DNA of 49,586 bases from NCBI RefSeq assembly GCF_006345805.1, contig NW_021834385.1:1-49586 (forward strand), in the 5' to 3' direction. The DNA comes from Octopus sinensis (Eukaryota). Positions 1 through 49,586 of this stretch are shown here, piece after piece (the first letter of the stretch is position 1; each line of letters begins with the position of its first letter). The notes below the pieces were generated by a model that had not been told where the DNA came from, did not search any database, and saw only the letters and a list, made by a program, of their open reading frames with translations. The translations under genes and the position numbers were made by a program.

Positions 1-1344
1 CAGAGGAGGCTAATGTAAATAGCAAACAGCTCATTGCCGGAAAACGGATCCTCGCTTCATCACCTTAAAAGTACATCATGAATACAAAGGGCCAAAACGG
101 GACTTCAGTCTTAAGAAGCAGAATGTGTAACCTAGGAGTTATAACGAGGCTTCATTTCATATACTTGTTTTTATATTTTATTCTTTTACTTGTTTCGGTT
201 TTACTTGATTGAGGCCATGCTGGGGCACACAAAGAATGCAGTTAGTATTGCTGTGCTATGAATGTGTGTGTGTGTGGTGTGTGTGTGTGTGTGTGTGGTG
301 TGTGTGTGTTTGTGTCTGTACTTTGCTTCCGAATGTCCGAGGATCTGGTCGTTTATTTTAGCACGAAACTTTGAGTAATACGGAAAGTTAAGTCAACCTG
401 TCACCTAGGAAACACACACACACACGGTCTAGGGCTCGAAATCACAATCTCTCGATCGTGAGTGTAGCACGACTAACCACTGGGCCACGCACCTACACCC
501 CCCCCACAAACATTAAAAGCAGTTTATAAATTTAACACGTTGTTTGCTTCTGGGGATTTACCATTAAAGGAGAGAGAGAGAATCCCTTCGAGGTTAAACG
601 TAGTTGAAGAACAAAATGTCCGTCACCGCCCGAAAGGGACGGAGCCTTACTAGGTTAAGGTGGTGGTGGGGCTTTTGCCTTTTTGCTTCTTTACGGCCCG
701 GATGTTATTCACCGGATTGTGAAGCTTGGGTGAACGGGTGGGTGGGTAGAAATGCTTACTGGGTGGACGGTAAGAGAATGGAAGGGGACAGATAAGATAG
801 GATAAAGCTCCTTTCCAAGTCATATAGACACATAGGGCCGTTTTCCCGGTTTCCGTGGCGCATATGTTTCCCCACCCGGGTGGCATGCGGGTCTGTCGTA
901 GGATGAGCCGTTTTTGCCAGCCGAGGATTATCCATTTTTGCTAACGTGAAGTGTTTTTCTCAAGAGCACAATACATCGCCCGGCCCAGAAATCGAAACTA
1001 CCATCTCACAATCATGAGTCCGACACCCTAACCACTAAGCCACGCGCCTGCAATGGTCTGGGGTGGAGAGGTGTTGTTGTAATTAAAAAAAAAACGCATA
1101 AAGAATTAGGCCTGTCTGGTCTCCTGTTATCCTGAATATTCCCCTTTAGCAATAGCGCATTGGTTCTGCAATATTCCTATCGACTTCGGTGATTCTTCCA
1201 CCATCTTGGTCAACGATTTCCGACTGGTCAACACTTGCTAAATATTTTCCTCCTCTTCTGATTAATTGATCAAAAATATCGATAAACCGCTTTGTCGTCA
1301 TCACGTGACGCTGCTACACTTGCTAGAATATTCTTCAGATTATT

Positions 1345-1770
1345 TTTTATCTGTTATCTCCTATCTTTTACTTGATTCAGTCATTAGACTGCGGCCATAC
1401 TGGAGTACCGTCTCGAAGAATTTTTCACTCTAAATTTTCCACCCCAGGAATGACCTCTGTTAGAACTTAATAATTATTTCATTGCCAGGTTATGGAGACG
1501 TAAACAAACTAACATCGTTTGTCAGGCGTTAGTGTGGGGAAACAAGCAGAAACATGAATACACGCACTCATATATATATATATATATACACACACATATA
1601 CATACATATGACGGGTTTCCAGTTTTCGTTTACAAAATCTATTCACAAGGCTTTGTTCGGCCGCAGGGTATAGTGGAAGAAACTTACCCAAGGTGCCACA
1701 CGATGAGATTTAATCCGGAATTAACTGGTTCGCGAGTTAACGTCTAATGGCACAGCCACGCCTGCGCTTG
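1345..1770 (-). mobile_element. Diverged copy of SINE family 2
   Basis: The reverse complement carries GTGGCTGTGCC, GCACCTTGGGTAAG, AAAGCCTTGTGAATAG, an internal (TA/CA)n and the GGCCGCAGTCTAATGACTGAATC tail. Confidence 0.7.
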
Positions 1771-1846
1771 GGGTATATATATATATATATATATATACAG
1801 ATATATATATATATACATATATATACATATATATACATATATATAC

Positions 1847-1877
<31 letters not shown>

Positions 1878-1914
1878 CATCTATAATATATATAGTGTAT
1901 ATATATATATATAT

Positions 1915-1947
<33 letters not shown>

Positions 1948-2504
1948 CAAGGATATAAAGATATATAAACAAACATCTATTTACCCCTCTATCTATCTAT
2001 CTATATATCTATCTATCTATCTATCTATCTTCTATTTATCTATCTTTCAATCTATCTCTCATCTATCTATCTATCTATCTATCTATCTATATATCTATCT
2101 ATCTATCTATCTATCGTTCTATCTATCTATATACCTACCTACCTATCTACCTGCCTATCTACCTACCTACCTATCTACCTACCTATATCTCTATCTACAT
2201 AGAAACCTTGTTTGTTCTAATTCATTGAATTTGAGCACAGATGTAGCAGCAACCGGATTCTAACTAAACAATATTGACGCTAACAACTATATTGAGTTTC
2301 AAACCAAACTTTGGTAATGCCTTCTATGGTTTCGCTCTTCCACTTCCAAATTGAATTTGTAGAATATATTTTGCTAGAATTAATATTTTTTTGAAGAATA
2401 TTGCTAAAAAAAATATTTAGTTACATAAGCGCAACTTACAGCAGTTTTGCAATAGGTTTATACGAGTGATGGTATATATTGTATGTGCACACACACACAC
2501 GCAC

Positions 2505-2560
<56 letters not shown>

Positions 2561-2618
2561 TATACTTATCTGGCAACCTATTTCTTCCCCTATTCGTCTC
2601 TCTCTTTCTCTCTCTCTT

Positions 2619-2649
<31 letters not shown>

Positions 2650-2744
2650 GCTTCAAGATACATGGTATGTTAAATAAATCCGCCAATATAATGTATCTTA
2701 AGGCATGAAACTTTATATAGTGCTTTTGTAAATGTGTATATGTT

Positions 2745-2785
<41 letters not shown>

Positions 2786-3060
2786 CGCACACACACACAC
2801 ATACACAGACATATATATATGTATATATATGTACGTATGTACGTATATGTATGTATATATACATGTATGCATGTATGTATATATATATATATATATATAT
2901 GCGCGCGTGTGTGTGTGTGTGCACTGAGATATGTAGTCATACGTGGAATAATTAATATTTTGGGATGTATTTTCGATACATATATATTGATATATGGCCG
3001 AATGTATACACCCTCTCAAATATGAACACACTCACTTTCTCTCTCTTTCCTTCTTTCTCG

Positions 3061-3097
<37 letters not shown>

Positions 3098-3360
3098 GCA
3101 CACACACACTCACACACGGATACATTATTTCCCTCTTTGTCTTTCTCACACACTCAAAGACACTCTCATACACGCTCAGATGGGAATAATAAATACAATA
3201 TTTTCGAACGAAACTCGTCAACACATTTCACTGGATTCTCAGGTCTTTAACAGCAATTTGATTCAGTTGGCCACGACTTGAAGTTTTTATGATGAGACGG
3301 ACGTGTCCCATGCGCCCACGAAACTTTAAGTCACGTGGAGTTGAGCCAAACGTATATTAT

Positions 3361-3590
3361 TTATTTCTTAACTACCCACAAGGGGCTAAACACAGAGGGG
3401 ACAAACAAGGACAGACAAACGGATTAAGTCGATTACATCGACCCCAGTGCGTAATTGGTACTTTATTTATCGACCCCGAAAGGATGAAAGGCAAAGTCGA
3501 CCATGGCGGAATTTGAACTCAGAACGTAACGGCAGACGAAATACGGCTAAGTATTTCGCCCGGCGTGCTAACGTTTCTGCCAGCTCGCCT
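3361..3590 (-). mobile_element. tRNA-derived SINE family 1 (tail A), full length
   Basis: Reverse complement of GGCGAGCTGGCAG...GAGTTCAAATTCCGCC...GTCGACTTTGCCTTTCATCCTTTCGGGGTCGAT...AAGAAATA, with a B-box-like GTTCAAATTCC. Confidence 0.85.
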
Positions 3591-3699
3591 TTTTCATATT
3601 CTGTAAAATATATCTTTAAACAATTTACCAGAGAGCTGAAAAATCACGTGATCAAACTGTATTTAGAGTGAGCAGAAAGCCGTTCAGAGGCAACACAAT

Positions 3700-3900
3700 A
3701 CCTACGGACATATATACAAGAAATTACAATCAACATAAGTTTATATTAGTCGAAATTTATAGAAAAACTAAAGACGAAGACTGGTCTGTGAACAGCAAGC
3801 AAGTGTATTAGTTTGACGTTCGGGAAAGTGAAAAAGTGTTTTATGTTTCGAGCCTACGCTCTTCAACAGAAAAGAATAACAGAAAATACAGAGAGAAAGA
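3700..3900 (-). mobile_element. Penelope-type terminal repeat relic with hammerhead-like motif
   Basis: Minus strand reads CTGTTGA-A-GAGC-GTAG-GCTC-GAAACATAAA (3839-3869), with the same GAGC/GCTC stem II as the 6.6-kb monomers. Element limits are approximate. Confidence 0.4.
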
Positions 3901-4448
3901 GTGAAAAGAAGATTTGGAGAATTCAGCGGTCCAACATGGCGAACAGGTTTATATTATTAGTTCCTGTTCACGTTTCACCAATGTGGTTGTTTGAATTCTG
4001 CATAAGATGTTCCAAGGGCCATTTGTTGCTCGACCACAACGCATCGCCAGGGAACACTTTATTGCAGTGTGTTACAGAGAAATTAATACCTAAAGTTGGA
4101 TTGATGGCGAGGCATTTTATAAGTATTTTGTGAGGGTAGAAGGAAGAAAACCGCTGGCAGAAAAATATTAAGAGGGGCTAAGAAAGAAGAGAAAGAGAGA
4201 GGAAGGAAAAGGAGAAAGAAAACAGAATAGAGAATAAAGAGAGCGAAAAAGAAAGAGATAAAAAAACAGAGGGGAAAAAGAAGAGGGGAAAATAGGATGA
4301 ATGAAAATGGAAAGGTTGGAAGAAAAAACCAAATTGGACAACCATGAATGAGAGAATCAAATATAAACAACACGAATAACTAAGTAAAATGAATAAATAA
4401 ATAAATGCACATATGAGATAGAGAAAGAGTAAGAGAGAGAGAGAGAGA

Positions 4449-4509
<61 letters not shown>

Positions 4510-4801
4510 GGAGAGAGAGAATGGGAAGTAAGACATTATAAAAAAGTGCAGTAAATTAACTGTGAGTCGGTTAAGATATTGATCAAAGACAAAAGAGATT
4601 TCAAAATGAATCTAAGCACAAATGTAGACTTAAATATGCGTAGGTAATGTACCTCACACAGGATTGGTGCCCAAAAGCCATTTTTGTTCCTTTCAAAAGG
4701 ACTCGTGCAACGTTACTTCCCGAATACATGTCTTTAAGTCAGAAAGTAGAGACCGATGGTTCCCACCCATATTTTGCTTATCGACCATCATGATGAGGGG
4801 G

Positions 4802-4850
<49 letters not shown>

Positions 4851-4892
4851 GAGAGAGTGTGAGTGAGTGAGAGAGAGAGTGAGTGAGAGAGA

Positions 4893-4899
<7 letters not shown>

Positions 4900-4938
<39 letters not shown>

Positions 4939-5477
4939 TAGGCACATATATTCGCACGTATTGTACATGTATATAGACATATAAACGTAAACATACATAC
5001 ACATATATACACATTCAATGTTAAAAAAAAAAACCCATTATATTATTGGGAAAGGTAGAAAGAAATTCTTGAAATATTTTGTGTAGTGTAGCAATATAAC
5101 GAATTTATTGGAGAAAAACTACAACAATAAAACACTGTACAGACCCCTAAGGGTCACGTGGGACCCGGTTGAGAACCATTGCTATCGACAATGGTCTATA
5201 TTATGTACTGCAGATCCCTATAAAGGGGATAAAAGACAGCTGCCAGTTATGTTAAAATGAAGCACCGAAGGTCCTTATGGCTGGCGAGGGTCTTCATAAT
5301 AGAAGAGAAAGGGACAATTATTAACGGTCTCCACAGAAAGTTCAAAACATTCCAATTCTATGAGGAAACAAACAAGGGCGATTCTAATGATTAACACATG
5401 TGTGTATATGTGTATGTATGCTTACGTTTATATGTCTATATACATGTACAATATGTGCGAATATATGTGCCTATGCA

Positions 5478-5497
<20 letters not shown>
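4900..5497. repeat. Inverted duplication with ~100-bp arms (4900-5012 and 5393-5497)
   Basis: GTTTATATGTCTATATACATGTACAATA(C/T)GTGCGAATATATGTGCCTAT(C/G)CATCTCTC occurs on opposite strands. Confidence 0.85.
5030..5181. mobile_element. Possible hAT (Charlie-like) MITE end
   Basis: GGTTGAGAACCATTG resembles the CAGTGGTTCTCAACC type of TIR. Only one end is seen. Confidence 0.3.
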
Positions 5498-5517
<20 letters not shown>

Positions 5518-5562
5518 CATACATGCATACATACATACATACATCATACATACATACATACA

Positions 5563-5598
<36 letters not shown>

Positions 5599-5854
5599 TA
5601 AATATATATATATATATATGTATGTATGTATGTAAATATATATATGTATATGCATATTTCTCAGACTTAAGTTGTTAAGTTCCGTGTCTTCGAGGCATTC
5701 TTCTGTGAGAGAAGAGGTTGTCTCTGATGCTTTTCTACTAATTTTTATCCGCATTCTTTCATTCTTGAGAACAATTTGCGTTTTGTCGCAAAATGGAAAC
5801 GAATCGAAACAAAGAATGAAGAATAAGTGCTTAAGTATGTTATGTAAACACGCG

Positions 5855-5885
<31 letters not shown>

Positions 5886-6135
5886 ACACACACACACCAC
5901 ACACACACACACACAAAGGTATATGAATGTTTCTGGTTTTGTTGATGAACTTGTTGAAGTAAAGACATTTACTGGTGGAGTAACTCCACACATTTGGTAG
6001 AGTAAAATTTATCGATAACATTTATCGATAATATTGATTTTGACTAAGACTTTACGTTTCGTTATTTATGGTCACTTATTGAGTAAGCACTCAAAAGAGA
6101 GAACTGGAAGTCCCAGGAAAACATATGTATATGTA

Positions 6136-6279
<144 letters not shown>

Positions 6280-6539
6280 CTGTCTTTCTTCCCACCCTAA
6301 TACTGAAATACCCTGAATTCATTTCATTTTATCAGGATTATTTTTCGTATTATTTCCCTGCTACACTTTGCAATCTTTGTACGCTTATGTTCATATGCTT
6401 ATATATTTTTCAATCAAGTTTATCTTTAAATTCTAAAACTGAAGAATCTGTCGTCTTCGACTTTTGTTCTATTCCTATTCCATCCCTTTCCTTAGAATCA
6501 CATATAAGACGATATATATATCGTCTTTCCGGTCTTTCA

Positions 6540-6730
6540 AAATGTGACCGCGTATGTACAGTTGGCGATTTTTTCCTCTGTCTTCCCTTCTCTGGATCTT
6601 TCCTTCTCCTATGTTTCCGACGAAGAGCTCCGCTCGAAACGTTAAACCCTCCTTCTTTCCTTCTTTCCTGAGCGTCCACGCGTTGTTGTGTTTTTTTGTG
6701 CTTTCTTGTTTGGATTATCTTTATATATAT

Positions 6731-6807
<77 letters not shown>

Positions 6808-6960
6808 ACTGCACGTTGACTGTTGGTGATTTTTTCCTCCTTCCTTTCTTTTCTTTTGGACGTTCCTATGCCTCCTGTTTACGAAGAAGAGCTTTGCTCG
6901 AAATCTAAAACAACCACTCTTTCTTTCCTTCTCTGAGCGTCTTATTAATACTCTGCCTGT
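6540..6960 (+). mobile_element. Two tandem ~264-bp-spaced monomers with hammerhead-like motif (Penelope pLTR or retrozyme-like)
   Basis: GTTT-CCGACGA-A-GAGC-TCC-GCTC-GAAACGTT-AAAC at 6613-6647, with a degenerate twin at 6877-6912. Flanks are homologous (TTGG(C/T)GATTTTTTCCTC...CTGAGCGTC). Confidence 0.55.
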
Positions 6961-7136
6961 ACCTCCCTAGATGCAGTTCCGGCGGCCGGAGGTGTTTGTC
7001 TCCCCTTCGTATATGTATATAAGGACACAGGGGAAAATGTGTCAAAGCTATCAGGAGGCGTTCGATGCTTCCTAGGGCTATACAGCGGTGGTGTACCCCC
7101 TACTGTCACGTTCTTGTTAGATTGACAGTATACAAC

Positions 7137-7218
<82 letters not shown>

Positions 7219-7296
7219 TTATATATATATCGTCAATATATCACAAATCCGAAAAGAAGCGCATTCTAAAGCATAGAGCATTAATGTATTAAAAGG

Positions 7297-7414
7297 AATT
7301 AAGTTAATGTCAGGTGATAGAGTGACCAACGGCTTCGCTTCCACAAAGGCCTTAGCTAAGACCCTTGTGGACGCGAGACCACTGGTCACTCTATGACCGA
7401 ACATTAACTTAATT
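7297..7414. mobile_element. 118-bp fold-back MITE-like palindrome
   Basis: 59-bp arms with 10 mismatches around the centre CTTAG|CTAAG; the ends are AATTAAG...CTTAATT. Confidence 0.7.
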
Positions 7415-7819
7415 ACTTTAATACCTTGCTGCTTAATACTCTATAAATTTTTAATTTAAGAAAATCTCTCTTCAATCAAGAAGTTTTACGAAAAGCATTG
7501 TGTGTGTGTGTGTGTGTTTGTGTGTGCGTGTGCATGTATGCTTGTATGTATGTGTGTACGTGTGCGCATATATGTGTGTGCATGAGTGTGTAACCTATAC
7601 ATTATTCTTTTACTTGTATCAGTCATATGACTGCGGCTATGCTTATGAACACTTAAGTGTCATACAGGACCAATTATTTTTAGGGGAATTTTTTGAAATA
7701 CACCGATAATCATGCCGTGGAAGTCCTCCTTTCTCTCCCTCCTCTCTTACTATGTGTGCGTGTGTGTGTGAGTGTATGTGTGAGTGTGTGCTTGTGTGCT
7801 TGGGTGCTTGTGTGTGAGG

Positions 7820-7873
<54 letters not shown>

Positions 7874-7959
7874 GTGTGCGTGTATGTGTGTGTGTGTGTG
7901 TGTGCATGTGTGTGTGCGTGTGTGTGTGATATTCAATGATATCATATAATATATGCAGG

Positions 7960-8450
7960 CTCCAAGATCTTGAACTTTAATTCTGCAACATAAAGGATCC
8001 ATTACTTTTCCGGTAATTTTCAAAAAACACCAGTTAACATTATTTCCTGTAGAATGACACACAAAGTTTTCAAATCCTATTTTAATTGTCACCACTTGTG
8101 CAAGATTCCTTCTCAATATGTTTCTTTCTTCATCAAGTCTGTGACCTTTTCCAAGTATATTCCTCTCAACTGTGAAGAACCGTTAATGCCAACATTCTCA
8201 GTGCAGCGCACTTACTTCTTATTGAAAACCATTTTCCTTCTCCATCTTCTTCAGGTCTTTTCATCTTATTTCTTTTTCCTTTCTCTATGCTTCTTAATCA
8301 CAGCTTTATACAACCCAGATTCTTTTCTCTCTCTTTTAATCCTCAACACCTTTATATCTTGCTCTGTACATTTTCAAATGAAATTAGTTTGAACGAAAAT
8401 CTGGGAACTGAAAGCCCTTAACATGGAAAGTTTTCCTTCTCATTTCTTCA
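7960..8450 (-). pseudogene. Possible highly decayed mariner transposase fragment
   Basis: Minus strand reads FLKITG, then (frameshift) WILYV, resembling the mariner FLKRIVTGDEKWILY motif. There are many stops. Confidence 0.25.
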
Positions 8451-8700
8451 CGTCTTTCATACGCTTTTCCTTTTTCTTTTTATCTTTTTATTCATCTCTC
8501 ATTCACACAATTTTCACACTTGGTTTCAGTCTGTGTGTCTGTCTGTCTCTCTCTCAACATCTCCCCTCCCTATACACATAAATATATTCTTTTCGGTGGT
8601 GTTCATGCCAGGCATACGATTTGATCTGAGACACTATGTTGAAACTAGAACAATTGCAGCTTGGAAGACACGTGTTAGCCTGAGAGAGATGTAGGGAGTC

Positions 8701-8737
8701 GTGTCACTGATCGTGTCACTGATCATGTCACTGATCA
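8701..8737. repeat. 12-bp tandem repeat, 3 copies
   Basis: (G/A)TGTCACTGATC x3. Confidence 0.9.
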
Positions 8738-9676
8738 GGCAGCAATCCCTGCGACGAACATTTTGATACCAAATAATTAACATTTAAATGAGGTTAACAG
8801 TTTTTTTTGAATGGCTAATAAGTGTCTTTCATATAAAATACGATTCATTCGAAAACCCTTCATAGAATATTCCTCGTCAAGGAAATTCTTCACCCTCCAC
8901 ACGTCTTCATTATCTATTTAATATTTGTTCAGAGACGTAACGTGGGTTTTGGTCTTTCTTCGTATGAGAGCCGTATTGGCCGCCCTTTCATATGCATAGC
9001 CTACTTTTGACTACTAGAAATATACGCATATAAAATGGCTGCCCTTTGGGACATGCACATCTCGTACACCCCACGTTACACTACTAAACTTTTCTTAAGA
9101 ATTTTCCATAGATAAAATTCCTCAACGATATATTTTATAACCTGGTCATATTCTACATTCTTTTGATGAGATCAGTAGAGCGAAACAGGCTGCAGTTTAT
9201 CTGTGCTGTCTTAACGCTGACTTGGTGCTCTGTTTAGTATTTCGTTTTTAAGTCTATCTCTACAGATTTTCCATTGAATTCAGAGCAAGCACCGAAACTC
9301 ACGATGTTGAGGAGCAATAACCCTTGAAATGTGCATGGACACCCGTTACATATTTCTTTTTCTATCTCCGTTCGCATTGTATACATAAACGTATTCGTAT
9401 ACGAAACGTTGTAACTTTCAGTGTCGGCTCTAAACTCTTTAGAAAATCGGTAGAGAAAAGCTTAAAGATGAGAACATGGCGCTTCTAATCTTTAACATAC
9501 TTGGTCGTATGTTAATGTTGCAAAACGAAATACAGTGTCCCTATCAGTTATTGTGTTGTATTTACTAGTTGTTGGGAATGTGTTACATATGTAAATTAGT
9601 CTTTCCAATAGTGTTACGCTGCTAATCTTAGTGGCTATTTAAGCAATACATTAGTGGATGGTTAATGGGTTGGATG

Positions 9677-9901
9677 CGAGCTGGCAGAAACGTTAGCACG
9701 CCGGGCGAAATGCTTAGCGGTATTTCGTCTGCGTTACGTTGTGAGTTCAAATTCCGCCGAGGTCGACTTTGCCTTTCATCCTTTCGGGGTCGATAAATTA
9801 AGTACCAGTTACGCACTGGGGTCGATGTAATCGACTTAATACCTATGTCTGTCCTTGTTTGTCCCCTCTGTGTTTAGCCCCTTGTGGGTAATAAAGAAAT
9901 A
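9677..9901 (+). mobile_element. SINE family 1 (tail A) with 17-bp target-site duplication
   Basis: The TSD GGTTAATGGGTTGGATG occurs exactly at 9660-9676 and 9902-9918. Confidence 0.92.
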
Positions 9902-10526
9902 GGTTAATGGGTTGGATGTAGTACTGATGAAAGAACAAAAATTCCCGAAATATGCATATACAGCCATCACCTATTTTTCTATATTCGATCGCATTGTTTA
10001 CATAGACGTATTCGTATACGAAACGTCGTAACTTTTAGCGCTGGCTCTAAATTATATAGAAAATCTGCAGAGATAAAATTTTAAGATGAAATCAATGCAC
10101 ACAAGGTGCGACAGAGTATCGATTTATAAAACCCCTTAATATACTTTGTGGTGTATTATGGCCGAAAGACAAAATACTGGTTCCTTGCCAGCAATTAATG
10201 TTTGGCAGTTATTCTCAATTTTATCAGCTGAGAAGATTGAAACGTGGAGTAACAAACCTAGCCCAAGGACACAATGCGCTACAGGGCCCGGGAATCGAAC
10301 CGAGGACTTTATGATCTACGTTGCTACATTCCCTGAAAACTAAGCCACGTGCTTTCTCATATATTTGTATTCAGATACCGTTTTTCACAGCGACGATTCA
10401 AATATACATTCTATACACACATACATACATACATACGTACATACATACATACATACATACATACATACATACATACATACATACATACATAAATACATAC
10501 ATACACACATACATACACACATATAA

Positions 10527-10560
<34 letters not shown>

Positions 10561-10588
10561 GTAATAATAATAAAATAATAATAATAAT

Positions 10589-10635
<47 letters not shown>

Positions 10636-10668
10636 TAATAATAAAATAATAATAATAATAATAATAAT

Positions 10669-11356
10669 GGCACGATAGAGCTGCACAATATATTCACTGG
10701 TAATCTGTAAAAACCTGGATTTGCCCCATGAAAAAAACTGGTGGGAACACAAACCACTCCCAGTGCTTGAAAATGACCACATCTCACTCCTCTGGAACTT
10801 CACCATTCAAACTGACAGAAAGATAGATGCAAATAGGCCAGACATCATATTGAAAGACTTCAAACAAAGAACATGCCTCCTCATTGATATGACTGTCCCA
10901 ATTGATATAAACGTATCTGTCAAGACCTACCAAAAACTGAGCAAATATAAAGATCTTGAAATAGAAATCAGCAAAATGTGGAAGCTGAAGACTAAAACAA
11001 TACCTGTTGTCATAGGTGCCCTGGGAATGATAGCAAAAGGGGCTGATAGCTACCTAACTCAGATACCAGGAAACCCAAAAATGGCAGAAGTTCAAAAGAT
11101 AGTGCTCATGGGAACTGCTCATATCCTACGCAAAATACTCTCTATGTAACCTCAAGGTTTAAAACAACCATGATTTTCGGTTTAAAAAAAAAAAAAAACT
11201 TTTTTTTAGACATTCATTAGTACAACACCCCCACCCCCCAAATATATGGCACACTAGGCATAACAACAGCATGAACTTCCAACCCTGTTGTCTCTTGAGG
11301 TCTCTGGGTGAGACTTGGAGCCAACTTGTACAAATATAAAGCAAAAGTCAAACATA

Positions 11357-11357
<1 letters not shown>
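10669..11357 (+). mobile_element. 5'-truncated R4/Dong-like non-LTR retrotransposon, copy 1 (RLE domain and 3' UTR)
   Basis: ORF 10721-11149 with NRPDIIL...LLIDMTVP...KLSKYKDL (PD-(D/E)xK restriction-like endonuclease), flanked by (AAT)n on both sides. Confidence 0.88.
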
Positions 11358-11403
<46 letters not shown>

Positions 11404-11414
11404 TAATAATAATA

Positions 11415-11490
<76 letters not shown>

Positions 11491-11491
<1 letters not shown>

Positions 11492-12181
11492 GCACGATAG
11501 AGCTGCACAATATATTCACTGGGTAATCTGTAAAAACCTGGATTTGCCCCATGAAAAAAACTGGTGGGAACACAAACCACTCCCAGTGCTTGAAAATGAC
11601 CACATCTCACTCCTCTGGAACTTCACCATTCAAACTGACAGAAAGATAGATGCAAATAGGCCAGACATCATATTGAAAGACTTCAAACAAAGAACATGCC
11701 TCCTCATTGATATGACTGTCCCAATTGATATAAACGTATCTGTCAAGACCTACCAAAAACTGAGCAAATATAAAGATCTTGAAATAGAAATCAGCAAAAT
11801 GTGGAAGCTGAAGACTAAAACAATACCTGTTGTCATAGGTGCCCTGGGAATGATAGCAAAAGGGGCTGATAGCTACCTAACTCAGATACCAGGAAACCCA
11901 AAAATGGCAGAAGTTCAAAAGATAGTGCTCATGGGAACTGCTCATATCCTACGCAAAATACTCTCTATGTAACCTCAAGGTTTAAAACAACCATAATTTT
12001 CGGTTTAAAAAAAAAAAAAAAAACTTTTTTTTAGACATTCATTAGTACAACACCCCCACCCCCCAAATATATGGCACACTAGGCATAACAACAGCATGAA
12101 CTTCCAACCCTGTTGTCTCTTGAGGTCTCTGGGTGAGACTTGGAGCCAACTTGTACAAATATAAAGCAAAAGTCAAACATA

Positions 12182-12182
<1 letters not shown>
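11491..12182 (+). mobile_element. 5'-truncated R4/Dong-like element, copy 2 (tandem twin of copy 1)
   Basis: Identical 142-aa ORF (11544-11972) and identical 5' junction AAT|GGCACGATAG. It differs from copy 1 by a 1-bp indel, A-run length and one 3' UTR substitution. Confidence 0.88.
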
Positions 12183-12251
<69 letters not shown>

Positions 12252-12252
<1 letters not shown>

Positions 12253-12797
12253 TGCCCTGATGCAGTACCAGACAGTGGCTCTCATGGCTTCTGATCTTAA
12301 CTAACTGGAAGTGTTATCATGTGCATTGTTTTGTCTTGGTATAAAAGATGGGCTACAGCAAATATTCTGCTCAATATTATAGATTTGCTTGTCAGTTGTT
12401 TGACCTTAACCAGTTGAGCATGTCCCTTAGTGGCTGACAATATGTGCATATCTGATCATGATCAGAAGTAGTGGGGGAGCATCACAGTCGTGTGTCGAAA
12501 GGAATTCTTGGAGATTTGGATAATTCACCTTTGGAAACATGGGTGGTTCGTTCAACATCCTTAAACAATCCTTATTCAGGGACCTTTTGAGTGGGATGGG
12601 CTACTCAACCTGAAGAAAATTCTAACTAGCAAGGTCATGTGCTGTTTATCTTGATATGAGATCACGATGTCGCGCACATATGGTTATGATGCATGTGACT
12701 GGTGTACCCTTATCAGACAGGTAGTCATGATGGGTATACTGGGCTTCGCATATTTTACCCCAGTGTCACTTTGATGGCATGCGCTGCTCTCTCACTC
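12252..12797 (+). mobile_element. ~545-bp non-coding interspersed element embedded in (AAT)n, copy A
   Basis: ATGCCCTGATGCAGTACC...CTCTCACTC, homologous to 16637-17190 and to 37921-38500 on the minus strand. No ORF and no obvious A/B boxes. Confidence 0.8.
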
Positions 12798-12821
12798 AAT
12801 AATAATAACAATAATAATAAC

Positions 12822-12861
<40 letters not shown>

Positions 12862-12979
12862 GCGACCAATAATCAGATGCTGTTATACACCTCTGGTCAC
12901 AATGCGCTTCCAATTCTGTTTTGATTCCATCATTCTTTTCGAACTTTATCCACGTTGCTTCACTAAATCGTCTTCCCAT

Positions 12980-13545
12980 TGTCATGGTAAAATAGTACAT
13001 TGGTATTTGAGCTGTGTATCTCGATTCAAAGAAGGAAAAGAATTGGTATGACCACGAGCCAGAGGCTGAAGACAGAGAATAATAATTAGAGTTTTATGGG
13101 ATTGACCCATAACGACTGACCATACTTTTGAAGCAAAGACGACCAGACATGATTGCAGAGGACATGACTGAAGCGGACAGAAAAGAAAAAAGAAAGGAAA
13201 AAGAAAGAGCGAGACACGATTGTCGAGGACGGAAAGAAAAACCAGAAAAAAAACATCAACAGCAAAAACTGTAAGATCATTAACTTTGAAATAGCGTCTG
13301 ATAACAGAGTGGATGGCAGAGAGATCAGGAATAAAAAAATATCCGGACGAAGCTAGAGAGATGAAGAAATAATGGAAGAGTAAGATGACAATTATTTCTG
13401 TGGTAATTGGTACACTTGGCACCAACACCTGAGAGACTGAAAGAGATTGGAATTAAGACTCGCTTTGTGGAACTGTCGGAATGTGTGCCATTCTGTGTTT
13501 TTTTGTAAGAATCCTAAGAAAGATTCTTGAGACATGAGGAGTGCT
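12980..13545 (+). mobile_element. Old degraded RLE-type non-LTR fragment (different subfamily)
   Basis: Broken translation IVHWYL...WYDHEPE...KRPDMI...CKIINFEI...VVIGTLG...RILRKILET, with stops and frameshifts. Confidence 0.6.
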
Positions 13546-13596
13546 CCATTGCTACTTATTTCATCGACCCTGAAAGGATGAAAGATAAAGTCGACG

Positions 13597-13648
<52 letters not shown>

Positions 13649-13695
13649 CAATAATAACAATCATCATCATCATCATCATCATCATCATAATAAAG

Positions 13696-13747
<52 letters not shown>

Positions 13748-13776
13748 TAATAATAATAATTATAATAACAATAATA

Positions 13777-14623
13777 AGCAGCACAATATATTCCCTGGGT
13801 AATTTGCAAAAACCTGGACCTGCCCCATGATAAAAACTGGTGGGAACACACAATTCCCGTGCTTGAAAATGACCACAACTCACTCCTCAGGAACTTCACC
13901 GATCAAACTGACAGAAAGATAGATGCGAATAGGCCAGACATTACATTGAAAGACTTCAGACAAAAATCATGCCTCCTCATTGATATGACTGTCCCAATCG
14001 ACATAAATGTATCTGTCAAGACCTACCAAAAACTGAACAAGTATAAAGATCTTGAAATAGAAATTTGCAAAATGTGGAACCTCAAGACTAAAACAATAAC
14101 TCTTGTGATAGGTGTCCTAGGAATGATAGCAAAAGGGGCTGATTGCTGCCTAGCTCAGATGCCAGGAAATTTTAAAATGGAAGAAATTAAAAAATAGAGC
14201 TCCAGCGAACTGTTCATATCCTACGAAAATATTGTCTTTGTAATTCCGAAAACATTTTAATCTGTAAACATTATCAAAACCAGGACTGCCATGTTATGTG
14301 TGCAAACAAGCTTTACTACAAAGTACTTTTGCTGAATATCTCTCGTTGTGAGATTTAAAATTAGTGATTATCAGAAGTACTTTTAAATTCACATAAAAGC
14401 AAACACCTTTTACTGTCATGTTAAGATCACTCTATCGTCTTATAATCAAATTTCTTTTAAAACAAACTTAATTTTCTTATGCTTTGACAGACATTCTCTG
14501 CAACAATACTCTGTGTGGCATTCTAGTCATAATACCGTCTTGAACTTCACACTTATTGTTTCTTGAGTTCTTTGGGTGAGACTTGGAGTCAACTTGTACC
14601 GACACAAAGCAAAGCCAAACATA
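13777..14623 (+). mobile_element. 5'-truncated R4/Dong-like element, copy 3 (diverged subfamily, longer 3' UTR)
   Basis: ORF 13859-14197 is homologous to copies 1/2 with substitutions and a premature stop. The terminal ~80 nt is conserved and the copy is flanked by (AAT)n. Confidence 0.85.
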
Positions 14624-14642
14624 TAATAATATAATAATAATA

Positions 14643-14738
<96 letters not shown>

Positions 14739-14750
14739 TATAATAATAAA

Positions 14751-16401
14751 GGCTACCTTTATCAAAGGAAAAATGACAGAAACATCTAACGTTAACCTTG
14801 ACCAACAGAATGTCATAAAAGAACTAGACCCAGCGGAGAGCTACAAGTACCTAGGGGTAATTGAAGGGAACGGAATAAGGCATTTAGAGATGAAGGAAAG
14901 GATCAGGAGAGAATGCTATCGAAGAGTGAGAGCAATACTCAAGACAGAGCTGAATGCAAGAAACAGGATCGAAGCAATCAATGCATTAGCTATACCAGTC
15001 GTGACTTACAGTTTCAATATTGTTAACTGGTCAATTACTGAAATATGTCAGCTCGACAGAAAAATAAGGAAACTGTTGACAATGCATAGAATGCACCACC
15101 CTAAGGCAGATACAGAACGACTCTATCTGCCAAGAAAAGAGGGAGGCCGTGGTCTTTTGCAACTGGCAATAACAATGAAGATTGCTACAATTGGCCTAGA
15201 CACCTACCTGAAAAACTCTGAGGACTGGATGTTAAAACTTGTCTCAAAACATGAAAACAAGAAAGCATCATACTCAGTCACAAAACAGGCAAAGGAATAT
15301 CTAAGTGAATTCCGAATACAACCAATTTCGGAATTAGAGATAGACATACAAGAACAAGCACAGAAAAAGCTAGGCGCATGAAAACCCGTGCCAAAACTGC
15401 GGCCTTAGATATTCTGAATAATAAATGGCAAGAAAAACCTCTCTACGGTAAATACCCAAAGAGAGCGAATAATGCAGATATCGACAAAGCCCTGACCCAT
15501 CAATGGCTAATGGCCTCTGGCTTAAAATCTGAAACAGAGGGGTTTATCATAGCAGCTCAAGATCAATGCCTACCAACAAGAAACTACCAGGCCAACATAT
15601 TAAAGATCAGAAGCAGTCCAACGTGTCGTGTATGCAAGCAACAAAATGAAACCATTGACCATGTGGTCTCCAAGTGCAGTCTTCTAGCGCCTACAGAGTA
15701 TCTCAACAGGCACGATAGAGCTGCACAATATATTCACGGGTAATCTGTAAAAACCTGGATTTGCCCCATGAAAAAAACTGGTGGGAACACAAACCACCCC
15801 CAGTGCTTGAAAATGACCACATCTCACTCCTCTGGAACTTCACCATTCAAACTGACAGAAAGATAGATGCAAATAGGCCAGACATCATATTGAAAGACTT
15901 CAAACAAAGAACATGCCTCCTCATTGATATGACTGTCCCAATCGATATAAACGTATCTGTCAAGACCTACCAAAAACTGAGCAAATATAAAGATCTTGAA
16001 ATAGAAATCAGCAAAATGTGGAAGCTGAAGACTAAAACAATACCTGTTGTCATAGGTGCCCTGGGAATGATAGCAAAAGGGGCTGATAGCTACCTAACTC
16101 AGATACCAGGAAACCCAAAAATGGCAGAAGTTCAAAAGATAGTGCTCATGGGAACTGCTCATATCCTACGCAAAATACTCTCTATGTAACCTCAAGGTTT
16201 AAAACAACCATAATTTTCGGTTAAAAAAAAAAAAAAAAAAACAACTTGTTTTTTTAGACATTCATTAGTACAACACCCCCACCCCCCAATATATGGCACA
16301 CTAGGCATAACAACAACATGAACTTCAACCCTGTTGTCTCTTGAGGTCTCTGGGTGAGACTTGGAGCCAACTTGTACAAATATAAAGCAAAAGTAACATA
16401 G
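14751..16401 (+). mobile_element. Longest R4/Dong-like copy 4: RT C-terminus/thumb, CCHC knuckle, RLE and 3' UTR
   Basis: YKYLG, RLYLPRKEGGRGL, CRVCKQQNETIDHVVSKC, RHD and RPDI motifs across ORFs 14773-15381, 15378-15743 and 15761-16189. Two single-base deletions (~15345, ~15737) separate them. Flanked by (AAT)n. Confidence 0.92.
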
Positions 16402-16411
16402 AATAATAATA

Positions 16412-16441
<30 letters not shown>

Positions 16442-16442
<1 letters not shown>

Positions 16443-16550
16443 TGTACATTGTTTTGTTTTAGTATAAAAGATGAGGTACAGCAAATATTCTGTTCAATAC
16501 CACAGATTTGCTTGTCAGTTGTTTGACTTTAACCATTTGAGCATGTCCCT
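16442..16550 (+). mobile_element. Internal fragment of the ~545-bp element
   Basis: TGTACATTGTTTTG...GAGCATGTCCCT matches the element's 5' third and is flanked by AAT repeats. Confidence 0.75.
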
Positions 16551-16558
16551 TAATAATA

Positions 16559-16636
<78 letters not shown>

Positions 16637-16637
<1 letters not shown>

Positions 16638-17190
16638 TGCCCTGATGCAGTACCAGACAGTGGCTCTCATGGCTTCTGATCTTAACTGATTGAAAGTGTT
16701 ATCATGTACATTGTTTTGTCTTGGTATAAAAGATGGGCTACAGAAAATATTCTGCTCAATACCACAGATTTGCTTGTCAGTTGTTTGACCTTAACCAGTT
16801 GAGCATGTCCCTTAGTGGCTGACGATATGTGCATCTCTGATCACGAGCAGAAGTAGTGGGGGAGCATCATAGCCATGTGTTGAGAAGGATTCTTTGGGGT
16901 TTGAATAATTCACCTCTGGAAACATGGGTGTTTCGTTCAACGTCCTTAACAACCCTTATTCAGGGACCTTTTGAGCGGGATGGGTACTCGATCTGAAGAA
17001 AATTCTAACTGGGCTCCACCTGCAAGGTCATGTGCTGTTTATCTTGATATGAGATCACCATGTCGCGCACATATGGTTGTGATGCATGTGCCTGGTGTAC
17101 CCTTATCAGGCGGGTAGTCATGATGGGTATACTGGGCTTCGTATATTTTACCCCAGTGTCACTTTGATGGCATGCTCTGCTCGCTCACTC
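16637..17190 (+). mobile_element. ~545-bp non-coding element, copy B
   Basis: Same 5' and 3' ends as copy A, roughly 90% identical by eye, with (AAT)n on both sides. Confidence 0.8.
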
Positions 17191-17256
<66 letters not shown>

Positions 17257-17347
17257 TTGCCCTAGGAGTCGGGAAGACACTCGGCAAGAAATGGAAGCAA
17301 ATTTGAAAGAAGAAAAAAAATAATAATAATAGTTATAATAATAATAA

Positions 17348-17912
17348 TCCTTTCTACTATAGTCACAAGGTTTAAAATTTGAGAGGAGGGGACATGTTGA
17401 TTAAATCACTGGTACTTAATTTATCGACCCCAAAAGGATGAAAGGCTAAGACGACCTCGGGGGAATTTGAACTCAGAACGTGGCAGCAGACAAAATACTT
17501 ATTTCTTTACTGCCCACAAGGGGCTACACACAGAGGGGACAAACAACGACAGACAAACGGATTAAGTCGATTATATCGATCCCAGTGCGTAACTGGTACT
17601 TATTTAATCGACCCCGAAAGGATGAAAGGCAAAGTCGACTTCGGCGGAATTTGAACCCAGAACGTGGCGGCAGACAAAATACCTATTTCTTTACTACCCA
17701 CAAGGAGCTAAACACAGAGGGGACAAACAAGGACAGACAAACGGATTAAGTCGATTACATCGACCCCAGTGCGTAACTGGTACTTATTTAATTGACCCCG
17801 AAATGATGAAAGGCAAAGTCGACCTCGGAATTTGAACTCAGAACGTAGCGGCAGGCAAAATACCACTAAGCATTCGCTCAACGTGCAAACGGTTCTACCT
17901 TGCTCGCCGCCT
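17348..17912 (-). mobile_element. Head-to-tail trimer of SINE family 1
   Basis: One full head, then two units lacking the first ~45 nt, with junctions at ~17682 and ~17498. The last unit has tail B plus (ATT)n. Confidence 0.85.
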
Positions 17913-17999
17913 AATAATAATAAAAGTGTCACCTTAGTCTACTGGCTGTGGACAGCTGATACTTTCCATGATATTCAGCAAAATGGGCTGTGAGTTTCC

Positions 18000-18067
<68 letters not shown>

Positions 18068-18087
18068 TTAAAAATAATAATAATAGC

Positions 18088-18288
18088 GGTTTCGAGTTGT
18101 GGCACAAGGCCAGCATTTCGGGGTCCATCATTACTTACTTTATCGACCCCGAAAGGATGAAAAGCAAAGTAAACCTCGGCAGAATTTGAATTCAGAATGT
18201 AAAATATATATATATATATATAAACAAAAAAATAAAATGCCGGCGAGCATTTTCCCCGGTATTCTAACGATTCTGCCAGCTCGTTGCC
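18088..18288 (-). mobile_element. SINE family 1 (tail B variant) with internal (TA)n
   Basis: Head and central domain as above, with tail GGCCTTGTGCC...GAAACC. Confidence 0.7.
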
Positions 18289-18905
18289 ATAACAACAACA
18301 ATAATAATGAGGATGGTGATAATAAACTTTCTTGTAATAATAATATCGTGTATGTATGGGCGTGTGGAGTGATCCGGTATTCATTTGCGAACGTCTTACA
18401 AAATCGCATACAAAAAACTATACAACTACATATAAACACTCAAAAATCTATAAATACATCAACACACACACACACATATACTGGGACACACACACTCACG
18501 CACACACACACACACACGCACGTACACATATATTCTTATATAGACACATTACATTTCAACACAGATAAACGGTCAAGAAGTGTAAGAAATATAACGGACT
18601 GATTTGAAGTGGTGCTTTGTGCTCGGCTGGAATCATGGAGTAATATCAAGGGCGATATTTACCGTTTATAAACAGAAAAAAAAAACATTGTTTACGATGT
18701 TTTTTTCTAGAATCATCCAAGTTAAATAAGTGCAGTTTCAGTAAAAAGTAACATTTAGGAAAAAACAAACAAACAAACAAACAAAAAAGTAACATTTAGA
18801 GAAAAAAAAAAGACAAAACTTCTTTTGTCCTTTTTTTAAAGGTTTATTTTCGATAATTTGAAATTAGAAATCACTCCTACGTTTGTCACTTAATACTGTC
18901 TTTAT

Positions 18906-19033
18906 GTTCTGAGTTCAAATTCTGCCGAGGTCGACTTTGCCCTTGATCCTTTCGGGGTCGATAAATGAAGTACCAGTTGCGTACTGCAGTCGATCTAATC
19001 GACTGGCTCCCTCCTCCGAAATTTCGGGCCTTT
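18906..19033 (+). mobile_element. SINE family 1 fragment (tail B)
   Basis: GTTCTGAGTTCAAATTCTGCCGAGGTCGAC...GAAATTTCGGGCC. Confidence 0.75.
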
Positions 19034-19157
19034 GTTTTTTTCACAATCGGTAGAGAATTCTGATTTTTTATATTAATGTTTCTTTTTCTCCAAATGATGT
19101 CCCAAACCGAATGGCTGCCAATTTTATTGTTGTTTCTGTTTGTATGAAATTATCATT

Positions 19158-19324
19158 GGCATTTCGTCTGCTTTACATTCTGAGTTCGAATGCCACCAAA
19201 GTCAACTTTGCTTTTCATCCCATTCGGGGTCGATATTATAAGCCCCAGTTGAGCACTGGGATCGATGTAATCGATTTATCTCTTCCCCCCGAAATTGCAG
19301 GCCTTGTGCCAAAATGTGAAACCA
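19158..19324 (+). mobile_element. SINE family 1 fragment (tail B)
   Basis: Diverged central domain followed by GAAATTGCAGGCCTTGTGCCAAAATGTGAAACC. Confidence 0.7.
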
Positions 19325-19584
19325 ATGATAATGTTGGTAATAGTGGTGGTGGTGGTGGTGGTGGTAGTGGTGACATTGTTATTTAATGCAAGGATATTAT
19401 CACTGTGACCATACCATGAATTTGTGTGGACATCCAAGTGCATCTTGGACTACATTATCCAAAGTGTTGCTTATTTTATTTAACGATGTAGGGGTTCGAT
19501 TTGAGGGAGATTATGTTATTTCTAACAGGTAAAGCGAATCCCTTGAGGTTCCCCAGTAGACTCGTAGTGGTGTGATTGTGGCGA

Positions 19585-19960
19585 TAGATGATGATGATGA
19601 TGATGGTATCTGTGATGATGATGATGATGATGATGATGAAAAGGATGTGGATGGTGGTGAGGATGATGGCAACGGTGATGAAAATGATGATAATGATGAT
19701 GATGGTGGTCGTGGTGAAGATGTTGGGAGTGATGATGACGGTGATGATAATAATGATGATGATGATGATAATGAATATGATGGCGATGGTGATGATGATG
19801 ATGTTGAGGATGAGGATGGTGGTGGAAATGATGGAAGTGATGCTGCTGCTGCTGATGATGATGATAGCGATTGTAATGATGTCGGGGATGATGGGGATGA
19901 TGATGATTGTGATGGTGGCAGTGGTGGTGGAGGTTATGATGATGATGATGATGATGACAA
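19585..19960. repeat. Decayed (GAT/GGT)n microsatellite
   Basis: Visible triplet tract that produces the poly-Asp and poly-Met ORFs in the track. Confidence 0.85.
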
Positions 19961-20039
19961 TAGTGATTGTTTAAATCCTGTTACAACTAAAGCCTTCTGC
20001 ATTGATGTCTGTCTGTGTGTCTGTCTGTGTTCATTCCTT

Positions 20040-21480
<1,441 letters not shown>

Positions 21481-21563
21481 CTCTCTGTTCCCCTCTCTTC
21501 CTGTCTCCCCCCCTCTCGTTTTCCTCCCACCAACCGCCTACTTTAACCACAGTTTCCATTCTG

Positions 21564-21600
21564 CTCTAATTCACATTTCTCTTGTACATATTTCAACAGG
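21564..21600 (+). other. Candidate 3' splice acceptor with branch point
   Basis: CTAAT at 21566-21570, then a pyrimidine tract and TTTCAACAG|G (AG 21598-21599). It sits where dinucleotide microsatellites stop and triplet/CpG-rich sequence begins. Confidence 0.5.
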
Positions 21601-22284
21601 AATCTATCGACCCGGCACAGAAAAGCTAATCGACCCGGCATCACCGACCGCTCTTTGTACGGTTACACTTTGGACGCCATATTGTTTCAACTGCCGAACA
21701 ACCACGCAACGACCGTCGGCTCTTTACCAATCTCACCACTCCGCTCAACGTCCACCACCACAACCACCACCACTGCAACAACAACAATATCACCAGTTAA
21801 ACCTACCTACAACAAAATAAAGAAAAAGGAAGGTAAAAAAAACGGTGGTAGTTGCCACAAGAACAACAAAACCAATTATTCGAGGAAGGACGGAATATAT
21901 TACGTAAAACAACTCTCCTTTCATAACAAAAGGATTATAACAAACCCCTGGACAATAACAATAACAACAACCTTATTCAGATTGAAAGAAAGAAAGAAAG
22001 TCAACAATATAAGCGTCAAAGGTTTTCGCTAACAAAAAAAAAATAAAGAAGAAAATTAAAAAAACAAAACAGTGGTATAATCAAATAATGAATAAATAAA
22101 TAAATAACAGTGTAGTGTTTGCTAAAATATAGAACAATAACGACAACAACAACAACAATAATAATATTATAAGCAGCGCCACCCCATTCAGGAAACTTAA
22201 ACAAACGAAAATGTATCGTCTGTTTCCGCCATGATGTTTGTACTCGCTGATTCCTAAAAGTCCAACTAACGACTAACAACAACA

Positions 22285-22334
<50 letters not shown>

Positions 22335-22698
22335 AGCTACTGCTGCTGCTGCTGCTGCTGTTGTGGGGTGAAGGTCGTACCTGTTGAAAAACCAGATAAA
22401 GAAAGACCTCGTGCACCAGGAAGCGGAAGAACAACAGCAGCAATAACAACAACAAATGCTAGCAATATTGAACTGTAATAACAACAACAATAACAAAAGC
22501 AACGTGAGTAGTAGCAACAACAACAACAACAACAACAATATCCGCAGTGACTACTGCTGCAACAACCACGCCACCACTCTCACCTCTGTCACTAGCGCCG
22601 CCTACAGCAACCGAAGAGGACAACAACAACAGCAGCAGCAACATTTAATGGAACGATAAACTGTTGAATATTCTGTCGCCGGAAGTTGACAACTACTT

Positions 22699-22739
<41 letters not shown>

Positions 22740-23170
22740 AGAAACTGTAAGATCATCATCATCTTCACCCTCAGCAGCAGCAGCAGTAGTTGAAACAACC
22801 ACAGCAACAGCAACAGCAGCAGCAGCAGCAGCAGCAGCAAAAACACCAGCAGTTCCGCAAGAATTACATAAATGCTCTGGTTTCGTTCGCAACAAAAACA
22901 ACGACTACAAACGGCGGGCGTTGCGAATATAATAAGAATTACAACAGCAAAAAGCAGGAATTAATATTGCATGGAAAGTGACTTCGCAACAGGTCTAGTT
23001 CTCGCAACACCAGCGTAACCAATCGCAACAACAACAACAACGATAACAACAAGCAGGATGTAATTAGCAACAACGACAAGAACAAAGTTGATAACTGCTA
23101 GAAACGCTTTCTTTTTAGCAAAAACAATAGCGTTCCGCCATTTGACTACTACTACTAGTAGTACTACTGC

Positions 23171-23204
<34 letters not shown>

Positions 23205-23513
23205 ACTGCTGCTACCGCTGCTGCTGCTGCTGCCACTGTTGCTGTTGATGCTGCTGTGATATAAATACAGTCGCAAGAAGCGGAGACAATAAGAGATGAA
23301 ATAATAGAATAACTGTTACTCACAGTGCAACGGCATCGGCGACAACAACAACAACAACAACAATAAAAACGATAGCAGCTATAACTACAACAACAACAAC
23401 GCAAGACTTAAGTTCCTTTATCTCTTTATACCAAACCTAAATTAAGAACTCAGCCACAATAACAGCGCTTAATACTGTTAGTAACAGCTACTACTACTAC
23501 TACAACAACAACA

Positions 23514-23547
<34 letters not shown>

Positions 23548-23801
23548 AGAAACGCAACAATTTGTCTCCGTTTTCTTTTCTGTAATGTCAGCCAGTTTTA
23601 TCAGCTTAACACCGCCACCACCATCTCCGCCGCCTGGACCTCCACCACCACCGACGACAGCGACACCAATAGCATCCCCACCGTCACCCCAACGCAACCG
23701 CGAAAACCAAGAAAATTCGACGCCATGACAAGAAGAAGAAAGCGATTCGCTCATTACGCTCTCAAGTCCGTGTAAGGACTTTTGGTACAACTACCACTAC
23801 C

Positions 23802-23862
<61 letters not shown>

Positions 23863-24021
23863 AACGTATCGTTCTTTTTTTTCCTATCTTATAACTGCTT
23901 CCGGTTTTAGTAGCAAACTTCAGTAGTATCACCTTTGTGTTGTTGTTGTGGTGGTGGTGGTAGTAGTGGTCGTAGTTGTGGTCGTCGGAAGAGTCCGTCT
24001 TATGGACCGGCACAACGGGGT

Positions 24022-24380
24022 ATGGTACTGTTGTGGAGGCGGCGGCTGCAACGACGGAGGCGCTCGAAACAAAACAGCGTAAGAGGCTTGCGGCCGGAAA
24101 CGAGGCGACGGGACGGCCATAGAGGAAAAAGGGACGAAACAGCGACGGAGACACCATCTTGTGTTAACAACTACTCCTCCTCCTGCTCATCCCCCAACTC
24201 TTCTTTTTCTTTTTCCTTCTTTTCCTCTTCTTTATCCTACTTCTTCTCCTCATCATCCTCCGCCTCACCCTCCGGGCTATCCTCGGCTGCCGCGACAGCA
24301 CCACCGGCGACAGAATCATTGCTAACAACAACAGCAGCAGCAGCAGCAGCAGCAGCAACAGCAACAGCAGCAGCAACAGT

Positions 24381-24428
<48 letters not shown>

Positions 24429-24587
24429 AGCAGCCGTAGCAACGCGCCTACGTCCACCGCTGACACAAACGTCCTTTGCGGCATTAACACCTTCATCATC
24501 GCTGTTACAGCCGTTGTCCACCACCGAAACACTAGCAACAACACCAACCACTACACCTCCTGCACTACTACCACCAACACCGGCAGA

Positions 24588-24622
<35 letters not shown>

Positions 24623-24714
24623 ATAGAGAAGCAACAACAAACACTGCCCCAATCATCGCAACAACCACTGCCACCACTACTACAACTAACTGCATAAATT
24701 CTACTGCTTATAAA

Positions 24715-24791
<77 letters not shown>

Positions 24792-27700
24792 CACTACTAC
24801 TACTACTAGCACCACAACGGCGTCGGCGACGACGAGGACCACAACAGTGAGGACAGGACAAATTCCGCTGGTGTTAGCAACAACGTCGACGAAAGTGCCA
24901 AAGACCAAGTCGATAAAGAAGAGAAAGAAGAAGAAGAAAAAGAAGAGGAAGAAAAAGACCAAGTGGAAAGGGACCACGCTTAACTCGGCATCGAAATCGA
25001 AAGTTAAAGTCCAAACAGATGAAACGAAATTAAAAGGGTCGCATAGATTGCAGAGTTGCAACAGGGGACATAGTAGCGGAGTATTAAAGGATAAACGGCC
25101 GGGAACCGATAACTTTGATCCCAACTCCAAAAAGTCGCGTTGTTTTAAGCATCACCGCAAAAATATCGTAAATAAAGATTTGCCGAAGAAGAAGAATGGG
25201 AAAAGATTCGCTTCGAATAGAAAGAAAAAGCCGAGAAAACGAGAATCAACGAGACGTGTAGACGAAAAAGTAGAAGCATCTAACCGAAAGACTTTGGTTG
25301 CATTCTGGTTGGAGGCGACAAAGAATTGGTTATTAAAAGAAACTAGAATTTATGAAGGCAAGTACAAAATAGAAGATAGCGGAGTGGTGGATTTACAGCG
25401 AAAACTCGCAAAGTCAGCGAAATATGAGCTGATAAGTGTTACGAAAAAGAATATTAAAAATCGTAACAGTAAAAATATTAAAAAGAATAAGAAAACGAAA
25501 ATATCGAAAATAATAAAAAGGAGAGAGAAAATAAATTCAAGAGAATTGAGAATAAAAGACCCCAAAGCAAGGAGAAACGCAGAAAGAATAACACGAAAGA
25601 GGAACGTGGAGAGGAAAGACATAAAGTTTGTGGCGTCTTTCGTTAGATCAAGTTTAAGCCAAAACGATTCTTTGGCGTTCTTGAAGACATTTCATACATC
25701 CGTTTCACAACCGGAGCTGGAAAGGTTGTCAACGGAATTGTTATCTAACTGCAAAAGGGAAAAATTGCAACTGCTTCAAGTGGCAGCGACAATTAACATC
25801 AACGCTACAACAACAGCAACAACAATAACAAACACCACCACCACAACAACAACAAAAAACACAACAAACACCAGCAACAACAACAACAACAACAATACTA
25901 CAACAATAACATTCACAACCGCATTCACGAACACAGCTGCATTTTCTTCAACAATTCCAAGAATACCTAGTGAAACCATTATATGTATTAAAGTGTCAAC
26001 AACAACAACAACAACAAAAACAACAACAGAAACAACAACAACAAAATCAGCATTAGAAACAACATCAAAAAAAGCATTAGTTGTTATTCTGCTTTTAGTC
26101 GATTTGTACGCTTCGATATCATCGCGACAGTTTTATCAAAAGCATGTACAAAGCCACCAACATTATCACCTAGCATCACTACCACCTCTACTTTTACTTC
26201 TACTACCACCACAGTTACTACTACTATTACTACTACTATTACTTCTACTACTACAACCACTATTACTTCTACTACTAATACTACCACTACTACTACTAGA
26301 ATTGTTAGTAAGTGAAGCACTCCAGTCTCGACACTTACAACTACTACTTCTACCACACCTACAACTACCACTATTGCTACTAGTGCAATCATCACTACAA
26401 TTATTGTTACCAATATTACAAATACTACCTCTTTTCTTATTACTACTACTTATTCTACTACCTATACTACTACTACTCTTGTTACCTTTATTAGCTTTAT
26501 TTCTATTACTACTACTACGATTTCTATTTCTAGAATTTCAAGCACGGACAACACTATTACTGCAACTACTACTACTACTACTACCACATCAACCGCAACT
26601 TACCGCAGTAGTATTAGTTGCAGTAAGAAGTGGTGGTCACGTGACCGGCGTAAACTTTGCTCAAGCCGGAACGAGGCTTGGGTGGACGAACGGAAAGGAT
26701 CCAACGCGATTAACAAGAAGTTATTGTTATCTACATCATCCTCATCCTCCTCCTCCTCTTCCTCTTCCTCTTCCTCCTCCTCATCATCATTACCATCAAC
26801 ATTATCAGTGCCATCACTACCACTACAATTACTATCATCATCATCAGCATCATCATCGTCATCATCATCATCACCATTGTCATCGTCGTCATAAGAATCC
26901 CCAGCAGAATTATCTAATACGCCATTTTTATCATCATCATTGTCATTATCATCATCATCATCATCGCCGCCTGCAACAGCAGCAACAGCAGCAAATACAT
27001 CAGCATCATCAGCATCATCACCATCGTCATCATTACCAACGTTGCTGTCATCGGCAGAGAAATACGAGGCTGACATTTTGGATAACTGCGTCAGCGAATT
27101 ATAGGTTTGTACTCCGAGTAATACTTGTACAGTTACAACCACCTTCACAAAAACAACAACAACAATTACAATCACCGCAATCACTAGCTTCAATATTATT
27201 GTCCCCATTACGAATAACAACAAAAACAACGACGACGACGACGACGACAATAACAACAACAGCACAATCGTTGACAAGTCAACCATTGCAACAACAGCAA
27301 CAACAAGTATTGCCCCAGCCAGAACTATTGTTTTTCCTACTAAAATTATTACTACGCCCATCGCTACAACAATCGCCATCAACATCACCACCATCACCTT
27401 CACAACAACACCAACAAAACCGATTAATACTACTGCTGCAACTTTTACTACTATTACTACCACTTTTACAGCAACAACAACCACTACCACTACTACTACT
27501 ACTATTACTGCTACTATCATTATCATCATCATTACAATCAAAAGAACAGCAACGACCTCATGCATTACCACTACGACGAATACTACTACTGCTATTACCG
27601 CTACTACTACTAATACATAGACCACTACCTTCATCCCCCCATCAGTTGCTATTACCACGACTACTAAAACTACTATCTAAGCCACTTTTACTACTTATAT

Positions 27701-28542
27701 TACCACTACTACCACTTATACTGTTAAAACTACTTCGACCGCAACAAACACAGCAGCAATTGTTACAACGACAACAACCACAAATACTACAGCCGCTACT
27801 GACATCTCTACCACGACGACGACTACCACCACTACTACTACCACCACAACTATTAACGTTAATAATACTACTATTAATACTGTTACTACTACGAACAAAA
27901 GACTTAGTTCCCCTACAAGTAATATCACCAATTCTCTTAAATACATTATCATTCTCAGCGTCGTTGAAGACGCCATTGTCACAGTCTGTACTGCTACTAC
28001 TACCACTACTACACCTTCTCTTACTACCACCAAAACTACCTCCTTTACGACCACCACAGCGATCGCTGCTGCAGCTGCTGGTGTTGTTGTTGTTGTTATT
28101 ATTATTATTATTACGAACGACTTTCGATACGGCAGAAGGAAAAAGTTGTGGAGTTATTAGTGATAGAATTGGGCAGATTAAAGAAAAGAAGAGAGAAAGA
28201 AGGACAAGGAGAGAGAAAAGAGAAAAGAAAGGAGAGAAAGAAGCGGGAAGGAAGGAAGGTAAAAAGGGAAACAAAGCGGAAGTGGGAAAGCAGAAGAGGA
28301 AAGAAGGAAAAGAGAAGAGAAGCCAGAAAAACGAGAACAACCACAACAACAACAAGAACGAGAACAGCAACAACAACAACATCCTCATCATCATCAACAA
28401 CATCAGCAACAATAATAACAACAACACACAAAACGAAAAAAGCAACGAAAGCATAAACTCAACACCAACTTCAACAGGATCATCAAGTGCTACAACTGTA
28501 GGACAAACCTTAACAGCCCCCACATTGGCGATACCAGCATAA
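24022..28542 (+). CDS. Long orphan ORF (1506 codons from ATG 24022): Thr/Ala-rich, Lys/Arg-rich, then Leu/His/Gln-rich; no recognisable domain
   Basis: The frame is open for 4.5 kb, including about 290 codons of non-repetitive A-rich sequence (24900-25780). The ATG context is ggtATGg. The second half may be an off-frame reading of triplet repeats. Confidence 0.35.
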
Positions 28543-28898
28543 CCGCAAGCAAGGAGCACAACCACCACATCAGCAACAACAACAGTCACAAAACAACAAT
28601 ATATATTGCAAGAAAAGTGAAAAGACAAGATTTACAGCAGTGATACTGGTGTCATAGTTATCATCACAATCGTCATCATCATCACCTCCAGCAACAATAA
28701 GAAGAACATTGCATAGACACATCCTGTGCACAGTCATTAATATTTAGGTATAAAGAGTAATTTTACGAGTATAGCTAAGTCTGTTCATTTATTTAGGCGT
28801 AAAGAGTAATTTTGGGGAGTATAGACCAGTCTATTCATCTATTTCGGAGTAAAGAGCAGAGTGTGGATTATCGATAAATTTGCTTATCTATGATCTAT

Positions 28899-29084
28899 CT
28901 TAACGGAATATCTTAGCGATCAGGTTTAACGGAATATCTTAGCGATCAGGTTTAACGGAATATCTTAGTGATCAAGTTTAACGGAATATCTTAGTGATCG
29001 GGTTTAACGGAATATCTTAGTGATCGGGTTTAACAGAATAGCTTAGGATCGGGTTTAACGGAATATCTTAGTGATCGGGTTTAA
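28899..29084. repeat. 26-bp minisatellite, 7 copies, preceded by ~2.4 copies of a 49-50-bp unit (28741-28860)
   Basis: Unit TTTAACGGAATATCTTAGTGATCGGG, contiguous with no spacers. Confidence 0.95.
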
Positions 29085-29345
29085 AGACAAACATTGATAA
29101 ATATTTCTTCGGTCTATTTATCAAGAAGAAAACACAAGGAAATAAATAAAAACAAGGTAAAACACATCAAGGGATTAGAAAAGCTATATAGACAACGAGG
29201 ACGGACTCATTGGAAGAATTTCGAGCGAAGAATTTAGGCAGTTTGCTACGTTTTACATGTTCCAAAACGCTTCCAAAACGAATACAAGTGTCTATTTTAT
29301 TGCATCGTCCTTTGCAGACGACGGTTGGAATTTAACCTCTGAGTT

Positions 29346-30176
29346 TTGGGTTTCAAACAATTCGAAATAGACAAGTGTAAAGAAGAATCGCTGGAGAGCG
29401 TTAAATTGGACGCAAGACGCAAACGGTTTAGTGTTCTGCTGAAAGGGAAACCCCATAAAAGAAAACTGGAGGAACGAAAAGAAAAACGGGAGGAGAAGCA
29501 ACAGCTTCTGCTTGACGAACAGGAAGCGGACAGCGTGTGTTTCGTTCGGGAGAAGGAGTACCCGTCCCCGCGAGTCGAGTTGGAGTTTCAGCTCCATGAG
29601 TTTCGGCACCCGTCAGTACAGCCATCAACAACAGCAGTACCATCATCAACAGCAGCAGCAACACCACCACAACCGACAGCAGTTTCGGCGACTGTTGCCG
29701 CTGCTGTTGCTGCTGCTACTAACAACACAGGCAGCAACAGCAGCAGTAGCTGCATTAGTATCATCAGCAGCAACAACAACAGCATCAGCAGCAGCAGTTT
29801 AACCAGTAGAGGAACGGCAACAACTCAACTGTACAGTCATCCACTGAGCAACGATGGCAGCAGCAGCAGCAACAACAACAACGGTAGTAGCAGCAGCAGC
29901 GACAATGTTAACAACAACAGCATTAATACCAGCAATAATGGTGGCAGCAGCAACAACAACAACAGTAATAGCAGCAGCTCCACCATTTTCCCCGTTGTCA
30001 CACCAACCACGGCTGCAAGTCCCGTTCGACCACGAAACTTGCAGCAGCAACCGCATCCTCAACAGGCCCCAAGCAACACATATTTTCAACAGCAGCAACA
30101 ACAACAACAACAACAACAGCAGCAGCAACAACAACAACAACAACACAACAACAACAACAACAACAACAGCAGCAGC

Positions 30177-30207
<31 letters not shown>

Positions 30208-30406
30208 GCAAAGACCACCTTTAAGTCAGACCCAAACGACGCCGATCCAATTAAAATCGCAATCCCAACAACAACTACAGCAACAACGCCAACACCTGAC
30301 TTACTTAACAACCAGCATCGTCGTACACCACCACAACAACAGCAACAACAACCGCAACCACCACAACAGCAACAACAACAGCAGCAGCAACAGCAACAAC
30401 AACAAC

Positions 30407-30466
<60 letters not shown>

Positions 30467-31905
30467 GCTGCAGCTGAAAAACATTGACAGACGATCCAAC
30501 AATCTCACAACTGCTTCTGCGATTAAGAATAACAGCAGCAGTAGTAGTAACAGAAGCACAAGCAGCAGCGCTAGCAGCCCTCACAACGACGCCATTTCAC
30601 CGTCTCACAACGCTGCCAGGAACGTTCTGGGTACAAGTGTGACCAAGTCTAACGCCACTGCCGCCAACAACAACGGTAGCAGGTGCGCTAACCAGGTGAC
30701 CACCACCACTCAGATGTCCTCGCAGACACCGGCCGTTTCATCGTCCGGTGCCCACAATCCGGTGCAGTCACCGGCGTTAGAACTGAGACGGCTGGTCCCG
30801 CAGCTGAAACCACCTTCGCGAAAGGTGTACCATCACCACCACTACTACAACCACAACCATCGCCATCATCAGCAGCAATCACACCAACAACTGCAGCGAC
30901 AGCAGCAGAAAAAACAACAGCAGCAGCTGCGCTTGCAATTGCAGCCGAGCAGCTTTCATGCTCAGTTTGAGGCGCAACGTCAACGGGTCCAGAACCCTCA
31001 GTTGACGGAAACGTCGCCGGCGGCAACAGCAGCAGCAGCATCAACACCACCACCACCACAACCACCACAACCACAAACACAACCAAATGCATTATCACAA
31101 CAACAACAACAGCAACAACAACAACCACCGGCACCGTCAAGACAACAACAACTGCAGCAACAAAAACAACAATTTCAATTGCAACTCTTACAAACACAAC
31201 CTCAGCCACAACCGCAAAAACAACCTCAACAACAACCACCTAAACAATCCCCATCACAGCAGCAGCAACAACAACAACAACAAAAACAACAACAACAAAC
31301 CTCAAATTACACCCAACAAAAAGAGCAACAAAAACAGCTACAACAACTACAACAACACAACAACAACAACAACAAAACTACCAGAACCAACATCAGCTTG
31401 GTTACAGCTATCCTCATTCGCCAAGCCAACAACAACAACAACAACAACAACAGCAAGCACAACAGACAGCCCCATCCCGACAACCCCCACCACCGCCACT
31501 ACCCCCGCCACAGCAACACCAACCACAACAACACTTGCAGCTCAGGTCGGCGACGGCAACCATCGCTGCAGCAACGGCAGCGGCCATAACGATCTCCTCA
31601 ATAGCATCGACAGTGACCCCGACAGAGACGATCACAACGACAACGACCACCACATCGACCGCAGCAATAAGAGACGCCACAGCGACAACGTCAGCAACGT
31701 TATCACCTTCATCAGCATCCATTTCATTAGTGTCATCATCATCCTCATCTTCATCGTTTTCACCTTGTCGGCAACATCCTTACCAAATTTCTAACTTTAG
31801 CTTTGTACAGAGTCCCTCGCATCTTCGTTCTCAGACACACAGCAAGCATAGCAGCAACAACCACCTCAACAGGCAACAACAACAACAACAATCACAACCA
31901 CAAAC

Positions 31906-31941
<36 letters not shown>
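29346..31941 (+). CDS. Probable upstream part of the same exon: polyQ/N/S/T/H/P low-complexity N-terminus, frameshifted in this sequence
   Basis: Protein-like readings (29346-30145, 30309-31357, 31358-31941) join the T1 frame if single missing A's in (CAA)n at ~31357 and ~31941 are restored. Reaching 29346 needs further indels at ~30145 and ~30300-30407. Confidence 0.55.
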
Positions 31942-32213
31942 CAACAACAACCGCAGCTATCAAAACAAACGCAAAACATTAACTTTACCAGTAATCCACT
32001 TTCTGGTACTCACCATCAACAAACGCAACAGCAACAGCAACAACAGCAACAACAACAACAACAACAGCCTCAGCCTCATCCGAAATCGTCAGAGGCGACC
32101 CAGGTTCAAAACTCATTCAATCCGGATAATTTACTGAATGATCGACTTGTTCAACTCCAACCTATAATATTTCCTAGCTACCGCCATCTTAATAGTAATA
32201 ATAACAACAACAA

Positions 32214-32246
<33 letters not shown>

Positions 32247-32337
32247 GCATCCTCACTCTCATCCTCATCACCACAACCAACAGCATTACTACTCGCATCA
32301 TGAACAACAACAACAACAGCAACAACAACAACAACAA

Positions 32338-32372
<35 letters not shown>

Positions 32373-33639
32373 GTTTCATGTGGAAAGGGAAAAAGAGAAG
32401 AGAAACAACGATGGCGGCAGCGACGAGAGAGAAGAGAAAGGAAGACAAAAAAGAAAAGATAAAGGGGAGAGAGAAGACGAAGATAGAGGAAGAGGAGGAG
32501 GAGGAAAGGAGAGAACTGATTACGACGATGACGAAGAAGATGATATGGAAGAGGAGAGAGAACAACAGCAACCGCTATTGTCTTCTTCGCCGCAGACACC
32601 ACCGAGCCACGAATATGATCTGGCAAACAGTATCTCCTGGTTTACGGCCAGCGAATCGTATGAGAGGCGAAACACGTCGTACAGCGGCATAGCTGCCTCT
32701 ACCATCACCAACATGTCTGAATTAGCAGATGGAAGTTGTTACAGCCTGTCCACACACCAAAATCCTACTCCGGCCTCCTGCAATGTGCTCACACCAGAAG
32801 CAGACAGCGATATCACGGAAAGTTTCCGTTCGGTTCGAGACGAACTGCTCACCGGTTCCACCGAATATCTACCGGCCACCGACGGAGGTTTCGGGTTTAC
32901 GTACGGAAGTGGTACGGGCAACCCTTTCGTGACAAGTGGCGGCGTTGTGACACAGGATCATCGACGTCGCAGTGGCGGTTCGCGCCTCGGTCTGGGCGGT
33001 TACCGTGCCACCAACACCGGCATCAATTCGACGGTTGCCGCCACCGCCGCTGCCGCAGCTGCACACGCCGCCGCAGCAGCCACTAACTCGTTGCTGCACC
33101 GACAACCTTACTACAGCGTCACTCCCACAACACCGGGGAGCCACTCACAACATCGCCATGGCTCACACATTTACGATGACACCGTGGTATTAAACGTTGG
33201 TGGAAAGATCTTCGAGACGCGTCGTGCCACCCTTTTCCGATTGCCAACCATGAAACTGGCCAACACCGAAGAAATGGAAAAATACTATAGACCAGAACGA
33301 CGCGAATATTTCTTTGATCGCGATTCTGAGGCCTTCCGGATCATCTTGAATTACTTGAGAACGGGCGAACTGCATGTACCAATGTGTATGTGTGGACCGT
33401 CCATTAAGACAGAGTTTGAATTCTGGGGAATTGAAGAACACGATATTGAACGCTGCTGTTGGACCCAATATAATACTTGGAATACCCAAAGTAAGTCTCT
33501 GGAGAAGCTAGAGTCTTTCCGGAAGACGTCATTACCCCAAAACGGTCTGATGAATGAAAGACGTCTCTCCTGCTGGACACGGTACAGGGCAAAAATATGG
33601 AGTTTTCTTAACGACCCGACATCGTCAAAATATGCTCAG
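31942..33639 (+). CDS. Shaw: Exon segment of a voltage-gated K+ channel, Shaw/Kv3-like, with low-complexity N-terminal region, T1 domain and pre-S1 linker
   Basis: Stop-free frame 31942-33639 containing VVLNVGGKIFET, EYFFDRD, ILNYLRTGELH, the Zn motif H-x5-C-x20-CC (HVPMCMCGP...FWG...ERCCW) and IWSFLNDPTSS. It ends at a consensus donor. The assignment is family-level only and orthology is not established. In-frame ATGs lie at 32545 and 32713. Confidence 0.88.
33175..33462 (+). other. T1 tetramerisation (BTB/POZ) domain with non-Shaker Zn2+ site
   Basis: Translation DDTVVLNVGG...HVPMCMCGPSIKTEFEFWGIEEHDIERCCW. CGP, FWG and CCW match Shaw-type T1 better than Shab or Shal. Confidence 0.9.
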
Positions 33640-33645
33640 GTAAGT
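33637..33645 (+). other. 5' splice donor (phase 0)
   Basis: CAG|GTAAGT is a perfect consensus, placed at the end of the pre-S1 linker. Coding character is lost and TATC/TGTC microsatellite starts about 75 bp later. Confidence 0.9.
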
Positions 33646-33720
33646 CCGAAACACGCAGTCTTTACAGCATGCACCTTTCGCCTTTCTTCTCTCTTTGCTT
33701 CTTACAATTTATCTATATAT

Positions 33721-33930
<210 letters not shown>

Positions 33931-33941
33931 GTCTGTCTGCC

Positions 33942-33998
<57 letters not shown>

Positions 33999-34815
33999 AT
34001 CTAAACTTTCGTTTTAGTTACCACCAGAAATGACGTAGAGAGTCGCCATTATTATTGCTGTTGTTGATGTTTCTTTTCCCTTCATTAACTTCTTCCTCCT
34101 CCTCTTCCTTTTCTTCTTCTTCTTCTTCTTCTTCTTCTTCTTCTTCTTCTTCTTCCTCCTCTTCCTCCTCTCCGTTTTCACTCCATCTTGTTCTACCTCT
34201 TTGTCTTCCACCACCACCACCACCCCTTCTAAAATGGTCACCCCAAAATTATCCAAATTATCCGAGAGTCCCCCCCACTCGGCCCCTAATACTTGCAAAC
34301 TCAAGAATGGCTATTTACCAATGTTTACAGTTTACTAGACGACTTGGTCAATGGAAGAACTGGTTGAGCAATGCCTTGAATAATTTTTACCATATTTACT
34401 TCAGTTTCGTTGCGACGCATCCAGAGATCGAATTCTTTTAGAATCATTAAAAGAGAAATCTTTCTCGCCCTTCTTGCGGTTTATAAAACACATACAACTT
34501 CTCTATAACGCCTGACCCAGTTGAATCTTTATGTTCAAACAGAAGCGATCATTATTAATGGTGTGCATAAACAAAGACTAGGATGTTACAGTGTGTAAGC
34601 GGAACAGTAAAAATATGTAAGACTTATCGAAAGTTTAACGAGCAATCTTTAAGCGCCGTTGTGGTTGTATTGTTGGAGTTGTTATCGAAATTTTGTGGTG
34701 GAGCTTTGATTCTTTAATGGAAACCAAATAATTCTTTGCAAGAATTCATATAATACATAAAATGAAGGTAATACACACACACACACAGACACACAGAGAC
34801 ACACAGACACACACA

Positions 34816-34868
<53 letters not shown>

Positions 34869-35108
34869 ACATACACACATACACAAACACATTTATACAT
34901 GCGCGCACACACACACACACCTTCATGTACGCGTGTACACACTCTCTAATATATATATATATATATATAATATATATATATATATGCATAGAAGCGTTCA
35001 TACACATACAAACACACCCATATACACTATATTAATAGTGTGTATGCACCTATATATATGCATTTATGCACGTATTCATGTAAGCATACGTGTGAGTACG
35101 TATGCATG

Positions 35109-35183
<75 letters not shown>

Positions 35184-35517
35184 TATATGCATGTATATAT
35201 GTATGCATATATGTATATGTATGCATGTATGTATATACATACATATGCGTGTGTGTATACATACACATATATACTTATAAAGTTTCCTTACAATGTATAA
35301 CAATAGATTTTATTTTAAAATCTCGTATTGGGAGATTAATACATGGCAGGAAAAATATCACCATCCCTCACCACTACCACTACCACCACCACCGCCACCA
35401 ATTCCATCACCAAATCGACAACCATTGCAGCATCCAGTTATTATTAACAGAAAACATCCAAAAATAACAACAACAACAGCAAAGACAACGTATACAATGG
35501 CTGAAGCAATTTCTTTC

Positions 35518-35561
35518 TGCTACGTCACGCCCACGTAATGCCTACGTCACGCCTACGTCAC
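35518..35561. promoter_or_regulatory. Cluster of CRE-like sites (11-bp unit GCCTACGTCAC, about 4 copies)
   Basis: TACGTCAC at 35521, 35543 and 35554 (TGACGTAG on the minus strand), plus CCACGTAA. Confidence 0.3.
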
Positions 35562-36299
35562 CAAACAGGAATATTCCATTGAAGACTATATTTAATTTTC
35601 CATTATCTTTGATCTTCGTTTCCAGTTTTGTTGCTGTTGCGCGACAGGCCATTTTTTTTCTCTCCCAAAACTAAAGATAAATTGTTTCACCAATGGTGTT
35701 CCATAAATTGTATTACACCTGTTGGTTCCATCAATGCAGACTCGTTGACTCACATAAACTTAATGCACCGAATTTTCAATAGGAATCTCAGAAAAAACAA
35801 CAACGAAAACTCCATCGAACCAATCGATATTATTTATTGATCAGCAGAGCCTTGAAGTTAGAACAGTCAGAAGACAGGACGGATTATTTTATTTTATTTT
35901 TTTTTTACATTAAAATGATGTATTAGTTACGTCTGTGGAGGTTCATGTTGCTTTGTGTTGGAACACAAATACAGGATGAGATTGTGACTTTGCAAATTCT
36001 GCTGTCATTTTAAAATTTTTTCGTCAAACCGCAGGAATCGAGTGATTCACCAAAATAATACATGTTTTTTTCTCACCCCCTCCTCTTTCTCTCCTCTCCT
36101 TACCGTTTTCGCTCTTTTATTTGAAAAACAAGTTTTAACACTTTATCAATCCCTCTCTCGAAAAAGCAGTTAAGTAACTGCTATAGAAACCGATTCTTCC
36201 GTTTCGAAGACAAAAGAAAAAAAATGGATTAAAAAATATAGCTTCAAAAAATGTTCTGCTACCTGTCTTTGGAGCCTTTGTCAATTCAATGTTATGTCT

Positions 36300-37050
36300 T
36301 TTACAGAATCTGTGTTGCGGTTCTTAAAATTCTTTTATGATAATCTACATAACTGCATTAGGGATTTTTACCGAAACTTCATTTTGACTCTTACGAAACT
36401 TTTAGATCACCGAAAAGCCTTCATTGTGAAATTTAAAGAAAAGGAACTATATATTGTTCTTAAAAAAAAGTCAATATGATCCTCACAAAATGTTTTGGAC
36501 CCCTAAAAACCCCTATACTGCGAAATTGAAAGCAGTATATTGATTCTTGAAAAATCAATACGATCCCTACAAAATGTCTTAGACCCTTAAAAATTTCTGC
36601 ATTGCAAAATTTAAATCGAACTGTGTATTGATCCATAAAAGAATCAATATGATCCTTTAAAAATCTTTTAGACCCTTAAAAATCCCTCAATTTTGAAATT
36701 GAAAAAGAATTATTTTAACCCTTAATAAACCTTCTGATCCTTACAAAATGTTTGGGATGTTTAAAAATGTGAAATTAAAAAAACTATTGTAATTTGAGAC
36801 TTATAAAAATCTTTATTGTGAAATAAAAGAAAAAAGGAATAATATTTTGACTCTTGAAATTATTGTGATCCTTACAAAACATTTTGTCCCCTTAAAAATA
36901 CCTGCCCTGTGAAATTGAAAGCAAATATTCTATTTTGATCATGAAACAATCTTACAAAAAAAAAACCCCAAAAGGAAGTTAACGTTTTGACTCTAAAATG
37001 TCTTTGCGATCTTTACAAAACTTATGGGACCCCTAAATCACCTTTATTAT
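36300..37050. repeat. Degenerate ~85-bp tandem repeat, about 8 copies
   Basis: GATCC(T)TACAAAATG...GACCCTTAAAAAT...GAAATTGAAA recurs at 36478, 36562, 36651, 36736, 36867 and 37008. Confidence 0.75.
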
Positions 37051-37561
37051 GAGCCTACATTATGTTGTTTACAAGGACAACAATACTGAGCCCTTCACAA
37101 AATCAACTTCCTGTTGGCGGTAAATATAACTTTGAAGGCAAAAAAACGAAAACGAAAAGAAAAAGTCCGACGTTGAAAATGATCGATAAAAATCAATATT
37201 TACCTCGGATCGAACTGGTTTTAGTACAGATTCTAACTGCAGAGAACTCAGGCCTTTGAGGGTCGAGTATTCACGGAACTGTTTATACGACAGATGATAC
37301 ACAGGTGAAAGACAATCGATTTCGACCACATCATACACAACAACCACAAAACCGCGAGCCTTGAAAAGAATACAAAAATAAAAAATAAAAAAGAAAGGAA
37401 AAATAAAAGAGAAATTGCATTTCGTCAACTTTTTCGAAAGGTGAGAATTTGAATGGCTTCGATTCACAGTTAAAACTATTTACTTTAGATTCGAAGACAA
37501 TAATTTCGAGAGAGTCGTTGCCACGTGAATATCACATCGTTTCATTCTTTGGTAAAACAAA

Positions 37562-37720
37562 GGCGGCACGCTGGCAGAATCGTTAGCGCGCTGGTCGAAA
37601 AGCTTAGTAGTATGTCATTCGTCGTTACGTTCTGAGTTCAAATTCCGCCGAGGTCGACTTTGCCTTTCATCTTTTCGGGGGTCGATAAATTAAGTACCAG
37701 TTGTGTACTGGGGGCGATCT
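37562..37720 (+). mobile_element. SINE family 1, head and central domain
   Basis: GGCGGCACGCTGGCAGAATCGTTAGC...GAGTTCAAATTCCGCCGAGGTCGAC. Confidence 0.8.
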
Positions 37721-37920
37721 TTTCACCACTCCGCGGTCCATAAAAAGAGAGACTGGTCAAGTACTAGAGTCAGACGAACCCCCACCGCACTCTAAAATTG
37801 CTGTCTTTGTGTCTAATTCTGTCTGTCTGTGTGTATTGAAAATAACTCTACAAATAGTAAATAAAAGTTTCAAAGGGTTGGTGCTATGGATCTTCGAGTT
37901 ACTCTATCTTTTCTTCTTGT

Positions 37921-38500
37921 TGAGTGAGAGCAGCACACCCCATCAAAGTAACGCTGGGGTACAAAGCCCTGTAGATCCACCACGACTACCCGTCCGTGAC
38001 GCTGGTGTATAAACACACAAAGCCCAATATATCCATCATGACTAACCGTCTGATAAGGGTACACCAGGCACATGCATCGTAACCATATGTGCGCAATAAT
38101 GTCACGTCATATCAAGATAAACAATGCATGACCTTGCAGATGGGGCCCCGTTAGAATTTACTGCAGATCGAGTAGCTTATCCCGCTCAAAAGGTCCTTGA
38201 ATAAGAGTTGTTTATGGATGATGAACGAAACACCTGTTTCCTGAGGTGAATTGTTCAAACCAAAGAATTCCTTTCAACACATGGCTATGATGCTCCCCCA
38301 CTCCTGCTCTTGGTCAGAGATACACATATCGTTAGCCACCAACGGACATTCTCAACTATTTATGGTCAAGCAACTGAAAGCCAATCTGCGGTATTGAGCA
38401 GAATATTTGCTGTAGCTCATCTCTTACAATACGACAAAACATTTACATGTTAACATTTCCAATCAGTTAAGACCAGAAGCCATGAGAGCCACTGCCAGGT
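37921..38500 (-). mobile_element. ~545-bp non-coding element, older inverted copy C
   Basis: The reverse complement matches copies A/B (GAGTGAGAGCAGC...GAAGCCATGAGAGCCACTG), with more divergence and a small insertion. Confidence 0.75.
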
Positions 38501-38503
38501 GTT

Positions 38504-38712
38504 GCGAGCTGGCAGAATCATTAAGACTCCGGGCGAAATGCTTAGCAGTATTTCGTCTGCTGCTACGTTCTGGGTTCAAATTCTGCCGAGGTCGACTTTA
38601 CCTTTCATCCTTTCGGGGCTGATAAAATTAGTACCAGTTACGCATTAGGGTCGATCTAATCGACTTAATCCCGTCTCCAAAAATTTGAAGCCTTGCGCTT
38701 CCAGTAGAAAGG
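38504..38712 (+). mobile_element. SINE family 1 (tail B) followed by (ATT)n/(GTT)n; a further head fragment lies at 38792-38860
   Basis: GCGAGCTGGCAG...CCAGTAGAAAGG, then ATTATT repeats. Confidence 0.8.
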
Positions 38713-38779
<67 letters not shown>

Positions 38780-39254
38780 CTATTATTATTAAGGCAGCGA
38801 GCTGGCAGAATGGTTAGCGCGCCGGACGAAAATGTTTAGCGGTATTTCTCCCGTTGCCACATGATTGGAGTATTTTTGATTGAAAGAAGCGACTGCTCAG
38901 GTGCAGGAGCCTGTTGCTAGAAATAGTAGTCAAATCTGTTTCATATAACATACCCTAGTCTTAAAATGTGGACAAATTAATTCGATAATGTGGCCCTAGA
39001 TGTACCATGACCGAAAACAAGCAGGACCACGTTTTGCAGCTTTTTTTTAATGTTAAATCATTAATAGTTTAAAAAGTTTTTGTCGAATAAAAAAAAAAAA
39101 AATTATCACTCATCTGAATCAAATATCGAACTCCGTTCGTCTAACTAACAAACTAATTAAATTATCCACACATGCGCTAATTTACTCAACCTGGAGGATC
39201 ACAACAGCTCTGATTGTTTCATTGTGATTTATTCAATAAAAATACGACAGGAGG

Positions 39255-39590
39255 GTCATGTCTAGAATGTCTTTGATTATAGATCTTTGTGTTGGATCAG
39301 AGCTACCTGAAGTTAAACAACGACAGATTGAATAGTGTAGTTACAGCAGGGAAGTCTTTGATCATAGGACTGTCTTCCGGATCAGGGCTAACCTGGGGCT
39401 AAATGGCAATATCTAATTAAAGAGCACTCTCACAACTGAAAGGAGCATCTTTGATCATGGGGCTGTCTACGGGATCAAAGATAACCCGTGGCTAAACAAC
39501 AACAGTAGCAATAACAGGTTAGGTATTGGAGGCAAAGGGGAAACCCTTTTTGATCACAGGTCTGCAAGATCTGGGCTTGAATTGGTGGGT
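39255..39590. repeat. Degenerate ~90-bp tandem repeat, 4 copies
   Basis: CTTTGATCATAGG...GATCAGGGCT...GCTAAA at ~39271, 39356, 39449 and 39549. Confidence 0.65.
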
Positions 39591-40039
39591 GGGAGGCACG
39601 ACAAAATTAACAACATCAAGAACGCATACACAAAATACCTAGTAATTTTTTTATTTTTTACCAAACTAACGGTTATTTTATTTGTTTCTAACGAAAAAAC
39701 AAAATCAATAAATATTTAAAAGGTTTATATCGAACAAAAACAATCAACCAATCGTCGAAACGAAATACCGAACTCACTTCTTCCAAATTTCCCCGTCCCA
39801 CAGCCACGCCGCTCACAAACTAATGGCAATCCATGATTCGATAGAGTTTCATTGTTTTATCATGGCGTTTCTTTATACTTTCCAATATGGCGTCTGAGTG
39901 GTTTCGCTCGATGTTTTTCCTATTAACTATGCTTGATATTTCATACACATTTCACGGATCGTTGCCCACATGATCGAGACTGCAACGTTGCGAAATAGAT
40001 ACGTTATCTTGTTACTGGTTTTTGCCGTGTGTGGAAGTG

Positions 40040-40050
40040 CACACCCACCC

Positions 40051-40088
<38 letters not shown>

Positions 40089-40400
40089 ACACACACACAC
40101 ACAGACACACACACACACACACACACACACACCACGCATCTTATTTGAGTGTATGTGTATGTGTGTATATATATCATATTTGTGTATGTATATACGTACA
40201 TTTATATAGATATGTGTGTATGTGTACGTACAATATGATTGTACACACACACACACACACAGACACACACACACACACACACCACACACACACACGCATC
40301 TTATTTGAGTGTATGTGTGTACATATATCATATTTGTGTATGTACATTTGTGTACGTACATTTATATAGATATGTGTGTATGTGTACGTACAATATGGTT
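40040..40400. repeat. Tandem duplication of a ~165-bp CA/TA-rich unit
   Basis: CACGCATCTTATTTGAGTGTATG...CGTACATTTATATAGATATGTGTGTATGTGTACGTACAATATG occurs twice. Confidence 0.85.
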
Positions 40401-41027
40401 GTCTGTGCTTGCATTTATTTGTGTGCATTTGTCAGCGTGGGTGTTGTTCTGTGTATCTTCCCCCTCCCTCCCTCCCTTTCTCGCGTTTATGTGTCAGGGA
40501 AAATGAGGTTTCGTCTTTTGTTTTTATTCGTCAGTTTTTATGTTGTTTTTTTTTGTCAATTTTTACGCCATATTTTTTGTTTTTATCAAATTTCTATCCG
40601 TTCTACTCGCTCTCCCTCACATCATCGCCATATCTCTCCGCTCTCTCTCCTTTACACACACACACACACACGCACACATACGCACACGCACACACACACA
40701 TTCTCTCTCTCTCACACACACGTATATTTATGTAGACTTACGTGTACGTAGGCTGTGTGTATATGTGCTAGTCTGTTCATGTTCATTTGTGTGTGTGTGT
40801 GTGTGGTGATATGTGCATGCGCGTATGTGTGTGTATGTGTACGTACATGTGTGTACATGTGTCTCCATGTATGTGTGTACGTGTGTGTATGTGTGTACGT
40901 GTGTAATTGATGTGTGTGTGTATGGTGATGTGTAGATGCGCGTATGTGTGTGTATGTGTACGTGCATGTGTGTACGTGTACGTGTGCATGTATGCATGTA
41001 TGTGTGTATGTATGTGTGTGTGTGTAT

Positions 41028-41059
<32 letters not shown>

Positions 41060-41139
41060 TGCTCTATTGTTCCGTTTCATTATTTGAATGTTTTAAGTTT
41101 CTTTCTATTAACGTTCCTTCCTTTTTTCAAAGAGAAACC

Positions 41140-41198
<59 letters not shown>

Positions 41199-41860
41199 GG
41201 GATGAGGCAGGAAAAAAGAGGAAAGCAAAAGGAAATAAATATGAAGAAGAGGAAATGAAGAAAAGAAAGAAGGAGAGCAGGATGAACGATCGAAGGGGGA
41301 TAGTGCGAGGAAGGACGAGGAGGAGGAAAGATAACTTTCTCTTCTTCTTCTTGTTCTTCTTCTTCTTCGGCGGTATCGAAAGATTCTATTTGGATAGAAT
41401 AGGCAATAACGATATCTCTGTGATATTATAATTGCTCGTCTCAGCGTATCCGTGGGGATGCGTCTGCGCGTGGATGTGTGCGCACTCGTATGCAGGTGCG
41501 TGTACGCGCGCGGGACTTGCACGACTTCCTGCCTGTGCGTCCATGTGTCTTCCTGCATGTTGTTGCACAGTGGAAATGCACTAACAGAGTGCAGCCCTTG
41601 CGAAAATACTATGCATCGAGAAATGCATAGCTATATCATATATATATGTGAGTGTGTGTGTGTGTGTGTGTTAGTGTGTGGGTGTGTGTGTATGTGTATG
41701 TGTATGTATGTGTATATACATATATGCAGATGTGTGTGTGTTAATGGGACACTATTAATGAGTGACGATGTGTGTTTGCAGAGGACATGCAATGCTATTT
41801 TATACAAAGCAATATATACAATGCACCAGCTAGAAACTTGCACACAGATTCATATATTCG

Positions 41861-41932
<72 letters not shown>

Positions 41933-41999
41933 GAAACGCATGCACACGCATATATATATGCATGAATGTACAACTTCGTCCATCTATCATCTCTGTCTG

Positions 42000-42067
<68 letters not shown>

Positions 42068-43651
42068 CCTATATATATCTACATACACGTATAGACATAC
42101 ACACACACACTCACACACATACACATACACACACTCACACATAGGTGCATATACGCATATCCAAATGTTTGCGTGTTTCTGTGTGTGTTTGTGGGTGCGA
42201 ATGTATGTTTTATGCTTGCGTTCGTGTGTTTATTTGTGTGTGTGTGAGTACATGTGTGTGTATGTATGTGTGTGTGTGAGCACATGTGTGTGTACTCGTG
42301 TGAAAAGTGACTTGCCCACAGACCACGTGTTGAAAAGAAACCAATGACATCACGGGAGATTCCATTTTGTTTATTTACAAAGCAAAGCTTAAGATAATCA
42401 CTTTTCATTAATTTCTGAATAGTACTGTGTATTATGAAGTGCCAAAAGGCTTCATCGCACTCCCCCGATCTAATTTTTCACACACTTCCACACAAATCTG
42501 TTAAGGACCTGGGACTTTGGGACTTTTCCTTTCCTAATGCTTTTAAATTAACCCCTCTTTCGTTTCTCGTTTTTATTACGGAATTGCTAATATTAATTTA
42601 GTTTAGGAAACATTTCCCTTATATTGTACATCACATGATCAACCAGACTATCGGATGTTGTTATACATCGCTGGTCACAATGCGCTTCGAATAATGCCAC
42701 ATTGCTGGCTAGATGAGCAGGCCAACATCACCGCCTGATTCCGATGGCTACTTCATTGTATGGATTACCAATTTGCTGCTGAAGGGACTTGGCCAACGGA
42801 AAATGAAGTGTCTTGTCCAAGAACAGAACGCGTCGCTCTGTTCAGAAATCGAAACCGCTATCTCACGATTCATGAATGCAAGACGCCTAACCATTTGTCC
42901 ACGCGCCTACATATATCTTCAGAACTATGTTTCATTTTCAAGCGTGTGTTTGGGTGTGTGTGGGGTGGGTGGGGGAGGGAGGGAGTGAAAAGGCGAATTT
43001 TCCTCATTATGCAAAATCTGGAACGAAATATAAATATATAAATATAAAATCCGCACACGCAATTGGAATTTCTATAGAATAGCCGAGATCTTGATCTAAA
43101 TATACCGACCAATTTATGTTCTTCCAGACTACAGGAATATTACAATAACATTGTATTCCATAAATGCCAAGCGTACGATATACAGGAATATAATTACACG
43201 GTGTGTACGCTATAATGCCGAGCGTAACTACACCAAGTTGTCATTTCATCGAAAGACCAGCAAATTATTACTCAATATGGCGAAGGAAATAAATGTGAAC
43301 GGGAAAGGTAAGTAAAGGAAAGTTGAAAGTAATACAATCAGATTTTAATAATATTTGTATAATTCAATAACAACCATGTAGGTATAATAGACTATTGCAT
43401 GAATGCTGATATACATGTGTACATATATATATATACATATACATACATGCACGCAAAGATACACGAATACACACACACACATACACACACACATGTATAT
43501 ATATGCATATTTAAATACATATGTATGTGTATGTATATATACATAAATATATTTATGTATATATGTATATATGTACAAGTATATGTGTATATATGTATAT
43601 GTATATATGTATATTTATATATATACATATGTATATGTATATACGTATGCG

Positions 43652-43684
<33 letters not shown>

Positions 43685-43742
43685 GTATATATGTATATAT
43701 GTATGTATATGTATATATGTATACGTATATATATGTGTATGT

Positions 43743-43785
<43 letters not shown>

Positions 43786-43936
43786 AGAGAAGGGAGGCAG
43801 TCAAGATTGGATAAGGGCTATTTATTTAACGCTAAATAAGCAGTTTCTATCCAAATGCTGACTCCTATTTCCTTATATCTCTCTATCTTATAAACACTTG
43901 TAAACGAAATAGCAGTGCGTGGCATTCCATTAAATG

Positions 43937-43970
<34 letters not shown>

Positions 43971-44004
43971 GGGGAGCGAGAGAGGGAGGGAGGACTCCCT
44001 ACGG

Positions 44005-44324
44005 TTATGAATGGCCGTGGGATTGCACCTAGAAAATTCCTCTCTGTGGCACAAGTCTGGGCAAAATTGTTTATGGTAGACCAGCAGTAGTTGCCCATGC
44101 ATACCAGCATCCCCTCTCCAGCCACTGATGTTATCCAAGGGAAAGGCAAAGGGGCCGATACAGCTTGGCACCAGTGACGTCGCAACTCATTTCTACAGCT
44201 GAGTGAATTGGAGCAACGTGAAATAAAGTGTCTTGCTCAAGAACACAACACATGACCTAGTCCGGGAATCGAATGCGGTACCTCACTATTGTGGGCCCGA
44301 TGCTCTAACCACTGAGCCATGCGC
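44005..44324 (-). mobile_element. tRNA-derived SINE family 3; head fragments also at 420-495, 835-1051, 10240-10352 and 42750-42910 (all minus strand)
   Basis: Minus strand reads GCATGGCTCAGTGGTTAGAGC...TTCGATTCCC...GTGTTCTTGAGCAAGACACTT. The other copies share the head and the TTGAGCAAGACAC-like motif. Confidence 0.75.
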
Positions 44325-44425
44325 ACAAGTTAAAAAGCATATATAATAAATGCACAAGCGAGAAACAGACACAGGAGGTCACCAAATCGTCATCAGTCAT
44401 CGGGTAGAGGGTCAAACGCAAAATA

Positions 44426-44589
44426 GGAGTGGCTGTGTGGTAAGTAGCTTGCTTACCAACCACATAGTTCCGGGTTCAGTCCCAATGCGTGGCACCTTGG
44501 GCAAATGTCTTCTACCATAGCCTCGGGCTGACCAAAGCCTTGTGAGTGGGTTTGGTAGACGGAAACTGAAAGAAGCCCGTCGTATATAT

Positions 44590-44623
<34 letters not shown>

Positions 44624-44832
44624 ATCTATGTTTCTGTATCTGTGTTTGTCCCCCAACATCGCTTGCCAACCGATGGTGGTGTGTTTACGTAACTTAGCGG
44701 TTCGGCAAAAGAGACCGATAGAATAAGTACTGGGCTTACAAAGAATAAATCATGGGGTCGATTTGCTCGACTAAAGGCGGTCTTCCAGTATGACCGCAGT
44801 CAAAAGACTGAAACAAATAACAGAGTAAAAGA

Positions 44833-44834
<2 letters not shown>
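44426..44834 (+). mobile_element. tRNA-derived CORE-like SINE family 2 with internal (TA)n; a second 3' half lies at ~44905-45120
   Basis: A box TGGCTGTGTGG, B box GGTTCAGTCCC, CORE-like CACCTTGGGCAA, tail GGCGG...ATGACCGCAGTCAAAAGACTGAAAC. Confidence 0.8.
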
Positions 44835-44889
<55 letters not shown>

Positions 44890-46218
44890 CTGTGTGTGTG
44901 CATGTTTGGGTCTGTGGTTGACCCCCACCATCGCTTGTCAACAGGCGTAGGGATGTTTACGTTCCCGTAGCCTAGCAGTTCGGCTAAAGAAACTGATAGA
45001 GTAAGTACTAGCCTTAAAAAAAATCTATGTACAAGTTTAGATTTGTTCCAGTACAGTTATCCAAAGGCGGTGCCCCAGCTTGGTCGCTGTCTAATGACCG
45101 AAGGAAGTAAAAGAGAAAAGAGGAAAGAATCTTCATCGACGTCTGTTGCCATTTGCTTTGTTCGCAGCAGACTCTTTTTCGCTGTTTCTTGCCGAGGAAT
45201 TTGTGTGGAACCAAAAACAGCTGAAGAAAGCGCCATAGAAGACATTCACGAGAACTGAGACCAGGTGTAAATTGCTGCTGTTGACAAGAGGCCCTCAGAG
45301 GGGAATTTTTATTTGGGAAAGAGCTAATTCAGTTTTCGTTGTTCCACGTAAGGGGATCGTACAGGCCAAGGGTCGAGGCACTTTTGACTCTGAGATACTT
45401 TCTGAACACACGGGATCGCTTCAAAAGAACGCTCTTCTCCGTCGTGTTGTTGCAGTTCGTAAAGTTAGTTTTTGAAATTCAAATTAATATTTCTAACATG
45501 GCTCTTGTTAATGTAAGTGCTTAAACTTGAATCTCTCTCTCTTTCCTTCTCTTTCCTTCTGTTGCTCTCTCTCTCTCCTTCTCTCTTTCTCCGTTATTTT
45601 CATGTCATTATAAAAATGTCTTTCGTTTGAAAACAATTTTAGTGTGTATTTGTTGTAGCCATTAATATTGCTGTTACCACAACGGTAGTGACTACCTCTT
45701 CTCGCTACCTCCCACGTTTTTATCTGAGTCACCGACAACGACACAAATAAATGGATGCTCGTCAAAGATATATACACCACAGGTTGTAAAATATGTCTGA
45801 AGACAAGCATTTCTTCAATGTAAGAGTAGACCACCCCCACCACGCCCCGACGGGCTGGGTAATGAGGGTGGTAACCGAAAAGTGTGGTTAATAAGGGTAG
45901 ATCCTCAGATAATCTGAAGGAATATATTTTTGCGTTAGGTAATCCGGATACATATTAATTTGTTGGTGGGGGTCTATCTCGGAATCGCCCGTTCTCTTTT
46001 CACATACACCGACTCTACCTCCATCACCATCACCCCCACCCCACCACCGCCACTACCAATAATAATAATAATAATAATAGTAATAATAACGACAACGATG
46101 ACAAATTCTAGATAACTACAAATGATGCAAATGAAAAAAAGAGAGAAAATTCACAATAATAACATCAGTAATAATAATAATATAGATTATGATGATTATG
46201 ATTATGATGATGATAATA

Positions 46219-46274
<56 letters not shown>

Positions 46275-46584
46275 TAACAATACTAATAATGATATTAATA
46301 TTGATAATAACAGATGACGATCATGATGATGATTATGTCATCCAATTAAAAGCTTGTACATTCGAAGAAGAAATGTGAAAAACAAAAAAAAAAACAAAAA
46401 CAAAACACAGAACCAAAAGTAACACAAACAAAAGAAGCAACAACAACAACAACAAAACAAACAACAACGTAAAATCCGAACATGCGGCCATATTTTTTTT
46501 TCCCAGCAGCCGTTGCTGACAACATGGCGAACGGGAATATTTATGACAAGTTTAGCATTTTTTAATGTTATCTGTTATCAATTT

Positions 46585-46825
<241 letters not shown>

Positions 46826-47265
46826 GTTGTTGTTGTTGTTTACAAAAATTCAGTCTTCTTTTTTTTGATTTGCACAAGTTATCTTGATATCGTGATTGTT
46901 GTCGTTGTTTGTGCTGTTGTTGTTGTTGTTGTTGTCTCTGTTTTTGTTGTTTCGACGTTTCTTTGATAAATTTCGATGTTCCTAGCAAATGTTTTTCGTT
47001 CCAACGCGCCGTGTATACGTCTGTATGTGTTAGCATACATAGCTGTGTGTGTGTGTGTGTGTGTGTATGAGTGAGTGCCCGTGCGTGCGAGTCGGCGTAT
47101 CTTCGTATGCACATGCGTGTATGTGCATATCTAGCTGTAAGTGTGTGTATGTGTGACTTGTGTTTACTTGTATGCATTTATGAATATATAAGTATATAGG
47201 TATGTATGTATGTATAGGTATGAATTATGATTATGTTTGTAAGTAGGTGTTTGTGCATTACATAA

Positions 47266-47308
<43 letters not shown>

Positions 47309-47477
47309 ATATACAACACACGTATATATATATACATATATATACCATACATCCGTACTTATACACATATATTATATATCCGTACTTACGTAGGTGTGTA
47401 TATATGTGTGTGTGTACTTGTTTCTGCCTATGTGTGTGTGTCGTCCAGATTATAGATGATATCTATCTATCTACCTA

Positions 47478-47528
<51 letters not shown>

Positions 47529-47597
47529 TTGCATATACTTATACATATACATATATATGTATACATGCGTGTGTGTGTGTGTGTGTGTTGTGTGTGT

Positions 47598-47632
<35 letters not shown>

Positions 47633-47970
47633 GGAAAATGTCGGGTGAGCGTGCTAAGTGTGATACAGACCATTATCAAAAACCCTGAATCTCTTCATGA
47701 AAAAGATTCTTTTCTTTTTCTAATTTCCTCTTCTTTATTTCTGTGCGCATGCGTAGCCTATATTCGTGTGGGTGCTGATGCGCGTCTTCCCCCCCTCTCT
47801 CTCTCTGTATAGGTTTGCTTTATGCGGTTGAGTGTGTTCATGCTTAATTATTTTGAATCTATTTGTGTGCAAGTTTATGATTTGAATATTCATAACTCGG
47901 TTATCCTGTTTGTCCACCACGAATCTCTCTCTCTCTCCCCCTCTCTCTCCTTCTATCTATCTATCCACCC

Positions 47971-48070
<100 letters not shown>

Positions 48071-48319
48071 ATCTATCTTTCTTTCTATGTATGTATCTAT
48101 CTATCTTTCTTTCTGTCTGTCTGTCTGTCTGTGTGTGTATATGTGTGTGCGTATGCGTCTGTCTGTCTGTCTCCCTCTCTATCTTACGGTTAAACTCGTC
48201 AAATTTACACAGCTTAAAGCATGGCAACTTTGCAAATAACTCTCAACCTAATCTCTCTTAATCTGCACACACACACACACACACCACACACACACACACA
48301 TACACACACACACACAACA

Positions 48320-49545
48320 TTTAGGGCCTTTATCCTCTCTATCCGACCCTACTATCACCAAACTTGAACGCATGCTCTTCCGCTTTTTGTGGAAAGAAAG
48401 CGTTGCGATGGTTAGGCGATCCATTTGCTGTCAGCACCCGCTAAATGGAGGGCTGGGCATGCCGAGGTTGATGATGCGCAGACATGCGCTGAGACTGCGA
48501 CATCTCCTGCACTTCGTAGACGACAGTGAACAGGTGTGGTCGCCGTTTGTGCGACGCGCTCTCCGGCAGCTCGTCTCCTTGGCCGAACTGCAGTCGTGGA
48601 TCAAAACAGAGACCGAGGCTAGGCGAATGGCACCGCGAGTGTCGCGTTGCTCTCAAGCAACTCTGCCGTCCGGGACCAAACTTGTGCGACTTCAATACCA
48701 CGAAGGCGTTCTATAGCGGATTAGTGGAGGGGAGGTGCGACGACGCTCTCGGGCAGAATCTGGGCGCCGACTAAGAACGCCTGAACCGCCTGTTCAGGAC
48801 AACTTTCTGGCAGGAGCCTATGGAAAATCACTAGTGGTCCCTGGCTTGGCAGTGCTATCGGAAAGCTCAACAGGTACTGTTCGAGATACACCGGACCAAC
48901 TCGCCCGAGATGCGGTCAGAGCAACGAAACCGTTCTGCATGCACTCGTGCAGTGTCGGCGACGAATTCGGTTGTCGGCCGAGTCTATCGTGAAAACTGCC
49001 CCGCCACCTTCACTTAACCGGTAAGGCAAGGCAGTTTTCATCGCACTGGTGGCCATGGTGAAAGAATGTGTGTGGTGGACTCGAGCGAAAGGATTAGCGA
49101 CAAACACTTACGTCTCTGGCCAATCGCTCTTCAACTTTTTCAAGTACCACTTGAAAAGGAAGGTGAGAATGGAGAGGCAGGTTTTGTCTTGTGAAAGCTT
49201 CAATAAAAGGTGGGTGAATGTAGCAAAGATGGTGCGTGCGAGCGACGAAACCACTTTGAGTATGATCCTGTAAATCGAAAAAGAGAGAGGGAGCGGTTTG
49301 CTCTCATGTGTTTTTCCCTGCCTGCCGGAGGCCACCGTGGTCTTTTCCGTAGGATTTTCCTTCCACAAATAAACCTAATCTGTTGTTTTACATTTTTTCT
49401 CTGTTCTGTGATACACGATCCCATTTGATCGGATTTTTTTCATCCATCTTTTTCTATTTTCCTCTTTTTTTCTTTCGAAAAGAAAAGGTCAACACTGTAT
49501 TTGTCTCTCTCTGCGTTCGGCTCTGTGTGGCTAATAAAGAAATAC
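48320..49545 (+). mobile_element. 5'-truncated Tx1/L1-clade LINE (ORF2 C-terminus and 3' UTR)
   Basis: KLERMLFRFLW...RRSICCQHPLNGGLGMP, the CCHC motif RCGQSNETVLHALVQC (~48908-48955) and ...FNKRWVNVAKM. It is frameshifted, stops at 49273, has AATAAA at 49533 and is followed by (TCTA)n. Confidence 0.8.

Positions 49546-49586
<41 letters not shown>

What the first reader, a model, noticed from the sequence alone, without database searches (positions are those of the whole stretch)
29346..33639. Hidden giant polyQ/N-rich N-terminus on a Shaw-like K+ channel
Seen: the track splits this region into separate ORFs. Restoring one A at ~31357 and one at ~31941 (both CAACAACACAAC lesions) gives a continuous frame from ~30309 to the donor. 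The newly joined pieces read as natural protein (QNYQNQHQLGYSYPHSPSQQQ; QPQLSKQTQNINFTSNPLSGTHHQQ; SFNPDNLLNDRLVQLQPIIFPSYRHL). From ATG 30714 this places about 820 residues before T1. With 2-3 more indels (~30145, ~30300-30407) it is about 1,280. Established: vertebrate Kv3 N-termini before T1 are far shorter, although insect Shab has long opa-type tails. Inference: a Kv subunit carrying a huge prion-like disordered domain that could cluster channels, act in inactivation, or vary in repeat length. Alternative: translation starts at ATG 32545 or 32713 and the rest is 5' UTR.
Basis: partly seen in the sequence, partly recalled or inferred. Interest (0 to 1): 0.75.

Follow-up and report, generated by a model that had tools for sequence, protein, structure and literature searches.

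The report
Broken polyQ reading frame before octopus channel
The 3.2 kb in front of the first coding exon of an Octopus sinensis Shaw/Kv3-type potassium channel gene looks like a long glutamine-rich coding sequence leading into the channel, but four identical one-base slips break it, and without sequencing reads nobody can say whether these are assembly errors (giving a giant disordered channel head) or real breaks.

Summary
The window is Octopus sinensis contig VCDQ01004966.1. RefSeq starts the Kv model at ATG 32545. The T1 domain (33184-33456) is Shaw/Kv3-type, not Shab.

Upstream, 29343-32544 is far more ORF-like than its composition predicts. Only 4 frame switches are needed to cross it without meeting a stop, against 14 on average (minimum 8) in 300 local shuffles, 14 on its own reverse strand and 20 in a nearby repeat-rich control.

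CAACAACACAACAAC occurs exactly four times in the window, starting at 30138, 30400, 31350 and 31934. Each is a one-base phase slip inside a CAA tract, and each sits where the open frame drops by one.

The interpretation remains unproven:
- Both public annotations avoid the long frame.
- Three mollusc relatives have stops or non-coding DNA upstream of a start Met that aligns with 32545.
- ATG 30714 has weak context, and the frame is already uniquely open upstream of it, with no ATG.
- Similar one-base slips fill non-coding (AAT)n arrays.

No reads, cDNA or second cephalopod DNA could be reached. My estimates: real giant N-terminus broken by assembly error about 0.4, real recent frameshifts about 0.3.

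The parts
29343..30143 (+). Segment A: S/N/T/A/Q-rich open frame in frame 2 (267 codons), with no ATG.
   Evidence: Stops by frame 0/1/2 are 4/17/0, and P(any frame open) is below 0.0005 in shuffles. The 90-nt blocks are consistently open in frame 2. All three frames close just upstream, at 29333, 29340 and 29368.
30144..30145 (+). Slip 1: 'CA' where the tract has 'CAA', inside a 125-nt CAA/CAG array (30087-30211). The Q phase moves from frame 2 to frame 1.
30146..30405 (+). Segments B and C: the Q phase is frame 1 and then frame 0. A fifth -1 shift with no signature is needed somewhere here. Both frames 0 and 1 are open, so this stretch is uninformative.
30406..30407 (+). Slip 2: 'CA' inside a 104-nt CAA/CAG array (30364-30467). 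The Q phase moves from frame 0 to frame 2.
30408..31355 (+). Segment D: Q/P/H/S-rich open frame in frame 2 (316 codons). It holds the only in-path ATG, at 30714, which has weak context.
   Evidence: Stops are 7/12/0 and P(any open) is 0.0075. Frame 2 is uniquely open from 30423, upstream of the ATG.
31356..31357 (+). Slip 3: 'CA' in a short CAA tract (31350-31375). Frame 2 moves to frame 1. Unique sequence lies within 20-60 nt downstream.
31358..31939 (+). Segment E: Q/P then T/A/S-rich frame 1 (194 codons). This is the weakest link of the chain.
   Evidence: Stops are 3/0/5 and P(any open) is 0.15. Frame 0 is also open to 31791. The position-composition test did not favour frame 1.
31940..31941 (+). 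Slip 4: 'CA' at the end of a (CAA)11 tract. Frame 1 moves to frame 0, the T1 frame.
31942..32544 (+). Segment F: Q/N/H-rich and then E/K/R/D-rich stretch, in frame with T1 with no lesion between. There is no ATG in frame 0 after the stop at 31849.
   Evidence: Stops are 0/2/16. The O. vulgaris model reads 32374-32544 as coding. The acidic run straddles ATG 32545.
32300..32692 (+). Cluster of five frame-1 ATGs (32300, 32378, 32411 with a strong context, 32528, 32540), plus two more after 32545. All end at stop 32690, overlapping the annotated start.
   Evidence: This arrangement is awkward for a 5' leader but harmless if frame 0 is already being translated.
32545..33639 (+). Annotated first coding exon of the Shaw/Kv3-like channel (RefSeq XP_029656820.1). 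ATG 32545 has G at -3 and G at +4.
   Evidence: It is identical at protein level to O. vulgaris CAI9740499.1.
33184..33456 (+). T1 tetramerisation domain (BTB_2).
   Evidence: Pfam PF02214, E = 1.5e-24. The best solved relatives are Kv3.1 (E = 3e-28) and Aplysia Shaw T1, entry 3kvt (E = 2e-26).
33640..33645 (+). Splice donor CAG|GTAAGT at the end of the exon.
   Evidence: Crude donor score +8.6.
29797..32373 (+). Equivalent of the 'intron' in the O. vulgaris model. It removes almost the whole finding.
   Evidence: Joining 29596-29796 to 32374 onward reproduces the P0037 N-terminus with one substitution. Donor score is -10.5 and acceptor score is -0.9. The 12-nt direct repeat CAGCAGCAGTTT sits at both junctions.
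23914..28539 (+). Upstream 1,542-codon open frame (frame 0, ATG 24022) through low-complexity sequence. It is either a separate gene or the far 5' part of the same one.
   Evidence: It needs 0 frame switches against 42 in shuffles. RefSeq joins it to the finding in an 806-aa model spanning 24022-32319.
29141..29150 (+). Two overlapping AATAAA motifs about 600 nt after the stop of the upstream ORF. They are a possible poly(A) signal separating the two transcription units.
   Evidence: This is a consensus match only, and AATAAA is not enriched in the window.

Best explanation
The 3.2 kb upstream of the annotated start (29343-32544, + strand) is protein-coding-type sequence. It encodes a Q/N/S/T/P/H-rich, intrinsically disordered stretch that runs in register into the T1 exon of a Shaw/Kv3-type potassium channel subunit.

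In this assembly, single-base 'CA-for-CAA' slips in CAA microsatellites break the frame. Two more slips plus one unlocalised shift interrupt the longer version.

My preferred reading is that these slips are consensus errors of a long-read (PacBio) contig in pure AAN-type arrays. On that reading the real gene encodes a channel subunit with a very long disordered N-terminal extension hanging from the cytoplasmic T1 tetramer.

Shown here: ORF-likeness beyond composition, the slips and their positions, the Shaw/Kv3 identity of T1, and signs that coding extends upstream of ATG 32545.

Inferred, not shown: that the slips are errors, where translation starts, that the extension is made as protein, and any function.
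For: 1. ORF-likeness. The region needs 4 frame switches, against a mean of 14.0 (minimum 8) in 300 composition-matched shuffles, 14 on the reverse strand and 20 in the control region 21700-23913. Segment-wise shuffle tests agree.
2. Unique open frames.
3. Slip positions. All four copies of CAACAACACAACAAC in the window lie in this region. Each lies inside one of the intervals where the open frame must change, and each changes it by -1.
4. No stops in the Q phase. Interruptions of CAA/CAG tracts in that phase are CAT, CTA, AAA AAA, CTG and AAA here, so none is a stop. In the control region and in the off-phase tract of the upstream ORF they are TAA or TAG in 3 of 5 cases. None of about 1,069 codons on the path is a stop, so any loss of constraint must be very recent.
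5. Start site. ATG 32545 is preceded within 250 nt by five out-of-frame ATGs whose ORF overlaps it. An acidic run straddles it. The O. vulgaris model reads 57 codons upstream of it as CDS.
6. Error profile. Non-coding (AAT)n arrays of the same contig are perfect except for eight 1-nt indels and contain no substitutions. That is the error profile of a long-read consensus.
7. Separate transcription units. The upstream giant ORF ends at 28540 and AATAAA follows at 29141. The finding therefore need not belong to that gene.
Against: - No reads, cDNA or second cephalopod genome could be examined.
- The upstream 4.6-kb low-complexity ORF of the same contig has 29 homopolymers of 5 nt or more and 383 A-runs, yet no frame break, against 4-5 breaks in the finding. 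That gives P of about 0.03-0.09 under a uniform error rate. Restricted to CAA/CAG tracts the contrast is not significant (about 0.18, using the tract lengths).
- Slips 3 and 4 sit in short tracts next to unique sequence. Short-read polishing would normally fix these.
- The path has no satisfying start. ATG 30714 has weak context, lies downstream of stronger ATGs (29854, 29938), and is preceded by about 100 uniquely open codons with no ATG. Segment A has no ATG at all.
- Segment E is not significantly ORF-like.
- RefSeq and the O. vulgaris annotation do not use the long frame.
- Other molluscs start at the Met that aligns with 32545, with in-frame stops upstream (4-5 codons in two relatives, about 45 in the third).
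- No protein in the 5.8-billion-sequence collection matches any complex island.
Confidence: 0.4

Rival explanations
1. The slips are real. The upstream frame is a very recently disrupted relic of an N-terminal extension, or a weakly selected and frameshift-prone one. It now serves only as a 5' leader. The channel is made from ATG 32545, as RefSeq annotates, perhaps inefficiently because of the upstream ATGs.
For: - ATG 32545 has the best context of any ATG in the region (G at -3, G at +4).
- It aligns with the start Met of other mollusc Shaw-like proteins, and the downstream motifs sit at matching distances.
- Two of the relatives checked have in-frame stops 4-5 codons upstream of their Met.
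- One-base slips are common in non-coding (AAT)n arrays of the same contig but absent from the intact 4.6-kb upstream ORF. That is the pattern expected if slips are natural mutations removed only where selection acts.
- Slips 3 and 4 lie in contexts that polishing should have corrected.
- The path lacks a credible start codon.
Against: - With about 290 CAA/CAG codons each one C-to-T change from a stop, zero stops in about 1,069 relic codons limits the time since loss of constraint to roughly 1.4% divergence or less. This is my calculation from the codon counts, and it requires a coincidence of timing.
- All four or five shifts go in the same direction, whereas the non-coding AAT arrays show both insertions and deletions.
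- Five out-of-frame ATGs just before 32545 make a poor leader.
Confidence: 0.3
2. The open frames belong to a different, upstream low-complexity gene, as in the RefSeq model 24022-32319 (806 aa). Alternatively they are joined by real introns. In either case the pieces are exons of another protein, and the channel gene starts only near 32545.
For: - RefSeq annotates such a gene on the same strand, overlapping the finding.
- The upstream 1,542-codon ORF is of the same compositional kind.
- Segment A has no ATG, so it would need an upstream exon.
- Phase-compatible donor and acceptor pairs exist, for example 28258 with 29371 or 29617.
Against: - Frame 0 has no stop between 31852 and the T1 domain, so an upstream gene reading that frame cannot end before the channel.
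- The RefSeq model ends at 32319 on a CAG codon in the T1 frame, with no stop there.
- The frame changes lie in the middle of pure CAA tracts, not at splice-like sites.
- All three frames close between 28540 and 29342. That gap holds a 26-nt tandem repeat and AATAAA.
- The 806-aa protein could not be retrieved, and three reconstructed two-exon versions are not in the collection.
Confidence: 0.15
3. The region is plain non-coding, microsatellite-rich promoter or leader DNA. The long open frames are a by-product of T-poor, trinucleotide-periodic composition.
For: - T content is only 7-16%.
- CAA-type arrays are open in all three frames.
- The window holds many chance open stretches of 120-250 codons, and one of 402 codons in a CT repeat.
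- The block-phase test is only modestly significant, and segments B, C and E are uninformative.
- No homologue exists for any island.
Against: - Composition-matched shuffles never come near the observed 4 switches (minimum 8 of 300).
- The reverse strand needs 14 switches, and the repeat-rich control next door needs 20.
- The complex islands, not only the arrays, are open in a single frame.
- The Q phase lacks TAA/TAG interruptions here, but not in the control.
Confidence: 0.1

Closest known systems
Shaw/Kv3 voltage-gated K+ channel subunits (human Kv3.1/KCNC1; Aplysia Shaw T1, PDB entry 3kvt; mollusc 'Shaw-like' proteins)
   Same: - The T1 domain, with its H..C..CC zinc motif, matches best: E = 3e-28 to Kv3.1 and 2e-26 to Aplysia Shaw.
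- Mollusc Shaw-like proteins are 55-61% identical over T1 and the linker.
- The first coding exon ends at the same place, before S1.
   Different: - In Kv3.1 the T1 match starts at residue 8 of the chain.
- The mollusc relatives have about 84-190 residues before T1.
- The annotated octopus start gives 213 residues before T1. The proposed frame gives about 820-1,280.
- Only the T1 exon lies in this contig, so the pore and voltage sensor cannot be checked here.
Kv channels with glutamine-rich (opa-type) disordered termini, such as Drosophila Shab (recalled from memory, not tested here)
   Same: Low-complexity polyQ stretches sit in a cytoplasmic terminus next to T1, encoded by mixed CAA/CAG arrays.
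   Different: As far as I recall, the known examples are a few hundred residues at most. The one proposed here would be several times longer, and its frame is not intact in the only available assembly.
Frameshift artefacts of long-read assemblies in microsatellites and homopolymers
   Same: - The events are single-base, all deletions, and lie inside pure AAN-type arrays.
- Non-coding (AAT)n arrays in the same contig carry only 1-nt indels and no substitutions.
- The assembly is PacBio-based, according to the title of Li et al. 2020 as cited in PMC10700109. The contig is a stand-alone 49.6-kb record.
   Different: - There is no frame break in 5.7 kb of other open frame in the same contig, including 31 homopolymers of 5 nt or more.
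- Two slips lie in short, easily polished tracts.
- Whether this contig was short-read polished could not be established.
Long uORF-laden 5' leaders and alternative N-terminal starts of Kv3 channels (Kv3.3 has two start methionines; recalled from memory)
   Same: Several ATGs lie upstream of and overlapping the annotated start, and a second in-frame ATG follows at 32713.
   Different: The upstream sequence shows stop-codon avoidance in a specific frame path over 3.2 kb. Leaders do not show this.

Membership tests
Shaw/Kv3 subfamily of voltage-gated K+ channels | N-terminal T1 (BTB_2) tetramerisation domain of the non-Shaker, zinc-binding type | tested here: met
   PF02214, E = 1.5e-24, at 33184-33456. 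The sequence HVPMCMCGP...IERCCW is present.
Shaw/Kv3 subfamily of voltage-gated K+ channels | Closest relatives are Kv3/Shaw rather than Kv1, Kv2 or Kv4 | tested here: met
   E-values are 3e-28 for Kv3.1, 2e-26 for Aplysia Shaw, 1e-22 for Kv4.3, 4e-19 for Kv2.1 and 1e-12 for Kv1.1. The top collection hits are named Shaw-like. The RefSeq name 'Shab-like' is not borne out.
Shaw/Kv3 subfamily of voltage-gated K+ channels | Six transmembrane segments with an S4 voltage sensor and a GYG pore | not testable with these tools
   No 8-mer of the downstream exons of the O. vulgaris orthologue is in the window. That orthologue model reaches only about S2. Full-length mollusc relatives do carry PF00520.
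Translated polyQ/N-rich (prion-like) protein domain | High Q/N content over hundreds of residues | tested here: met
   The joined path has 293 Q and 78 N in 1,064 codons.
Translated polyQ/N-rich (prion-like) protein domain | One uninterrupted reading frame with a start codon | tested here: not met
   As assembled, the frame breaks at 4-5 places. The only in-path ATG (30714) has weak context, and the frame is open upstream of it.
Translated polyQ/N-rich (prion-like) protein domain | Evidence of transcription and translation | not testable with these tools
   No cDNA, read or peptide data could be reached. No protein in the collection matches the islands.
Long-read assembly indel artefact | Single-base indels confined to low-complexity arrays, with open frames on both sides | tested here: met
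Long-read assembly indel artefact | Accurate reads or an independent assembly disagree with the contig at those bases | not testable with these tools
   O. vulgaris DNA was not returned because the gene range exceeds 100 kb. None of the ten window ORFs looked up by exact sequence, among them those running through the slips, is in the collection.
Ordinary 5' untranslated leader | No frame-specific avoidance of stop codons, and few upstream ATGs | tested here: not met
   The region needs 4 frame switches against 14 expected. Five ATGs lie in the last 250 nt before the annotated start.

The most novel reading that the evidence does not exclude
The slips are assembly errors, and octopus neurons make a Shaw/Kv3-type channel subunit carrying an 800-1,300-residue glutamine/asparagine-rich disordered head on its T1 domain, four per channel. 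In the extreme version the frame is fed by splicing from the 1,506-codon upstream low-complexity ORF, giving close to 2,800 residues ahead of T1. Such a head could tether or cluster channels by multivalent low-complexity interactions, and it would vary in length through CAA/CAG slippage.
Probability: 0.3. Interest if true: 0.65.

Novelty: new variant of a known kind. Interest (0 to 1): 0.38.

Why it matters
If the frame is intact in the animal, this would be by far the longest N-terminal extension I know of on a Kv channel (from memory, not tested here). It would link a fast-spiking-type potassium channel to a prion-like, length-variable domain in an animal known for neural complexity. That would be a testable handle on channel clustering or regulation by disordered regions.

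If the slips are real, the locus is instead a rare snapshot of a coding extension within about 1% divergence of its death.

Either way it is a concrete warning for annotation. RefSeq splits the locus into a truncated channel model, misnamed Shab-like, and an 806-residue low-complexity 'gene' whose end lies in the channel's own reading frame.

Tried and rejected
**Searches that found nothing**
- Complex islands of the joined frame, with low-complexity parts masked by X, against the 5.8-billion-protein collection: no hit.
- The same for the upstream giant ORF: no hit. It is possible that the X-laden queries weakened these searches.
- Exact look-up of ten window ORFs: none in the collection.
- Three reconstructed two-exon versions of the 806-aa RefSeq model, taken from the 25 that fit the length: none in the collection. 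The RefSeq exon structure therefore remains unknown.
- The HMMER search of representatives with 24022-27621 was still running after more than 20 polls. It gave nothing.
- Pfam on all segments found only BTB_2. Rfam found nothing in the window.
- Literature searches for cephalopod Shaw/Kv3 or polyQ found nothing relevant, and the O. sinensis genome paper is not in the library.

**Data that could not be reached**

**Tests that were uninformative**
- Position-specific base composition, trained on the T1 exon, was meant to pick frames in the islands. The exon is barely periodic and a non-coding control scored +7.
- The bacterial promoter scan is irrelevant for a eukaryote.

**Ideas rejected**
- Introns rescuing the frame. 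There is no GT before the first frame-2 stop at 30222 that gives a clean splice. The good acceptor-like site at 29317/29318 is followed by stops in all three frames. The O. vulgaris 'intron' has very poor splice sites and a 12-nt direct repeat at both ends.
- A minus-strand gene. The reverse strand needs 14 switches, and its ORFs read as poly-L/V/C.
- A start at ATG 29854 in frame 0. It has a strong context, but it would need slip 1 to be real while slips 2-4 are errors.

Full report
**What the window is.** The T1-exon protein is identical to RefSeq XP_029656820.1 of Octopus sinensis, named 'potassium voltage-gated channel protein Shab-like', 371 aa. It is carried by a 49,586-bp contig, VCDQ01004966.1 of GCA_006345805.1, so the window is that whole contig.
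- The model starts at ATG 32545 and runs to the donor CAG|GTAAGT at 33639/33640. It then adds a six-residue terminal exon at 36307-36327.
- The real next exon (IYAWVSVMFV...) of the O. vulgaris orthologue is not in the window.
- The T1 domain lies at 33184-33456 (Pfam BTB_2, E = 1.5e-24). Its best solved relatives are Kv3.1 (3e-28) and Aplysia Shaw (2e-26), ahead of Kv4, Kv2 and Kv1.

**The observation.**
- Frame 2 is open 29343-30221 and 30309-31586. Frame 1 is open 31244-32134. Frame 0 is open from 31852 through the T1 exon.
- CAACAACACAACAAC occurs four times in the window and nowhere else, starting at 30138, 30400, 31350 and 31934. Each is a CAA array whose phase slips by one base.
- Restoring a base at 31357 and at 31941 joins 30309 to 33639. 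From ATG 30714 that is 822 codons before T1.
- Reaching back to 29343 gives 1,280 codons. It needs the two further slips and a fifth -1 shift somewhere in 30146-30400, which has no signature. That path has no ATG before 30714.

**Is it more than composition?** The region is very T-poor (7-16%), and CAA-type arrays are open in all frames, so long open stretches are cheap. The window has many of 120-250 codons. Three tests nevertheless say the region is ORF-like.
- Segment-wise dinucleotide shuffles give P(any frame open) below 0.0005 for 29343-30143, 0.0075 for 30408-31355 and 0.002 for 31942-32544. For 31358-31939 the value is only 0.15.
- The minimum number of frame switches needed to cross 29343-32544 without a stop is 4. 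The comparisons are mean 14.0 and minimum 8 in 300 shuffles that keep composition in 300-nt blocks, 14 on the reverse strand, and 20 in the similar repeat-rich region 21700-23913. The T1 exon and the upstream giant ORF need 0.
- In-phase interruptions of the CAA/CAG arrays here are CAT, CTA, AAA AAA, CTG and AAA, never TAA or TAG. In the control region, and in the off-phase array of the upstream ORF, they are TAA or TAG in 3 of 5 cases.
- A stricter argument from 90-nt blocks is more modest, about 0.03 and 0.02 for the two best segments.
- Segment 31358-31939, the link between the strong upstream piece and the T1 frame, is not significant alone.
- Subjective 'naturalness' does not help. In 31244-31586 all three frames read as plausible low-complexity protein.

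**Does the CDS really start at 32545?** The evidence points both ways.
- In favour:
  - This ATG has the best context in the region (G at -3, G at +4).
  - In an alignment of N-termini it lines up with the start Met of other mollusc Shaw-like proteins. The two basic motifs follow at similar distances, for example octopus RRNTSYSGI against RKRNTSVIGQ.
  - In three relatives whose genomic contigs I fetched, the frame upstream of that Met carries in-frame stops, 4-5 codons before it in two of them and about 45 codons before it in the third.
- Against:
  - Five ATGs in frame 1 (32300, 32378, 32411 with a strong context, 32528, 32540) lie just upstream. All run past 32545 to the stop at 32690.
  - An acidic run, DYDDDEEDD-M-EEERE, straddles the Met.
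  - Frame 0 is open for 231 codons before it with no ATG.
  - The O. vulgaris orthologue CAI9740499.1 reads 57 codons upstream of that Met as coding.
- I conclude that coding sequence probably extends upstream of 32545. Because frame 0 has no ATG after the stop at 31849, that requires either a repaired slip at 31941 or an acceptor site somewhere in 31852-32374. A start at 32713 is unlikely, because the conserved motifs lie upstream of it.

**What the public annotations do.**
- RefSeq places a second model, 806 aa with no Pfam domain, at 24022-32319 on the same strand, overlapping the finding. Its end falls on a CAG codon of the polyQ run in the T1 frame, with no stop there. The range of the neighbouring model does include its stop codon. 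I could not recover the exon structure of the 806-aa model.
- The O. vulgaris model comes from an ONT assembly with 10x linked reads. It was annotated by EVM/PASA with Iso-Seq, and ab initio prediction was run on repeat-masked sequence (PMC10700109).
  - It begins at the equivalent of ATG 29596 in frame 0 and splices 29796 to 32374, skipping the whole polyQ region.
  - That 'intron' has a very poor donor (score -10.5, against +8.6 for the true donor at 33639) and no pyrimidine tract. The same 12 nt, CAGCAGCAGTTT, sit at both junctions.
  - It therefore looks like a prediction or template-switching artefact rather than a real splice.
- Neither annotation supports the long frame, but neither is good evidence against it.

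**Errors or real slips?** This is the crux, and it cannot be settled here.
- For errors:
  - All four signature events, and the inferred fifth, go in the same direction.
  - All lie in pure AAN arrays.
  - No stop has arisen in about 1,069 codons of the path, although about 290 CAA/CAG codons are one transition from a stop. By my estimate, a real loss of constraint would have to be younger than about 1.4% divergence.
  - Non-coding (AAT)n arrays at 10.6, 11.4 and 14.7 kb are perfect except for eight 1-nt indels, with no substitutions. That is what a long-read consensus error profile looks like.
- For real slips:
  - The neighbouring 4.6-kb low-complexity ORF has 29 homopolymers of 5 nt or more and as many A-runs as the finding, yet no frame break. 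That gives P of about 0.03-0.09 under a uniform rate. The contrast fades to about 0.18 if only CAA/CAG tracts count.
  - This is the pattern expected if slips are natural and selection removes them only where a frame matters.
  - Slips 3 and 4 are in short tracts beside unique sequence, where short-read polishing normally works.
  - The joined frame never reaches a convincing start codon.
- I put assembly error with a real long extension at about 0.4, real recent disruption at about 0.3, a separate gene or real introns at about 0.15, and plain non-coding DNA at about 0.1.

**Surroundings.**
- The low-complexity, trinucleotide-rich tract runs from about 21.7 kb to 32.4 kb.
- Within it, 23914-28539 is a single open frame of 1,542 codons (ATG 24022). 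It has no homologue and no domain.
- It is followed by 800 nt that are closed in all frames. That stretch contains a 26-nt tandem repeat and two AATAAA motifs at 29141/29145.
- This suggests a separate orphan gene ending there, with the finding belonging to the channel's transcription unit. A single giant gene cannot be excluded.
- The minus strand shows nothing gene-like. Rfam finds nothing.

**Comparison and novelty.**
- The channel is an ordinary member of the Shaw/Kv3 family by its T1 domain.
- In Kv3.1 the T1 match starts at residue 8. The mollusc relatives have 84-190 residues before T1. An 820-1,280-residue Q/N-rich head would be a new variant of a known kind.
- It resembles in style the opa-type glutamine tracts recalled for Drosophila Shab (from memory, not tested), but it would be several times longer.
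- Functions such as clustering or modified inactivation are pure inference.

**Verdict.** Interest is moderate.

Noticed in passing
window 23914-28539 (+): A 1,542-codon uninterrupted open frame (ATG 24022) runs through T-, L-, K-, H-, Q- and N-rich low-complexity sequence. It needs 0 frame switches, against 42 in shuffles. It has no Pfam domain and no homologue. Parts of its translation, such as the long poly-L, look unnatural, yet both other frames are full of stops.
   Followed up: partly
window 24022-32319 (+): A RefSeq 806-aa model joins the giant ORF to the finding region. It ends, without a stop codon, on a CAG of the polyQ run in the T1 reading frame. This suggests one locus was split into two models. 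Its exon structure could not be recovered.
   Followed up: partly
window 10570-10672, 11354-11494, 14627-14742: These (AAT)n arrays are perfect except for eight single-base indels, and they have no substitutions. Two of them end in the same AATGGCA. Either long-read consensus errors or a high natural slip rate could explain this. It bears on how far to trust any microsatellite phase in this contig.
   Followed up: partly
window 28900-29084: A 26-nt tandem repeat (TTAACGGAATATCTTAGTGATCGGGT, about 7 copies, 93% matches) lies between the giant ORF and the finding. Two overlapping AATAAA motifs follow at 29141-29150.
   Followed up: no
window 29290-29318: There is a strong acceptor-like site, tctattttattgcatcgtcctttgcag|AC. 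All three frames hit a stop within 50 nt after it. If it is used, it would begin a non-coding (5'UTR) exon.
   Followed up: partly
window 36307-36327: The last exon of the RefSeq channel model (NLCCGS*) is a stop-gap. The true S1-encoding exon seen in O. vulgaris is not on this contig, so the RefSeq protein is a truncated T1-only product and its 'Shab-like' name is wrong.
   Followed up: yes
window 20349-21258 and 33720-34002: Long dinucleotide arrays, (CT)n at 20362-20902 and (AC)n at 21066-21258, flank the low-complexity tract. A (TCTG)n array of about 70 copies begins 80 nt into the intron after the T1 exon.
   Followed up: no
L002 (Logan SRR29346471), L003/L004, L005: These genomic contigs from unidentified molluscs carry Shaw-like T1 exons. 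Their start Met is preceded by in-frame stops: 4-5 codons upstream in L003/L004 and L005, and about 45 codons upstream, in AT-rich sequence, in L002. L002 shares the octopus-specific TQYNTWNTQSKSLEKL string and has only 84 residues before T1. Its species is unknown.
   Followed up: partly
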